Shown here: positions 1 to 64,000 of the stretch, piece by piece
Layout of the letters: each line of letters begins with the position of its first letter
Position numbering within the stretch: the stretch's first letter is position 1
Assembly (NCBI GenBank): GCA_002163025.1
Contig: MABF01000273.1
Location: 4,456 to 68,455, forward strand
Source of the DNA: 'Osedax' symbiont bacterium Rs2_46_30_T18
GTDB taxonomy: Bacteria > Pseudomonadota > Gammaproteobacteria > Pseudomonadales > Balneatricaceae
Length of the DNA stretch: 64,000 nt
Reading direction: 5' to 3'
Position numbers and translations under genes: made by a program
The notes under the pieces: model-generated
What the model saw: the letters and a program-made list of their open reading frames with translations, nothing else
Told to the model about the DNA's origin: nothing
Database searches by the model: none

Positions 1-1235
1 CTTCCATCTATGACCCCCTGATCTATGACAACTTTAGTCACATTATCTATCGAGGGCAATTCATACATAATATCCAGTAGTGACCCCTCTAAGATAGATC
101 GTAAGCCACGAGCACCAGTTTTACGCTCCAGAGCATTCGCGGCGATAGCAATCAACGCCTCTTCTCTGAAATCAATTTCAGCGCCCTCTAGCTCAAATAG
201 TTTGCCATACTGGCGTACTAAACTATTTTTAGGCTCGGTCAAAATCTGAATTAGCGCGTCTTGATCTAACTCTTCCAAGGTTGCAATCATCGGCAGACGG
301 CCTACAAACTCAGGAATCAAACCAAATTTAACCAGGTCTTCAGATTCAATCTCACGCAGAGTCTCGGACAATGAACGGGCATTGTCTTTGCTTTTAACCA
401 CTGCATTAAAACCAATGGAACCCTTTTCAGAACGGTCACTGATTATTTTTTCCAACCCGGAAAACGCCCCACCACAGATAAACAAGATGTTAGAGGTATC
501 TACCTGCAAAAACTCTTGTTGAGGGTGCTTGCGTCCACCTTGAGGTGGAATAGAGGCCACTGTACCTTCAATCAACTTCAACAGGGCCTGCTGAACACCT
601 TCACCGGATACATCTCTGGTGATTGATGGGTTGTCTGACTTGCGCGAAATTTTATCAATTTCATCAATATAGACAATACCGCGCTCTGCCCGTTCGACAT
701 CGTAATCACATTTTTGCAGTAACTTCTGCACTATGTTTTCAACGTCTTCTCCGACATAGCCAGCCTCAGTTAAGGTAGTGGCATCTGCGATAGTAAAAGG
801 TACATTTAACATCCGCGCCAAGGTTTGGGCCAACAGCGTTTTTCCGCTGCCCGTTGGACCTATCAGCAATATGTTACTTTTACTTAATTCTACCGAGTCA
901 TCATCTTTGTCTTTGCTGCTAGCCTGAAAACGCAAACGTTTATAATGGTTATATACAGCAACTGACAATACTTTTTTTGCTTGCTCTTGGCCGATGACGT
1001 AGTCGTCTAACTTAATGCGAATCTCTTGGGGAGTAGGCAGTTGATCAGACTCAGCAGGCGCCTCTTCAGCGTTACTGATCTCCTCGCGTATAATGTCATT
1101 ACACAAGTCAACACATTCGTCACAGATGAAAACTGAAGGCCCAGCAATCAACTTTTTAACTTCATCTTGATTTTTGCCACAAAAAGAGCAGATTAATTTC
1201 CCACCCTTGCCTTTATCGTCGATGTTATCACTCAT
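1..1235 (-). CDS. clpX: ATP-dependent Clp protease ATP-binding subunit ClpX (3' end lies outside the window)
   Basis: The reverse strand from ATG (complement of 1233-1235) reads [45 protein letters not shown]. This is the zinc-ribbon CxxC..CxxC, followed by Walker A GPTGSGKT and then ...[38 protein letters not shown]. The frame stays open to position 1. It is missing from the ORF track because it is truncated. Confidence 0.95.
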
Positions 1236-1419
1236 TCGACTTCCTCATTTACAGTGCTATATCTTTATCTGAATGATCACTGGACCTAACAGCTACTGGC
1301 CCAGATACTCTCAATGAAGACTTTAGCATAAAGTTATTGCTCAAAGCCTTCAGAAAAAATCTCTATTTACCAGTATAGCTCAAATTCAAGGCGCTTAAAC
1401 TATACTGTTTACATCAATT

Positions 1420-2055
1420 TTATACAGCTGTCGGACGCTGCTCAATGACTTCATCCACCAAACCGTACTCCGCCGCTTCTTTCGCGCTCATGAAGTTATC
1501 ACGATCGGTATCACGACGAATAATATCTATATCTTGACCGGTATGCTTGGCCATCAAATTATTAAGTTTCTCTCTGATAGACAAGATTTCTTTGGTATGT
1601 ATTTCTATATCAGATGCCTGCCCCTGATAACCGCCCAGAGGTTGATGAATCATAACTCTTGAGTTTGGCAGTGCGAAACGCTTACCCTCAGCGCCTGCTG
1701 TTAACAGGAAGGCACCCATGCTCGCGGCTTGCCCCAAGCAAATGGTGCTGATATCCGGTTTTATAAACTGCATTGTATCGTAGATAGACATCCCCGCTGT
1801 TACCGACCCACCCGGTGAGTTGATATACAAGTGAATATCCTTATCTGGATTTTCTGCTTCTAAAAACAACATTTGCGCAACGATTAAGTTCGCCATATGG
1901 TCTTCGACCTGACCGACCATAAAAATAACGCGCTCTTTCAGTAAACGGGAATAAATATCATATGAGCGCTCTCCTCTGGCGGTCTGCTCTACCACCATAG
2001 GCACAAGAGCCGCACTAGGATCTAAACTAGGACTACCTTGATAAATACCTGACAT
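1420..2055 (-). CDS. clpP: ATP-dependent Clp protease proteolytic subunit ClpP
   Basis: 211 aa. It has [17 protein letters not shown], the catalytic-Ser context [11 protein letters not shown] and MIHQPLGG. It sits in the classic tig-clpP-clpX order. Confidence 0.95.
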
Positions 2056-2080
2056 GTAAATTCTCCTTCAGCGGATAAAA

Positions 2081-2120
2081 CAAAAAAACGATAGCCAGTT
2101 CACACTTACTATCGTTTTTT
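2081..2120 (-). terminator. Rho-independent terminator downstream of tig
   Basis: Stem AACGATAG...CTATCGTT is flanked by an A-run and a T-run. On the minus strand the hairpin is followed by TTTTTTTG. Confidence 0.6.
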
Positions 2121-2155
2121 AAATTGACTAAACAGCACAAAATGTGTGCATAGGC

Positions 2156-3493
2156 TTACTCTTCGTTAGCTTCGTCTTCTGCTTGAGGCTGAGCTGCAGG
2201 CTTTATGGCCTCTTCATAGCTAACAGCTGTTTCATTAACTTTAGCAGAACTTAGTAAATGATCAATTACTTGATCTTCAATAACTAAGCTTTTAACTTGA
2301 TTGAGCATGTCATCGTTGTTGTAGTAGTGATCAACAACTTCTTTAGGGTCTTGATATGTCTGAGCCATCTCTTCGATAGTGCTGCGAACACGCTCATCAT
2401 CGGCCTTAATTTCGTTGCTCTTGATCACTTCCTGGACCAGTAAACCAACAGAGACACGACGCTTCGCCTGATCAGTAAACATTTCTTTCGGCAACATATT
2501 GAAATCAAGGTTAGCACCCTCTCCGCCATACTGCTGTACAGCCTGCTTACGCAAGTTATCAATTTCGCCATCGACAAGTGCAGTAGGTACTGCGATTGCA
2601 TTAAGCTCTACTAACTTAGCAAATACTTGATCTTTAAGCTTACCTTTAAGAGACTGAGTCATCTCGCGGCTCATGTTCTTTTCAACATCAACCTTAAAGC
2701 TTTCCAGATCAGCAGAATCCATACCGAACTTCTTGAAAAACTCTTCATTTAGTTCAGGAAGCGTAGGTTCGGAGATAGTCTTAGCTGTCGCCTTAAATAC
2801 CGCTTCTTGACCTTTAAGGTTTTCAGCCTGGTAGTCATCCGGGAAAGTAACTTTAATATCAAATTCTTTAGCCGTTTTTTTACCGATAACAGCCTCTTCA
2901 AAACCGGGGATCATAGAGCTTGAACCCAAGATAAGATCAACACCTTCGCCTTTTCCGCCTTCAAAGGCTTCATCGCCGATAAAACCTTCAAAGTCTAGTA
3001 CCACTTTGTCGCCATCTTTGGCTGCGCGCTTAACTTCAGACCATTCAGTCTGTTGCTTACGCAGTGTTTCAACCATCTGGTCAACATCTGCAGCGGTGAT
3101 TTCTGCAGTTTCTTTGGCGACTTCTACTGCGGAGAAATCAGCCAGTTCGATTTCCGGGTAAACTTCAAAAGTAGCGACAAACTCTACATCTTTGCCTGCT
3201 TCATCAGTTTTCATTTCGATGCTAGGTCCGCCAGCTGGGATCAATTTTTCCTGCTGTACTGCCTCGTAAAAGCTCTGCTGCAAAATTTCGCCGACAACAT
3301 CTTGACGAATACCTGCACCGTAACGCTTTTGCACAACTTTAAGAGGCACTTTACCTGGGCGAAAGCCATCGATGCGCACAGTTCTAGCTGTTTGTTGTAC
3401 TTGTTTAACAACATCATTATCAATACGATCCGCCGGGATAGTAATGGTCATTTGACGCTCTAAGGCGGATTTCGTTTCAACTGAAACTTGCAT
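2156..3493 (-). CDS. tig: Trigger factor (ribosome-associated peptidyl-prolyl isomerase)
   Basis: MQVSVETKSALERQMTITIPA... and GFRPGKVP are typical of Tig. I chose the internal ATG at 3493 because a GAGGAA Shine-Dalgarno lies 4-9 nt upstream. The ORF-track start at 3526 adds 11 atypical residues. Confidence 0.95.
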   Translation of the reverse strand: MQVSVETKSALERQMTITIPADRIDNDVVKQVQQTARTVRIDGFRPGKVPLKVVQKRYGAGIRQDVVGEILQQSFYEAVQQEKLIPAGGPSIEMKTDEAGKDVEFVATFEVYPEIELADFSAVEVAKETAEITAADVDQMVETLRKQQTEWSEVKRAAKDGDKVVLDFEGFIGDEAFEGGKGEGVDLILGSSSMIPGFEEAVIGKKTAKEFDIKVTFPDDYQAENLKGQEAVFKATAKTISEPTLPELNEEFFKKFGMDSADLESFKVDVEKNMSREMTQSLKGKLKDQVFAKLVELNAIAVPTALVDGEIDNLRKQAVQQYGGEGANLDFNMLPKEMFTDQAKRRVSVGLLVQEVIKSNEIKADDERVRSTIEEMAQTYQDPKEVVDHYYNNDDMLNQVKSLVIEDQVIDHLLSSAKVNETAVSYEEAIKPAAQPQAEDEANEE

Positions 3494-3822
3494 GGAATTC
3501 CTCACAAATAAATACTTAGTGTTCATTCTAAACCCATCGAATCCGTTATTTGGACTGGGTTTAGATGCAAAGTGTCTAGCTACAGGTAATTAGCATTTAG
3601 ATAGGCTATTTAACTGCATAGACAAAATTATAAAGGCGGGAATTTTCCGCCACTTGGAAGAAATAGTCAAGAAATAACACGGAGTTTATAAAGGACTATT
3701 TTATCTTTTAATAACAATAGACAGATAATGGGGACAAATAATAAAAATCAAAGGCTAAATGTTAATTTATTGCCAAATGCTTTAGTAAAAGGGAAAAAGA
3801 TCAGGGATTAATACAGAGGGAA

Positions 3823-3899
3823 TGGGGTGAACGACGGGGTTTGAACCCGCGACCGCCGGAATCACAATCCGGAGCTCTACCGACTGAGCTACGCTCACC
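3823..3899 (-). tRNA. tRNA-His (anticodon GTG)
   Basis: The reverse complement is GGTGAGCGTAGCTCAGTCGGTAGAGCTCCGGATTGTGATTCCGG...TTCAAACCCCGTCGTTCACCCCA. It folds as a cloverleaf with an extra 5' G(-1), anticodon loop TTGTGAT and an encoded CCA. Confidence 0.9.
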
Positions 3900-3916
3900 A
3901 CAAAATGATATAAAAA

Positions 3917-4001
<85 letters not shown>

Positions 4002-4096
4002 GTGGCTAACAACAAATGCTATATCAAATATTTGCTGCATTCGACTTGTTTAAAAGTCTTTCTTTGCTTTTTTGGCTACTGCGCAAAGCCAGTAAA

Positions 4097-4181
<85 letters not shown>

Positions 4182-4253
4182 GTGGTCACCTAAATTCAGC
4201 GTTACACTGCCAGGCGTTTTCTGCTTTTTTTAGTTACTGTGCAAAGTCAGTAA

Positions 4254-4338
<85 letters not shown>

Positions 4339-4410
4339 GTGGTCACCTATCACAGTGTTGAACTGCTAGGTATTTCTCTGCTTTTTTGGTGACTGTGCAA
4401 AGTCAGTAAA

Positions 4411-4495
<85 letters not shown>

Positions 4496-4551
4496 GTGGT
4501 CTTACTCTGTACTTCGTGGATATTCGCAATTATCTGACTATTGTCAGAAAA

Positions 4552-4628
4552 TGGGGTGAACGACGGGGTTTGAACCCGCGACCGCCGGAATCACAATCCG
4601 GAGCTCTACCGACTGAGCTACGCTCACC
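4552..4628 (-). tRNA. tRNA-His (anticodon GTG), second copy
   Basis: The sequence is the same as 3823-3899. Confidence 0.9.
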
Positions 4629-4649
4629 ATTACACCACAGGGTAAGTTC

Positions 4650-4726
4650 TGGTACGCCCACCAGGGCTCGAACCTGGAACCTACGCCTTAGAAGGGCGTT
4701 GCTCTATCCAATTGAGCTATGGGCGC
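4650..4726 (-). tRNA. tRNA-Arg (anticodon TCT)
   Basis: The reverse complement is GCGCCCATAGCTCAATTGGATAGAGCAACGCCCTTCTAAGGCGTAGGTTCCAGGTTCGAGCCCTGGTGGGCGTACCA. The anticodon loop is CTTCTAA. Confidence 0.9.
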
Positions 4727-4788
4727 TTAACTTACCCTTCCCTGCAGTTTTTCAAGGATTAAATTGATCCGCTACAAGAGAGGTGCGT

Positions 4789-4850
4789 ATCCTAATCGCG
4801 CCTCCCCCTATCGTCAAGCATGTTTTAGTTAAAATTATAAATAATTCTCA
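4789..4850 (-). promoter_or_regulatory. Candidate sigma70 promoter with AT-rich UP-like element for the tRNA operon
   Basis: On the minus strand: TTGACG (complement of 4812-4817), a 17-nt spacer, then TAGGAT (complement of 4789-4794). A very AT-rich tract (4820-4850) lies upstream. The site is about 60 nt upstream of tRNA-Arg. Confidence 0.45.
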
Positions 4851-5044
4851 ATCTTTGGCAAACTGCCACTTGATTGGCAGAACTGCCTATATCCGCAAAG
4901 GCATTTGCTGCCAAACTGTACATTTAGCAGCCATCCTAGATTAAGCTTAGGCACCGCCACTTTCTCTTATAGGCTACTAATCCTTATACGCATTCGCTAA
5001 ACTAGCGTTAATTCTTTAGCCCACAGTACAAGCATAAATACGAA

Positions 5045-6826
5045 ATGAGCAAACTCACCCTCAGACCCTACCAGCGCGACGCAGTCTCTGCGACGGTCCA
5101 GCACTTTAAAAAGCATGACAGTGCCGCTGTTATAGTGCTTCCCACTGGAGCCGGTAAGAGTTTAGTTATCGCCGAGCTCGCTGCTATCGCCAATTATAAA
5201 GTACTGGTTCTGGCCCACGTCAAAGAACTGGTTGAACAGAACCAGAAAAAATTTCACCTTTACGGGCTTAAATCTAGTGTTTTTTCCGCGGGTTTAAAGC
5301 AAAAAGACAGTAGCGCCAAAGTGGTCTTTGCCAGCATTCAGTCCGCGGTACGTAATCTTGATCAATTCCAGCAGCAATTCAGCTTGGTGATTATTGACGA
5401 GTGCCACCGAATCAGTGACGATAGCGATAGCCAGTACGCAACAATTATTAAAACTTTGCAGCGGCAAAATGGTAATTTGAAAGTACTGGGGCTGACTGCT
5501 ACCCCTTACCGACTGGGCTCCGGCTGGATATACCAGTACCACCATCACGGTTTTACCCGCGCAGACAGCCCCCGCGCTTTTTTGCACTGTATCTATGAGC
5601 TGCCACTGAGCTATATGATCAAACACAAATTCCTTACCCCGCCGAAAGTCTACGATGCCACTATAGCCGAGTATGACTTTTCGCAACTGCCCGGCTATCA
5701 AAACGCCAGTTATAGCAGTGGTGAGTTGAATCAATTATTAGTCAAGCATCAGCGAGTGACACAATCCATTATCGAGCAAGTAGTAGAGTTATCCCGAACG
5801 CGTCAGGGGGTAATGATTTTTGCCGCAACGGTTAAACACGCACAAGAAATCCTCAGCTACCTGCCCTTTGATCAAAGCGCATTAATCATTGGCGATACCG
5901 ATCACAGTGAAAGAGATCGACTGATTCAGGCATTTAAAGACAAAAAGATTAAATTTCTGGTCAATGTGTCTGTTTTGACCACAGGCTTTGATGCCCCGCA
6001 TGTCGATGTAATTGCTCTGTTACGCCCCACCCAATCGGTGAGTTTATTCCAGCAAATTGTCGGCCGGGGCCTGCGCTTAGCCCCTGATAAAGAGAATTGC
6101 TTGATCCTCGATTACACCGGCAGCCAATTTAATATCTTTCACCCGGAGGTGGGAGATGTAAAACCGGATTCAGAAAGCCAACCAGTACAAGTTTTTTGCC
6201 CGCTGTGTAATTTCGCCAATATTTTTTGGGGGAAATGTAATGCGCAAGGAGATATTATCGAACATTTTGGCCGCCGCTGCCAAGGGCTATGTGGCGATAC
6301 AGATACTCAGCCAGATATGTTTAGCACTGACAATCACACACAGGGCCGGGACCCTCGCTGTCAGTTCAGGTTCCGCTTTAAAAGCTGTCCCAATTGCAAT
6401 GCCGAGAACGATATTGCAGCGCGCGACTGCCGCAGCTGTCATCAAGCTCTGGTAGATCCTGACGATCAATTAAAAAAAGCGCTGCAACTAAAAGATGCCA
6501 AAGTTATTCGCTGTGCCGGCATTAGCTTAGAAGAAAATAAGGGTAAACTAAAAATCACTTATCACGACGAACAAGGTGAGACCTTAACCGAGCATTTCAA
6601 TATCGCCAACAAGGGCCAGCGCGCAGTCTTCGACAAACTATTCTCGCGGCGTTTACCCGTGCAATTCCAACATCAACTGCCCAGCGAATTGCAACAAATA
6701 TTAAAAATAGCACAGGCTTATCCAAGTCCGGATTTTGTGATTGCGCGCAAGAGCGGCCACTTTTGGCGCGTGGTCGATAGAATTTTTGACTACCAAGGCA
6801 ATTATCGTAGAGCTAATCAACTGTGA
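5045..6826 (+). CDS. radD: Superfamily 2 DNA repair helicase RadD (YejH)
   Basis: LRPYQRDAV, Walker A LPTGAGKS, the DECH box IIDECHRI, TATPYRLG and QQIVGRGLRL are present. The C-terminus has zinc-ribbon cysteines (CPLCNFAN, FRFRFKSCPNCNAENDIAARDCRSC). The whole protein is collinear with my recollection of E. coli RadD. Confidence 0.85.
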   Translation: MSKLTLRPYQRDAVSATVQHFKKHDSAAVIVLPTGAGKSLVIAELAAIANYKVLVLAHVKELVEQNQKKFHLYGLKSSVFSAGLKQKDSSAKVVFASIQSAVRNLDQFQQQFSLVIIDECHRISDDSDSQYATIIKTLQRQNGNLKVLGLTATPYRLGSGWIYQYHHHGFTRADSPRAFLHCIYELPLSYMIKHKFLTPPKVYDATIAEYDFSQLPGYQNASYSSGELNQLLVKHQRVTQSIIEQVVELSRTRQGVMIFAATVKHAQEILSYLPFDQSALIIGDTDHSERDRLIQAFKDKKIKFLVNVSVLTTGFDAPHVDVIALLRPTQSVSLFQQIVGRGLRLAPDKENCLILDYTGSQFNIFHPEVGDVKPDSESQPVQVFCPLCNFANIFWGKCNAQGDIIEHFGRRCQGLCGDTDTQPDMFSTDNHTQGRDPRCQFRFRFKSCPNCNAENDIAARDCRSCHQALVDPDDQLKKALQLKDAKVIRCAGISLEENKGKLKITYHDEQGETLTEHFNIANKGQRAVFDKLFSRRLPVQFQHQLPSELQQILKIAQAYPSPDFVIARKSGHFWRVVDRIFDYQGNYRRANQL

Positions 6827-6981
6827 ATCAAAATTCTGTAATGCTCGATCGCAACTGCTCAAAGCTATAAAAAAGCGCTCTTGTGTATCAATTGGATTGC
6901 CGATCAACTATAAAAATTGCTAGTCTTAAACAGAAATTTCAGCGCTGCGCTGTTGGCATAACACAGGAGCAACATTTAACT

Positions 6982-7293
6982 ATGGAGCCATCCAATCGAG
7001 AGCGAATCTGGCAGGTAATTCACTCTATCCCCGCGGGAAAAGTATCTACCTATGGCAAAGTTGCCGCGATGGCCGGGCTGCCCAATCGCGCCAGAGCAGT
7101 TGGCCGCTATTTATCTGAGTTACCCGAAGGTAGCCGTATTCCCTGGTTCAGAGTAATTAACGCTCAGGGAAAAATCTCTTTTGCCGTCGGTACTGAGCGC
7201 TTTGTGACGCAAAAACAAAAACTACAGAGCGAAGATATAAATTTTTCCAATAACAGAGTCGATTTAAAAACCTATCTGTGGCAAGGTGAGTAA
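6982..7293 (+). CDS. MGMT-family DNA-binding protein without an obvious catalytic PCHR motif (Atl/YbaZ-like alkyltransferase-like protein)
   Basis: IPAGKVSTYGKVAAMAGLPNRARAVGR...IPWFRVINAQGKISF matches the MGMT C-terminal fold. The active-site position reads PWFRV rather than PCHRV. I chose the ATG at 6982, 12 nt after AGGAG; the ORF track starts at 6883. Confidence 0.7.
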   Translation: MEPSNRERIWQVIHSIPAGKVSTYGKVAAMAGLPNRARAVGRYLSELPEGSRIPWFRVINAQGKISFAVGTERFVTQKQKLQSEDINFSNNRVDLKTYLWQGE

Positions 7294-7507
7294 ACTCTGA
7301 TCTATTAGTCACTCTTTAGCTGCACGAATATAGCGCAACCGGAATCGATTTAACCGGGATTTTAGCGTCAAGTATTCACAGAGCCTATTAAAGCCAAGCA
7401 GACAGTGACTGACATTAAAATTGCAACACAGAGTGCCGCTAATAGGACTATAGCAATCGACCGAAATGGACATGAAATGTAACCAAACTAACCAGTAAAC
7501 ACTTCCT

Positions 7508-8629
7508 ATGAACAATCGCATTTTACAACAAGAAAACGCGCAGCTAAAAAAGACTCTACAGATTGCTGTTAAAGAGGCGCAACGAAATGAGGAAATCCTC
7601 AAGCGTTTTATGGACATTGAAGTACAAATGCTTGCTTGCGGAAAGTTATCGCAGTTAATAAACTTGTTACTGGTCGACTTCAAACATACTTTTAAACTCA
7701 GCGTTGTCACTATCTACCTGCACAACAAAGATCAATTAGCGGAATCGCTACTACAAGACGTCGATCCCGCTTTAAAGAAACACTTGCGAATCGTTCAAGA
7801 GCTGCAGAGCATCAGCGAAATTTTCCCAGAAAGAAAAATACGCGCCGGCGAGCTGGATCGACCGCTGCGCAAACAGCTATTCCCTGACAACCCGTTTATT
7901 TTAAGCTCTGTATTATTACCGCTGATTAATAAAGATAGGCTGATTGGCAGCTTGCACTTAGGTGCCCGCGAACTAAACCGCTATCACAGCGAGTACAGAT
8001 ACGACTATTTGGAACGTTTATCGGCACTGCTGGCGGTTTGCATTGAAAACTGCATCATTCAAGAAAATCTGGCCTATCTGAGCAGCACTGATACGCTAAC
8101 TAAACTGTATAACCGACACAGTTTTGATCTGGAGATAGACAAGGCACTGCAAAGAGCGAGCAGAACACAACAGTGCCTGAGCTTACTTTTTTTAGATATA
8201 GACCACTTTAAACAAGTGAATGACAACTATGGCCACAGCGGAGGTGACGCTATCCTTAAAACCTTTGCCAGCATCCTTAAAAAGCAGTTGAGAAACACTG
8301 ACTTCCTGGCTCGCTTTGGCGGTGAGGAATTTGCCATTTTACTCCCCGACTGTGAACCCCAGCAAGCGGCACAAATTTCCAACAACCTGCGTGCCGTGGT
8401 CGCGGATCACATGTTCAAAACGGGCTCAATCAAGGACATCAAAGTGACAACTTCTATAGGTGTCAGTAGCTATCTACCCATACACAATGACATGCAAAGC
8501 TTTTCTGAGCTGGCTAAAATCTTACTGCAGACGTCTGACCAGGCACTCTACCAAGCTAAGTTCAGCGGTAGAAATAAGGTCGTATACAAAGCTATTCCTC
8601 TACTAGCACGTCAGCTTAACTGTAGTTAA
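7508..8629 (+). CDS. Diguanylate cyclase with an N-terminal coiled coil, a GAF-like sensor region and a GGDEF domain
   Basis: The C-terminal domain reads TDTLTKLYNRHSFD...DIDHFKQVNDNYGHSGGD...ARFGGEEFAILLPD, with an intact GGEEF active site. An RxxD-like sequence lies upstream. Confidence 0.85.
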   Translation: MNNRILQQENAQLKKTLQIAVKEAQRNEEILKRFMDIEVQMLACGKLSQLINLLLVDFKHTFKLSVVTIYLHNKDQLAESLLQDVDPALKKHLRIVQELQSISEIFPERKIRAGELDRPLRKQLFPDNPFILSSVLLPLINKDRLIGSLHLGARELNRYHSEYRYDYLERLSALLAVCIENCIIQENLAYLSSTDTLTKLYNRHSFDLEIDKALQRASRTQQCLSLLFLDIDHFKQVNDNYGHSGGDAILKTFASILKKQLRNTDFLARFGGEEFAILLPDCEPQQAAQISNNLRAVVADHMFKTGSIKDIKVTTSIGVSSYLPIHNDMQSFSELAKILLQTSDQALYQAKFSGRNKVVYKAIPLLARQLNCS

Positions 8630-8652
8630 AGCAGAGGACTGAATCTACCCTT

Positions 8653-9318
8653 TCAGCTTGTACTCTCACCCTTGAGCTTCACCTCTTCGCTACCCACCCT
8701 GCTCAGTTGCAGCGAGTAATACCCACCCACCACTCGAGTCAGTGTTGTAACCCAACAGATGGCACTAAAAAACAGTGCTATGCTAATAAAATATTCTGGC
8801 AACAGGCAACAGCATAACAGCAGCAAAATAGTTTCAGTTCCCTCAGCCAACCCCCCAAGATAATAGAATCCTTTATTGGGATAAGTCATACTTTTTATGG
8901 ATCGGCGCTCCGCCATAATTGCAAAGGCCAGAAAACTACTACCTGTGCCCATAAAGGAAAATAACAGCAGTGCGGCTACCAACGCATTTTCAGCCGGCTG
9001 AGCCAGTGCAAAACCAAACACTACCGCAGAGTAGAAAATAAAATCCAACACTATATCTAAAAATCCACCGGCATCAGTCGCTGACGATGCCCTGGCGAGC
9101 GCACCGTCAAGACCATCACAAAGTCGATTAAAAACAATAATTACGGCGGCCAGTAAATAGTACTCTAACGCCAGCGCCGGAATCACCAGCAGACCGATTA
9201 TAAAACCACTGATAGTCACTTGGTTTGCCGTTACCCCAAAAGTATCCAGCTTGCCGGCAACCCACTGTAGTGATGGAGAAATCACTCTCAAACTCCAGCG
9301 ATCTAACATTCGCTGCAA
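8653..9318 (-). CDS. ynjF: CDP-alcohol phosphatidyltransferase family membrane protein, YnjF-like
   Basis: It carries the signature DGLDGALAR...TDAGGFLDIVLDFIFY (D-x2-DG-x2-AR...G-x3-D-x3-D). It is multi-pass and hydrophobic. GFYYLGGLAEGTETILL is collinear with E. coli YnjF as I recall it. The start may instead be the MLDRW methionine at 9309. Confidence 0.75.
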   Translation of the reverse strand: MQRMLDRWSLRVISPSLQWVAGKLDTFGVTANQVTISGFIIGLLVIPALALEYYLLAAVIIVFNRLCDGLDGALARASSATDAGGFLDIVLDFIFYSAVVFGFALAQPAENALVAALLLFSFMGTGSSFLAFAIMAERRSIKSMTYPNKGFYYLGGLAEGTETILLLLCCCLLPEYFISIALFFSAICWVTTLTRVVGGYYSLQLSRVGSEEVKLKGESTS

Positions 9319-9340
9319 CCTTGATTGATTTTAGAAAATT

Positions 9341-10015
9341 TCATATATTTGCTCCATTTAACATCTGCATCTGGGCATCCTGCAGGGAATAAAACTGGCT
9401 ATTGGGACAATCCCGCCGATCGTGACTAACCATCAGTGCTGGAATGTTCATTATGTCAATCTGCGCAAACACAAACTGTCGGAAATCTTGACGTAACGCT
9501 TCATCTAAACGCGAAAAAGGCTCATCTAATAACAGTAATTTCGGCCTGGCCAGTAGGCTGCGCAACAAACTGACCCTGGCCCTCTGTCCGCCTGACAAGG
9601 TAGCCACGTCACGCTTTTCAAAGCCCGCCAAACCGGCACTCGCCAGCGCCCGCTGAACGCTGTCCAGGCGCTGCAGGCTATCGCCTCTGGGCAGCGCAAA
9701 CAACAGATTACCGGCGACGTCTAAATGCGGGAACAACAAATCATCCTGGTAGACAATAGCGACTTCTCGACGCTCCATCGCCAAGGCGTTGAGCTGCTTA
9801 CCTTGTAAGCGGATATTACCACGCAATTCAAATTCACTGGGGCTACTACCGGCAATAGCCGCCAGTAAACTTGATTTACCGCAACCACTTGGCCCCATCA
9901 CCACCAATAACTCTCCAGCGGTTAACTGAATAGAGATTTCTGGAAATAGAGCAACTCCATCGAGCCGCAGTTGCAAATTTTGTAATTCAAAAGCAATAGG
10001 ATTTAGTTGCGTCAA
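9341..10015 (-). CDS. ynjD: ABC transporter ATP-binding protein, YnjD-like
   Basis: Walker A GPSGCGKSS, the signature LSGGQRARV and Walker B LLLLDEPFS are present. It sits immediately downstream of the permease. Confidence 0.8.
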   Translation of the reverse strand: MTQLNPIAFELQNLQLRLDGVALFPEISIQLTAGELLVVMGPSGCGKSSLLAAIAGSSPSEFELRGNIRLQGKQLNALAMERREVAIVYQDDLLFPHLDVAGNLLFALPRGDSLQRLDSVQRALASAGLAGFEKRDVATLSGGQRARVSLLRSLLARPKLLLLDEPFSRLDEALRQDFRQFVFAQIDIMNIPALMVSHDRRDCPNSQFYSLQDAQMQMLNGANI

Positions 10016-10017
10016 TG

Positions 10018-11739
10018 TTATAGCCCCTTACGCCGACGAAAACACCATTGTGGAATAGCGGTAGCCGTGACAAAAACTAACAGCGGCAACCAGAATTGCC
10101 AGAGAGCAAAACTGGCGCTGATTCTATCATCCGCGCCAGTGGCTAGGGCCACTGTTTCTGTGGTAATAGTATTAAACCGCCCTCCCGCCACATACAAAGT
10201 AGGCAAATATTGGGATACGCTGACCGCAAAGCTTATCGCAAAGCTGAAAGCAATAGGCTTAAACAACATAGGCATCTTAATCATCCAAAAACTTTTCCAT
10301 CTGGATTGACTGAGTATCATCGCCTGCTGAAAAAAACGGTTATCGAATTGTAAAAACACTTTTGCCAAGGTTAAATAACAGTAGGGCAGAACAAAAATCA
10401 AATGAGCCCAGACTAAACTCGCCAATTTCCCGTCCAACCCCAGTCCGACTAACAGTACTTGTATACCAAATAAAAACGACACTTGTGGCACCAACATAGG
10501 CAGGTAAATCAACCATAGCAACAGCTGCGAACTGTTTGAGCTCTGCTGGTTTACAGAGCGAGCGCTCTGACTCTGCCAGTGCAATATTGCAATCACCAAG
10601 GATATGGCAATCGTGGCACTACAGAAACCAACCAGTGCAGTATTGAATAGCGGCTCTGGGAGTTGCTGCCAGCTTAGCTGCCAATACTTTAGCGACCATT
10701 TACTCGGTAGCGCCAAGGGGAAACGCCACTGCTGAGCAACTGACCAGAGCAACAGCACAGCTAACGTCAGCAAGGTACTCGCCCATAAGCCAATGACAGT
10801 ATATTTTGCAATTTTTCGGTAGCCCCAAGCGAAATAACCCACGCCATAGCGTACAGGTCCGGCTAACAGCCAACCTTGTGCTATTTTAGAGCAGAGTTTC
10901 TCCAGCGCAAATATTAAGCCTAACAGCACAGTGACCAATATCAGCAACAAACTGGCCCCCGCGGCTCCCAACAACCTAAAGTCAGTATCGGCATCACCGT
11001 ACCACTGGTTGATTAGCACCGCAAAAGTTGGCGGCGACGTAGGCCCCAGAATTATGCTTAAATCAACCACTGACAGCGAATACGAAAGTACCGCGTACAA
11101 TGGTAGGCGCAACTGAGGATACATCTGCACAAAAACTAATTTTAACCAGGCCTCGCCCCTGGAGTAACCGAGAGATGCCGCCACTTGTAAAGTTTTAGCG
11201 ACATCGAAGCTGCCCATGGCCGCCAATGACATTAATAAAAAAAACGGAATTTCCTTTAATACCAATACTAAGGTCAAGCTCAGTGCGTAGCTGTCATTGA
11301 TGATTAGCCAATCCGGCGGTACATTGAAACCGCTAATACCCGGAGAAAGCAGACGCATGATCCAGCCACTCGGGGAGATCAGGAAGGCAAAACCTATACC
11401 GAAGGCGAGATGCGGAACCGCCAGCAACAGCCCAATTGAACGCTTTATCCACGACCAACTATTACTGTTGTAAAGCTGCATACACAGCCACTGGCTAATG
11501 ACAAATGCTGCACCAGTGGCCAGCAGCGCCGAACTCAATGTTGCCTGAATACTGCTATAGCTGCTGGGATGAGCAAACACAGCCAATATTGGTTCAACAG
11601 ATATTTGACTGGCACCGATACTCGGCAGATAGCCTAGTGCGGGCAGCCAAGTGCCCAGTAAACCAGCCATCACCGGCAAGATAAATAAAGCACCGGCACA
11701 GAGCGATACTAAGATTAGCTTATAGTTAGTCGCTCTCAT
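10018..11739 (-). CDS. ynjC: ABC transporter permease with fused double permease domains, YnjC-like
   Basis: 573 aa and about 12 hydrophobic segments, i.e. two tandem binding-protein-dependent permease modules, as in the ThiP/YnjC class. Confidence 0.8.
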   Translation of the reverse strand: MRATNYKLILVSLCAGALFILPVMAGLLGTWLPALGYLPSIGASQISVEPILAVFAHPSSYSSIQATLSSALLATGAAFVISQWLCMQLYNSNSWSWIKRSIGLLLAVPHLAFGIGFAFLISPSGWIMRLLSPGISGFNVPPDWLIINDSYALSLTLVLVLKEIPFFLLMSLAAMGSFDVAKTLQVAASLGYSRGEAWLKLVFVQMYPQLRLPLYAVLSYSLSVVDLSIILGPTSPPTFAVLINQWYGDADTDFRLLGAAGASLLLILVTVLLGLIFALEKLCSKIAQGWLLAGPVRYGVGYFAWGYRKIAKYTVIGLWASTLLTLAVLLLWSVAQQWRFPLALPSKWSLKYWQLSWQQLPEPLFNTALVGFCSATIAISLVIAILHWQSQSARSVNQQSSNSSQLLLWLIYLPMLVPQVSFLFGIQVLLVGLGLDGKLASLVWAHLIFVLPYCYLTLAKVFLQFDNRFFQQAMILSQSRWKSFWMIKMPMLFKPIAFSFAISFAVSVSQYLPTLYVAGGRFNTITTETVALATGADDRISASFALWQFWLPLLVFVTATAIPQWCFRRRKGL

Positions 11740-11804
11740 GGACGCACTGTTGAGATGGGTAAATCCAGCACTGCAACAGCTGTAATAACAACAAAGTAGT
11801 TCAA

Positions 11805-13073
11805 CTACTTAGCGTAACGAGACAGCCACTCTTGCTCCAGGGCGGCAACCCAGGAAGCATGCGGCTCCAATAACACAGTACCCAGTTGCTCAGTGCTCAG
11901 TGTTGCCTGCCCCAAGGGCAAATCAGAAAAGCTCTGACGTTGCGCCTCACTCAACTTTTGCATAGCCAGTACCGTCGGGTCGCCCCAAATCTGGGGAGAT
12001 GCTTTTCGTGCCTGTGCTGCAGGTGACATCAGGAAGTTAGCGAAAACTTTGGCTCCCTCCTTTGCCTTAGCATTAAAAGGGATAGCGACAAAGTGTGTAT
12101 TACCTAATGTACCTTTGGCGTGTACATAAGTTTTAATACTTTCAGGCAACTCATCGTTGGCAATCGCATTACTGGCATCATTGGGGTTAAATGACAGAGA
12201 GATAAAAATTTCACTGTTATTGAGTAATTTTTTCATTTGCCCGGCACTGCTTGGAAAACTTCTTCCCGAGCGCCACATCAGAGGGTGTAGCTTATCCAGA
12301 TAAGCCCAAAGCGGTGCCGTAACTTTGGAGAAGTCCTCTTTTACTACGGCTTTACTCAGTAGACGCTTATCTGCGATCAGTTCGATCAGAGCCTGTTTAA
12401 TAAAACTGGTACCGTGAAAATTTGGCGGAGCCGGGTAGCTAAACCTACCTTTATTGTCCTGCACTGTGCTCAGCAGAGTGTGCATATCTTGCGGATGACT
12501 ATCTAAATGCGCCGTATCGTACATAAAGACCATTTGAGCCATTCCCCAGGGAGCTTCTAAATTATCCACAGCGGTAGTGAAGTCATATAAAGTACTAGGT
12601 TTGTTCTCGGTATCTACCAGTAAATAATTTGGCAGCTGCTGAGTATAGGCCTTGGCCAACAATCCATTATCTTTCATCGATTTAAAATTTTCGCCGTTAA
12701 TCCAGACCAAGTCGACACTACCAGACGACGTGCGTCCTGCGCTTTTTTCAGCCAACAACCTGCTCACTACATTACCAGTATCAGTGATTTTTACTTGCTT
12801 GACCGTCACTTGGTATTGGTCCTCTACTTGCTCAGCTGCCCAGCGAATGTATGCATTGATAGTTTCGGACCCGCCCCAGGCATTAAAATATACTGTCTGA
12901 CCTTTCGCGCTAGCCAGGGTCTTCTGCCAGGCAGGACTATCATTTAATGCCGTTGCAGTCTGATCCGCCGCCCAAAGGGTAAAGCTGGCTGTGCATAAAC
13001 CTAAACTGATTAAAAGCGCCCTTGCGCTGTAAAACCCAGCAGAGAGGGTAGATTTTTTTTTCAATATTGACAT
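11805..13073 (-). CDS. ynjB: ABC transporter periplasmic substrate-binding protein, YnjB-like
   Basis: It has a signal peptide. AWQKTLASAKGQTVYFNAWGGSE...SGSVDLVWINGENF...EPHASWVAALEQEWLSRY matches my recollection of E. coli YnjB. Confidence 0.75.
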   Translation of the reverse strand: MSILKKKSTLSAGFYSARALLISLGLCTASFTLWAADQTATALNDSPAWQKTLASAKGQTVYFNAWGGSETINAYIRWAAEQVEDQYQVTVKQVKITDTGNVVSRLLAEKSAGRTSSGSVDLVWINGENFKSMKDNGLLAKAYTQQLPNYLLVDTENKPSTLYDFTTAVDNLEAPWGMAQMVFMYDTAHLDSHPQDMHTLLSTVQDNKGRFSYPAPPNFHGTSFIKQALIELIADKRLLSKAVVKEDFSKVTAPLWAYLDKLHPLMWRSGRSFPSSAGQMKKLLNNSEIFISLSFNPNDASNAIANDELPESIKTYVHAKGTLGNTHFVAIPFNAKAKEGAKVFANFLMSPAAQARKASPQIWGDPTVLAMQKLSEAQRQSFSDLPLGQATLSTEQLGTVLLEPHASWVAALEQEWLSRYAK

Positions 13074-13262
13074 TTTTCAGCACACCTTAGTGGTCAGTTT
13101 AAGAATTGACAGTTGTGACCGCAAAAGCCGCTATTAGTTACAAAAACATATAGTGTTTCATGTTGTTATATCGCAGCCTAGCAGTTGCAGTGGGTATTTT
13201 GTGCGAGTGAGTGCTCGTTCAGTGCAGAGCAGAGCAGGATAATTACCTGAGAAGATCAAATT

Positions 13263-13847
13263 TTAGGCCAAATCTTGTAATTCAACAGTAACCAGCGGTG
13301 TGTAAACAGAGCCTCTCGCGCCTAATTTACTTTGAAATAATACAACAGCATCAGCCAAACTGTACAAATCAAGTTTCGGCCACTGTTCAGGAGTGATGAA
13401 GCTATGTCCAAGGGCTAACCTGCCAAGGGTAATATGCGGTTTAAAGCCGTACTGGCCGATATCAATGCCTGCATTTTTTGCGATAGTCATCACCAGTGAA
13501 TGCAGGTCAGATAGTTCGTCGCTAGTGGTTGTTTTCGCCACCAGCAAGGTCCAGTCAGAGGCCGAGCGATAAGACTCTATCTCCTCAAGGTGAATGTTCA
13601 AAGATACTTTTGAAGACAGCAGAGACTTTGACGCAGAGGCTATCTCATCGACTTTTTCTATCGCTATATCCCCCAGAAAACATAAGGTTAAATGATAGTT
13701 ATCGGAATCCACCCACTGCACTTCCACTTTTTTGTCGTAGAGCGCCAAACTATCGGCGTAGCTGGCCAACTGCCGGGCAATAGGGTCGCGCAGACGCAGC
13801 GCAAAAAAAGTCCTGATACATTCACTATCCACTAAACTATCGTTCAA
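13263..13847 (-). CDS. thpR: RNA 2',3'-cyclic phosphodiesterase (2H phosphoesterase, ThpR/LigT)
   Basis: The two H-x-T-x motifs are present at the expected spacing: YHLTLCFLG and PHITLGRL. Confidence 0.8.
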   Translation of the reverse strand: MNDSLVDSECIRTFFALRLRDPIARQLASYADSLALYDKKVEVQWVDSDNYHLTLCFLGDIAIEKVDEIASASKSLLSSKVSLNIHLEEIESYRSASDWTLLVAKTTTSDELSDLHSLVMTIAKNAGIDIGQYGFKPHITLGRLALGHSFITPEQWPKLDLYSLADAVVLFQSKLGARGSVYTPLVTVELQDLA

Positions 13848-13961
13848 ACTTTACTCCCTGTATCCGCCAACCCGGCCTCCAATAGTCTCGTATAAAGAGG
13901 TTATTTAGCTAGCTATTAGTCACTGCCAAAAATTTCGTTCTCTGTAATTGAGCTGTACCCT

Positions 13962-14957
13962 TTACTGCAATTGCAGTTGAATTTTGTTAACTCTACTTTT
14001 AAGCCGCTGAATCTCTTTATTCACTTGTGCCCTGCTACCATCGATGGCTCTTATCGCCTGCTCAGTTTTGGCTAATCTTGATGTAAGCGCAGCATCCGGC
14101 TTAGGTGCGGCTTTTTTGGCCAACACCGCCACTTTATTTGCCAGCGATTTTACAGATTTATTCACATTACTGCGGTATTGCTCAAGGGAGCTATCCACCG
14201 CGGCAGTGTCTTTTTTAACTTCTACTACATCCGCTGCAAGTTTTTTACTGCTGTTGGTAATCTCAGTGGCTAAACCTTGTAAATCTGCTGCCAGCTCTTG
14301 TCGCACTCCATCTGCTTTACTTTGATTTATTTCCAAATTTGTTAAGCTAGTACGTAAATCAGCAATTTCTGTCAGTCGCTCCTCGAGCCCTGACAATGCC
14401 GTTTTTTGCTGACTGGTCATAAAGCCCATCTCTTCCTGAGCATCTTCCTGGGCCTGTTTTATTTTTAATTCTACCTTGCCGATTTCGCTATTAAAGGCGA
14501 CTAACTGCTGTTGCTGCTGCTCGTTGGCACCTTCTATTAACTGGGCAAATTTCTTCTGGTATTCGTTGTACTGTGTATCCATCAACTGCTTTTGTTGACT
14601 GACTAACTGCTTCTGCTCATTCAGGCGCTGCTGTAACGTTTGCCCTGACTTCTTTGCTTGCGCCTGAGAGTCAGCCAACAGCTGTTCTAAATCAGCAATG
14701 CGCGACTCAGTGGCCGCCGCCATTAACTGACGCTGCTCCTGATCTTGCTGGAAGTCGTAACCTATGTAACCCATGCTTCCCACAGCCACTAATAACGCTA
14801 GCGTGACAATACTGTGTAACCAACCACTATTGCCGCGCTCAGCAAATTGCTTACGGGCAAGTTCCTGTTGTTTCTCTACTATATTATTTTCTGTATCATC
14901 TTGATTGGCAGAACCAAAGTACGGCACATCAACTTTTAACTCATCTCGTTCTGGCAT
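13962..14957 (-). CDS. Membrane-anchored coiled-coil protein, Gln/Lys/Glu-rich, function unknown
   Basis: There is a single TM segment (WLHSIVTLALLVAVGSMGYIGY). About 260 aa of heptad-like, Q-rich sequence follows. I recognise no catalytic motif. Confidence 0.55.
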   Translation of the reverse strand: MPERDELKVDVPYFGSANQDDTENNIVEKQQELARKQFAERGNSGWLHSIVTLALLVAVGSMGYIGYDFQQDQEQRQLMAAATESRIADLEQLLADSQAQAKKSGQTLQQRLNEQKQLVSQQKQLMDTQYNEYQKKFAQLIEGANEQQQQQLVAFNSEIGKVELKIKQAQEDAQEEMGFMTSQQKTALSGLEERLTEIADLRTSLTNLEINQSKADGVRQELAADLQGLATEITNSSKKLAADVVEVKKDTAAVDSSLEQYRSNVNKSVKSLANKVAVLAKKAAPKPDAALTSRLAKTEQAIRAIDGSRAQVNKEIQRLKSRVNKIQLQLQ

Positions 14958-15112
14958 ATCCCGCCCTTCAATGTAAAAACAGCAACCCTAACAGCTTTAT
15001 TTGACTAAAAAAAGCCCTGAGCCACCCTAATAAAATCTATTTAAGCTCTGCTAAGATCTATCTAGTGTTATGCTGGGAAAAGCTTTTTTTGCTAACCCAA
15101 TACAAATGGCAC

Positions 15113-16102
15113 CTATAGTTGAGCAATGATTATCGCCCTCTTGGGTGCTGGGTGCCCCTCTAGGGTTTTAGACTTATCCTGCGGATCTAAAAAATCAGTC
15201 AGTGAGTGAAAGTCCATCCAGGGGGTAGCGCGCTGCTCATCCAATGAAGTCTCTGCTATGTCAACTATACGCACGTCTTTAAAGCCGCACTTTCGCAGCC
15301 ATAATGCCAGAGCAGCTGCGGAAGGCAAAAACCAGATATTACGCATTTGCGCGTAGCGACCTTGGGGGACTAACACGCATTGCTCATCACCATCGATGAC
15401 GATGGTTTCCAAAACCAATTCACCGCCAGGCTTTAACAACGCTTTCAATTCCAACAGATGATCGATCGGTGATTTTCGGTGATAAAGTACGCCCATCGAG
15501 AATACAGTATCTACCCCTTCCGATTCCGCTAGCTTGGGCATATCCTCAATGCCTAAAGGCAGCAAGTGTACCGGCAGCTGTTCACCCAAATATCTTTTCA
15601 GCACGCCAAACTGGGCCAGAAACTTTTGCGTCGGATCGATGCCCAATACCGCTTTAGCGCCTTCCCCCAGCATACGCCAACAGTGGTAGCCATTGCCACA
15701 ACCAACATCAATGACAGTGCGCCCCTGTAGCGCACTGATATGTTCCAGCAACCTATCCCACTTCCAATCTGAACGCCACTCGGTATCGATCTCAATGCCA
15801 TACAGAGAAAATGGTCCTTTGCGCCAGGGCGCTAAGGTTTTCAGCTGGCTTATAAACTCGGCTACCTGCTCTGGGTTAAGTTGTTGCTCTAACTCAAGGT
15901 CTGTACCTATCCTGACCTCAGCCTTTAACTCCAGTTGGGCGCTTTGTAACTGTGGTAGCTCTGCCATTAACTGCTGCCATTGCGCCAGATAGCCGTGGGT
16001 AAAACCGAGCATTTTTTGCTCTACAGCTCGCGGCCAGAAATCGGCGCAAGCGGCGAGGTCGGTGTCACTAAAATCTTCTACTAGTTTTTGATAATTAATC
16101 AT
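15113..16102 (-). CDS. cmoB: tRNA U34 carboxymethyltransferase CmoB
   Basis: [25 protein letters not shown] and the SAM motif [11 protein letters not shown] are present. It lies directly downstream of cmoA. Confidence 0.9.
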
Positions 16103-16107
16103 ATAGG

Positions 16108-16836
16108 CTATTTAACGGCAAAAATTGAAACGAAGTTGTACTGCTGAAACCAGCAGCTACTGCGGCTAAAGCCCAATTCTGTGAGACGATTAAGGTGTTG
16201 CTGCAAAGTATCGGGCACAAGTACATTCTCAAGCAGGCTACGTTTTTGGCTTATTTCCAAATCACTATAACCATTTTCTCTTTTGTATTGATGATGCAAA
16301 TCAGACATCAAACTATTATCGCGCTCATCACCAAAGCAAACTTTCTCCGAGAGTAGCAATAACCCACCCGGCTGCATGCCCTGATAAATTTTTTGCAGCA
16401 GTGCCTGGCGCTCCTGCGGCGCTATAAACTGCAGGGTAAAATTCAACACAACCATAGAGGCATTTTCAATCGGGAACCTTAGAATGTCTCCGATGTGTAG
16501 CTCTATCGGGGTACTGTGTTTAAAGTTTTCGATATGATGGCGGCAGCGATCCAGCATCGCCTGAGAGTTATCAATACCTATAATTTTCACATTTTCTGCG
16601 CTGATACCAGAACTCATTGCTAAGCTAGAGGCACCTAATGAACAGCCTAAATCGTAACAATAGCTGTTGGCAGTGACGAATTTCTCGGCAAATTTCGCAG
16701 TGTTTTTTAATATTTCAGCATAGCCTGGTACCGATCGCTGAATCATGTCGGGAAAGACTTCCGCGACTTGGTCATCAAAACTAAAAACTTGCTTGCTGGT
16801 TTGAGTGGCGTATATATTATCTGTCTTATTAGTCAT
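16108..16836 (-). CDS. cmoA: Carboxy-S-adenosyl-L-methionine synthase CmoA
   Basis: [22 protein letters not shown]...YDLGCSLGA...LNFTLQF are typical of CmoA. Confidence 0.9.
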
Positions 16837-17248
16837 TTATTTACTGTGTTTCTATATCTGATCGAATTACAGCTGATTTTACTGGGAAACCAGTCTTTGA
16901 ACAAGGGCCGCAAAACAGTCACTCAATTCCACAAGCCGATATCGGTACCACAATTTCTGCCAACACCGTTCCAGCGCTATACAACTTTTATATTTATGGC
17001 TCTGCAAAGGCTAATATATGTTCGGGAACTGCTTTAACCGGCAAACAACATAAGCTTAAAATTAGTTATTGAGATATAATTTAGCGCGCAATTTTTACCC
17101 GAGTTAGCTTTACATACAGGCTACTGTTTCGATTTGTTGCAGTTTTATAGCAACTCGCACAGCGACAGCGCCGCAAAAAACAAAGGGTATCTTTAACAAT
17201 TACGGCGCCATCCATCATTTAGCTAAGCAGCAGTAGCGGGACAACATT

Positions 17249-19270
17249 ATGAAGCAGCCTTTTCGTATTCAAAGTAAATTCGAGCCAGCCGGAGATCAAC
17301 CCGCTGCGATTGAGTCTTTAGTTAAAGGTATCAACTCTGGATTACTTTCTCAGACACTACTGGGAGTAACCGGCTCCGGTAAGACATTTACCGTCGCCAA
17401 AGTTATAGCAGACATTCAACGCCCTACCATAGTCATGGCCCATAATAAAACCTTGGCAGCACAACTGTATGGAGAATTCAAAGAGTTCTTTCCCGATAAT
17501 GCGGTTGAATATTTTGTCTCTTACTATGACTACTACCAGCCTGAAGCTTATGTAGCCGCCTCGGATACTTTTATAGAAAAAGATGCCTCGGTAAACGAGC
17601 ACATTGAACAAATGCGCCTGTCTGCGACCAAAGCACTGTTAGAGCGCAAAGATTGTATTATTGTGGCAACCGTGTCGGCCATCTACGGACTCGGCGACCC
17701 CGAGTCATATCTATCGATGATGTTACACGTGTCTCGCGGTGACGTTCTCGATCAGCGGGCTATTATCAGACGCCTGGCCGAACTGCAATATACCCGCAAC
17801 GATGTAGAGTTACACCGTGCCAACTATAGAGTACGCGGCGACGTTATCGACATCTATCCGGCCGAATCGGAAAAAGAAGCGGTGCGTATCGAACTTTTTG
17901 ATGATGTAGTGGAAAACTTGTGTTGGTTTGATCCACTCACCGGGGAAGTCTTGCGTAAAGTCCCACGCATTACTGTCTACCCGAAATCCCACTACGTTAC
18001 TCCCAAAGAGAAATTGATGGAGGCGGTAGAAAAAATCAAAGTGGAATTAGACCAGCGCCTGGAGTTTTTAAAATCCGAGAACAGATTGGTCGAGTTGCAG
18101 CGCTTAGAGCAGAGGACTAATTACGATTTAGAGATGATTCGTGAACTGGGCTACTGCTCCGGTATCGAGAACTACTCTCGATATTTATCTAATAGACAAC
18201 CGGGGGAAGCGCCGCCGACTTTATTTGATTATCTACCTAATGATGCCTTAGTTATAATTGATGAGTCCCATGTCACTATTCCGCAAATCGGCGCCATGTA
18301 CAAGGGAGACAGATCACGCAAAGAGAACTTAGTTAACTTTGGTTTCCGGCTCCCCTCAGCATTGGATAACCGCCCTATGCGCTTTGATGAGTGGGAAAAA
18401 ATTGTCCCACAGATGATCTTTGTATCAGCCACTCCGAGTAAGTATGAAGCGGCGAACGCCGGGCAAATAGTCGAGCAAGTGGTTAGACCTACAGGCTTGC
18501 TAGACCCTATTATAGAAATACGTCCCGCAACATCTCAGGTTGATGACCTTCTCGGCGAGATCAATAAAATGGCCGCTCAAGAGCTGCGGACCGTAGTGAC
18601 AGTATTAACTAAACGTATGGCGGAAGACTTAACGGAGTACCTGGCGGATCACGGCGTAAGAGTTCGCTACTTGCACTCAGACATAGATACCGTTGAGCGC
18701 GTGGAAATCATTCGCGATTTACGTTTAGGGGAATTTGATGCCCTGGTCGGCATCAACTTACTGCGCGAAGGTATAGATATGCCGGAGGTGGGTTTGGTGA
18801 CTATATTAGACGCCGATAAAGAAGGCTTTCTGCGCTCGGAAACTTCAATGATCCAAACCATTGGTCGCGCAGCACGAAATATTAACGGCCGAGCTATTCT
18901 GTATGCCGATAAAATAACAGGCTCCATGCAGCGTGCTATCGATGAAACAAGCAGGCGCCGAGAGAAGCAGCTTGCCCACAACCTAGAAAACGGTATCGTC
19001 CCAGTGGGCATCATAAAATCGGTGGCTGATATTATGGAAGGTGCTGCCACCATTCCTGGTCGCAAAGCGGCCAAACATGTTAAACGCGTCCTGGATCAAG
19101 CCAGTGACCAACCAGCGGATGCCAGTTTGTTATCATCTAAAGAGTTATCCAAGGCCCTTTCTAAACTGGAGAACAGTATGTATAAAGCGGCTAAAGATCT
19201 GGAGTTTGAATTGGCTGCCCACTACCGGGATCAACTGGAAACGCTAAAACACTCTGCGCTACAGTCATAA
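17249..19270 (+). CDS. uvrB: Excinuclease ABC subunit B
   Basis: [10 protein letters not shown], the beta-hairpin region [13 protein letters not shown], helicase motifs and the C-terminal UVR domain ([10 protein letters not shown]) are present. Confidence 0.97.
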
Positions 19271-19294
19271 AATGGTGCTATTGATTAAGACTAA

Positions 19295-19321
19295 AGTTGC
19301 AATAAAGTATTGCAGCTTTTT
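19295..19321 (+). terminator. Rho-independent terminator after uvrB
   Basis: A 10-bp stem AGTTGCAATA/TATTGCAGCT (one G-U pair) with a 3-nt loop, followed by TTTT. Confidence 0.55.
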
Positions 19322-19428
19322 AAAGAGGTGTGGGAATATTCTGTAACTTAGGATAGATGAAGCGAGTGGGAGTCAATCTCACTGATTGCACAAAAGCACT
19401 TCAAGCAGACAACTGCTGAAACTGATAA

Positions 19429-19881
19429 TTAGATAGTGTGTAACTCGGGAAAGCTCGCTGCATGGTGAGTAATCCATTCAGCTGCGGCGCAGTCTATAGT
19501 CATTTCTCTGCCTTCTGTATTACTTACTTGCTGGCGGTACTGCTCAATGTGGCACACTTGCTCGATCATTCTGACTGCAAAAGCTGTTTCAGGACAGTCG
19601 AACACTACACCTGTTTGAAAACCAATCCCATCGCTGACCGACTCGCAGCTACAGATATATCCTTTGGCAAAAAATGCGGGGGTCTGTACGTTTATTTCAA
19701 CTTCGACACAACTGTTAAGGGGATAGCTGGTTGCTGTGTGTATATAGACACCAGTGCTGGCAGCTACCTGAATAGTCGGTAATGGGAACTGACTATCACT
19801 GACTACCATTTTCACTGGCACTGCACTTGGATGATGAATAAAGCTTTGTACTTGCATCTTACTTTTACCTAGATTTTTCAA
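19429..19881 (-). CDS. Small PilZ-like domain protein (degenerate), function unknown
   Basis: Its size and beta-rich pattern resemble proteins usually annotated as PilZ-domain proteins, including the C-terminal helix MIEQVCHIEQYRQ...AAEWI. I cannot find a canonical RxxxR / D-x-S-x-x-G pair. An alternative start, MQVQSF, is at 19857. Confidence 0.45.
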   Translation of the reverse strand: MKNLGKSKMQVQSFIHHPSAVPVKMVVSDSQFPLPTIQVAASTGVYIHTATSYPLNSCVEVEINVQTPAFFAKGYICSCESVSDGIGFQTGVVFDCPETAFAVRMIEQVCHIEQYRQQVSNTEGREMTIDCAAAEWITHHAASFPELHTI

Positions 19882-20739
19882 ATAAGGCTTATAAATAGTT
19901 TAGCGACTAAATTAAAAATAAATTGAGCATTATTAAATATTATTCAGCAATGAAAAAGTCTTAAGCTGATCAATATAAGTTGCACAAAAATGAACCAGAC
20001 TTATATTAATTTAAGATAAACAAATAACTTTATCATCGACCCCATTATCATCATAAACACGGGTTGCGTCTAGTCATAATCACTATATTTTAGCGACTAG
20101 TTTTTAATGCGATAACACAGCTACTTAGAGCCTTTAGCTGCTAACAGACAGCAAGACAGAGTCAAATTTTGCCCCCTACCATATATACCCTCACATTTAC
20201 TATTTAACACTAAATGTGCTTTGTTGCTGTTTATTAATTGTAGTCTATGCCGCTTTTAATTATTTTTCCTCCCTTTTAATTAAACGATCGTTTGCATTAT
20301 CAACGACTGCTGCAAAACTTTTAGCTGTTATGTAAGTTGATATTGCACCTAAAAGAAGCCATTTGTATTTTTATTGCTTAAGCTATCTGTCAAAATTATT
20401 CATGGATGACTGTTAACAATGAGGTCTGTCTGACTATCTTTAAATGGTTTTATTGCCACAAGGGTTTTGGACACAAATAAAGGCTCAAATCTAAACGGGC
20501 ATCAGTTACTGTTAATTAACCAGCACTGGTAACAACCTACAGCAAGCTGGGCAAAACTGTGACTTACAATTTATGTCGATAACGGGGAGAGATGAAAGGC
20601 TGGCTGACTTCAGAATTGATAACAACGAGATTGGACAACTTAGATCGTCCAGGACAGACAGTTGAGCTGTAACTTGTCTGTTTGGAGCATTGCAAGGAGC
20701 GGTCACACTGTCTACTTCAAGCCACGGAGGCACTTTTTT

Positions 20740-20767
20740 GCAGCCCGGTAAGAAACTACCGGCCTGC
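20740..20767. other. 11-bp stem-loop just downstream of the anti-sigma gene
   Basis: GCAGCCCGGTA-agaaac-TACCGGCCTGC with one mismatch. The T-run is on the 5' side on the plus strand, which is an A-run on the 3' side on the minus strand. It is therefore not a canonical intrinsic terminator in either direction. Confidence 0.4.
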
Positions 20768-20784
20768 TTCCGCGAAGCCCAGAA

Positions 20785-21471
20785 TTAAAAGACGATCCGC
20801 TTCCATTTAGTCTTGTCTGAGACAGGCCCCATATTATAACCATCCGGAGCACCTTTGGGTCCCTCCATAGTGACAACTATTTCACAGTTCAACAATCTTT
20901 CAGCCCAGCTCGGCTCGAAAGGTATAACCTTTGTGCCGGTGGCCGGCAAGAATCCAAGCGACATTGGCTCGTGCCCCTCCTCCATCAACCAGAGTTCATA
21001 AAAAGTATTCTCAGGCATGGCGACCGGGTGCTTTGATTCAATCACCAATTGACGTTTTTGCATTGAAGTATTAATAACCCAACCCGGCTCTTGTTGCGCA
21101 TTGGCAATCAGAGGAACCCAGGCGTTTTGCACTACATTAGTAGGTTGCGGCCACTGCAAAAACAATCCCACCGATAACATTAGCGCCAGCGAGAAGCCGA
21201 ACAATGATTGCCAGGACCAGACACTACCACTGGAAACTTTGGTGCGCTTATTAATCACTTTCCAAACACTGGCCGGCGGCCTAACGGGAGCAAGACTGGT
21301 ATTTAACACATCCAGATACTCACGCCACTGCTCAACCTCTTGTTGCAGGTCGTGACTGACAGCCATCAACGCTTCGACTCTGGCTTTTTCGCTCTGGCTT
21401 AAACAGCCTAAAGCATACTCAGCAGCCGCTTGATTGCGCTGGTCAATGTCACTTAAATCGAATTCATGCAT
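20785..21471 (-). CDS. Anti-sigma factor with an N-terminal anti-sigma domain, one TM segment and an RskA-type periplasmic domain
   Basis: The N-terminus has AAEYALGCLSQSEKARVEALMAVSHDLQQEVEQW. The TM segment is SLFGFSLALMLSVGLFLQW. The C-terminal domain has YELWLMEEGHEPMSLGF...VTMEGPKGAP, typical of RskA-like anti-sigma factors. I chose the ATG at 21471, which overlaps the 3' end of the sigma gene. Confidence 0.8.
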   Translation of the reverse strand: MHEFDLSDIDQRNQAAAEYALGCLSQSEKARVEALMAVSHDLQQEVEQWREYLDVLNTSLAPVRPPASVWKVINKRTKVSSGSVWSWQSLFGFSLALMLSVGLFLQWPQPTNVVQNAWVPLIANAQQEPGWVINTSMQKRQLVIESKHPVAMPENTFYELWLMEEGHEPMSLGFLPATGTKVIPFEPSWAERLLNCEIVVTMEGPKGAPDGYNMGPVSDKTKWKRIVF

Positions 21472-22028
21472 TTTCGCAACCTCTCTAACCCTCGTCGGAT
21501 CCAAGTTTTAACGGTTCCCAGGGAAGTGCCTGTTCGATCCGATAAAGCTTGGTGGGTTAAACCTTCAAAGAAGGCCATCTCTAAATATATTTTTTGCTGT
21601 TCCGGAAGCTCAGCCAGACATAAATGCATCGCTGCACTGTCTTGAGACAGTGCTACATGCTGCTCATGAGACGGTGCATCATCGGCGATAAACTCTAGTG
21701 CATCATCGCTATCATGTTGATCACTGTGCTTATTTTTTCTAAGAATATCTAGCGCTTGATTCCGGGTGATAGTATTTAACCAAGTTTGAGCTTTTGCTTT
21801 AGAGGCATCATATTTGTCTGCATTGTTCCACACTTTATAGAATACTTGCTGCAAACAATCCTCTGAGAGCGCCCTGTCTTTTAATATACGCAGTGCCACA
21901 CTGAATAGATTCGCCGAACATAAATCATATAGCTGCTTTAATGCTTTATGCTTTCCATCGGCGCAATCAAGCAAACACTGCTGTAGTTGCGCCTGTTTAT
22001 CTGTGTTATTGCCACTCAAAAATGACAT
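21453..22028 (-). CDS. ECF (group IV) sigma-70 family RNA polymerase sigma factor
   Basis: The region 2 motif is FYKVWNNADKYD...TWLNTITRNQALDILRK. Region 4 is LPEQQKIYLEMAFFEGLTHQALSDRTGTSLGTVKTWIRRGLERLR. I prefer the ATG at 22028; the ORF-track start at 22052 is a TTG. Confidence 0.85.
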   Translation of the reverse strand: MSFLSGNNTDKQAQLQQCLLDCADGKHKALKQLYDLCSANLFSVALRILKDRALSEDCLQQVFYKVWNNADKYDASKAKAQTWLNTITRNQALDILRKNKHSDQHDSDDALEFIADDAPSHEQHVALSQDSAAMHLCLAELPEQQKIYLEMAFFEGLTHQALSDRTGTSLGTVKTWIRRGLERLRKCMNSI

Positions 22029-22233
22029 AAAATAAAGTAATCCTATCAACAAAAAATAATACGTAAAAAGGATCTACACAGTAATATAAAAGCTCAACTG
22101 AATAAAGTAATAGCCGATAAATTCCAAACTATTAATAAGTTACTACCTAGCAACAGCTATTTTTTTACTTTGAACAACCCGCGTCGTTCAATTTACAACC
22201 AGCTATAAACTATGCACTGGTTGCCATGGCATA

Positions 22234-22683
22234 CTAGCGCGAAAAATATGCACGCAAATAGTTATCTACTGAGAGCTTTCCTGGGCCCCACAAGACACTG
22301 ACTAATAACATCATTCCCCACAGCTGGTGATCATAGAAACCATTACCCCAGATAACCGGATAGGATATAACTGCCACTATATTAAACAAAAATAACCCCA
22401 GTGCGGTTGCCCGAGTCAAAACCCCCAACAGCAACAACGGCGGTAACAAAAGCTCGACTGCAGTGCCTAAATACGCTGCGACTTCGTAGTGAAGAAACGG
22501 CACTTGATACTCTTCTTCAAACAAGTATAACGTTGAATCCCAACTGGCGAATTTAAGTTGTCCCGCTTTAAAAAAAGCCATTGCTGGCACTATACGCACA
22601 GCGAACAGAACAACAGGTGCCAGCCACTTCAGGCTAAGGTTAACAGCACAATCATAGCGGTCTAATAATTTTTCGATCATCAT
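22234..22683 (-). CDS. DoxX family inner-membrane protein, fourth gene of the bufferin-type cluster
   Basis: Four hydrophobic helices. FFKAGQLKFASWDSTLYLFEEEYQVPFL is typical of DoxX proteins linked to DUF692/DUF2063. It overlaps the upstream gene by 4 nt. Confidence 0.8.
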   Translation of the reverse strand: MMIEKLLDRYDCAVNLSLKWLAPVVLFAVRIVPAMAFFKAGQLKFASWDSTLYLFEEEYQVPFLHYEVAAYLGTAVELLLPPLLLLGVLTRATALGLFLFNIVAVISYPVIWGNGFYDHQLWGMMLLVSVLWGPGKLSVDNYLRAYFSR

Positions 22684-23429
22684 TCATCTCCTGTGGTAAA
22701 ACCATTAATCACAGTATTGCCAATAAAATAGTTTAATTGTTGTTGAAAATCGGCGATTTCAGCTAGCTGATCAAGTGTATCCCCTCTCGACACCGCCAGT
22801 AGAAACTCATATTGTGCTGCACTAAGACTGTAATATAGTGCACCCTCATCTTGCTGACTGGGATGCAATATCAAATATTCAGCCGATTGCATATCCACAC
22901 CTTCTAAACACTGCTTTCTCACTCCCTGCCAGATAGACAACAGCGGGTAATCGGAGGCTATCAGCAAAGTTTCCGCAGGTATTTGAAAGCGAAGCTTTGA
23001 TTGCTGCTGCTCACTTAATAAGCCTAGCTCGGCAAAGGGAAAGCTGGCTATTTCAACGACTGCTTTAGCGCGATCAAACCCCCAATCCAGTGCTGCTACT
23101 CCCGCTAGATAGGGCAGCTCACGAGTTTGTTCTACACTATCAATGAACGGAGAAAACCCAGCACCATACAGCTCAATATTTGCATTCACTAACGGCCGCT
23201 GAATAATGAAAGCCTTTGCCAGTTGCTCAAAAAACTCTTCGCCAACCAGTGCAAATACACTGGGAAAACAGCCTTTTAGATAGTCAGTTAAACTGACGTA
23301 AAAATTATTTCGGTACAAGCTCATCAACTGCTCTACCGGCAGTGGACCAGTGATATTGAGTGCCGACAAATCCACCGGTTGGTGCAGTAAGTGTCGACTG
23401 AACTGCGCTTGTAAATCCGCTAACTTCAA
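22680..23429 (-). CDS. DUF2063 family protein (BufC-like partner of the MNIO enzyme)
   Basis: LADLQAQFSRHLL...LYRNNFYVSLTDYLKGCFP is the conserved DUF2063 N-terminus. It overlaps both neighbours by 4 nt, suggesting translational coupling. Confidence 0.8.
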   Translation of the reverse strand: MKLADLQAQFSRHLLHQPVDLSALNITGPLPVEQLMSLYRNNFYVSLTDYLKGCFPSVFALVGEEFFEQLAKAFIIQRPLVNANIELYGAGFSPFIDSVEQTRELPYLAGVAALDWGFDRAKAVVEIASFPFAELGLLSEQQQSKLRFQIPAETLLIASDYPLLSIWQGVRKQCLEGVDMQSAEYLILHPSQQDEGALYYSLSAAQYEFLLAVSRGDTLDQLAEIADFQQQLNYFIGNTVINGFTTGDE

Positions 23430-24310
23430 GGTAATTGCTCCTTGCTAACAACGCCCTGCTGGTGTTGTTTTGCTAACTCTGCCTGAGACAACAGCTCCTC
23501 TAAGGCAGGGATATCAGAATCCCATTCAATCAGTGCAGGTGCGCTGCAGCGGTGCCGAAAATCACGGAACAACTGCCAGACAGCTTTCGATACTCTGCTA
23601 CCGTGGGTATCTATTAATATTTCACCATTTTCTAACTGCCTGCGGGTAAAGCCGGCCAAGTGAATTTCTTGCACTGCAGCGATGTCAATTTGTTGTAAAT
23701 ACACTTTAGCGTCCAGGCCAAGATTAATACTGTTCACATAAATATTGTTCAAATCCAATAACAGACCACAATGACAGCGCCTGTGGATTTCGTTGAGAAA
23801 CTCCCACTCCTGCATACTGCTATCGCTAAAAGCAAGGTAAGTGGTTGGGTTTTCTACCAGCAGCGCCCGGCCAAGAAAATCCTGGACCTGATTGAGCCGA
23901 TCACAAAAGATACCCAAACTCTCCTCAGTGTAAGGAACCGGCAGTAAATCATTAAAATACCGCGAGTTGCTCGAACTCCAACTTAAATGTTCAGAGATAA
24001 GTGCTGGCTGATAGCAGTCGATTAACGCCTTCATTTGCTGAAGATGCTGTTTGTTCAGCGGATCAGTAGATCCCAGAGACAGACCTATACCGTGAAAGCT
24101 CAAAGGGTAATCCAATGCCAACTGATCCAGTACTTGGCGTTGAGCGCTTGATTGATTAAAAAAGTTTTCGCTGTGCACTTCTAGCCAATCTATTTGCGGT
24201 CGCTCTGCTAACATTTGCTGGTAATGTGGCGATCTTAAACCTATGCCTATCGCATTTTTGGAGATTGATTGACTTTGGGAGTTTTCTACACGAGAGCTAG
24301 CTTGAGTCAT
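23426..24310 (-). CDS. DUF692 / MNIO (multinuclear non-heme iron oxidative) family RiPP maturase (BufB-like)
   Basis: IGIGLRSPHYQQML...IDWLEVHSENFF...FHGIGLSLGS...ISEHLSW...VENP...EIHLAGF...IDTHG is the UPF0276/MbnB-TglH-ChrH TIM-barrel pattern, with the metal-ligand His, Asp and Glu residues present. Confidence 0.85.
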   Translation of the reverse strand: MTQASSRVENSQSQSISKNAIGIGLRSPHYQQMLAERPQIDWLEVHSENFFNQSSAQRQVLDQLALDYPLSFHGIGLSLGSTDPLNKQHLQQMKALIDCYQPALISEHLSWSSSNSRYFNDLLPVPYTEESLGIFCDRLNQVQDFLGRALLVENPTTYLAFSDSSMQEWEFLNEIHRRCHCGLLLDLNNIYVNSINLGLDAKVYLQQIDIAAVQEIHLAGFTRRQLENGEILIDTHGSRVSKAVWQLFRDFRHRCSAPALIEWDSDIPALEELLSQAELAKQHQQGVVSKEQLP

Positions 24311-24418
24311 ATGAATGAGCTGCCGTTAATTAATACAATATACTGCATTGTGATACTGGCATGATAAAGATTATCCAGATGCCTCTGCGATCTACACTAC
24401 TTGACAGACTAAGGGTTA

Positions 24419-24459
24419 GCTTTACACTTTAAAGCTCATAAAAAGATAAAGTGTAAAGC
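24419..24459 (-). other. Perfect 13-bp stem-loop in the precursor-maturase intergenic spacer
   Basis: GCTTTACACTTTA (24419-24431), a 15-nt loop, then TAAAGTGTAAAGC (24447-24459). No U-tract follows on the minus strand. Confidence 0.6.
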
Positions 24460-24529
24460 TGTAAAACCAAAGCGACTGAAAAATCATCATCCCCTTGGCC
24501 TAAACCGCTCAAGCCTCTGCAAACAAAGA

Positions 24530-24790
24530 TTAAGCTTTAGGTTTAAGGCTACCACCGGCAAGCTTTTCACAAAGCCCTTTTGCAACAGCAATAAAAGCAT
24601 CACCTTGATTATCAACTTTGGAAGTACCAGCACAAGAACTGTTATTAGTTGCACAATCATTCTGACCGGCAGCGGCTACGCCGTAACATCTTTCTTTACT
24701 TCCCGCCATTGCTGGAGCGGAAATCATAGTTGCACCCATTGCGATAATTCCTGTAATCGCTGTTGCAGCTGCTAAGTTTGTCTTTGACAT
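24530..24790 (-). CDS. DUF2282 / BufA1-type secreted RiPP precursor (bufferin-like metallophore peptide)
   Basis: A Sec signal peptide (…[16 protein letters not shown]|GS) is followed by [50 protein letters not shown], with four Cys at the spacing typical of DUF2282. I chose the ATG at 24790, 8 nt after AGGA; the ORF track begins at a TTG at 24796. Confidence 0.8.
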
Positions 24791-25004
24791 AATCAAGTTC
24801 CTATAAATTTACAGTTGTTTGGGCTTATTTGGATAACGCACCCGCTTGGTTTTGGACAGTTGGAAAAGCAACATTTTTGCACTTAACCATCCGTTCCTTA
24901 ATTTATACGCTAGCTTAAATATTATAGATTCAATTATTTGCGATTATTTATAAATGGCCTAGCAAATGAGACAATTATATTTTTCACCGCTTATACTGCA
25001 AGTT

Positions 25005-25868
25005 TTATCCGGCCGGTGCAGCACTAATAGCCTTGGATATAGCGATAGCTCCTGACTCTTGCATATGTAAGTGATGGTTGCCAGTGAAGGTATCTATCTG
25101 AATTTTTTGCAATTGCTGAATATAGAGCTGCCACTGTTCACTCAGAAGCCCCTCTTGCGCTAAGAAGAGGTGCACTTTTGCTTCGACTGTGTGCAAAAAG
25201 CTCATAATCTGCTCTGGACACATCCTGTTGATAGAGGGGAGTAGTAAAGCGGGATCATTACTCCAGATAAATTCACCTTCCTGCTCCAGGCTACCCCGCT
25301 CGACCAGTAGCTGTGCAGCGCGCTCGGACACTGGAAACCTGGCGTTCATACGCGCCTTTATTAACGCATCTACACTCGGATAGCGCTTTGGCGTTTTCGG
25401 CACAGTGCGTACTCTTTTTCGTATAGCTGACGCCATCAATGCAGGCAATTGCTGTACATCATAGTGCAACGGCGCTATTCCCTCGATTAAATAGAGCTTT
25501 TCGACTTTAGACGGGAAACTGGCCGCAAACAGCATGGCGATGCTAGCTCCCATAGAGTGGCCAATAACATCAACGCTATGCAACTTTAATTGCTGCATCG
25601 CAAGGTATACTTCTGTGACATTATCCCAAATATAATAAGGAGTGGTAGCGCACCGATGGGCTGATTTACCATGGCCGATAAAATCCAGAGCAATCAGGTA
25701 GCGATTGGGCAGCTGTTCAGCGAGCAGAGCAAAGCTTGCAGCATTATCTAACCAGCCGTGTAAAGCTAACATTGGCGGGTGGCGGCTGTCCCCGTAAGCG
25801 ACCCCTGTCATTTTTATGCCATTGATATTCAGTGTAAAATCTTTTTTTCTATTCAATGTATTAACCAT
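25005..25868 (-). CDS. Alpha/beta-fold hydrolase
   Basis: It has the oxyanion HGW motif (LALHGWLDNA), the nucleophile elbow GHSMGA and a C-terminal His (GNHHLHM). Confidence 0.8.
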   Translation of the reverse strand: MVNTLNRKKDFTLNINGIKMTGVAYGDSRHPPMLALHGWLDNAASFALLAEQLPNRYLIALDFIGHGKSAHRCATTPYYIWDNVTEVYLAMQQLKLHSVDVIGHSMGASIAMLFAASFPSKVEKLYLIEGIAPLHYDVQQLPALMASAIRKRVRTVPKTPKRYPSVDALIKARMNARFPVSERAAQLLVERGSLEQEGEFIWSNDPALLLPSINRMCPEQIMSFLHTVEAKVHLFLAQEGLLSEQWQLYIQQLQKIQIDTFTGNHHLHMQESGAIAISKAISAAPAG

Positions 25869-25922
25869 TTATCTTACAATTAAACTCTGTAAACCCAGCT
25901 TATTAATTGGACGCCAATATTT

Positions 25923-27686
25923 ATGTATAAAGCGCAGCAACGACTAGCCATGTTATTTACTCTATTGATTTCAAGCGTTTTTATTTTAGCACCTTTCTAT
26001 TCGCAGCATAGCCCCGGTGGCGAAGGGCTAAACATCCCCTACAACAGTGTAGTGTGGCTGGCGGCTATAGTGTGCATATGTGCAGCGAGCTTTCAAATAC
26101 TGCTGAAAACAACATTGGTATTGCCAAGATACTGGTTGGCAATGGCTGCACTGCCCATAGGCCTGCTTATCAGCGGCTTTATCGTCGAGACAATTCTACC
26201 TACCCAGTGGTTATTTAGAATTGGCTATGTTCTAGGTGGGTTCTTATTTTTTATCGCCCTGTTTCAATTTCAACTTAAAAGACGGCACCTGGAAAACATT
26301 CTCTATAGCCTTTGTTTGGCCGCGACAATACACAGTTTGATTGCCTTTACCCAGACCATGGGCTGGCATTTTACCTCTTTAATACCGCGCACCGCTTCCA
26401 ATGCTCCTATCAGTATATTCCAGCAAGTAAACGTACATGCCAGCTACTTAGTCACAGGTTTCTTACTGGCCCTATATCTAGCTACATGCCCATCAATAAA
26501 GAGCCGTCACTGGGTATTTAAACTGATTTTAATCGCCACTGTGCTGTGCACTATAACGATGCTGCTAAATATAAGCTCAAGAGCCTCGCTGGTTGCTTTC
26601 GCCGTTGCGACACCGTTGCTTATCATAGCCAGATATCAAGCTTTTTGTGCCCAGCGGCGTTTCAGTACAGTGTTAATCGCAGCCTTTATTTTCGGCGTGC
26701 TGGCAGGAAGCATCCAATTTGATGGTGTGGCCAAGTACGAAACCAAAGTCGATAGCCAACGAGTACATGCCAGAACCTATATATATGACCTATCATGGCA
26801 AATTTTCCAGAAAAAACCCGTTTTTGGCCACGGTCTCGGCAGTTTCAAGCAAGTGTTTCAAGAGGCCAAAATTGATTACCCGCACAGTGATAAGTTGGGG
26901 CCTGCCCCCTATACCCACCCGCATAATGAATTGCTGTTCTGGTTAATTGAAAGCGGCATAATTTCACTGCTGGGCATTATCATCGCTCTGGCGGCTACTG
27001 TAGTTGCCATGCTAAAACTGGGCTGGCGAAGGGGGCTGAGCTATTTTGCTCTGTTATTTCCAATCAGCTTTCACAGTCAGGTAGAACTGCCGTTTTATCA
27101 CTCTTCAGCGCTGTGGTTTTTATGGGTATTTTTTCTGTTTATGGTTCACAAGCACAGAGTCAGAGACACCCCAGTACTGCTCTCCGCTGCTGCAGATAAG
27201 CTGCTTAAGGGATGCACTGCTATTAGCTGTATCGGTTTAATCACTTTTTTCCTTCACAGCTTAATTTCACTCTCGGGACTCGTACACTTCATCTATGGCG
27301 GAAAAACGGATTACAATTACTTGCGAGTTGCGAGCAATAACCTTTACTACCAAGACTTAGCCTATAATGTCAGCCTTACTCGGGGTCTTTATATAGACAT
27401 AGCCCTAGGTGAGCAAAAGCGCAGTGTAAATTATATCGACTGGGCAGAAGCTGAATTAGTGAAACACCCAACCCCTTCCACTATCAACAATCTCGCTTTG
27501 GCCTATGTATATACACAGCAACCCAAACTGGCGCTAGCACTGATGGAAAAAGCCGTTAAAATGTACCCGGTAACTAAGGAGATAATCCAGCGCTATCAAG
27601 AAGTTCAGCAGGGGCTGGGCATAGCCGATTTTATGAGGAACATACAGAGCGCCGCTGGGCGCAACCAGGACCAGGCCAGGCCATGA
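25923..27686 (+). CDS. Wzy_C-domain O-antigen ligase / PglL-like O-oligosaccharyltransferase family membrane protein
   Basis: Polytopic membrane protein with a periplasmic loop GHGLGSFKQVF...PHNELLFWLIESGI (Wzy_C signature). The soluble C-terminal tail is TPR-like. Confidence 0.7.
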   Translation: MYKAQQRLAMLFTLLISSVFILAPFYSQHSPGGEGLNIPYNSVVWLAAIVCICAASFQILLKTTLVLPRYWLAMAALPIGLLISGFIVETILPTQWLFRIGYVLGGFLFFIALFQFQLKRRHLENILYSLCLAATIHSLIAFTQTMGWHFTSLIPRTASNAPISIFQQVNVHASYLVTGFLLALYLATCPSIKSRHWVFKLILIATVLCTITMLLNISSRASLVAFAVATPLLIIARYQAFCAQRRFSTVLIAAFIFGVLAGSIQFDGVAKYETKVDSQRVHARTYIYDLSWQIFQKKPVFGHGLGSFKQVFQEAKIDYPHSDKLGPAPYTHPHNELLFWLIESGIISLLGIIIALAATVVAMLKLGWRRGLSYFALLFPISFHSQVELPFYHSSALWFLWVFFLFMVHKHRVRDTPVLLSAAADKLLKGCTAISCIGLITFFLHSLISLSGLVHFIYGGKTDYNYLRVASNNLYYQDLAYNVSLTRGLYIDIALGEQKRSVNYIDWAEAELVKHPTPSTINNLALAYVYTQQPKLALALMEKAVKMYPVTKEIIQRYQEVQQGLGIADFMRNIQSAAGRNQDQARP

Positions 27687-28086
27687 TGTAAGAGTACACT
27701 GAGCCTGGAACAACAGGCTCTGGGTAGCGTAAATCACCTTGCTCTAATAGACTGATTAAGTTGCCAATCAGAGGCTGATGAGTCACTACCAGCAAGTTAT
27801 CACACCAGTGCCTTTCAATTGCCGCAAGCGCCTGCTGCGATGAAGTTTCGGGGGTCAAATCGTCTTCATACTCAATATCAACACCTTCAAGGTGTTGGCT
27901 GATAAGCAGAGCCGTCTGTCTGGTCCGTAGATAGGGACTGCAAATAACTTTCTGCACAGGACTGAATAATGCCCGTTGATTCCCAGCGAGCAAGGTCAGC
28001 TGTGCCTTTCCCGCTGCAGTTAGCTCGCGCTCAGAATCTGTGGCAGCACCCCAACCTGCCTCTGCATGGCGCATTAAATGAAACAT
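27631..28086 (-). CDS. sixA: Phosphohistidine phosphatase SixA
   Basis: LMRHAEA (the RHG-family catalytic His), ...SPYLRTRQTA...VVTHQP. Its 3' end overlaps the convergent ligase gene by 56 nt. Confidence 0.7.
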   Translation of the reverse strand: MFHLMRHAEAGWGAATDSERELTAAGKAQLTLLAGNQRALFSPVQKVICSPYLRTRQTALLISQHLEGVDIEYEDDLTPETSSQQALAAIERHWCDNLLVVTHQPLIGNLISLLEQGDLRYPEPVVPGSVYSYIMAWPGPGCAQRRSVCSS

Positions 28087-28124
28087 ACCACTACTCCCTG
28101 AAAGATTACTCTGGTTATGTAAAT

Positions 28125-29156
28125 CTATCGCGGCAATACAAATTCCACGTCGGAACTTTGCTCACTGAGCATCATACTCTTGGCGACCTCACTGGGAGCA
28201 GCACCTTCATATACTACTTGGTACAACCCTTGCAGCAGAGGCATGTATACATCCAGCTGCTGGCATTTATCTCTGACAATCCGCAAAGTATTAACGCCTT
28301 CTGCCACTTGCCCAAGTTCGGCCACAGCTTCATCTAAGCTCTGCCCCGAGCCCAGTGCATAACCTACTCTATAGTTACGACTCAAGGGCGACATACAAGT
28401 AGCCACCAGATCACCGACTCCAGCCAGCCCTAGAAAAGTCATAGGGTTAGCACCCATACTGACAGCGAAGCGGCTCATCTCAGCAAGTGCCCGGGTCAAT
28501 AACATACTGCGGGTATTCTCCCCCATCCCCATTGCCGCACTGAGGCCGGATGCTATGGCGTAAATATTTTTTAGCACCCCACCTAATTCGACGCCGTATA
28601 TATCATCACTGGCATATACGCGAAAGTACGCCTGATGCAAAAGTTTCTGCACTGTATCTCGCACCTGTGAATCGGTGCTGGCAATCACGGTCGCTGTCAG
28701 CTGTCTCTGGGCAAGCTCCTTAGCAAAATTGGGCCCACTAATCACCCCGACACTGGCATGCGGAAGTTCTTGTGTCGCGATTTGACTCATCATTTTAAAA
28801 TTGGGGTGCTCAATACCTTTTGTGGTACTGATGACTTTTATGTGCTCTGGCAGGTAGGGCGCAGCCATTTTTAACACGGAGCGGAAATGTGCGCTGGGAA
28901 TAGAGACAAACAACAGCTCGATATCCTGTAGAGCAGCCGCTAGATCCGTGTAGGCAGTCAATGTCGGGGCTAGGATATAGCCTGGCAGGTAACGACTGTT
29001 CTCGCGAGTGCTGGCTATTTCTGCAGCGGCGCTTTCGCTGCGCATCCACTGGCGTACATCATGACCTTTCTCGGCCATGATATTGGCGATCACAGTACCA
29101 AAACTTCCCCCGCCCAAGACCGCGATTTTCATCATACTCTCACTCATTTTTAACAA
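28125..29156 (-). CDS. gpsA: NAD(P)H-dependent glycerol-3-phosphate dehydrogenase
   Basis: [13 protein letters not shown] Rossmann motif, SGPNFAKE and [10 protein letters not shown] are present. The true start is probably the MKIAV methionine at 29132. Confidence 0.9.
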
Positions 29157-29278
29157 TTAATCGCAATTTAATCTCATCTCACAGCCGCAAAGGAGAAGGT
29201 ACATGCCCTTACTCCATTTGAATCTTAGCCGCTAATGACAACTTAATAACCACTAATAAAGTGGTTAGTTAATAGCTC

Positions 29279-30511
29279 TTATAAGTCCTGCAGCAGTTCA
29301 GGGTCAGGATGGATACAGTTGAGCTTGACACCTGTTTCCTCCTCGATTTCAGGAATCATAAAAGAGTCATCTTCACAGGCGAAGCAAATAGAGACACCCG
29401 TACTACCAGCCCTGCCAGTACGACCAATACGGTGCACATAATCATCGGCATCTTCCGGTAAATGATAGTTTACAACGTGGCTTACGCCATCAATATGGAT
29501 ACCCCGACCCGCCACATCGGTTGCAACCATCACTTGAATTTTTCCGGATTTAAAATCTTCCAAAGTCTTAACCCTTTTGTGCTGCGGGATTTCACCTGAC
29601 ATTAAAGCGGCGCGAACTCCATCTTTTTTAAGCTTTTCTGCCAGCTCACGGGTTTGATGGCGTCGGTTACAAAAAACGATCACTCTTTCGATATTGTTCT
29701 GTACAATAAAGTTTCTCAGTAATTTATATTTATCTTTTTTCTCTACCAAAAACACTTGCTGATGGACTGTGTCAGTGGTTTTTGTATCAGATTGAATTTC
29801 TACGGTGACTGGATCATCCGTCCACTGGTTGGCTAAATTCATCACTTCGTCGGTAAAAGTAGCACTGTAAAGCAGTGTTTGGCGCTCTTCTCCTTTACGC
29901 GGGGTATGGCGAATTATAGTACGCACATCCGGGATAAAGCCCATACTCAACATGCGATCTGCTTCATCTAAGACCAACACTTCAACATTCGACAGATCCA
30001 CTTCTTTGGATCGTACAAAGTCAATCAGTCGACCCGGTGTCGCAACCATAATATCGACGGGCCCGGCAGCCAATTCCTTACGCTGCTTAGTGTAGTCCAT
30101 ACCACCGACCATGGAGATAACATGTAGCGCTGTATGCTTGCACAACTGCTCTGCATCCGAAGCTATCTGCAGTGCCAGCTCACGTGTCGGGGCTATTATT
30201 AATGATCTGGGCTCTGCCAGCTTGCGTTTATGGGTGTGAGGAAAATCCAATAAATCAGTGATAATGCCGACCAAAAAAGCCGCGGTTTTACCGGTACCTG
30301 TCTGGGCTTTACCAATGATATCTTGCCCTTGTAGAGCGTGCTCAATGGTTGCAGCCTGAATAGGAGTACAATATTCAAACCCCAAATCAGCAATACCATG
30401 CATTAAGTCATCAGGCAGGGAGAAGTCATGAAAACGCTGCTTGTCAGCAACTTTTTCGACCACAAAATCGGCGGGTAGCCAAGTGCTATTATTAGTTTTT
30501 GTATTATTCAC
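29279..30511 (-). CDS. rhlB: DEAD-box ATP-dependent RNA helicase, RhlB-like
   Basis: Q motif (FEYCTPIQ), [18 protein letters not shown] (VLDEADRM), SAT and [10 protein letters not shown] are present. Its length and lack of a long tail resemble RhlB. Confidence 0.75.
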
Positions 30512-30594
30512 GGTTTTTAATATCTCTTCATAAAGTTATCCGAAGAAGCCAACTAGGTTAGCGTCCTCGGGTAAGCTACTGCTGTGCAGTAATG

Positions 30595-32715
30595 TTAATG
30601 TTCTATTTGCCGCCGAAACGGCGGCAGTGCATCTAAAAGCTGTCGCCCGTAGCGTCTGGTTACCACTCGGCGATCCAATAAAATAACTTTTCCGGTGTCT
30701 GTCTCAGAGCGCAACAAGCGTCCTACTGATTGGGTCAAGCGCATCGAGGCGGCGGGGACTGTCCACTGCATAAAAGCGTTCCCACCTGAGTTCTCTATCC
30801 ACTCTGACATGGTGGCGTCCACCGGATCATCGGGAACTCCGAAGGGCAGTTTGGTGATAATAACTTGGGTCAAATAATCACCCGGTAAGTCAACACCTTC
30901 TGAAAAAGACGCCAGGCCAAAGATAATACTGCGCTCTTTGTCATCAATACGCTGACGATGACGACGTAGTATTTCGTTTTTACTTAAATCCCCCTGGGCC
31001 AACACATCTTCACGTATCTTTACCGAGAGCGCCTCTAATACAGTATTCATCTGCTTCCACGAGCTAAACAGTACCAGCACCGCAGTGGCGTCCTCTAGCT
31101 GCGCATTCAAATAGCTACTGACTTCCTCTGTATGTTCGGCAGGTTTACTGGGATCCACTTTCATAGCGGGAATCACTAAACTAGCAGCGTTGGCATAGTC
31201 AAAGGGGCTGGGCAATTGCGCACATAAGGTATCAGCCGGCAAACCTAAGTCACTAATAGCACGGTCGAACCTGCCCAATGCTGTCATAGTAGCTGAAGTC
31301 AGCACTGCAGCAAAACAATTGTCCCATAAATGCTCTTTTAATGTTTCAGCAGCTGATACAGGGCAGCTTCGACACTCGAAATCCGTACCATCTAAGCTGT
31401 CCAAAGTGTTAATCCAACGCGCAACAGGGGTTTGTTTAGGATCATCAAAACTAGCATAACTTTGACTGAGCCAATACATCCCCTGACCTCGTGACCAGAT
31501 AACCCCCATCACAGGGTACCAGCGCTCTGCGAGGTCCCGATCAATTTCAGCTACTGATCCATCCAAAGCTTCCTTCAATACATCGACAATTTGCTCGGCT
31601 TTAAGTGCCCATTTTTCAGCGGCTGCTGCTACAGCTGCCGCTTGAACACGCAGGGCATCAGGCACCAAACCGTTGGCGAAACGCAAGCGGTCGCGATCCG
31701 GCTGGCCATTGGTAAATAGCTGTCGCGCCAAATGCAACCATTGCTCCAGAGCCGCTTCAATATCCCGCCTTGGCAATTCCATTCTTTCGACATACTGAAC
31801 AATAGTCGGGTGCTGATCTGTCTCATCAATGAGCTGGTCAAGTTGACGCACACTGGCCTTAAGCCACTTAAGAGATCCTTTAAGCCGTAGACTATAGGCG
31901 AAGTGGCCAGTCGCTTTATCACCTAAGTGATGCGCTTCATCAAAAATATAAACAGTGTTACCGGGATCCGGTAGGATCGCTCCACCGCCGAGGGCTAAAT
32001 CGGCCAATACCAAATCATGGTTTGCTACAATGATGTCCGCTTTATCCAACGCGTCCCTGGCCTTATAAAAAGGACAGGCACTAAAGTGATCGCAATGTCG
32101 GTTAGTACAGCGTGTATGATCGCTAGTAAGGGGCCTCCAGAGTGACTCTTCTACTTCGGTCGCTAGCGAGTCCCGATCACCATCCCATTCACCACTCGTG
32201 TATGAAGACATCATCGATCGGTAGTATGCGACCGTTTGCTCGTCAATTTTCAATCCTTGCTCATCTTCATAGAGAGCCATTTGCCCCAGATCATCCTGCG
32301 AATCTAAAAACTTTTGCGCCTGCAATACACAAAAATAACGACCGCGACCTTTTGCTAAAATATAGTTACAGGACCAATCAGTGAAACTATTTAACTCAGG
32401 GAGGTCTTTGTTAATCAATTGCTCCTGCAATGCCACCGTGGCGGTTGATAGCACCAACTTACAGCCCTGTTCTCTGGCAAATGGCACAGCACTGAGCAGA
32501 TACGCCATGGTTTTACCCGTACCTGTGCCCGCTTCAATTACACACAGATGGTGTTCGCTTTTACGTTCGTTATTATGGTCTGTTTCTATCGAGCCCAGAG
32601 TTCTGGCGACATGGGCAATCATTTGCTTTTGGCCAAAGCGCGGCTTTAAGTTTCTGTGCTCAAGAAATTGACGATAACAAGATTGAATGAGTTTTTTTAA
32701 GGAATTACTTAACAA
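30595..32715 (-). CDS. dinG: ATP-dependent DNA helicase DinG (Fe-S cluster XPD-family helicase)
   Basis: EAGTGTGKT, the four-Cys Fe-S cluster region (CVLQ...CTNRHCDHFSACPFY), the DEAH box (IFDEAHHL) and SFSEGVDLPG are present. It is divergent from lexA, with an SOS box in the spacer. Confidence 0.85.
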   Translation of the reverse strand: MLSNSLKKLIQSCYRQFLEHRNLKPRFGQKQMIAHVARTLGSIETDHNNERKSEHHLCVIEAGTGTGKTMAYLLSAVPFAREQGCKLVLSTATVALQEQLINKDLPELNSFTDWSCNYILAKGRGRYFCVLQAQKFLDSQDDLGQMALYEDEQGLKIDEQTVAYYRSMMSSYTSGEWDGDRDSLATEVEESLWRPLTSDHTRCTNRHCDHFSACPFYKARDALDKADIIVANHDLVLADLALGGGAILPDPGNTVYIFDEAHHLGDKATGHFAYSLRLKGSLKWLKASVRQLDQLIDETDQHPTIVQYVERMELPRRDIEAALEQWLHLARQLFTNGQPDRDRLRFANGLVPDALRVQAAAVAAAAEKWALKAEQIVDVLKEALDGSVAEIDRDLAERWYPVMGVIWSRGQGMYWLSQSYASFDDPKQTPVARWINTLDSLDGTDFECRSCPVSAAETLKEHLWDNCFAAVLTSATMTALGRFDRAISDLGLPADTLCAQLPSPFDYANAASLVIPAMKVDPSKPAEHTEEVSSYLNAQLEDATAVLVLFSSWKQMNTVLEALSVKIREDVLAQGDLSKNEILRRHRQRIDDKERSIIFGLASFSEGVDLPGDYLTQVIITKLPFGVPDDPVDATMSEWIENSGGNAFMQWTVPAASMRLTQSVGRLLRSETDTGKVILLDRRVVTRRYGRQLLDALPPFRRQIEH

Positions 32716-32829
32716 TATCTATTGTCCAAAGTCTGATTTGGTTGAATAGCTGCAACATACTTTAACAAAACTCGTTGGAAACAGCACAGTGGCAACGGCA
32801 AAGCGCAAACGATGCTGATCATAACAAAA

Positions 32830-32849
32830 CACTGAATATATAGACAGAA
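32830..32849. promoter_or_regulatory. LexA (SOS) box, on the dinG-proximal side
   Basis: CTGAATATATAGACAG at 32832-32847 fits CTG-N10-CAG with an AT-rich core. Confidence 0.55.
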
Positions 32850-32871
32850 AAAAAGCTTTACACAACAACAT

Positions 32872-32891
32872 TACTGTATATAATCCAAGTA
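32872..32891. promoter_or_regulatory. Degenerate LexA box upstream of lexA
   Basis: TACTGTATATAATCCAAGTA. The left half-site is perfect. The right half reads AAG instead of CAG. Confidence 0.4.
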
Positions 32892-32909
32892 CTGTATAAA
32901 TAAACAGAT
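32890..32909. promoter_or_regulatory. Consensus LexA box upstream of lexA
   Basis: TACTGTATAAATAAACAGAT (CTGT-N8-ACAG), ending 16 nt before the lexA ATG. Confidence 0.8.
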
Positions 32910-32924
32910 GACGGATGAAATATC

Positions 32925-33548
32925 ATGCAAAGTGTTGCCAAACTGACGAAACGCCAGACTGACGTATTTAATTGCATTAAAGAACATATAGAGTCTACAG
33001 GCTACCCGCCTACCCGTGCTGACATAGCTCGCAGCTTGGGCTTTAAATCGACCAATGCAGCTGAAGAGCATCTCAAAGCGCTGGCAAAAAAAGGCGCTAT
33101 TGAAATCATCCCGGGAACCTCTCGCGGCATCCGCATCCCCATGCTCGAACAACAAGAACTAGGATTACCGATAGTCGGCAGAGTAGCTGCAGGCTCACCG
33201 ATACTGGCTCAAGAGCACATAGAAGAACACTGCACTATCTCTGCCAACTTCTTCCGCCCGAGCGCCAATTACCTGCTGCGAGTACAAGGCAGCAGTATGA
33301 AAGATATTGGAATCATGGACGGCGACTTACTGGCTGTGCATCAATGCCAGGAAGCACGTGACGGACAGATCGTTGTGGCGCGCATTGACGATGAAGTAAC
33401 CGTCAAACGATACAAGCGCGAGGGTAACATTGTCTATCTTATTGCCGAAAACGAAGAGTTTGCACCTATTGTTATTAATTTAGCAGAACAAGAACTTGCC
33501 ATAGAGGGACTGGGAGTAGGCGTGATTCGCCAGGGTGGTGAGCCATGA
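32925..33548 (+). CDS. lexA: LexA repressor
   Basis: [29 protein letters not shown], the cleavage site VAAG, and the catalytic Ser and Lys (GSSM ... VTVKR) are present. Confidence 0.95.
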
Positions 33549-34045
33549 TCAGCCACATAAAACCACCAGGCGGAAAAAAAACGCTCGCCAATAAAAGGTC
33601 AATGCCAACAGCACTGGACAAGCACTTGTTTAGCGCTTGCGAAAAAGCAGAGGATATATCGCCAGCTGAGAATGGCAACAGCTTGCTAGGCAAAATTACC
33701 GAGATAATCACCAGCGACGAACAGGCGGCAAACCTGACTATGTTATTGCCTTTACTGGCCACTTTAAGCAAAGACGACCGCTGGTTTGCCTGGGTTTCAC
33801 CGCCAAAGAACCTTCCTAAAGCTCTACTATCCGAAGCGGGGATAGCGCTGGATAAAATCATGCTGCTGTATCCGGATGAGCACAACTCGGCATTAAATTT
33901 GGCCAAGAAAGCCTTGAGTGCCGGCACTTGCCATGCAGTAATCAGCTGGAGCGGCGATCTTTCGGAGCACGAACTAGCCAATCTTGAGCAGTCGGCTAGG
34001 CTGGGAGCAAGTCATGGGATATTAGTAAGACGGCGCACAAAATAA
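33545..34045 (+). CDS. sulA: SOS cell-division inhibitor SulA
   Basis: [24 protein letters not shown]...[17 protein letters not shown] is collinear with SulA. It overlaps lexA by 4 nt, giving a lexA-sulA operon as in Pseudomonas. Confidence 0.8.
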
Positions 34046-34183
34046 AATACTGTAGATGATTTATCCGATAAATATTTTTGAAGGGGTCACTACTCTCTAT
34101 GAACAACAGCGCGCCTATCCAGAGACTCACACAGCAGTACTTACACCCCAACGCCTAACTAACACCTTCCGCGCGCCGGATAA

Positions 34184-34477
34184 TCAGTGTAAAGTTTGTG
34201 TTTTAGATTCTAATTTAGCGGACTGGATCTGACCTGCCTCAGATAAGTATTCTATTCCCGCGATCAACATCTTGCTGGCAAGATCTATTTGCATTCCCTC
34301 CAGTTTGTTTTTAAACTCCTCACATATATTGATAGTCAACAGAGGCATTTCTTCGCCCGCTTTGCGCACGACAAACTCGTCCGTGGCTAATTGCACTATC
34401 TCTAAAGCTGTAACTTTTGAATCTTTCATAGGTACCATACTGCTAAATATATTTTCGGGGGCAAGAACAACTACCAC
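34184..34477 (-). CDS. Small conserved hypothetical protein (start uncertain)
   Basis: The frame is open and co-oriented with the upstream gene, overlapping it. I recognise no motif. Alternative starts are at 34438 and 34429. Confidence 0.4.
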   Translation of the reverse strand: MVVVLAPENIFSSMVPMKDSKVTALEIVQLATDEFVVRKAGEEMPLLTINICEEFKNKLEGMQIDLASKMLIAGIEYLSEAGQIQSAKLESKTQTLH

Positions 34478-34980
34478 TCTTGCATTAATTCACGATACTG
34501 ATGTATCAGAGAGTATAGCTGCTGATAGCTTTGTTGATATTGAGAGCTGCTAGATTGCTCAGTGACATCAAAAAATTGGATCAGCGAGTTTTCAGCACAA
34601 TCTGATTTATAACTGCTGGCAGCTGAAAAATTACCAGGCCAACAACTCTGATAACTACGCAACATGAAACTCAGCCAACTGCTCGAATCAGACTCCAGTT
34701 CAGCCAGCATTGAACACTGCTGACATACGATGTCGAGCTTATCCAGATTTTCCTCAAGCTGCTTAAAAGAATCAACACTAGTGCTGTCTATACGATAATC
34801 TGCAGCAATTTCCTGCATGAATGCAACATATGTCAATTGAAAGTGAAAACTAAGCGACTGAGCGTAAGCACGCTGCACAGATGAATCTTCACCCTCAGCC
34901 AACACTTGCTGCGATAGCAACAAGTGTAGCTTCATCGACAATAATTTTTGATTGGTTATTGCTATCTTTTTAGTATCCAA
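34471..34980 (-). CDS. Hypothetical protein downstream of topA
   Basis: 169 aa, helical, with no recognisable motif. A hypothetical gene occupies the same topA-proximal position in Pseudomonas-type genomes. Confidence 0.55.
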   Translation of the reverse strand: MDTKKIAITNQKLLSMKLHLLLSQQVLAEGEDSSVQRAYAQSLSFHFQLTYVAFMQEIAADYRIDSTSVDSFKQLEENLDKLDIVCQQCSMLAELESDSSSWLSFMLRSYQSCWPGNFSAASSYKSDCAENSLIQFFDVTEQSSSSQYQQSYQQLYSLIHQYRELMQEW

Positions 34981-34998
34981 ACTAAATTATCCAAGATT

Positions 34999-37686
34999 TC
35001 AGGTTGTTGCCTTTTTAGCCTTTGCTGCTGTTTTCTTTGGCTTGGCTTTACTGGCAGCTTTTTTAACTTTGGCTTTAGGCACATCTTCTATCCATTTTGA
35101 GCCGTTGTAAAACGCTTTCCAACCGGTAGCTTTAGCTTCCACCTCAGTCATAACATATTGCTCTTTGGTCTTCCTTGAATAGCGAACGATAGTGTCATTG
35201 CCTAAGTTGTCTTGCAGCGGGGCACTAAAAAGAAAATTGTACTTAGAATCTATGGCTTCTTGATGAGGAAGCAACTCATAAACCTTCGGCGCTCTGGTCT
35301 CTCGGTTACGTGGAAACTTACTGGCTGCCAAAAACAACCCGGCAGCTCCATCTCGAAGGATATAGGTATCTTCAACTTTTTCACATACCAGCTCTGGCAT
35401 AGCCACCGGATCCATTTTCGGTGGTGCTGCCTCACCGCTGCGCAACAGTTTGCGAGTATTTTTACAATCGTCATTAGTACAGCCGAAGAACTTACCGAAA
35501 CGGCCTGTCTTGAGCTGCATTTCACTGGAGCACTTATCACACTCAAGTGAAGGGCCTTCATAGCCTTTAATGCGGTATTCACCGTGCTCAACCTCAAAGC
35601 CGGAGCAATCGGGATTATTGCCACATACATGCAGTTTACGGCCAGTATCTATTAAATAACTATCCATGGCACTGTCACAAGTTTGGCAGCGATGTTTATT
35701 GAGTAGAATACGTGACTCTTCCTCATCATCGCCATCAACACTGACCACCTCATCGCCCGATGTCAGGTTCAGCGTTTCCTTGCAACGCTCTTTAGGCGGT
35801 AGCGCATAACCTGAACAACCCAAAAACACACCGGTCGTTCCCGTGCGAATCATCATTGGTCGCTCACAGCTACTGCATGAGATATCCGTAAGGGTAGGCT
35901 CGTTCTGACGCATACCATTTTCACCTGAAGCTATCTTTAGCTTCTCAGTGAACTCACCGTAAAACTCATCCAGTAACGCCTTCCACTCCTTACTGCCTTT
36001 AGCTACATCATCCAGGGCACTTTCCATTCTCGCGGTAAAGCTAAAGTCCATCAGATCAGCAAAGTTTTCACTGAGTCGCTCGATCACAATATCGCCCATT
36101 TTACAGGCGTAAAAGCGCTTATTTTGTATTTCCACATAACCACGATCTTGGATCGTAGAGATAATTGATGCGTAAGTTGAAGGTCTGCCTATGCCTTTTT
36201 TCTCTAACTCTTTAACTAAACTGGCTTCGGTAAAACGCGCTGTGGGCTTGGTAAAATGTTGCTTCGGATCTAACGAGATTAAATTAAGAATCTCCCCCGC
36301 CTTAACATCCGGTAAAATCACATCTTCGTCTTTTCCGCTCATTACTCGGGTATAACCATCGAAGCGCAAAATTCGACCTTTTGTGGTCAATTCAAACTCA
36401 TCCGCAGAAACAGTTATTCTTGAACTGGTATAGAGCGCAGGCATCATCTGACAGGCGAGAAAGCGTCGTCTTATCAACTCATACAAACGCTCTGCATCTC
36501 TCTCCATACCCACCAGTTTGGTTGCCTCAATAGCGACATCGGAGGGGCGGATAGCCTCGTGCGCCTCCTGAGCCCCCTCTTTACTTGAGTAACTTTTTGG
36601 CTCTTCTGGCAAATATTTCTTACCAAAATTATCCAGAATATAGTCTCTACAAGCCGTAACCGCATCCGCACTTAAGTTGGTTGAATCGGTACGCATGTAA
36701 GTGATGTAGCCGGCTTCATACAAACGCTGAGCCATCATCATGGTCTTCTTTACCCCAAAGCCTAATCGGGTACTGGCAGATTGCTGTAACGTTGAGGTAA
36801 TAAAGGGAGCTGATGCCTTACTGCTGGTCTTGCGGTCTTCACGATTGACCACTTTAAATTCTGCCGCTTCTAATAACTGCTGATGGACGGCGGTATCAAC
36901 CTGATTATCGGGACGGTAATTAGTGTTTTGATATTTGCTGACTTGCAGTGTTATCTCACCAGCTCCAACAGAGGCTGCTGTGGCACCCATTTCCCAAAAC
37001 TCTTCCGGGATAAACGCTCGGATTTCTTTCTCTCTGTCTACCACCAGTTTAACTGCAACAGACTGGACACGACCGGCGGAGAGACCACGAGCTACCTTCT
37101 CCCAAAGAAGTGGTGACAACATATAGCCTACTACTCGATCCAAAAACCGCCTGGCTTGCTGAGCATTAACATGATGAATATCTAGCACGGTAGGAGCCTC
37201 AAATGCCCCTTGAATGGCTTTCTTGGTAATCTCATTAAAGACCACCCGACTATACCTGCTATCATCTCCACCTATAGTCTCACGCAAGTGCCATGCAATT
37301 GCCTCACCCTCCCTATCCAAATCGGTCGCGAGGTAGATAGTGTCGGCATCTTTTGCTAAGCGCTTAAGCTCTTCGACCACTTTCTCTTTACCCGGGAGTA
37401 TCTGATACTGTGCCTGCCATTGATTATCCGGGTCGATGCCCATTCTGGCAATAAGCTGAGTCTTAGCTTTTTTAGCTTGGTAAATAGCTTTTGCTTCTGG
37501 AGACATTTTGCGCGTCAGTGCCGCCTGCTTAGCTCTGGCTTTTGGGTCAGACTTAGAGGCACTGCCACTGGTGGGCAGATCCCTGATATGGCCCACACTT
37601 GATTTGACTATGTATTGGCTGCCAAGATACTTGTTGATAGTTTTGGCTTTTGCCGGGGACTCCACGATAACGAGCGACTTTCCCAT
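34999..37686 (-). CDS. topA: DNA topoisomerase I
   Basis: The TOPRIM N-terminus is [32 protein letters not shown] carries the active-site Tyr. The C-terminus has multiple Cys4 zinc ribbons and a Lys-rich tail. I chose the start at 37686; the ORF track adds 15 atypical residues. Confidence 0.95.
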
Positions 37687-37950
37687 TGAATTCTTTTTCC
37701 CACTGTAGATAAGGCGATAACTTGGGTGCATATATAAGTGCTTATAGCGCTATGGTCAAGCTCGACCATAAAAATAACTCTCGAAATAGCAAAAAACGGC
37801 TACTTTTTACCATATTACGCCCCACAACCACCAAAAAACAATTAATCTTGAATGCTTCCCTTATTCTAATAACTTCTATTATAATCAAATTTCACTTCTA
37901 CCTATAACACCTGCATACAGGTTAGTACTAGGTTCAACAAACCGGAAACT

Positions 37951-38658
37951 ATGTTAATAGAAAACCTCATATATATTATAGCCATTGTCTGCATTGGTGT
38001 TCTGGCTATCGGCCTCAATTACTTTATCACCAACAGAGAGCGTGATAGCAGCAACAAGTATGAGCGCTTGAACTGGCTCAATGAACAGGCAACTCGTACC
38101 TTAGAGGCAATGAAAGCGCTGAAAGAGGCAAACTGCAAACCTGAAATTATCGACAGATTAAATCAGCATGTGACTTTGCAGATAGAGGAAATAAGCACCC
38201 TTGCTCCCGATTCAGAAATAATGAATCGCATTAATCAGAAAAAAGAAACCACCGACAATACTATGTCCTCTGCCAGACATTTAAGTAATGACAGAGAATT
38301 AAAGCGCATTCAGATTTACATCACTTATACCGAAAAACTTATCCGGCAAATGGTCAGAAATCGCAGTATCAATATGAAGCTGGGTAAAACTTACATGAGC
38401 GAGCTGTATTGGTTGAACATCAGGAATGTCGTAGACGCTCACCGCACTCAGGCAGATAGAGTCATGGAAAACGATGATAAGCTCACTGCTCTCTCGCACC
38501 TCAAACACGCCAAGGCAGTCATCTTCAGGGCGCAAGTTTCTCAGGCTTTAAAGCAGGAAAGACTGACCGATATACAACAGAAGATTGATAAGATTGAACC
38601 AAAGAAAACCCCTTATCTTAGCCCAGACGATGAAGATGAAATGAATAATTTTTATTGA
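37951..38658 (+). CDS. Hypothetical protein with an N-terminal TM anchor and a helical cytoplasmic domain
   Basis: A clean 235-aa ORF with the hydrophobic N-terminus IYIIAIVCIGVLAIGLNYFI. I recognise no motif. Confidence 0.55.
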   Translation: MLIENLIYIIAIVCIGVLAIGLNYFITNRERDSSNKYERLNWLNEQATRTLEAMKALKEANCKPEIIDRLNQHVTLQIEEISTLAPDSEIMNRINQKKETTDNTMSSARHLSNDRELKRIQIYITYTEKLIRQMVRNRSINMKLGKTYMSELYWLNIRNVVDAHRTQADRVMENDDKLTALSHLKHAKAVIFRAQVSQALKQERLTDIQQKIDKIEPKKTPYLSPDDEDEMNNFY

Positions 38659-38744
38659 GCTAATAACATTGCTTGTCTTGGGTAACACTTTATTGCAACT
38701 TGTGCATACAGCGCTACCCTCCCCCGCAAAGCCAAGCGCTGTCC

Positions 38745-39248
38745 TTACACTCCCTCCTCAATCATGACTTTTAGTTGCTGCTCAATTAGCAACATATCTT
38801 TTTCATTGCCCTCATCCCAAAACGCAGATACGTGCACAGGCGTTGATTCCAGAGCCTGCACCCCCTGCGGTATATCGGCTAGAATCTGATTGATAATAGA
38901 CAACTGCTGCGGACCTAAAGTCCGCTCGCCTATCGCCCACCCCCAACCGGGCAACAACCCTTCGCTGGCATTGGTCTCGCACTTGGCTATTCGCCAGCTG
39001 TTCCAATTGTGGTGCAGCTGCTGATCAATTCTCCCGCGCAGCAACCGATACACTACCGTAGATAACTTACGTGGTTCCATTTCCCCCTTTTCCCTGGGGT
39101 AGATCAATTTAATGAGCTGCACCTGAAATCCTAATCGTTTCGCCTCCATTCTCAACCCGGCTAAAAACTTGTCTCTCTTCGTCGGCATCACCCACATTAC
39201 AGAGCCGATTAAAGAGATGACAACAAATCCAATAATAAGAAAATTCAT
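38745..39248 (-). CDS. Hypothetical membrane-anchored protein
   Basis: 167 aa with an N-terminal TM segment (FLIIGFVVISLIGSVMWVM). I recognise no motif. Confidence 0.55.
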   Translation of the reverse strand: MNFLIIGFVVISLIGSVMWVMPTKRDKFLAGLRMEAKRLGFQVQLIKLIYPREKGEMEPRKLSTVVYRLLRGRIDQQLHHNWNSWRIAKCETNASEGLLPGWGWAIGERTLGPQQLSIINQILADIPQGVQALESTPVHVSAFWDEGNEKDMLLIEQQLKVMIEEGV

Positions 39249-39340
39249 ACAGTTACACTCAATTAAAAAAGTTGTTAGTAGATTATTTAAACAGCTGTGT
39301 TAAGCTTAAATAACTTCCACAGATAGTAAGGTAAATTTTT

Positions 39341-39778
39341 ATGATAGTTTATCCTAGAATCTTATTAGCAGTTGACCTCTCCGACGAATCTGACCAACTG
39401 ATCAAAAAAGCCTGTAATATTGCCGCTAATAACAATGCCGAATTAACGGTTATTCACGTCATAGAACCTCTGAGCTTTGCCTACGGTGGAGATGTCCCAA
39501 TGGACCTATCGACCACCCAAGATCAACTGTCGGAACATGCAACCAAGAATTTAGCCAACTTTTGCCAGAAACTTGATTACCCAGTGGCAGATAAGTTGGT
39601 TATTACCGGCCACACCGAATCTGAGATCCACCGCATAGCAACAGAAAAATCTTGTGATCTAATCGTTGTAGGCAGCCATGGCAGGCACGGCTTAGCACTG
39701 TTACTTGGATCGACCGCCAATGGTGTATTGCACGGCGCCCCCTGCGATGTTTTAGCTGTCAGAGTTTTTTCCGAGTAA
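39341..39778 (+). CDS. uspA: Universal stress protein (UspA family)
   Basis: ILLAVDLSDES...LIVVGSHGRHGLALLLGSTANGVLHGAPCDVLAV includes the G-x2-G-x9-G(S/T) ATP-binding motif. Confidence 0.85.
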   Translation: MIVYPRILLAVDLSDESDQLIKKACNIAANNNAELTVIHVIEPLSFAYGGDVPMDLSTTQDQLSEHATKNLANFCQKLDYPVADKLVITGHTESEIHRIATEKSCDLIVVGSHGRHGLALLLGSTANGVLHGAPCDVLAVRVFSE

Positions 39779-39796
39779 ATAGATAAGCGAAACCAT

Positions 39797-39825
39797 AAGT
39801 GCCACTTGCAGAACAAGTGGCACTT
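39797..39825. terminator. Perfect 12-bp hairpin between the convergent uspA and uup genes
   Basis: AAGTGCCACTTG-cagaa-CAAGTGGCACTT. It has no clear U-tract, so it may be a bidirectional terminator or an RNA-stabilising element. Confidence 0.45.
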
Positions 39826-39837
39826 AATATAACCGTT

Positions 39838-41718
39838 TTATTGGTCCAGCTCTAACCAGCGCTCCATCAAACCTTCAACTTCAGCTTCTGCCGCTGCCAG
39901 TTTATCCAAGGTCAAAGTGACACCTGCATGCTCTGACTGATAAAAATCCGCCGCACCTACTTGTGCCTGAAGGGCCTCAACGGCAGCTTCCGCCCTCTCC
40001 AACATAGCGGGCAATTGCTCCAACTCATGCTGCAACTTATAGCTTAGTTTTTTCTTAGCAGGAACCGCAACTTTGACATCATTCGCTCGCTCGGTAGATA
40101 ACTTAGCACCTTTACCAATGCCTTTGATTGACGCTTTTGGCCGCTGTCTGAGCCAGTCCTGGTAACCCCCTACATAAGGGGATACAACGCCATTTCCCTC
40201 GAAGACCAAAGTACTAGTGACGACGTTGTCCAGAAAGGCACGGTCATGACTTACCAGCAGCACTGTGCCTTGAAACTCCAGCAGAATCTCTTCCAACAAC
40301 TCCAATGTCTCTACGTCTAAATCATTAGTGGGCTCATCCATCACCAGCACGTTAGCAGGTAAACTGAATAATTTAGCCAATAACACCCGGTTACACTCAC
40401 CGCCGGAAAGCGCCTTAACAGGAGTCCTGGCCCGCTCAGGGGCAAACAAAAAATCGTTCAAGTAGCTGATCACATGACGATTTTTGCCGTTTATTTCGAT
40501 CATCTCACGACCGCCGGCAATATTATCAACCACTGATTTTTCCGGCTCTAACTGCCCTCTAAGCTGGTCAAAGTAGGCCACTTCGATCTTAGTGCCAAAT
40601 GTCACTTTACCGCTATCTGGCTGGTTCTCACCGAGGATCAACTTCAACAAACTACTTTTACCGGCCCCGTTAGGCCCAATAAGACCAATGCGGTCCCCAC
40701 GCTGCACTGTCAGGTCTAAATTTTTAATGACCGACTTATCAGCATAACTCAAACTCACACCTTCCAGGCAAGTGACTAATTTTCCGGATTTAGACGCCTC
40801 TTCAAAGTTGAAATTAGCCTTACCTTGGCGGTCCAGGCGATTGGATCGCTCTTTGCGTAGACTCTGCAAAGCCCTGACCCGGCCTTCGTTGCGGGTACGG
40901 CGGGCTTTAATTCCCTGCCTGATCCATACTTCCTCCTCTGCCAAGCGCTTATCGAACAGCGCATTGTTACGCTCCTCTTGCTCTAACAGCACTTCCTTTT
41001 GCTTTACGTAGCTCTCATAATTACCGACGAATGAAGTCAAAACGCCGCGATCTAATTCGATAATGCGTGTCGCTAGCGCATTCACCATTGACCTGTCGTG
41101 AGAGACAAACAATAATCCGCCTTTAAAATCCAACAGCTGCTTTTCTAACCACTCAATAGTACTGATATCTAAATGGTTGGTAGGCTCGTCCAGCAATAGC
41201 AATTGCGGCTGTGTAACCAGGGCTGCCCCCAGTGCCGCTCTTCTGCGCCAACCACCTGATAGAGAATTCATTAGCGCATTACCATTGAGCTTCAGACGCG
41301 TTAATACCTGCTCGACTTTTTGCTCCAACATCCAGCCATCAACAGCCTCAAGTTTATGCTGTAACTTTTCTAATTTCTTTAAACTCTTTGCATCGGTATT
41401 ATTCACCAACAGATCGTAATCTTTACGTAGACTGACAGCCTCGCTAAGCCCCTCAGCCACCACATCCCATACTTTGCGATCATCCGCCGCCGGTAGAATC
41501 TGATTTAAGACCGAAATTTGACAGCCTGGATCAACCCAAATCTCACCTCCATCAAGGTGCACCTCGCCGGTGACCACTTTCATTAGCGTTGACTTACCCG
41601 CACCGTTCAAGCCGACTAAACCCACTCGCTCGCCGGGGTCAATAATAAAATCTACTTTTTCTAACAGGGGTCTAGAACCAAAGGCGATACTGGCTTTTTC
41701 CAATCTGATAATGGGCAT
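39838..41718 (-). CDS. uup: ABC-F family ATPase Uup
   Basis: Two ABC cassettes are present (GLNGAGKST / LSGGWRRR / LLLLDEPTNHLD and GPNGAGKSS / LSGGECNR / VLVMDEPTNDLD). There are no TM segments, and the C-terminus is a coiled coil. Confidence 0.9.
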   Translation of the reverse strand: MPIIRLEKASIAFGSRPLLEKVDFIIDPGERVGLVGLNGAGKSTLMKVVTGEVHLDGGEIWVDPGCQISVLNQILPAADDRKVWDVVAEGLSEAVSLRKDYDLLVNNTDAKSLKKLEKLQHKLEAVDGWMLEQKVEQVLTRLKLNGNALMNSLSGGWRRRAALGAALVTQPQLLLLDEPTNHLDISTIEWLEKQLLDFKGGLLFVSHDRSMVNALATRIIELDRGVLTSFVGNYESYVKQKEVLLEQEERNNALFDKRLAEEEVWIRQGIKARRTRNEGRVRALQSLRKERSNRLDRQGKANFNFEEASKSGKLVTCLEGVSLSYADKSVIKNLDLTVQRGDRIGLIGPNGAGKSSLLKLILGENQPDSGKVTFGTKIEVAYFDQLRGQLEPEKSVVDNIAGGREMIEINGKNRHVISYLNDFLFAPERARTPVKALSGGECNRVLLAKLFSLPANVLVMDEPTNDLDVETLELLEEILLEFQGTVLLVSHDRAFLDNVVTSTLVFEGNGVVSPYVGGYQDWLRQRPKASIKGIGKGAKLSTERANDVKVAVPAKKKLSYKLQHELEQLPAMLERAEAAVEALQAQVGAADFYQSEHAGVTLTLDKLAAAEAEVEGLMERWLELDQ

Positions 41719-42113
41719 GTAATTTCTCGAAAAATGGGTGCTACTGCGAGGGTATCAATGAGCAGTCCACAGCACCCTATATACATGGCTTGCTGTAGCT
41801 CAACTCAATACTAACTCCGACAATGCAAAGCAATTAAACTGGTTAAAAATCTGACGGCGCATTCTACCTTAAGTGCGACTTTTTTTCAGCGCATATAGTC
41901 GAAAACTCTCGATATATTTAGCAGTGAGACAAGAGATACCACAATTTTGACACCCTGAGCCCGAGGCTAAACCAGAGAGTGACTCAAATTAGCCGTTGCG
42001 CCGCTGCACGCTTTTCGCTACTGTTTATTCCTCAAGTCCGATATGCCAGCTCATTTGCAGCAACATTTACGCCTAAGCAATTGCTATTAATCAATAAAAA
42101 AGGATAGCTCAAC

Positions 42114-44075
42114 TTGAAACGTAATACTTTATTTCTACCTTCGACTCTAGTAACAGCTTCTATTTTCACACTTTTTTCCATTGCAGCTACCGCCAATAGC
42201 CACCCAGAATTACAGCAGCAACGTGACCTATACCTAAAAGCTAAGCAGGCCTTCGCCGCTAAAGACATTAAACTTGCCGACAAATTAACCCTGCAGTTAA
42301 AAAATTATAGTTTGTACCCCTATTTAAGGTTGCAGCAAATCCGCCGCGACATAGGCTTCATAAAACAGAGCCAAATAAGCCAGTACCGCAAAGAGTACGC
42401 AGACACACCCCTGGCCAAGAGGGCTCAGGCAAGCTACCTGACCAGGCTGGCCAATACTAAACAGTGGGCCTCCTACCTTAAGAACTACCAGCTACTACCG
42501 CTACGCAGCGCCCATTACACTTGCTATCAACTACAAGGCAAAATCAACACAGGCGCCACTAATACAATCTCCGCTGAAATTACAAAACTATGGAATGTCG
42601 GAAATTCGCAGCCCAAAAGCTGCGATCCGGTATTCAGTTATTGGATAAAGAATGGAAACCCCTCATCTAAAACGGCCTTTGAGCGCAGCTGGAAAGCGAT
42701 TAACAATAAAAACTACAAAATAGCCAAATTTGCACAAAAATACGTGAAAACTAAATCTCTGAACCACTCATTGAATATATTTTGGAGCGTGCAAAAGAAT
42801 GTTGCACTGATAGCCAACCCTAATACCCTAACGAGTAAAACTGCACACAATGCGGACATTGCAGCTTATGCGATCCGCAAACTGGCAATCAAAAGCCCTA
42901 AACTCGCCCTCAAAACTTGGTTCAGAGACCGCAGTCGCTTTAACTTTAGCGCAGAGCAGCGCCGCTATTTAAACGTCTACTTTGGAAATAAATTCGCCAA
43001 GAGCACCTATTACGATCCTGCCGCTCCAGCAATTTTACAAAAACTAGACCCAAAGTATAAATATGACGTTATTAGTGAGTGGAAAATCCGGCTGGCATTA
43101 ATAAAACAGGACTGGAATCAAGTCATCGCTTTAATCGACAGCGCCCCTAAATCGATACAAACTAAAAACCGCTGGATCTACTGGCAGGAAACAGCCAGAC
43201 AGAGAGCCAATCCGAGAAGCTATAAAGCCAAATACGAACCGATAATGGCAGAGCGAGATTTTTACAGCTTTATCGCAGCAGAGTTAAAAGGAAACGCTTT
43301 AAAACTCAACCACAACAAAACCAATATCAGCTCCGAACTTCTCGACAAACTCGATGATATCAGCGCAGTCAGTCGCATACGTGAATTGGTTAAATTCGGT
43401 GATACCAGCAGCGCCTATCAGGAGTGGCGAGTTTTAAGAGAGTCTCTTAATAACAAACAAATCTTGGCTATGGGCTACTTAGTAAGCAATTGGGGCTGGC
43501 ACATCCAGGGCATCAGGATAGCAGCCAAACTCAAGGCTTGGGACGAACTAAGTATACGTTTCCCGCGTTCGCAAAATGCGTTATTCGCCGAATTAGGCAC
43601 AGCTAAAGGCATAGGCAATACTTGGCCTGTAGCGATAGCCCGACAGGAGAGCGCCTATAACCAGTACGCCCGCTCCCCCGCCGGCGCCCGGGGGTTCATG
43701 CAACTGATGCCAGCGACAGCAAAAGAGACAGCAAAAAAGTTCGACATTCCCTACAGCGGTAAAAAAGACCTGTACGATCCGCGCACCAATATTTCATTGG
43801 GCACCGCCTATCTCAAAGAGATGATGCAAAAGTTCAACAACCAGGCACATTCAACTGCCGCCTATAACGCCGGCCCGCACCGGGTGGAGCTGTGGCTCAA
43901 GTCCCGCGGTAAACTGCCTCTGGATATCTGGATTGAAACTATCCCCTTTGATGAGACCAGAAAATACGTGCAAAATGTTCTCACCTATAGCGCCATTTAC
44001 GATTTACTGGCAGGGCGAAAAGCCGAGATGTTTACCGCTAAAGACCGGGCGCAACTTACATTAAATCGCCGCTGA
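42114..44075 (+). CDS. slt: Soluble lytic murein transglycosylase (Slt70 family)
   Basis: It has a signal peptide, a long helical superhelix domain and the C-terminal catalytic motif ARQESAYNQYARSPAGARGFMQLMPATA...AAYNAGP. The start is TTG, as in the ORF track. Confidence 0.85.
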   Translation: MKRNTLFLPSTLVTASIFTLFSIAATANSHPELQQQRDLYLKAKQAFAAKDIKLADKLTLQLKNYSLYPYLRLQQIRRDIGFIKQSQISQYRKEYADTPLAKRAQASYLTRLANTKQWASYLKNYQLLPLRSAHYTCYQLQGKINTGATNTISAEITKLWNVGNSQPKSCDPVFSYWIKNGNPSSKTAFERSWKAINNKNYKIAKFAQKYVKTKSLNHSLNIFWSVQKNVALIANPNTLTSKTAHNADIAAYAIRKLAIKSPKLALKTWFRDRSRFNFSAEQRRYLNVYFGNKFAKSTYYDPAAPAILQKLDPKYKYDVISEWKIRLALIKQDWNQVIALIDSAPKSIQTKNRWIYWQETARQRANPRSYKAKYEPIMAERDFYSFIAAELKGNALKLNHNKTNISSELLDKLDDISAVSRIRELVKFGDTSSAYQEWRVLRESLNNKQILAMGYLVSNWGWHIQGIRIAAKLKAWDELSIRFPRSQNALFAELGTAKGIGNTWPVAIARQESAYNQYARSPAGARGFMQLMPATAKETAKKFDIPYSGKKDLYDPRTNISLGTAYLKEMMQKFNNQAHSTAAYNAGPHRVELWLKSRGKLPLDIWIETIPFDETRKYVQNVLTYSAIYDLLAGRKAEMFTAKDRAQLTLNRR

Positions 44076-44089
44076 GAACAGAGAATACA

Positions 44090-44866
44090 ATGATAGATAT
44101 AGGGGCGAATTTAACCAATAAGCGCTTTGCCAATGACCTTGCAGAAGTACTGGAGCGAGCTGAATTTGCTGGGGTAAAAAAGATAATTGTAACCGGCACC
44201 GACCTGGCCAGTAGTACGCAGGCACTCGAACTGTGCGAGCAATACCCGCAATTATTCGCCACTGTCGGAGTGCACCCTCACGATGCCTGTAGTTTAGATC
44301 AAGTGGCGCTCAACAGCTTGCAGACACTTCTTGAGCACCCTAAGGCGGTTGCCGTTGGCGAAACCGGACTCGACTTTAATAGGAATTTTTCCACCCCTGA
44401 ACAACAAATCTGGGCTTTTGAACAACAAGTGAATTTGGCGATCAAAACTCAGAAACCGTTGTTCTTGCACGAACGAGACGCGTTTAGCCAACAGTACTCT
44501 ATGCTACAAAGCGCCAGAGGTAACATATTCGGGGCCGTTGCTCACTGCTTTACCGGCAGCGCCGAAGCCCTGGAAAAATACCTAGATTTAGATCTGTACA
44601 TAGGCATCACTGGATGGATAAGTGACGAGCGCAGGGGTACGCAATTACAATCACTGGTAAAACACATACCGGATCACCGCCTGCTGATAGAGACAGACGC
44701 ACCCTACCTCACACCTAGGACATTGACCGGAAAAAAGCGTAAAAGCAAAAATGAACCTGCAAACTTAGGCCATATCGCCGAGCAAGTCGGAAAATTCAGA
44801 GGACAGAGCGCCGAGCACATAGCCGCTATCAGCAGCGCCAACGCGGAACGTCTGTTTAAGCTTTGA
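44090..44866 (+). CDS. tatD: TatD family metal-dependent hydrolase (DNase)
   Basis: IDIGANL, GVHPH, AVGETGLDF, LFLHERDA, HCFTG and ETDAPYL are present. Confidence 0.85.
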   Translation: MIDIGANLTNKRFANDLAEVLERAEFAGVKKIIVTGTDLASSTQALELCEQYPQLFATVGVHPHDACSLDQVALNSLQTLLEHPKAVAVGETGLDFNRNFSTPEQQIWAFEQQVNLAIKTQKPLFLHERDAFSQQYSMLQSARGNIFGAVAHCFTGSAEALEKYLDLDLYIGITGWISDERRGTQLQSLVKHIPDHRLLIETDAPYLTPRTLTGKKRKSKNEPANLGHIAEQVGKFRGQSAEHIAAISSANAERLFKL

Positions 44867-44946
44867 AACAGGAGATATTCATAAAGATAATACTAGCGAC
44901 ATGTATTCAACGCAAAGCTGACCGGCACTGAGCACAACTAAACACC

Positions 44947-45186
44947 TTAGCTGGCAATAAAACGACCCACCATATGAGCATCAAAAGGCCAGCTCAGCTC
45001 AGCTTTGGTTTGCTCATTCAGAAGCACTGGAATACGTACTCCGTACCTCGCCAACAGCAAATCGTCTTCGGCAATATCAGCAACTTCAACGCTATGCAAA
45101 TGACCGTTCAACTGCGTGACCAATATATCCTCAGCGAGCTCACATAAATGACAATGTTCAGTACTGTATAAAGTAAAGTTTTTCAT
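44947..45186 (-). CDS. Glutaredoxin-like small protein (DUF836 type)
   Basis: 79 aa with LYSTEHCHLCE (a CxxC motif at the N-terminus of helix 1) in a thioredoxin-fold length. Confidence 0.65.
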   Translation of the reverse strand: MKNFTLYSTEHCHLCELAEDILVTQLNGHLHSVEVADIAEDDLLLARYGVRIPVLLNEQTKAELSWPFDAHMVGRFIAS

Positions 45187-45960
45187 ATAAGGGTTTTTCT
45201 TGTTTAAAGTAAATTCAACACAGGCAATCAGAAAATTGTGACCACAATGGCACGAACTTGTCGTAACTGGCCCTACTATAGCACTGACAGATATTAGTTA
45301 AAATATACCCACTTCTTAGACTTATGACTTTCTTCGACTAAAATACAACAAGCAAATGTACGCGGTAGATTTCTACCCACTAGAAAACGGACAATTGATA
45401 GCAATGCATCGTTCAACAATCGACAGACCCACTTTCGGGGACTACCGTAGCGTCTTACTTAACATACAAAGCTCAGTATCAATAGTAGCGGGGCAGCTAC
45501 CTGCAACACAACCGATTATTAACCTTACAACTCTGCCGTATTCCCAGCAGATCAGCTAGCAATTGAAACTGCCAGAGAACCAAAAGAGTAAAGCGTGGTC
45601 ATAAACACAACTTGGGCTCGATAATTACTTCTGCACTGATTTAGCAGGGTAGCATTTTAGTAAACGCTGTAGATGCGCCTGCAACCCAGGTGCACTAATA
45701 GATACTAAGCAGAATTGACAGCAAGGCAAAAAGCCAACAAATATCATAATAATCAGCATATTGTCATTGAAATATGTTAAATTTCAGTCACTGACTATTT
45801 TATTAAATGACAATTATCCAGCAAGTATAGTAATTGCATTAAACCCTATTATTTAGCAGCCACATTTAGTACATGGCCAGCCTCTAGTAGAGTAGCTGCA
45901 CAATTTAATCTCAAAAAGACTGCCAGCAACCGCTAAATAATCTATAGACAGGACAATGTA

Positions 45961-46659
45961 GTGTATAACAGCACACCAATACAAAAGGGTAGCCCCGGAC
46001 TCAGCTTGAAATATAGCCTGTTATTATTATTGCTAATCTTGCTTCCAACCTTATTCATCCCACTGTTTGTAAAGAGCGAGCCGGGGGTAAATTTGAGCGC
46101 CGCCTACATCAAGCAAATGGGTAAAAAATATGGACGACGAGCCGAACTAAGGCTCAATAGATGGCAACAGCTGATCAAGAACCTTCAGGGCGAAAGTGAG
46201 CAAACAAAGCTGCGAAAGGTGAATGACTTCTTCAACAAGGTCAGATTTTTAGACGATATTTTACATTGGAAAAAGAATGACTACTGGGCAACTCCGGTTG
46301 AGTTTCTGGTCACCAACGGTGGTGACTGCGAAGACTTTACCATCGCCAAATATTACACACTGAAAGCATTGGGCGTGGATATGTCAAAAATGAGCATTGC
46401 CTATGTTAAAGCCCTTGATTACAACCAGGCACACATGGTACTTACCTACTATTCGAGCCCCAGAGCCGAACCGGTAATCTTAGATAATTTAATCCCACAG
46501 ATAAAAAAAGCCTCCAGACGCAAAGATTTATTGCACGTCTACAGCTTTAACGGTGATAATTTATGGATCTCGAAAAAAGGCCGTCGCGCCAATTTAGTCG
46601 GCAGTGCAGACAGGCTGGGCCCCTGGGTCCAACTTAAAAAAAGACTAAAAACCCAATAA
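45961..46659 (+). CDS. lapG: Periplasmic transglutaminase-like cysteine protease LapG (BTLCP family)
   Basis: It has a signal/anchor segment. WATPVEFLVTNGGDCEDFTIAKYYTLKALGV carries the catalytic Cys, followed by QAHMVL (His) and ILDN (Asp). It lies directly upstream of a lapD-like gene. The start codon is uncertain (GTG at 45961). Confidence 0.8.
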   Translation: MYNSTPIQKGSPGLSLKYSLLLLLLILLPTLFIPLFVKSEPGVNLSAAYIKQMGKKYGRRAELRLNRWQQLIKNLQGESEQTKLRKVNDFFNKVRFLDDILHWKKNDYWATPVEFLVTNGGDCEDFTIAKYYTLKALGVDMSKMSIAYVKALDYNQAHMVLTYYSSPRAEPVILDNLIPQIKKASRRKDLLHVYSFNGDNLWISKKGRRANLVGSADRLGPWVQLKKRLKTQ

Positions 46660-46691
46660 CATAATTTGTAATAGAATTTCAGGAGATCAGC

Positions 46692-48647
46692 ATGTCTTTG
46701 TTAAACCAAATAATAGCCGCGGTGTTTGCCGTGCTGATTGGTTTGGTGTCCGGCACTATATACATCATGTCGGACAGTTCAAAATCTATGTTAACAAGTC
46801 AGTTGCAATCACACAGCAAAGATACTGCTACCAATTTAGGCATGCACATGGCGCCTTTCATAGCAGAGCAAGACTCCGCGGCGATAGAGACAATAGTTAA
46901 CGCTATTTTTGACAGCGGTTATTACGAGAAAATTCAGGTTACTAATTTCGATAACGAAGATTTATTCACCGCTTTGCGATCTCCTGAGATATCCGATGAA
47001 GTTCCCAGATGGTTCATAAAACTGATTGCTTTTGACACCCCTATTTTTAAAAGACCTGTCACTCACTCCTGGTCGAAAGTTGGCTTTGTAGAAGTAAAAA
47101 CGCGTGCCGGCTACGCTTATGAAGAGCTGTGGAAAGGCACGCAAACGACCCTGATTTGGTTTATCTCACTGTCATTAATCAGCGTTCTCTTTATCAGCTC
47201 CCTACTGAGGCTTATACTGCGGCCGCTTAAATCTATCGAGGCCCAGGCGATTGCACTGAGCAACAAAGAGTACATAGAAGAAACCAAGATCCCTAAAACC
47301 AAAGAGCTTCGCAGCGTCGTTATCACTATGAACAGCATGATCGCCCGCGTGCGAACGATGTTCAACGAGCAGAGCAACAACATTGAAGAGCTGCGCCGCA
47401 CGGCCTACCTGGATGATTTAACCGGCCTTGCCAACAGCCGATCAACCCTCGCCCAGCTCAGTGACAAGCTTGATAACCGCGATGACGAAGGCCCCTGCGC
47501 ATTATATTATGTGCACATAGCTAACTTGAGCACACTGAACGAGAAACTCGGACAGGAAAATGCTAATAACTTGATCAAACAATTGGCCGAAAAACTCAAT
47601 GCACTGGGTGATACTCATACCGGCACCATCGCCGGGAGGTTGTCAGGCTCTGACATGCTGTTACTGATCCCGCAACCCGATAGCGACACAGTGACCCGCG
47701 AAGTTAATAGCTTGCTCGACGCATACACTATAACGTTCGACTTCTTCAATCCAGGTTCAGGAGCACAGAGCCCTGTACACATAGCCGCAATCCTGGCAGG
47801 CGAAGACATCAATGCCGCGCAAATACTTTCCACTGCAAGAGTCGCAATCGATGAAGCTATTGCGGCAGGACAGGCCAGCATATACAAAAGCCTATCTGAC
47901 ACAGACGTACACACCCCCTCTGTGGACTGGAGTGCACACATTGCAGATGCGGTGAATCAGAAGAAAGTATTCTTCCAATACCAGGCAGTCATTGACAGCC
48001 AAAACAATAATGTAATACAAAAGGAATTATTGGTACGTATTTTAAATCAGAGCGGTGAGCTCTGCGCCGCGGCAAAATTTATTCGCATAGTGCAGCAACT
48101 GGGCCTAATTGAAGCACTGGACAAGGCCGCATTAGAACAAGCTGTCAGCTATCTGGATAGCCATAGTGAAAGCGAGCCGCTGGCTATCAATATAAGTTTA
48201 CAGAGTCTTGAGGACGGAAATTTTGACCAGTGGCTGATGCACACAATCGCCGACAAGGCGATCCAGGGCAGACTGAATATTGAGATTAACGAATCTTCGG
48301 TACTTAACAATGTAACCCGCATAGCCAGCTTCAGACAACTACTGACCAAGAGCGGCATAGGCTTTGGTGTCGATAATTTCGGAGTGCACCCAAGCGGCTT
48401 CAGCTATCTTTACCAAGTACACCCTGACTATCTCAAAATAGATGGCTCTCTGTGCCGGCAAATCACCAGCAACGCCGAAGACAGGTTCTTTATGGGCAGT
48501 CTAGTCACTGTGGCTAAGAGCCTGAGCATACCAAGCTATGCTGAAAGAGTGGAACAAACGGAGCAAATTGAGCAATTGCGACTCCTGGGAATAGTAGCCA
48601 CACAAGGATTCATTCACGGAAAGCCCGAAAACCTAAATAGCCAATAA
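46692..48647 (+). CDS. lapD: LapD-type inner-membrane c-di-GMP receptor (LapD/MoxY N-domain, HAMP, degenerate GGDEF, degenerate EAL)
   Basis: The N-terminus is collinear with P. fluorescens LapD as I recall it (SGYYEKIQV, VPRWFIKLI). It has two TM segments and a HAMP domain. The GGDEF position reads RLSGSDM and the EAL position reads QKELLVR, so both catalytic motifs are degenerate. Confidence 0.8.
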   Translation: MSLLNQIIAAVFAVLIGLVSGTIYIMSDSSKSMLTSQLQSHSKDTATNLGMHMAPFIAEQDSAAIETIVNAIFDSGYYEKIQVTNFDNEDLFTALRSPEISDEVPRWFIKLIAFDTPIFKRPVTHSWSKVGFVEVKTRAGYAYEELWKGTQTTLIWFISLSLISVLFISSLLRLILRPLKSIEAQAIALSNKEYIEETKIPKTKELRSVVITMNSMIARVRTMFNEQSNNIEELRRTAYLDDLTGLANSRSTLAQLSDKLDNRDDEGPCALYYVHIANLSTLNEKLGQENANNLIKQLAEKLNALGDTHTGTIAGRLSGSDMLLLIPQPDSDTVTREVNSLLDAYTITFDFFNPGSGAQSPVHIAAILAGEDINAAQILSTARVAIDEAIAAGQASIYKSLSDTDVHTPSVDWSAHIADAVNQKKVFFQYQAVIDSQNNNVIQKELLVRILNQSGELCAAAKFIRIVQQLGLIEALDKAALEQAVSYLDSHSESEPLAINISLQSLEDGNFDQWLMHTIADKAIQGRLNIEINESSVLNNVTRIASFRQLLTKSGIGFGVDNFGVHPSGFSYLYQVHPDYLKIDGSLCRQITSNAEDRFFMGSLVTVAKSLSIPSYAERVEQTEQIEQLRLLGIVATQGFIHGKPENLNSQ

Positions 48648-49018
48648 CTTTTACCAGGGCTAGCCAAGCGCTAGCTCTGGATACCAATTAATCCGCACAA
48701 GCCCCACTGCATCGATCATCGAATAAAACAGATCAGCATATTCGCGCAACAGAACTGACAATTTCCGATAACCTTTAGACAGCCGCCTAATAGACGAATG
48801 TTACCAAACAGAAACACGGGGGGAGATATATTATCGAAAAAAAAGAATGCGGACCAACGATGCCAGCAACAGCCGACAAGCAAAAGCACAAGACAGAGAG
48901 ATGATACCGTACTGGCACAGCAAGAATGGGGTTAAATCAGCGCGGCTGTTCACGCTGATTATATCAAGAGAGATCAAAAAAGTGACTAATTACAGCAGCG
49001 AGCCCTTGAAAGCGGCTA

Positions 49019-49489
49019 TCAACCTTTTTTGGATAAGAGCATTTCCAACTTACCGGCTATGCGCTGATCTTTTTCCTGATCACGTTTTTCTTTTTCCTGG
49101 CGTCGTTGATTCTCTCTACGACGCTGATGAAATTCTTTTAACTGTACCTTAGCGTACTCCGCTTCGCTCTCTGAAACCTTTCCAGCACTATTCCCTGTTA
49201 GGTCAATACGGTCAGCGTCAAGCTTCATAGCACGAAAATAGTTCGGCGCACGAACATAAGATGCAAGCGCACGCTTGATCTTATTCTTTGCCACTTTCTC
49301 ATCGGCAATCAAATCATCTTGAATGCCGATTTTTAAAGGGCGTATATTGGTACGGCTAAATGTTTCAGGGTATGTTTCAATCAACAAAGCCAAAGCAGCT
49401 TGATTTCCTGCTCTATTTTTTGCTTTGTTCTTGCTTGGAGCCACTTTTTCCGACTCACTTTTTTCTGTCTTAGTCACTTCTTGTATCAC
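49019..49489 (-). CDS. proQ: ProQ/FinO-domain RNA chaperone
   Basis: ALALLIETYPETFSRTNIRPLKIGIQDDLIAD...IKRALASYVRAPNYFRAM is the FinO-like domain. A basic tail follows. Confidence 0.75.
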   Translation of the reverse strand: MIQEVTKTEKSESEKVAPSKNKAKNRAGNQAALALLIETYPETFSRTNIRPLKIGIQDDLIADEKVAKNKIKRALASYVRAPNYFRAMKLDADRIDLTGNSAGKVSESEAEYAKVQLKEFHQRRRENQRRQEKEKRDQEKDQRIAGKLEMLLSKKG

Positions 49490-49669
49490 AACAAAACTCT
49501 CGAGAATTACTTTATTTACGTAGGAAACCCGTTAATTAGAGCAACATATTCAGCATATGCCATAGCCCTATAGGTATATTATCTCTGACAGGGTAGCATC
49601 AAAAAATCCAACCGCAATAGCACTATTTACAAAATTAACCTAGAACTTCAAAAACGTCTGGCTTTACAG

Positions 49670-49915
49670 CTACTCAGCCTGACCCTTACGGATCATGTAT
49701 CTGAACACCCCCTCCTCTTCAGCATGACTAATCAGCTCATGACCGAGGAAAGTGCAAAACTTTGGTATATCCCTGACAGTGGAGGGATCACTCGCTGTTA
49801 CCAACAAAGTTTCTCCAACTGCCATATCACGGATTTGACTGTGTAGCATCATCACTGGCTCAGGGCAGTACAAGCCTTGCGTATCCAGAACATTATCTAC
49901 TTCTAAATCAAACAT
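49670..49915 (-). CDS. tusA: Sulfurtransferase TusA
   Basis: 81 aa. LDTQGLYCPEPVMML carries the conserved CPxP persulfide Cys. Confidence 0.85.
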   Translation of the reverse strand: MFDLEVDNVLDTQGLYCPEPVMMLHSQIRDMAVGETLLVTASDPSTVRDIPKFCTFLGHELISHAEEEGVFRYMIRKGQAE

Positions 49916-50058
49916 ATATAACCTTTTAAACCGTCATTCAGTGTCGCCGTGAAAAAGCTTACAGCAACGGCGCCGCTATTGTCGCAAATTTCTTATTGAA
50001 GCGAAAGTTAATCTAAAAATAATCCAAGATTGAAGCGCATTTACACAACATATGATTA

Positions 50059-50739
50059 TTACAGTTTACTGCGGCTAGTATGATTATCTACAATTCGAGA
50101 AATGATTTGCACCGCTGACTCTAAGTGCTCTAATTGGGTAGAGCCCGAGCGAACTCTGGGGTGCAAATCGTGATCTCCATCATTGAACCAATGTACTTGT
50201 ACTTTCTCTGATAGAGGATAAGTTGAAACTTCCGACTTATTGCCCAGTTTGTCTCTGTCCCCCTGGAAAATGTGGATTTCACTCTGCACATCTTGTAGAT
50301 GCTCTATTCGCAGAACTTCAGGCTTCTTTATCGAGTGAAACGGATAACCATAGATAAAGACAGCACTGGCGCTTACACGATCTGCTATTAATGTCGCAAC
50401 TCGCCCACCCATGGATTTACCTGCCAGGAATAACGGCACTGCAGTCTCGTTGAAGAGCTCTGGATTGCGCTTTTTAAGATGATCTAGCACATCCAAAAAA
50501 CACTGCTCTAAAATTGGCATTTTGTCTGGCAGACGCCGCTTTCCGGTTTCCCTTCGCAGAGCCATATAGGGAAACTCAAAACGTATCACCATCAATTCGC
50601 AAGCCGCAATTTGTGCACTCACTTGCTGCATAAACGGATGATCCATTGGCATTCCTGCGCCGTGCGCGAAAACCAACACCCCTTTTACTGCACTACCTTG
50701 CACTAATAAATTCAATTCTACCCACCTGAGACCCCTCAA
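50059..50739 (-). CDS. Alpha/beta hydrolase (dienelactone-hydrolase / KANL3-like family)
   Basis: FAHGAGMPMDHPFM, the nucleophile elbow GKSMGG and DGDHDL (the catalytic His region) are present. Confidence 0.7.
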   Translation of the reverse strand: MRGLRWVELNLLVQGSAVKGVLVFAHGAGMPMDHPFMQQVSAQIAACELMVIRFEFPYMALRRETGKRRLPDKMPILEQCFLDVLDHLKKRNPELFNETAVPLFLAGKSMGGRVATLIADRVSASAVFIYGYPFHSIKKPEVLRIEHLQDVQSEIHIFQGDRDKLGNKSEVSTYPLSEKVQVHWFNDGDHDLHPRVRSGSTQLEHLESAVQIISRIVDNHTSRSKL

Positions 50740-50993
50740 AAGTAGACCAATGTGTAATTACTAAAATGGCCTATACTCTAAAAACTGCAGAATATGCATG
50801 CTTGTTTTTTGAACGCCAGCGGTCAGGATTTAAGCGAAATTAAGTTCGATAAGCTGACATGACGCATTTTTTTCTCAATTATATCTATATTTCTTGAATA
50901 GTTGCCTGAATGCCATTGAATATTTAAGGGTATTCCAAGATAATTAGCCACAATAATAACCTCTAAAATAACGCTTATTGATGAGAGCCTTAC

Positions 50994-52430
50994 ATGAGCA
51001 CCGTAACTGCACACCCACAATACGATTATAACGTGGTGCGCCAGTTTTCAATTATGACTGTAGTTTGGGGAATCGTCGGCATGTCCGTCGGCCTCCTGAT
51101 TGCGGCACAATTGGTCTGGCCACAATTAAATTTTGACACAGCCTGGTTGAGTTTTGGCCGATTGCGCCCCCTACATACCAATGCGGTAATTTTTGCATTT
51201 GGTGGCAGCGCGCTTTTCGCTACATCTTACTATATTGTCCAGCGAACCTGTCAGACAACACTCTTTGGTGGCTGGTTGATACCTTTCACTTTCTGGGGCT
51301 GGCAGCTAATCATTGTACTTGCTGTTATCACCCTGCCTATGGGTTTAACCTCTACTAAAGAGTACGCCGAATTAGAGTGGCCTATTGATATATTGCTGGC
51401 TCTGGTTTGGGTCAGTTATCTGATCGTTTTCGTAGGCACAGTACACAAGCGAAAAACATCACACATCTATGTGGGCAATTGGTTCTTTATGGCCTTTATT
51501 ATCGTGGTACTGGTACTGCACATAGTAAACAGTGCCGCAGTCCCTATCTCGATGTGGAAGTCTTACTCGGTTTACCCGGGCGCTATCGATGCCATGGTGC
51601 AGTGGTGGTATGGTCACAATGCCGTAGGGTTTTTCCTTACAGCGGGCTTTTTGGGAATGATGTACTATTTTGTTCCCAAGCAATCTGGACGTCCTATCTA
51701 CTCTTACCGCCTCTCGATCGTGCATTTTTGGGCACTGATCGCGACATACATCTGGGCTGGCGGACACCATTTGCACTATACTGCTCTTCCGGACTGGACT
51801 CAGTCGGTAGCTATGGTTATGTCTCTAATCTTGCTGGCTCCATCGTGGGGTGGAATGATCAACGGCATGATGACGTTGTCTGGCGCTTGGCATAAACTGC
51901 GCACTGACCCTATTCTACGCTTTTTGGTTGTCTCTCTTTCCTTCTACGGTATGTCGACTTTCGAAGGCCCGATGATGGCGATCAAGACAGTTAATGCGCT
52001 TTCGCACTTCACTGACTGGACTATAGGTCACGTACACGCCGGCGCCCTTGGCTGGGTAGCGATGATTTCTATTGGTGCAACTTATCACATGGTGCCCAAA
52101 GTATTTGGTAAAGCGCAAATGTTCAGCACTAATCTGATCAATATTCACTTCTGGCTGGCGACTGCCGGTACAGTACTGTACATCTGTGCGATGTGGGTCA
52201 ACGGTATCTTGCAGGGATTGATGTGGCGCGCAGTAAACGGTGACGGTACTCTCGCGTACAGTTTCGTTGATGCACTTCAAGCAAGCCATCCAGGATACTT
52301 TGTACGCTGGCTGGGCGGTTGCCTCTGGGTTGCGGGTATGTTGATCATGGCGTACAACGTATGGCGCACAGTACGCAGCGAAAAGCTCGCTGCAGAAAAA
52401 GACCTCAACTCTACTACCCAAACTGCTTAA
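50994..52430 (+). CDS. ccoN: cbb3-type cytochrome c oxidase subunit I
   Basis: 12-TM heme-copper oxidase with [10 protein letters not shown] and the HHLHYT and GHVH ligand motifs. Confidence 0.95.
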
Positions 52431-52442
52431 GGAGCCAACACA

Positions 52443-53063
52443 ATGCTAAAGCATGAATCTATCGAAAAACACGTTGGCTTGATGGCACTGCTAATCATTT
52501 TAGTGATTAGCGGTGGCGGATTAGCTGAAATCGTACCTTTGTTCTTCCAAGTGTCTACCACTAAGCCTATCGAAGGTTTAAAACCTTACACTGCACTAGA
52601 AATGGAAGGTCGTGACATCTATATCCGCGAGGGCTGTCACGTCTGTCACTCGCAAATGATTCGCCCGTTCAGAGCCGAGACCGAGAGATACGGTCATTTC
52701 TCTACCGCCAACGAATTTGTTTGGGAGCACCCTTTCCTTTGGGGCTCTAAGCGTACTGGCCCGGATTTAGCCCGTGTTGGCGGTCGCTACTCCGACGACT
52801 GGCATCGCGCCCATCTGTACAACCCTCGTGATGTTGTACCTGAATCAAAAATGCCGAGCTACCCTTGGTTGTTTAAAAACAAACTTACAGGGTCTGATAC
52901 AGCGGCAAAATTAGAGTTATTTAGCAAATTTGGCGTACCTTACACTGCAGAGCAAATAGAAAATGCTCAAGATGAAGTGTCCGGCAGATATGAGATTGAA
53001 GCGGTTATCGCCTACTTGCAGTCTCTTGGTAAAAAACATTCAGAATATAGCAACAAACGGTAA
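52443..53063 (+). CDS. ccoO: cbb3-type cytochrome c oxidase subunit II (monoheme)
   Basis: It has an N-terminal TM segment and [20 protein letters not shown] (a CxxCH heme site). Confidence 0.95.
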
Positions 53064-53069
53064 ATCACT

Positions 53070-53264
53070 GTGAGTTACGAAGTTTACGGCCCCTATATAC
53101 CTTTAGTGATGTTAATCACTTTCTTGGCTCTTTTTATCTGGGTGTTACTGCCGAGCAATAAAAAGAGCTTTGATGATGCAGCAAATCTACCTTTTGAAGA
53201 GGACGGTTTTGACCCCGCCTCTGCTGGGGAAAAAGCTGGGGACAACGACAGGAGAGAGACATAA
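53070..53264 (+). CDS. ccoQ: cbb3-type cytochrome oxidase small subunit CcoQ
   Basis: A 64-aa single-TM peptide between ccoO and ccoP. The start is GTG. Confidence 0.8.
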   Translation: MSYEVYGPYIPLVMLITFLALFIWVLLPSNKKSFDDAANLPFEEDGFDPASAGEKAGDNDRRET

Positions 53265-54163
53265 TGAGCCCTTTTTGGAGTGCTTGGATATCCATCATTA
53301 CACTGGCCGTTATTTTCGGCTGTGCCGCTTTGCTGCTTTCTATCAGCAAAGGCGAAAAATTTAAAGATACTACAGAAGAGACTACTGGCCACGTATTTGA
53401 CGGCATTGAAGAATTAGACAATCCACTGCCTAAGTGGTGGTTTTGGATGTTTATGGCCACTGTTATCTACTCTGTCGGCTATCTAATCGTCTACCCTGGC
53501 CTAGGCAACTATAAAGGCATTATTGGTTGGACTTCCACCGGCCAATGGGAAGAGGAAATGCAGTATGCTGACAATCACTACGCTCCCATCTTTGCCAAAT
53601 ACGCGGCGCTACCAGCAGAAGAGCTATTAAAGGATGAAAACCGTCAGGGCCTATTAATGGGCCAGCGAATGTTTGCTAATAACTGCTCAGTCTGCCACGG
53701 GGTAGCGGCTACTGGCGCCTATGGTTTCCCAAATCTTACCGATACTGACTGGCTGTATGGGGGATCTGTCGATACCATCAAAGCGACCATCACTAACGGA
53801 CGCGTGGGAGCGATGCCTAGCTGGGCCTCGAAACTCGGCGAAGCTGGTGTCAGAGACATGGCCAGTTATGTATTGAACCTAAGTGGCGCTGAAAACGTCG
53901 ATGCTCAAGCCGTGGCTCGTGCCGAACCTAAGTTCCAGGCGCTTTGTATCGCCTGTCACGGAGCCGATGGCAAAGGCACCCAGGCGCTTGGCGCACCAAA
54001 CCTGACAGATAATGTTTGGTTGTACGGTGGCTCTTATGAAAAGATTGCCCATACTATTCGCATGGGACGTGCCGGTAACATGCCTGCACACAAAGAGCTA
54101 TTGAGTGACAACAAAATAAACCTTATTGCCGGTTATGTTTACAGCTTGTCGCAGCAGAAATAA
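53264..54163 (+). CDS. ccoP: cbb3-type cytochrome c oxidase subunit III (diheme)
   Basis: It has an N-terminal TM segment and two CxxCH sites (CSVCHG, CIACHG). Confidence 0.95.
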   Translation: MSPFWSAWISIITLAVIFGCAALLLSISKGEKFKDTTEETTGHVFDGIEELDNPLPKWWFWMFMATVIYSVGYLIVYPGLGNYKGIIGWTSTGQWEEEMQYADNHYAPIFAKYAALPAEELLKDENRQGLLMGQRMFANNCSVCHGVAATGAYGFPNLTDTDWLYGGSVDTIKATITNGRVGAMPSWASKLGEAGVRDMASYVLNLSGAENVDAQAVARAEPKFQALCIACHGADGKGTQALGAPNLTDNVWLYGGSYEKIAHTIRMGRAGNMPAHKELLSDNKINLIAGYVYSLSQQK

Positions 54164-54185
54164 CGATTCAAGACAGATAAATAAG

Positions 54186-54216
54186 GCGCTATAACTTAGT
54201 TATAGCGCTTTTTTTT
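54186..54216 (+). terminator. Rho-independent terminator after ccoP
   Basis: A 10-bp stem GCGCTATAAC/GTTATAGCGC with a 3-nt loop, followed by T8. Confidence 0.8.
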
Positions 54217-54452
54217 CGGTTACTGCCTGTAGCTCAAAAACACAAACAGTCAGACACTCCATATGCATCAAAAATAACAATTCACTAATCTACTTGTATC
54301 TATTGCTAAACCAGCAAATAGGCCGTTTGCTTAATAAAGATAGCGAGTAGCGACAGTTCAGCCATATAGCGCTAAAATCAAGGGGTATACGGCAACTATT
54401 AACTATTGCCAACAAACCTTATAGACAAGTTTTGAGCCCAAGTGGACAACAG

Positions 54453-55865
54453 ATGAAGCAAATCCCAGTCAACGACATAACCCCTAAGCCCACCAGAGAA
54501 GTCGAAACTTACGACTTATACGCAAAACGTGAGCACATCTACGTAAAGTTTTATAAAGGTATTTATAAGAACCTGCGAATCATCTCAGGGGCTATAATGC
54601 TGGTTTTGTTTTACGGCTCACCTTGGATCCAATGGGGTGACCGACAGGCGATATTATTCGACTTACCCAGTCGTCAGTTTCATGTCTTTAGTGCTACTTT
54701 TTGGCCACAAGATTTCATTCTGTTATCCGGGCTATTAATTATTCTGACCTTTGTGCTGTTTGTGGCCACTGTCTTTGCCGGGCGACTCTGGTGCGGCTAC
54801 GCCTGTCCGCAGTTTGTCTGGACGTGGTTATTTATCTGGGCTGAGCGGATCACAGAAGGAGACCGCAACCAGCGCATGCGCCAGGATAAGAAACCTATGA
54901 CAGCTGTGCTCTGGTGCCGCAAACTTGCCAAACACAGCATTTGGTTTGTTCTCTCTATTACTACCGCCCTGGCTTTTGTTGGCTACTTCACTCCGATACG
55001 CGAACTCACCCCCAGCTTTTTGTCGCTCGCCTTGGGCCCCTGGGAACTCTGGTGGATTGGCTTTATCGCAGTAGCCACTTATGGCAATGCCGGCTGGTTG
55101 CGAGAGCAAGTGTGTATTTATATGTGCCCCTATGCACGTTTTCAAAGTGTTATGTTTGACAGCAACACGCTGATTATTTCCTACGATGAAAAGCGCGGCG
55201 AAAGCCGCGGTAAACGCAGCCGAAAAACCGACTATGTCGCCGAGGGGCTTGGAGACTGCATCGACTGCAACCATTGTGTTAACGTCTGCCCAACCGGTAT
55301 TGACATACGTGATGGCCTGCAAATTGAATGCGTTGCATGCGGCGCCTGCGTCGATGCCTGCGATGACATTATGGGCCGCATAGGCTATGCCAAAGGCCTG
55401 ATCAAATACACCACAGAAACCAATTTAGAAGGGGGCGATACTCGAATTTTACGCCCCAAGCTACTCTCTTATCTACTGATCGTGATCGCCATGATGGTCT
55501 ATTTCGGTTATGTTATTTTTGATCGAAAGCCTATTGAGGTCGACGTGCACAGGGACAGGAGCCAGATGTTTATTGAAGTATCAGATCATCTTATAGAGAA
55601 TGCCTATACCCTGAAAATTGCCAACAAAGGAAACAGCGACGAGCGCTTTATAATATCGATAAGCGGAATTCAAGGAATACAATTGATGAGCGGCGCCACA
55701 GTGCTGGTCGAGGCGGGAGAACTGATCGACTACCCTATCAGAATACGTGCCAGTAGCTATGAAATAAATCAGCGCAATACACCGATCGACATTCGGGTTG
55801 AAGCTGTTTCTGACCCCGATACACATGCGGTAACAGAAAGCCGCTTTATGGCACCCGTCAATTGA
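54453..55865 (+). CDS. ccoG: Cytochrome c oxidase accessory protein CcoG/FixG (polyferredoxin-like)
   Basis: It has TM segments and two 4Fe-4S motifs (CIDCNHCVNVCP, CVACGACVDAC). I chose the ATG at 54453; the ORF track begins at a TTG at 54432. Confidence 0.9.
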   Translation: MKQIPVNDITPKPTREVETYDLYAKREHIYVKFYKGIYKNLRIISGAIMLVLFYGSPWIQWGDRQAILFDLPSRQFHVFSATFWPQDFILLSGLLIILTFVLFVATVFAGRLWCGYACPQFVWTWLFIWAERITEGDRNQRMRQDKKPMTAVLWCRKLAKHSIWFVLSITTALAFVGYFTPIRELTPSFLSLALGPWELWWIGFIAVATYGNAGWLREQVCIYMCPYARFQSVMFDSNTLIISYDEKRGESRGKRSRKTDYVAEGLGDCIDCNHCVNVCPTGIDIRDGLQIECVACGACVDACDDIMGRIGYAKGLIKYTTETNLEGGDTRILRPKLLSYLLIVIAMMVYFGYVIFDRKPIEVDVHRDRSQMFIEVSDHLIENAYTLKIANKGNSDERFIISISGIQGIQLMSGATVLVEAGELIDYPIRIRASSYEINQRNTPIDIRVEAVSDPDTHAVTESRFMAPVN

Positions 55866-56043
55866 CGGTATTAGCCTTACTTATCTTTTTTTCCAGCGCA
55901 GCCTCTGTGCGCTGTTACTTCTTTGACAAAGGTGTTCTAGATTAAAATATATTGCCCTTGCAGAGGCGATCATTTATCGCAGAACAGCACAAGTTAAGGT
56001 AGTATACGCGCATATTTTTAATACGAGTTTGACCAATTCAACT

Positions 56044-56565
56044 ATGAAAACTGAACAAGAATACGCCCTCGATCCTTGGTATAAACAGCCCTGGTTATTA
56101 TTAGCGATGATCCCGTTAGTTGCCACCGTCATTGCCGGAACAACCTTCCTCGTGGTGTCCATAGTCAGCTCCGATGGCATAGTTAAAGATGATTATTATC
56201 GTGAGGCTCGCGGCTATATCAGCGATCCGACCAAACTGCAGGCCGCCTACGACAAAAAGATTACCGCAGAGCTGTCTGTCGACAACCTCACGGGGGATTT
56301 GTCGCTGCGCTTAGGCGGTAAATTCGCAGACTATCCGAGTGTTATTACGCTTGATTTTGTCTCGCCAACCCACCAAAAATACGATTTGAGTATCGCTCTC
56401 AGGCAAGTGGCCGGACAGCCGTTTTACCTCGGATCTTTAGCGGCGCCAATCAATGGTAAGCGCTATATCATGATTAACCCGGGGGATGCCAGCTGGCGAC
56501 TTCGCAGCGAAATAAACCCACCTTTCGAGCAGCGAAAATTCTCCTTAAGGGCAGAGAAACCTTAG
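56044..56565 (+). CDS. ccoH: FixH/CcoH family assembly protein
   Basis: PWYKQPWLLLAMIPLVATVIAG is an N-terminal TM segment. Its position between ccoG and ccoI supports the call. The start may be 56029 or 56044. Confidence 0.8.
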   Translation: MKTEQEYALDPWYKQPWLLLAMIPLVATVIAGTTFLVVSIVSSDGIVKDDYYREARGYISDPTKLQAAYDKKITAELSVDNLTGDLSLRLGGKFADYPSVITLDFVSPTHQKYDLSIALRQVAGQPFYLGSLAAPINGKRYIMINPGDASWRLRSEINPPFEQRKFSLRAEKP

Positions 56566-56569
56566 ATAT

Positions 56570-59023
56570 ATGGATAGTCTTGAAGTACCAGAGCACCTTT
56601 GTTATCACTGCCTGTTAGACATTCCTAAACACAGTAATTTCAGTGTGCTGATCGATGGTATCAGCCGGGCCATGTGCTGCCCAGGTTGCTCGGCAGTCGC
56701 ACAAACTATCATAGATAGCGGCCTACACAATTACTACCGACATCGCACTGATAACTCAGCTAGCCAGAGCCTGGACTTACAGTCTCTCGTTCCAGAAGAA
56801 CTGGCGTTATACAATAGCGACAAAGTACAAGGCAGTTTTGTAAACAGTAGCGCAGATGGTCTCAAGGAGGCTACTTTAGTCATCGAAGGCATCACTTGCG
56901 CCGCCTGCATCTGGCTGTTAGAACACCATTTACAGAAGCAGCCCGGCGTACAGAGCTTCTCAGTCAACATGAGCAACCACCGTGCGCAGATCAGTTGGCA
57001 ACCAGGTGAAATCCAACTCAGCGAGATCCTAACCAAGATATATCAGATAGGCTACCGTGGTCATCCGTACCGACCCGACATCGAAGAGCAATTACTAGCG
57101 CGTGAGCAAAAACGTGCCATGCTTCGCCTCGGTGTTGCCGGCGTTGGTATGATGCAAGTACTGGCACTGGCAATAGCACTTTACGCCGGCGACTTTCAGG
57201 GTATAGCAACTGGCACTGAACAATGGCTGCGCTGGAGCAGCTTTATTATTTGCACCCCGATTATTCTCTATGCCGCCCTGCCCTTCTTCAGCGCGGCCTA
57301 CCGTGACCTTAAAACCCGCCACTTGAGCATGGATGTGCCAGTATCTATCGCTATAGGTGGTGCCTTTGTTGCCAGCGCCTGGGCCACCATCAGCCAAAGC
57401 GGTGAAATTTATTTCGACTCAGTATCCATGTTCACTTTCTTTTTACTGTTTGGCCGCTACCTTGAAATGCAGGCCAGGCACCGCACCGGGCGTGCCGGTA
57501 ACGCGCTGCAAAATCTATTGCCACAAGCGGCGATTAAACTGATGCAGGATGATCAGGGCGACAGTATAGAGCAGCTGATATCCGCAGCAGAGCTGGAGGT
57601 CGGCGATCGAATTTTAGTCAAACCCGGCCAGTTGATCCCCGCTGATGCAACCATTGACAGCGGATTCTCCAGTATTGATGAATCAGCGCTCACCGGTGAG
57701 TATATGCCGCAGCAACGCTCAGTCGGCGAAGCGGTAGTGGGCGGCACTTTGAACGTTGAGAACCCAATCCAATTGACTGTCACCCATGTCGGCAGTCAGA
57801 CCCAATTATCGGCGATAGTGCGTCTGCTGGAGCGCGCCGCCAGCGAAAAACCGAAAATGGCCAAACTTGCCGACAAAGTAGCCAACTACTTTGTCGCCTG
57901 TGTGCTATTGGCCGCCATTGTCGTCAGTATCAGCTGGTACTTTATTGACCCAGGCAAAGCTTTCTGGATCACTCTTTCTGTATTAGTGGTCACTTGCCCC
58001 TGTGCACTTTCTCTGGCCACACCTACAGCCTTGACCACAGCCACCGGAAACTTGCGCCAGCGAGGACTGTTGATTACCCGCGGTCACGTGCTGGAAAATT
58101 TAGCGCAGTGCACAGATATTGTCTTCGACAAGACAGGTACTTTGACTCAGGGGAATCTGTGCATCGAAAAAACCATCGCCGCAGATCCTCAATCCGCCCT
58201 ACAAATAGCGGCTGCCCTGGAAGCTAATTCAGAGCATCCAATTGCCCAGGCCTTTCGGTTTTACCTGCAGCGCAGCGCCGATAATATTGCTGTTACTCTC
58301 GGCGAGGGGATCGAGGGATTTGTCCAGGGCAAGCTGTATCGGATTGGCAAGCCTGATTTTTCTGCGCAACTGCTGGGAAAGGAATTAGTCTATTCGATGC
58401 CAGAACAAGACGGCCACTGGCTACTGTTATGTGATGAGAGTCAAATTATAGGCTGGTTCCTGATTGGCGACAGCTTGCGCCCGGACAGCAAATTCTGCGT
58501 TGATACTTTGAAGCAACTGGGTATCAATGTACACATGCTCACCGGTGATAGCTCCTGCAGTGCGCCGTTGATTGCCGCTGAGCTCGGGATTGAGCGAGTT
58601 TGCGCAGGTGCCAGTCCCGAGAAAAAATCACAGTATATCCAGACCCTTCAACACCAGGGAGCCAAAGTGTTAATGATTGGTGATGGCATCAATGATTTAC
58701 CGGTGCTTGCGGGAACCCAAACTTCTATCGCCATGGGTAGCGCCTCAGATCTGGCAAAAACCCATGCCGATGCCGTATTGACCAGCGGTGAGTTGGCGGT
58801 AATTGCTCAGGCGGTACTGCTGGCGAAAAAAACTAATAAGGTCATTAGGCAAAATATCGGCTGGGCTTTTGGCTACAACATGACCGCCCTGCCCCTGGCA
58901 GCCTTCGGTTTGATCCCCCCTTATGCCGCTGCCATCGGCATGTCGCTAAGCTCATTACTGGTTGTTACTAATGCACTGCGTCTAGGTAAAAATATAATTG
59001 ATAAACAGAGGCGGAATCCCTGA
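56570..59023 (+). CDS. ccoI: Copper-translocating P1B-type ATPase CcoI/FixI
   Basis: It has N-terminal Cys-rich and CxxC metal-binding regions (GITCAAC), TGE, the CPC motif (VTCPCAL), DKTGTLT and GDGINDLP. Confidence 0.92.
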   Translation: MDSLEVPEHLCYHCLLDIPKHSNFSVLIDGISRAMCCPGCSAVAQTIIDSGLHNYYRHRTDNSASQSLDLQSLVPEELALYNSDKVQGSFVNSSADGLKEATLVIEGITCAACIWLLEHHLQKQPGVQSFSVNMSNHRAQISWQPGEIQLSEILTKIYQIGYRGHPYRPDIEEQLLAREQKRAMLRLGVAGVGMMQVLALAIALYAGDFQGIATGTEQWLRWSSFIICTPIILYAALPFFSAAYRDLKTRHLSMDVPVSIAIGGAFVASAWATISQSGEIYFDSVSMFTFFLLFGRYLEMQARHRTGRAGNALQNLLPQAAIKLMQDDQGDSIEQLISAAELEVGDRILVKPGQLIPADATIDSGFSSIDESALTGEYMPQQRSVGEAVVGGTLNVENPIQLTVTHVGSQTQLSAIVRLLERAASEKPKMAKLADKVANYFVACVLLAAIVVSISWYFIDPGKAFWITLSVLVVTCPCALSLATPTALTTATGNLRQRGLLITRGHVLENLAQCTDIVFDKTGTLTQGNLCIEKTIAADPQSALQIAAALEANSEHPIAQAFRFYLQRSADNIAVTLGEGIEGFVQGKLYRIGKPDFSAQLLGKELVYSMPEQDGHWLLLCDESQIIGWFLIGDSLRPDSKFCVDTLKQLGINVHMLTGDSSCSAPLIAAELGIERVCAGASPEKKSQYIQTLQHQGAKVLMIGDGINDLPVLAGTQTSIAMGSASDLAKTHADAVLTSGELAVIAQAVLLAKKTNKVIRQNIGWAFGYNMTALPLAAFGLIPPYAAAIGMSLSSLLVVTNALRLGKNIIDKQRRNP

Positions 59024-59256
59024 TGGAAATACTCCCTTTTCTGCTTGGCATCTCAGTGTTCTTTTTCTTTGCTGCTATCGCTTTTTTCTTCTGGAGCGTA
59101 AACAACGGCCAGTATGATGACCTTGAATCGCCAGCCCACAAAATACTGTTTGATGACGATGATGAGTTAATCCCCGACGATATCAAAAGCACTGTCGCTA
59201 ATGATCAAAAAAATACAGTTAAATCCAATTCAAAAACCTCCCCTGAGGAGCGCTAA
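59023..59256 (+). CDS. ccoS: cbb3 oxidase maturation protein CcoS/FixS
   Basis: A small single-TM protein, FFFWSVNNGQYDDLESPAHKILFDDD. Its start overlaps the ccoI stop. Confidence 0.85.
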   Translation: MEILPFLLGISVFFFFAAIAFFFWSVNNGQYDDLESPAHKILFDDDDELIPDDIKSTVANDQKNTVKSNSKTSPEER

Positions 59257-59933
59257 TGTTTGACACACTCTCTCTGGGCAGTGCATTCTTTCTCGGCGTA
59301 CTGGGTAGCGCGCACTGCATAGGTATGTGCGGTGGGATAGCCTCCAGTATCGCCCTGACCAGTAACGCCAATAAAACCCGCAGCTTGCTATTTTATAATT
59401 TCGGTCGAATCAGTAGTTATGCAGCTGCCGGCGCCATTCTCGGCTCTGTGGATTATCTGTTTCGACACGGCGCTATGGAAAGCTATTTACGATTGTTCGC
59501 CGCACTGATGCTTATCGCTATGGGCTTGTACGTCGCTCAATGGTGGCGCGGGCTGACCAAAATAGAAACGCTGGGCCACAAACTCTGGCGCTTTATCAGC
59601 CCCGCCGCCAGCAAACTGTTACCGGTCAGCAACCTCAGGCAGGCCTTCACCTTAGGTATATTTTGGGGGTGGCTACCCTGCGGCCTAGTGTACAGTACTC
59701 TGATCTGGAGCAGCGCCGCTAATAGCAGCACTCAAAGTGCACTGTTGATGCTGTTCTTCGGACTGGGCACTCTGCCAGCGATGATGACCACCAGTCTGCT
59801 GGCGAAACAGCTAAAGAGCCTATTGAGCAAGCGCATCAGCCAGCAAATCAGCGGTGCCGCCATTGTCGCGTTTGGTCTTTACAGTATTCCCTGGCGCGGC
59901 TTAATCAGTATTCTGGATGCTCCTGTGATATGA
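59256..59933 (+). CDS. TauE/SafE (DsbD_2-like) family membrane protein
   Basis: A six-TM protein with GSAHCIGMCGG near the N-terminus. It occupies the conserved position after ccoS, as in Pseudomonas. Confidence 0.75.
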   Translation: MFDTLSLGSAFFLGVLGSAHCIGMCGGIASSIALTSNANKTRSLLFYNFGRISSYAAAGAILGSVDYLFRHGAMESYLRLFAALMLIAMGLYVAQWWRGLTKIETLGHKLWRFISPAASKLLPVSNLRQAFTLGIFWGWLPCGLVYSTLIWSSAANSSTQSALLMLFFGLGTLPAMMTTSLLAKQLKSLLSKRISQQISGAAIVAFGLYSIPWRGLISILDAPVI

Positions 59934-60688
59934 ATAACATTCTGTTTATCTGCGCTTTGGCAGAGGAAAAAACCGCTCTGACAAAAATGTTGGGCCCGTT
60001 AATAGAACAACATTTAATCAGCGCGCCGCTGCAGTTGAACCTACAGCAGTACCGTCAGCAGCAGCTAGATATCTACGTCTGTGAGTCCGGCATGGGCAAT
60101 GTCAATGCCGGGGTTAAACTGGCGCTGATCCTTGCGGCGCAGGAAATTGGGCAAATAGTATTGGTCGGTGTCGGTGGCGCACTTAGCTCTGCGTTAGAGA
60201 TCGGTGAAATGGTGATTAGCGACAGTGTCATCCAACACGACTATTACTCATCACTCGATCAGGGTGACTACTTAATGCGCCCGGGAGAACTGATTTTGGA
60301 ACCTGCTCAGGCGCAAAGTCACGACCCAATAATACGCTCCGTCGCTTCACAGCTGGATCTGGGGTCACTACAACATTCCCAGGTAAAAGTCAGTTATGGC
60401 CTGATCGCTTCAGGATGTGAGTTTGTGGGTACTGCCACTCGTAAACAAGCTATCCACCATCAGTGTCAACATGCGTTATTAGTCGATATGGAAGCCTGCG
60501 CTATCGCCCAAGTGGCCCAGCAGCACAACATTCCTTTTGTCATCGCTAAGACTGTTTCTGATAAATTGCACAGCGATGGCTCCATTGGCAGTGACTTCAG
60601 CAGTTTTCTCAGTAACGCCAGTCGTAATGCCGCTATTATCGCCGCCCTGATTATCGACAAAGCTTGCGCACTGCAGCTACAAAAATAA
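59930..60688 (+). CDS. Divergent PNP_UDP_1 family nucleosidase (MTA/SAH nucleosidase-like)
   Basis: It is collinear with MtnN: EEK..L, SGMGNVNAG (cf. SGIGKVAA), VGVGGAL, VDMEACAIAQVAQQHNIPFVIAKTVSD (cf. [27 protein letters not shown]). Identity is low. It overlaps the TauE-like gene by 4 nt. Confidence 0.65.
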   Translation: MNNILFICALAEEKTALTKMLGPLIEQHLISAPLQLNLQQYRQQQLDIYVCESGMGNVNAGVKLALILAAQEIGQIVLVGVGGALSSALEIGEMVISDSVIQHDYYSSLDQGDYLMRPGELILEPAQAQSHDPIIRSVASQLDLGSLQHSQVKVSYGLIASGCEFVGTATRKQAIHHQCQHALLVDMEACAIAQVAQQHNIPFVIAKTVSDKLHSDGSIGSDFSSFLSNASRNAAIIAALIIDKACALQLQK

Positions 60689-60920
60689 TCTAATTAATAC
60701 TCGTTAGCGGCGCTAAAAATCAATACAATAGTCGACCTTTAATCATTCATACCGTTCTGTTTGCAGCATCAACTTGCTGCGAGATCCAGTTGATCTGCGC
60801 AATATCAGCAGCTTCTGCAGCAAACAGTCGCTGCAGAATATTGCCGGCACCGAAGCCAGTGAACGACCAATTGGACCATTAAACTGTCAACAATACGTTA
60901 CTTCTGAGGATATGCTGCAC

Positions 60921-61829
60921 ATGTGGTTTAAAAATATAATTTTCTATCGTTTTACCGAAACCGTTAACTACAGCAGCGAACAACTGGAGGAGGCTTTTGC
61001 CGAACACTCTTTCACTCCCTGCAAAAGTCAGGAATTATCCCGCTACGGCTGGGTGGCTCCGCACCCCAAAATGCAGGAAAGCCAAGTATTTTCTAGTACC
61101 GGCGCCTTTTTGATCACCGCCCAGAAAGAAGATAAGTTGGTCCCCAGCTCAGTGGTAAACCAACAGTTGAAAGACAAAGTGGCTATCATCGAACACCAGG
61201 AAGGGCGTAAAGTGTATCGTAAAGAGCAGCTGACACTTAAAGATGAAATTATCTTGGATTTGCTGCCGCGCGCCTTCAGCAAATACAGCCAAACCAGCGC
61301 CTTAATAGTCCCACAACAAGGTTTTATTGCGGTTGACAGCTCCAGCTATGCCAAGGCTGAAGAATTGTTAAATTTGTTGCGCAACAGCTTAGATACACTG
61401 CCGATCAAATTGCCGGATGTTAACCACTCTCCAGGTGTGATGATGTCTCAGTGGCTGAGCCAGGAAAACTTGATTCCAGCCTTTAAATGCTTGGAAGAGT
61501 GTGAGTTAAAAGATCAGAGCGGTGAAGGTGCTGTGATTAAAGTTAAAGGTCAAGATTTACAATGCGACGAAATCACCATGCATTTAGATGCAGGTAAACA
61601 AGTCAGCAAGCTGGCACTGGAGTGGGATGAGAGCTTGAGCTTCATCTTGCATGAAGACTTATCGGTTAAGCGACTAAAGCCTACCGATCAGCTGGCAACT
61701 GAGCTCAACGAAGAGAACTCAGATGATCCGCTGGCGCGGTTAGACGCCGACACTTCTCGATTAACCCTTGAACTACAAAAACTATTACCGCAATTACTGC
61801 AAGCGTTCGGCGGTGAAGTAAAACGTTAA
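60921..61829 (+). CDS. rdgC: Recombination-associated protein RdgC
   Basis: MWFKNIIFYRF... is the canonical RdgC N-terminus. The length from this ATG is about 302 aa. The ORF track extends 49 codons further upstream. Confidence 0.88.
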   Translation: MWFKNIIFYRFTETVNYSSEQLEEAFAEHSFTPCKSQELSRYGWVAPHPKMQESQVFSSTGAFLITAQKEDKLVPSSVVNQQLKDKVAIIEHQEGRKVYRKEQLTLKDEIILDLLPRAFSKYSQTSALIVPQQGFIAVDSSSYAKAEELLNLLRNSLDTLPIKLPDVNHSPGVMMSQWLSQENLIPAFKCLEECELKDQSGEGAVIKVKGQDLQCDEITMHLDAGKQVSKLALEWDESLSFILHEDLSVKRLKPTDQLATELNEENSDDPLARLDADTSRLTLELQKLLPQLLQAFGGEVKR

Positions 61830-61916
61830 ATACAGATCCAAAGATGCTGATTAGCTAAAGCCCTGTGCTTTAGCTAAAATTGTATTTACCCTAAATTAAG
61901 CACAAAGATAACCCCC

Positions 61917-62561
61917 ATGTATAAAGTTAAAGAGATGTTCTACACCCTGCAAGGCGAAGGCGCCCAAGCCGGACGCCCCGCCGTATTTTGCCGTTTCACC
62001 GGCTGTAACTTGTGGAGTGGCAGAGAGCGGGACCGAGCAAAATCTGTGTGTGACTTCTGTGATACTGACTTTATCGGCACCGACGGTCAAAACGGTGCAA
62101 AATTTTCCACTGCTCTGGAACTGGCTGATAAAATCGCCAGTTTCTGGCCAACGCCCCAACTTGGCCGATCCGTTGAGGGCGTCCCCTATGTCGTTTTTAC
62201 CGGTGGTGAACCGGCACTGCAATTAGATGAAGCTCTGACAAGCGCCCTGAAACAGCGGAACTTCGAAATAGCCATCGAGACCAACGGCACCAAACAACTG
62301 CCGGCGGGGATCGACTGGATTTGTGTCAGCCCCAAGGCAGATGCCGAAGTAATAATCGAGTGTGGCCAAGAGTTAAAATTAGTCTACCCCCAGTCACTGG
62401 CTATGCCACAGCGCTTTGAGCAGCTTAACTTTGAACACTTCTACCTGCAGCCAATGGCGCAAGATAACGCCAATCACACTAAAGCCACCATCGAGTACTG
62501 CATGGCGCACCCGCGCTGGAAGCTGAGCTTGCAAACCCATAAAATAACGGGCATCGATTAA
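61917..62561 (+). CDS. queE: 7-carboxy-7-deazaguanine synthase (radical SAM)
   Basis: EMFYTLQGEGAQAGRPAVFCRFTGCNLWSG...CDFCDT is the QueE-type cluster motif. ...LSLQTHK is typical of the C-terminus. Confidence 0.88.
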   Translation: MYKVKEMFYTLQGEGAQAGRPAVFCRFTGCNLWSGRERDRAKSVCDFCDTDFIGTDGQNGAKFSTALELADKIASFWPTPQLGRSVEGVPYVVFTGGEPALQLDEALTSALKQRNFEIAIETNGTKQLPAGIDWICVSPKADAEVIIECGQELKLVYPQSLAMPQRFEQLNFEHFYLQPMAQDNANHTKATIEYCMAHPRWKLSLQTHKITGID

Positions 62562-62589
62562 GATCCTGCAGACAGTGCCCGGCTAATAA

Positions 62590-63477
62590 TTATCGGGCAA
62601 ATTCCTCTATTGCAAAATCAATGAAACACCTGACCTTTTTCGCCACATACTTTCGATGCGGGTAAATAGCAAACAGGCCAAATTCTAAGGTGGTATATCT
62701 CGCTAGGATAGGTATAAGCAAGCCGCTGTCGATGGCATCTTCAACAATGAAATCAGGGGTCATGGCAATACCGCCACCGGCGATGGCGATTTCACGTACC
62801 GCTTGCGGGCTATTAGCAGCAATCGCTGAACTGACACTGATGGTTTGTGCCTCTCCTGTAGGGGATATTATTGGCCATTGCCTCCCCACCCTGAAATTAC
62901 TGTCAATAATGCAACGATGTTCGGCCACTTGCTGCGCCGTTTTAGGCAAGCCATACTCTTTTATATAAGCAGGGGATGCAGTTAACACTAGCGCAAATGT
63001 GTTTAAATGCCTGGCTATCATATTGGAATCATCGACTCCACCAATCCGTAAGCGCAGATCAATATCTTCTTCAAGCATGTCTATGGCGGCATTGGTAAGT
63101 ACTAATTCTACTTGTAGCTGAGGATATAGACGCAAGAATTTCGGCAATAAAGGGGCCAGCTTCATCTCGCCAAAAGTCACTGGCGCGCTTATCCTTAATA
63201 AACCACGTACTTGTGTGCTATCTCCAGTGACACTGTCAAGCATCGCAGAATACTGCTCAAGCAGTGCCACACAGTCCTGATAATAGAGTCGCCCCGCCTC
63301 TGTCAGAGAAACCGCTCTGGTGGTACGATTAAATAGCCTGACCCCTAACTGACTTTCCACTTCGCCCACATATTTACTCACCAGTGCCTTAGAAATCCCC
63401 AACCTCTCGCTGGCCGCAGTGAAAGAGTTTGTTTCAACTACAGCCACCACCGTCTTTAAACCATCTAAGCTATCCAT
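62590..63477 (-). CDS. LysR family transcriptional regulator
   Basis: The N-terminal wHTH reads FTAASERLGISKALVSKYVGEVESQLGVRLFNRTTR. A LysR substrate-binding domain of typical length follows. Confidence 0.88.
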   Translation of the reverse strand: MDSLDGLKTVVAVVETNSFTAASERLGISKALVSKYVGEVESQLGVRLFNRTTRAVSLTEAGRLYYQDCVALLEQYSAMLDSVTGDSTQVRGLLRISAPVTFGEMKLAPLLPKFLRLYPQLQVELVLTNAAIDMLEEDIDLRLRIGGVDDSNMIARHLNTFALVLTASPAYIKEYGLPKTAQQVAEHRCIIDSNFRVGRQWPIISPTGEAQTISVSSAIAANSPQAVREIAIAGGGIAMTPDFIVEDAIDSGLLIPILARYTTLEFGLFAIYPHRKYVAKKVRCFIDFAIEEFAR

Positions 63478-63619
63478 AAATCGTCCTCACAACTGGAACT
63501 GTCAATGCTACGTTGACAACCATTCAACATCAACCCTGTTTATCAATACGGCTTCAATATGGATAATTACCTCATCGCATCACAACGCTATTTGAACTAA
63601 GCACTAACGAGGGAATTAC

Positions 63620-63877
63620 ATGCCAAAAGTTGAAATATATACCAGGCCCGGATGTGGTTATTGTACCCACGCGAAACGCCTGCTGCTAAATCGCGGGCTA
63701 GCTTTTGTTGAATACGATGTCTACCTACATCCGCAACATATTGAGCAACTGCATAACAGAACCACGGCCAGAACCTATCCGCAGATATTTATCGGAAACC
63801 AGTCCATAGGTGGTTTTAGTGAACTATTAACCCATGAGCAAAACGGCTTGCTGACAAAACAGTCAATAACAAATTAA
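63620..63877 (+). CDS. grxC: Glutaredoxin (GrxC-like)
   Basis: VEIYTRPGCGYCTHAKRLL (a CGYC active site) ...TYPQIFIGNQSIGGFSEL. Confidence 0.85.
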   Translation: MPKVEIYTRPGCGYCTHAKRLLLNRGLAFVEYDVYLHPQHIEQLHNRTTARTYPQIFIGNQSIGGFSELLTHEQNGLLTKQSITN

Positions 63878-63887
63878 AGGAAATATC

Positions 63888-64000
63888 ATGAACACATTAA
63901 TTAACTCCAGCAACAAAATCAGCAGGGTAAAGAATTACCTTAGCGCAGCTGCCAGTGTCTTTATCTTTGGTTTATCCACTATCAGTCCAGTCAGTGCAGC
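63888..64000 (+). CDS. 5' end of a secreted protein gene (runs off the window)
   Basis: An ATG at 63888 follows AAGGAAA. The product starts MNTLINSSNKISRVKNYLSAAASVFIFGLSTISPVSA, which looks like a signal peptide. The product cannot be identified. Confidence 0.4.
   Translation, partial: MNTLINSSNKISRVKNYLSAAASVFIFGLSTISPVSA

What the first reader, a model, noticed from the sequence alone, without database searches (positions are those of the whole stretch)
20785..24897. Bufferin/gig-type periplasmic RiPP metallophore cluster (DUF2282 precursor, DUF692 MNIO enzyme, DUF2063 partner, DoxX) with a dedicated ECF sigma/anti-sigma pair
Six co-oriented minus-strand genes make up this locus.
- A small Sec-secreted four-Cys peptide.
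- A DUF692 TIM-barrel enzyme.
- A DUF2063 protein.
- A DoxX membrane protein. The last three are linked by 4-nt overlaps.
- After a 181-205 nt gap (depending on the sigma start codon chosen), an ECF sigma factor whose 3' end overlaps a membrane anti-sigma factor with an RskA-type periplasmic domain.

Established knowledge: DUF692 enzymes are multinuclear non-heme iron oxidases (MbnB/TglH/ChrH family). They modify Cys residues of RiPP precursors together with a partner protein. The DUF2282 + DUF692 + DUF2063 + DoxX arrangement was recently linked to copper-chelating 'bufferin' peptides with Cys-derived thiooxazole heterocycles. It was linked earlier to the gold/copper-induced gig genes of Cupriavidus.

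Inference: this locus makes an uncharacterised periplasmic metal-binding peptide. Its expression may be controlled by envelope metal stress sensed through the anti-sigma factor. This is the only natural-product-like system in the window. Its product, metal specificity and regulation are unknown for this organism.
Basis: partly seen in the sequence, partly recalled or inferred. Interest (0 to 1): 0.85.

Follow-up and report, generated by a model that had tools for sequence, protein, structure and literature searches.

The report
Bufferin copper-peptide operon, SigK/RskA-controlled
This is a typical gene cluster for a bufferin, a known family of secreted copper-binding peptides; its only unusual feature is a different type of stress-sensing switch from the published examples, whose DNA recognition sites can be read directly from the sequence.

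Summary
Six co-oriented minus-strand genes (20785-24790) encode a DUF2282/BufA1 precursor, an MNIO enzyme (BufB), a DUF2063 partner (BufC), DoxX, an ECF sigma factor and an RskA_C anti-sigma factor. All pass curated Pfam cut-offs, and BufB also passes its NCBIfam equivalog cut-off.

This is a Buf1-type bufferin cluster. That family has been characterised since 2024 and has thousands of members, and an ECF link is already published (Caulobacter SigF/NrsF, Cupriavidus RpoQ/RsqA). The core is therefore ordinary.

Three points are new:
- The regulator is a SigK/RskA-type pair, not the published SigF/NrsF (ECF16) type. It stays next to buf genes through a gene-order permutation, and the same pairing occurs in a separate alphaproteobacterial clade.
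- An invariant promoter, TGAATC-N17-CGTATA, precedes the first bufA of every related gammaproteobacterial locus that includes that region. It occurs once in the 64-kb window.
- A second copy lies inside the sigma gene in all 13 relatives, held at synonymous sites (p≈0.0009). It probably drives an anti-sigma-only feedback transcript, like E. coli rseA P3.

The product chemistry, the metal bound and the inducing signal are inferred by homology only. Interest is moderate, about 0.4.

The parts
24904..24932 (-). P_bufA, a candidate ECF promoter. The -35 TGAATC is at 24927-24932, followed by a 17-nt spacer and the -10 CGTATA at 24904-24909. It lies 114 nt upstream of the bufA ATG.
   Evidence: It is invariant upstream of the first bufA in 9 loci (10 promoters, because both L004 copies have one) while the flanks diverge. 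It is the only exact hit in the window, with 0.21 expected. In the 27 loci held at that point it occurs only upstream of bufA copies. It is close to the published ECF18 consensus GCATCC/CGTAT.
24530..24790 (-). bufA, the 86-aa Buf1/DUF2282 precursor. It has a 29-aa Sec signal peptide (...APAMA|GSKER) and a 57-aa core with Cys35, Cys46, Cys53 and Cys74.
   Evidence: Pfam DUF2282 scores 82.2 bits over the full profile. The four Cys are invariant in 14 copies. Cys spacing is 11/7/21, against 11/8/21 in Caulobacter Buf1.
24418..24501 (-). Two stem-loops in the 219-nt bufA-bufB gap. Hairpin 1 (24464-24501) is followed by UUUUA. Hairpin 2 (24418-24460) has a 14-bp stem. They probably act as a partial terminator or mRNA stabiliser that sets the precursor:enzyme ratio.
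   Evidence: RNA fold is -45.2 kcal/mol, z = -3.8, with 0 of 200 shuffles folding as well. Stable hairpins after bufA fold better than shuffles in L001-L003 and after the first bufA of L004 (not after its second, z = -1.2), with different sequences in L003/L004. The function is inferred.
23426..24310 (-). bufB, the MNIO (DUF692) maturase, 294 aa.
   Evidence: Pfam MbnB_TglH_ChrH scores 338 bits. NCBIfam MNIO_BufB equivalog scores 367.1, above its cut-off of 310. The best PDB sequence match is 3BWW, a DUF692 protein, at 1.7e-46.
22680..23429 (-). bufC, the DUF2063 partner protein, 249 aa, with an N-terminal DUF2063 domain and a C-terminal alpha/beta domain.
   Evidence: Pfam DUF2063 scores 64.6 bits on residues 6-96. 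The AF2 model has pLDDT 83 and pTM 0.77. The best Foldseek hits are chain A of the TglHI holoenzyme entries 8HCI/8HI7 (taken to be TglI; 6e-6) and NGO1945/3DEE (1.4e-4), each over about 230 columns.
22234..22683 (-). doxX (bufD), a membrane protein of 149 aa.
   Evidence: Pfam DoxX scores 46.4 bits. It resembles NCBIfam HvfX (47 bits) but is below that cut-off of 80. It is linked to bufC by a 4-nt overlap.
22083..22110 (-). Candidate housekeeping (sigma-70-type) promoter for the sigma/anti-sigma genes: TTACTT-N16-TATATT.
   Evidence: The block is conserved in all 8 loci with the bufABCD-to-sigma gene order (TTGCTT/TTACTT ... TATATT) and absent from the permuted loci. This is a weak, inferred assignment; the generic promoter scan did not flag it.
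21453..22028 (-). SigK-type ECF sigma factor, 191 aa from the ATG (an alternative TTG start is at 22052).
   Evidence: Pfam Sigma70_r2 and r4_2 match. The NCBIfam ECF superfamily model scores 101.8, above 42.9, but the SigK subfamily model scores 136, below 226. Sequence matches to solved structures are RpoE 2Q1Z (3.5e-24) and Mtb SigK 4NQW (7.8e-22). C137 and C187 align with the two SigK cysteines and are invariant in 13 genes.
21885..21913 (-). Internal promoter-like element inside the sigma ORF: CGAATCTAT-N14-CGTATA, covering codons 39-48. It lies 414 nt upstream of the anti-sigma ATG. The proposed function is a sigma-dependent, anti-sigma-only transcript.
   Evidence: It matches P_bufA at 14 of 15 specified bases, with 0.009 such hits expected per window. 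It sits at the same position in all 13 distinct sigma genes. The motif codons are frozen at synonymous sites (0.11 against 0.53; permutation p = 0.0009) and use minority codons. The function is inferred.
20785..21471 (-). RskA-type anti-sigma factor, 228 aa. It has a Cys-free helical N-terminal sigma-binding domain, one transmembrane helix (about residues 88-102) and a periplasmic beta-sandwich (RskA_C).
   Evidence: Pfam RskA_C scores 40.4 bits, above 29.4, and there is no NrsF hit. The AF2 model shows helices 9-59, a helix at 88-102 and a beta domain at 117-203 with pLDDT about 80.

Best explanation
The locus is a Buf1-type bufferin gene cluster (bufA-bufB-bufC-doxX) joined to its own SigK/RskA-type ECF sigma/anti-sigma switch. 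The proposed mechanism runs as follows.

1. A housekeeping-type promoter upstream of the sigma gene gives basal sigma and anti-sigma. The anti-sigma's N-terminal domain holds the sigma at the membrane.
2. An envelope signal inactivates the anti-sigma and frees the sigma. The signal is most likely periplasmic copper or a related thiol/redox stress. The sigma's own conserved Cys pair may contribute.
3. Sigma-RNA polymerase starts at P_bufA (TGAATC-N17-CGTATA). Hairpins after bufA keep the precursor mRNA in excess, while read-through expresses bufB, bufC and doxX. In this gene order, read-through may also reach the sigma and anti-sigma genes.
4. The same sigma starts at a copy of its promoter inside its own ORF. 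This gives a transcript that can encode only the anti-sigma, which resets the system.
5. In the cytoplasm, BufB (iron-dependent MNIO) and BufC convert Cys46 and Cys53 of BufA into 5-thiooxazoles. Sec exports the peptide, signal peptidase cuts after Ala29, and Cys35-Cys74 form a disulfide. The 57-residue product chelates copper in the periplasm.

Shown here: gene content, family membership, conserved linkage, and the two conserved promoter-like motifs. Inferred: every biochemical and regulatory activity.
For: - Family membership: with BufB above its equivalog cut-off.
- Precursor: it has the Buf1 Cys pattern and an AxA site, conserved in 14 copies. In Caulobacter Buf1, CysII and CysIII become thiooxazoles and CysI-CysIV form the disulfide (PMC11626156).
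- BufC: the model matches chain A of the TglHI holoenzyme entries (taken to be the partner TglI) and NGO1945 over both domains.
- Linkage: the whole six-gene arrangement recurs in L001-L004 and L032, and L028-L030 and L033 show it as far as their contigs reach.
- Permutation: in L037-L039 the sigma/anti-sigma module sits upstream of bufA(x1-3)-bufB-bufC-doxX.
- Independent lineage: the alphaproteobacterial loci L013 and L045 show the same pairing with a TGCATC-N17-CGT(A/T) promoter.
- P_bufA: invariant in 10 of 10 promoters, unique in the window, and ECF18-like.
- Internal motif: present in 13 of 13 sigma genes, frozen at synonymous sites with p = 0.0009, and built from minority codons.
- Precedent: E. 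coli has a sigmaE-dependent promoter inside rpoE that drives rseABC (PMC8595263).
- SigK-type features: the Cys pair is present, and such cysteines are a feature of ECF18/19.
Against: - No transcript, start-site or expression data exist for this organism, and no chemistry was tested.
- The sigma does not reach the NCBIfam SigK subfamily cut-off (136 against 226) and scores slightly better against R. sphaeroides RpoE, an ECF11 sigma.
- The -35 differs from the ECF18 consensus at one base.
- The internal motif is not kept in the alphaproteobacterial clade: L013 has GGAAAC at the -35.
- The anti-sigma's periplasmic domain has no recognisable metal site and only generic Ig/FN3 fold matches.
- In Cupriavidus, RpoQ dependence of gig could not be demonstrated, so adjacency does not always mean control.
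- Osedax symbiont Rs1 (L040) has the sigma/anti-sigma pair without adjacent buf genes.
- DoxX was dispensable in Caulobacter.
Confidence: 0.8

Rival explanations
1. The sigma/anti-sigma pair is only a neighbour. It controls other genes, such as a fasciclin-type SigK regulon, and the buf operon is driven by another regulator.
For: - Related RskA pairs at 44% identity or less have no buf neighbour (L041-L043, L046), and one sits beside a fasciclin gene (L044).
- L040 has the pair without adjacent buf genes.
- In Cupriavidus, gig expression could not be tied to the adjacent RpoQ.
Against: - The two modules stay adjacent through a permutation of their order, down to 57-66% sigma identity.
- The same bipartite motif lies upstream of bufA and inside the sigma gene.
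- The motif matches the promoter type expected for this sigma clade.
- With up to 2 mismatches there is no other copy in 64 kb.
Confidence: 0.07
2. The motif inside the sigma gene is not a promoter. Its conservation reflects protein constraint plus local codon or mRNA-level constraint, and its resemblance to P_bufA is coincidental.
For: - The peptide SANLFSVALRIL is highly conserved, so many of its bases are fixed anyway.
- Only 13 related sequences are available, and they are not independent.
- The -35 starts with C rather than T.
- The alphaproteobacterial clade lacks a good internal copy.
- A few other codons (K77, D94, R183, C187) are also invariant at synonymous sites.
Against: - Both boxes match with identical spacing, at 14 of 15 bases, with 0.009 expected per window.
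- The motif codons are frozen while the five spacer codons between them vary freely (p = 0.0009).
- The frozen codons are minority codons: CTA is 10% of Leu, CGT 22% of Arg, ATA 24% of Ile.
- One sequence that changes Ala39 to Ser still keeps the CG of CGAATC.
- E. coli rseA P3 is a documented precedent.
Confidence: 0.35
3. The system responds mainly to oxidative, hypochlorite or thiol stress rather than to copper, and the peptide serves redox protection or binds another metal.
For: - The sigma keeps the SigK Cys pair, which is reported to sense oxidative stress in M. tuberculosis.
- The anti-sigma has no evident metal site.
- Caulobacter SigF was described as responding to chromium and cadmium.
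- No copper-homeostasis genes lie nearby.
Against: - Characterised Buf1 is induced by copper, not by Fe, Zn or Mn, and binds Cu(II) with a KD of about 6e-15 M through its thiooxazoles (PMC11626156).
- gig is induced by copper and gold.
- The precursor here keeps all four Cys at nearly the same spacing.
Confidence: 0.2

Closest known systems
Caulobacter vibrioides buf1ABCD with sigF-nrsF (bufferin 1; PMC11626156, PMC3511200)
   Same: - Same four biosynthetic genes in the same order: DUF2282 precursor with a Sec signal peptide and four Cys, MNIO, DUF2063 partner, DoxX.
- An ECF sigma/anti-sigma pair lies nearby and controls expression.
   Different: - The regulator family differs. Caulobacter uses SigF with the six-transmembrane NrsF and the promoter GTAACC-N16-CGAA.
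- Here the anti-sigma is single-pass RskA_C type, the sigma carries the SigK Cys pair, and the promoter is TGAATC-N17-CGTATA.
- No SigF-type motif occurs in the locus.
- The core peptide is 57 aa rather than 68 aa, and the CysII-CysIII spacing is 7 rather than 8.
Cupriavidus metallidurans gigPABT with rpoQ-rsqA (PMC10304878, PMC13492112)
   Same: - Homologous four-gene operon, induced by copper and gold.
- An adjacent ECF sigma plus a membrane anti-sigma.
   Different: - rpoQ-rsqA is divergent from gig and is assigned to ECF16.
- No RpoQ promoter was found upstream of gig, and RpoQ dependence was not demonstrated.
- Here the pair is co-oriented, of another ECF type, and a clear conserved ECF-type promoter precedes bufA.
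Mycobacterium tuberculosis SigK-RskA (mpt83-sigK-rskA cassette; PDB 4NQW; PMC7509140)
   Same: - Sigma aligns to SigK at 7.8e-22, and both SigK cysteines are conserved.
- The anti-sigma has the RskA_C domain, and the sigma and anti-sigma genes overlap.
   Different: - The regulated neighbour is a bufferin operon, not a fasciclin (mpt70/83) gene.
- The sigma is below the NCBIfam SigK subfamily cut-off.
- The anti-sigma has no detectable sequence match to the RskA fragment in the PDB.
E. coli rpoE-rseABC with the sigmaE-dependent rseA P3 promoter inside rpoE (PMC8595263)
   Same: A sigma-dependent promoter inside the sigma coding region that can only express the downstream anti-sigma. This gives a dedicated negative-feedback transcript with a long 5' leader: 228 nt in E. 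coli and about 400 nt here.
   Different: - Unrelated ECF group, promoter sequence and regulon.
- Here the element is predicted from conservation only, and the sigma gene itself shows no upstream copy of the motif.
Haemophilus influenzae HvfABCX and Neisseria/Fontimonas MNIO-PME1 clusters (oxazolin, gonophorin, fontiphorin; PMC11252979, PMC13097082)
   Same: MNIO plus DUF2063 partner plus DoxX-like protein acting on Cys of a secreted precursor. These proteins give the second-best NCBIfam hits (HvfB 234.8, HvfX 47, HvfC 18 bits).
   Different: - All Hvf models score below their cut-offs here.
- The precursor is DUF2282, not an EGKCG-repeat protein.

Membership tests
Buf1-type bufferin biosynthetic cluster (bufABCD) | Precursor belongs to DUF2282/BufA1 (PF10048) | tested here: met
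   82.2 bits against a cut-off of 22.4, covering profile positions 1-53 of 53. The BufA2 model scores only 29.6, below its cut-off of 60, so this is Buf1, not Buf2.
Buf1-type bufferin biosynthetic cluster (bufABCD) | N-terminal Sec signal peptide on the precursor | tested here: met
   Judged by inspection only, since no predictor was available. The sequence has Lys3, a hydrophobic stretch at 6-25 and an A-M-A|G site after residue 29, conserved in 14 copies.
Buf1-type bufferin biosynthetic cluster (bufABCD) | Four conserved Cys; the two central ones are the modification sites and the outer two form the disulfide | tested here: met
   Cys35, 46, 53 and 74 are invariant in 14 copies. Spacing is 11/7/21, against 11/8/21 for Caulobacter Cys12/23/31/52. 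Only the pattern was tested, not the chemistry.
Buf1-type bufferin biosynthetic cluster (bufABCD) | MNIO enzyme of the BufB type | tested here: met
   NCBIfam MNIO_BufB equivalog scores 367.1, above 310. The HvfB, ApyH, MbnB and ChrH models are all below their cut-offs. Pfam scores 338 bits.
Buf1-type bufferin biosynthetic cluster (bufABCD) | Partner protein with an N-terminal DUF2063 domain and a C-terminal RRE-like domain | tested here: met
   Pfam DUF2063 scores 64.6 bits. The AF2 model has pLDDT 83. Full-length Foldseek matches are to chain A of the TglHI holoenzyme entries (taken to be TglI; 6e-6) and to 3DEE (1.4e-4).
Buf1-type bufferin biosynthetic cluster (bufABCD) | DoxX-family membrane protein (BufD) | tested here: met
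   Pfam DoxX scores 46.4 bits, above 23.6. The gene is translationally coupled to bufC.
Buf1-type bufferin biosynthetic cluster (bufABCD) | Cys-to-5-thiooxazole modification and copper binding by the mature peptide | not testable with these tools
   This needs co-expression, high-resolution MS/MS or NMR, and metal titration.
SigF/NrsF (ECF16) regulators of bufferin clusters | Anti-sigma of the NrsF family (PF06532, six transmembrane segments) | tested here: not met
   The anti-sigma matches only RskA_C. The model shows one transmembrane helix plus a periplasmic beta domain. NrsF is described as having six transmembrane segments.
SigF/NrsF (ECF16) regulators of bufferin clusters | Target promoter GTAACC-N16-CGAA | tested here: not met
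   The only match in the window lies inside the topoisomerase I gene at 35285-35309 and is at chance level. There is none in the locus.
SigK/RskA-type ECF pair (ECF18/19 clade) | Anti-sigma with an RskA_C periplasmic domain, encoded directly after the sigma gene | tested here: met
   RskA_C scores 40.4 bits, above 29.4. The genes overlap by 19 nt.
SigK/RskA-type ECF pair (ECF18/19 clade) | Two conserved cysteines in the sigma factor (Mtb SigK C133/C183) | tested here: met
   C137 and C187 align with the two Cys of 4NQW chain A and are invariant in 13 genes. PMC7509140 reports them in 94% of ECF18 and 56% of ECF19.
SigK/RskA-type ECF pair (ECF18/19 clade) | Sigma reaches a curated SigK-subfamily score | tested here: not met
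   NCBIfam PRK09646 (SigK) scores 136.1, below 226. The best models, PRK12514/12534/12537, are also below their cut-offs. No ECF-group classifier was available, so I cannot say whether it is ECF18, ECF19 or a neighbouring group.
SigK/RskA-type ECF pair (ECF18/19 clade) | Target promoter resembling the group consensus (-35 GCATCC, -10 CGTAT) | tested here: inconclusive
   In the window clade the -10 CGTATA matches, while the -35 TGAATC differs at one base. The alphaproteobacterial loci L013 and L045 have TGCATC-N17-CGT(T/A), a full match. No binding or start-site data exist.
SigK/RskA-type ECF pair (ECF18/19 clade) | Fasciclin (mpt70/83-like) gene in the cassette | tested here: not met
   There is no fasciclin gene in the locus. 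A distant relative, L044, has one.

The most novel reading that the evidence does not exclude
A SigK/RskA-type ECF module has been recruited as the dedicated switch of Buf1 bufferin operons, in at least two separate lineages (Nitrincolaceae/Motiliproteus and Hyphomicrobiales). Its RskA periplasmic domain would then be a previously unrecognised sensor of periplasmic copper or of bufferin occupancy. In the gammaproteobacterial clade, a promoter embedded in the sigma ORF gives an anti-sigma-only feedback transcript. This would be a second, mechanistically distinct regulatory solution for bufferins and a new function for the SigK/RskA family.
Probability: 0.45. Interest if true: 0.55.

Novelty: new variant of a known kind. 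Interest (0 to 1): 0.4.

Why it matters
Bufferins are a very widespread bacterial answer to copper stress, but how cells decide to make them has been studied only for the SigF/NrsF type. Even there, the Cupriavidus case remains unresolved.

This locus offers a cleaner case. It has a different sigma/anti-sigma family and a sharply defined, conserved target promoter. It also has a probable built-in feedback promoter inside the sigma gene. All of these can be tested with a two-plasmid reporter assay.

The work also gives the SigK/RskA family, best known from mycobacterial antigen regulation, a concrete envelope-stress output in marine Proteobacteria, including relatives of Osedax bone-worm symbionts.

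The biosynthetic core adds nothing new.

Tried and rejected
- **Generic promoter and terminator scan of the locus:** counts were at or below shuffle level and nothing useful was flagged on the minus strand.
- **Rfam on the whole window:** only the seven tRNAs matched.
- **PDB sequence searches:** nothing meaningful for the anti-sigma, BufC or BufA.
- **Anti-sigma structure:** the model is of moderate quality (pLDDT 68). Foldseek gave only generic FN3/Ig matches with E above 0.03, so the fold says nothing about sensing.
- **ECF motif upstream of the sigma gene itself:** none found in either gene order. I therefore dropped classical positive autoregulation from an upstream ECF promoter and kept only possible read-through.
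- **Internal motif in the alphaproteobacterial clade:** not conserved there, so it is a clade-specific feature.
- **Met-rich periplasmic stretch as a general Cu(I) sensor:** present in the alphaproteobacterial members next to buf but absent from the window's clade, so it is not used in the main explanation.
- **Hairpin after the anti-sigma gene as a terminator:** z = -1.8 and no U-tract, so not claimed.
- **NrsF next to the sigma genes of L006 and L007:** the neighbouring ORFs match neither NrsF nor RskA_C.
- **CTA as a rare codon:** I checked rather than assumed, because the window carries four tRNA-Leu(TAG) genes. CTA is 10% of Leu codons.

Full report
**Observation.**
The region 20785-24796 carries six co-oriented minus-strand ORFs.
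- 88/86-aa peptide: DUF2282, 82.2 bits.
- 294-aa protein: MbnB_TglH_ChrH, 338 bits.
- 249-aa protein: DUF2063, 64.6 bits.
- 149-aa protein: DoxX, 46.4 bits.
- 191/199-aa protein: ECF-type sigma regions 2 and 4.
- 228/239-aa protein: RskA_C, 40.4 bits.

The MNIO enzyme also exceeds the NCBIfam cut-off for the BufB equivalog (367.1 against 310). It fails the cut-offs for HvfB, ApyH, MbnB and ChrH.

The sequence shows the junctions as described. bufB/bufC overlap on TTGA and bufC/doxX on ATGA. The gap before the sigma gene is 181 or 205 nt. The sigma gene's 3' end overlaps the anti-sigma ATG by 19 nt.

Small corrections follow. bufA most likely starts at the ATG at 24790, 8 nt after an AGGA. bufA and bufB are separated by 219 nt. 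The stretch 24791-24897 is leader, not coding sequence.

**Origin and context.**
The nearest relatives are Nitrincolaceae/Oceanospirillaceae genomes, including Osedax symbiont Rs2. The window is ordinary core chromosome, with clpP, tig, uvrB, gpsA, lexA and topA, and no copper-resistance genes nearby.

**The biosynthetic core is a Buf1 bufferin cluster.**
Bufferins were described in 2024 in Caulobacter. There, buf1ABCD encodes a Sec-exported DUF2282 precursor whose two central Cys become 5-thiooxazoles through BufB plus BufC. The outer Cys form a disulfide, DoxX is dispensable, and the product binds copper (PMC11626156).

The precursor here has the same layout. It has a 29-residue signal peptide ending A-M-A, and four Cys spaced 11/7/21 against 11/8/21 in Caulobacter. 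All four are invariant in 14 copies from related loci.

BufC was modelled from a nine-sequence alignment (pLDDT 83, pTM 0.77). Its best structural matches cover both domains: chain A of the TglHI holoenzyme entries, which I take to be the MNIO partner TglI, and the DUF2063 prototype NGO1945. BufB's best solved relative is the DUF692 protein 3BWW.

By homology, Cys46 and Cys53 are the expected thiooxazole sites and Cys35-Cys74 the disulfide. None of this chemistry can be tested here.

**The regulator is of a different type from the published ones.**
The literature links Buf1 clusters to ECF sigma factors with NrsF anti-sigmas (PMC12452194). NrsF has six transmembrane segments, and the Caulobacter SigF promoter is GTAACC-N16-CGAA. 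Cupriavidus RpoQ is assigned to ECF16.

Here the anti-sigma matches only RskA_C. Its model shows a helical N-terminal domain, one transmembrane helix and a periplasmic beta-sandwich.

The sigma aligns to M. tuberculosis SigK (7.8e-22), with C137 and C187 on the two SigK cysteines. Those cysteines characterise ECF18/19. The sigma does not reach the NCBIfam SigK subfamily cut-off and scores as well against R. sphaeroides RpoE. I therefore call it SigK/RskA-type without naming an ECF group.

No SigF-type motif occurs in the locus. No paper in the searchable library mentions RskA together with bufferin, DUF692, DUF2063 or DUF2282.

**Linkage.**
The full six-gene arrangement recurs in L001-L004 and L032; L028-L030 and L033 show it as far as their contigs reach.

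In more distant relatives, with sigma 57-66% and anti-sigma 55-64% identical, the order is permuted to sigma, anti-sigma, one to three bufA copies, bufB, bufC, doxX. The two modules remain adjacent.

A separate alphaproteobacterial subclade (L013, L045; anti-sigma 25% identical) has sigma, RskA, bufA, bufB, bufC. Relatives of that subclade at 44% identity or less lack buf genes, and one has the classical fasciclin neighbour. Osedax symbiont Rs1 has the pair without adjacent buf genes.

The coupling is therefore subclade-specific but recurrent. Other distant bufB loci carry ECF sigmas whose neighbouring ORFs match neither NrsF nor RskA_C, so regulator diversity around these clusters is broad.

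**Promoter of the operon.**
Aligning the DNA upstream of bufA from the window and its relatives shows one invariant bipartite block in otherwise diverged sequence: TGAATCTAT-N14-CGTATA, that is TGAATC, a 17-nt spacer and CGTATA.

It occurs once in the 64-kb window, with 0.21 expected. In the loci held at that point it occurred only upstream of bufA copies. It precedes the first bufA in every related gammaproteobacterial locus that includes that region, the permuted ones too, 59-114 nt before the start codon.

The alphaproteobacterial loci have TGCATC-N17-CGT(T/A) at the same place. Both forms are close to the ECF18 consensus quoted in PMC13492112, which is -35 GCATCC and -10 CGTAT.

This is the best evidence that the adjacent sigma directly drives the operon. 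It remains a prediction.

**A second copy inside the sigma gene.**
Allowing mismatches gave one further hit in the window: CGAATCTAT-N14-CGTATA at 21885-21913, inside the sigma ORF at codons 39-48. About 0.009 such hits are expected per window. The element is at the same position in all 13 distinct sigma genes collected.

The peptide is conserved, so I tested the synonymous sites.
- The motif codons N40, L41, R47 and I48 show a mean pairwise codon difference of 0.11, against 0.53 for the other 71 invariant-residue degenerate codons (permutation p = 0.0009).
- The five codons between the two boxes vary freely.
- The frozen codons are minority codons: CTA is 10% of Leu, CGT 22% of Arg and ATA 24% of Ile.

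A transcript from this site could not encode the sigma factor but would include the anti-sigma gene 414 nt downstream. E. coli has exactly this arrangement: the sigmaE-dependent rseA P3 promoter lies inside rpoE (PMC8595263).

I therefore propose a sigma-dependent, anti-sigma-only feedback transcript, and give this sub-claim a probability of about 0.6. It is not conserved in the alphaproteobacterial clade.

**Other elements.**
The bufA-bufB gap folds into two strong hairpins (-45.2 kcal/mol, z = -3.8), the first followed by UUUUA. Stable hairpins fold better than shuffles after bufA in L001-L003 and after the first bufA of L004, but not after its second copy (z = -1.2); those of L003 and L004 are unrelated in sequence. 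This fits the common RiPP design in which the precursor mRNA is kept in excess over the enzyme mRNAs, but that role is inferred.

Upstream of the sigma gene, loci with the bufABCD-to-sigma order share a block reading TTGCTT/TTACTT-N16-TATATT, which I read as a housekeeping-type promoter. No ECF motif lies there. Any positive feedback in this gene order would have to come from read-through out of doxX.

The hairpin after the anti-sigma gene is not significant.

**What senses the signal.**
This is the weakest part. The anti-sigma family alignment shows a Cys-free cytoplasmic domain and a periplasmic domain with several invariant residues and near-invariant Met. The fold search returned only generic Ig/FN3 matches.

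In the alphaproteobacterial subclade, the members next to buf carry a Met-rich M-x-M-P-x-P-x-x-M-D-M-P stretch that is degraded in relatives without buf neighbours. From my own knowledge, such stretches resemble Cu(I) sites. The window's clade lacks it, and the sample is small.

Copper as the signal therefore rests on homology with Caulobacter and Cupriavidus. A redox signal acting through the SigK cysteines is a live alternative.

**Verdict.**
The core is a new member of a well-described and very large family, and ECF control of such clusters is already known.

The regulatory layer is new relative to the literature I could search. It comprises a SigK/RskA-type pair instead of SigF/NrsF, a sharply defined conserved target promoter, and a probable feedback promoter inside the sigma ORF.

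I class it as a new variant of a known kind, with moderate interest (0.4).

Noticed in passing
window 3823-4726 (minus strand): An array of seven tRNA genes: His, Leu(TAG) x4, His, Arg(TCT). The four tRNA-Leu(TAG) copies read CTA, which is only 10% of Leu codons in the window's long ORFs.
   Followed up: partly
L004 4730-5785; L038 7602-8317; L039 7648-8679: bufA copy number varies from one to three among relatives. In L004 each of the two copies has its own TGAATC...CGTATA promoter. In L038 and L039 only the first copy has one.
   Followed up: partly
window about 24832-24844 (minus strand), in the bufA 5' leader: The sequence TGCGTTATCCAAA is conserved in the leader in the window, L001, L002 and L003, at a different distance from the promoter in L003. 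It is absent from L004. Its function is unknown; it could be an operator or a leader element.
   Followed up: no
L013 1911-2648 and L045 5001-5738 (anti-sigma genes); proteins P0052-P0056 compared with P0058-P0088: Alphaproteobacterial RskA anti-sigmas next to buf genes carry a Met-rich periplasmic stretch (for example FMYMPMPDRMDMPEP). It is degraded in relatives without buf neighbours. It may be a Cu(I) site. The window's own clade lacks it.
   Followed up: partly
L007 6013-7824: An Archangium MAG encodes a single 603-aa protein that fuses the MNIO domain and the DUF2063 partner domain (BufB-BufC fusion).
   Followed up: no
L040 5944-7187: Osedax symbiont Rs1 has the orthologous sigma/anti-sigma pair, including the internal promoter-like motif, but no adjacent buf genes. 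An IS66-family transposase lies about 4.5 kb upstream. Whether buf genes exist elsewhere in that genome was not checked.
   Followed up: no
L041 and L045: These two Hyphomicrobiales-type contigs share the same genes upstream of the sigma/RskA pair: pantoate ligase, DUF1489, biotin carboxylase and Fer2-guanylate cyclase. Only L045 has bufABC downstream, so the buf genes were gained or lost next to a resident regulator.
   Followed up: partly
window 19882-20400 and 19429-19881 (minus strand): A roughly 500-nt non-coding block is conserved only with L001 and contains a repeated TAGTCGCTAA(A/T)ATA motif. It lies upstream of a 150-aa ORF with no Pfam or NCBIfam match, which is 91% identical in L001.
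   Followed up: no
window 10018-11739, 13962-14957, 37951-38658: Three sizeable ORFs (573, 331 and 235 aa) have no Pfam match at E <= 1e-5.
   Followed up: no
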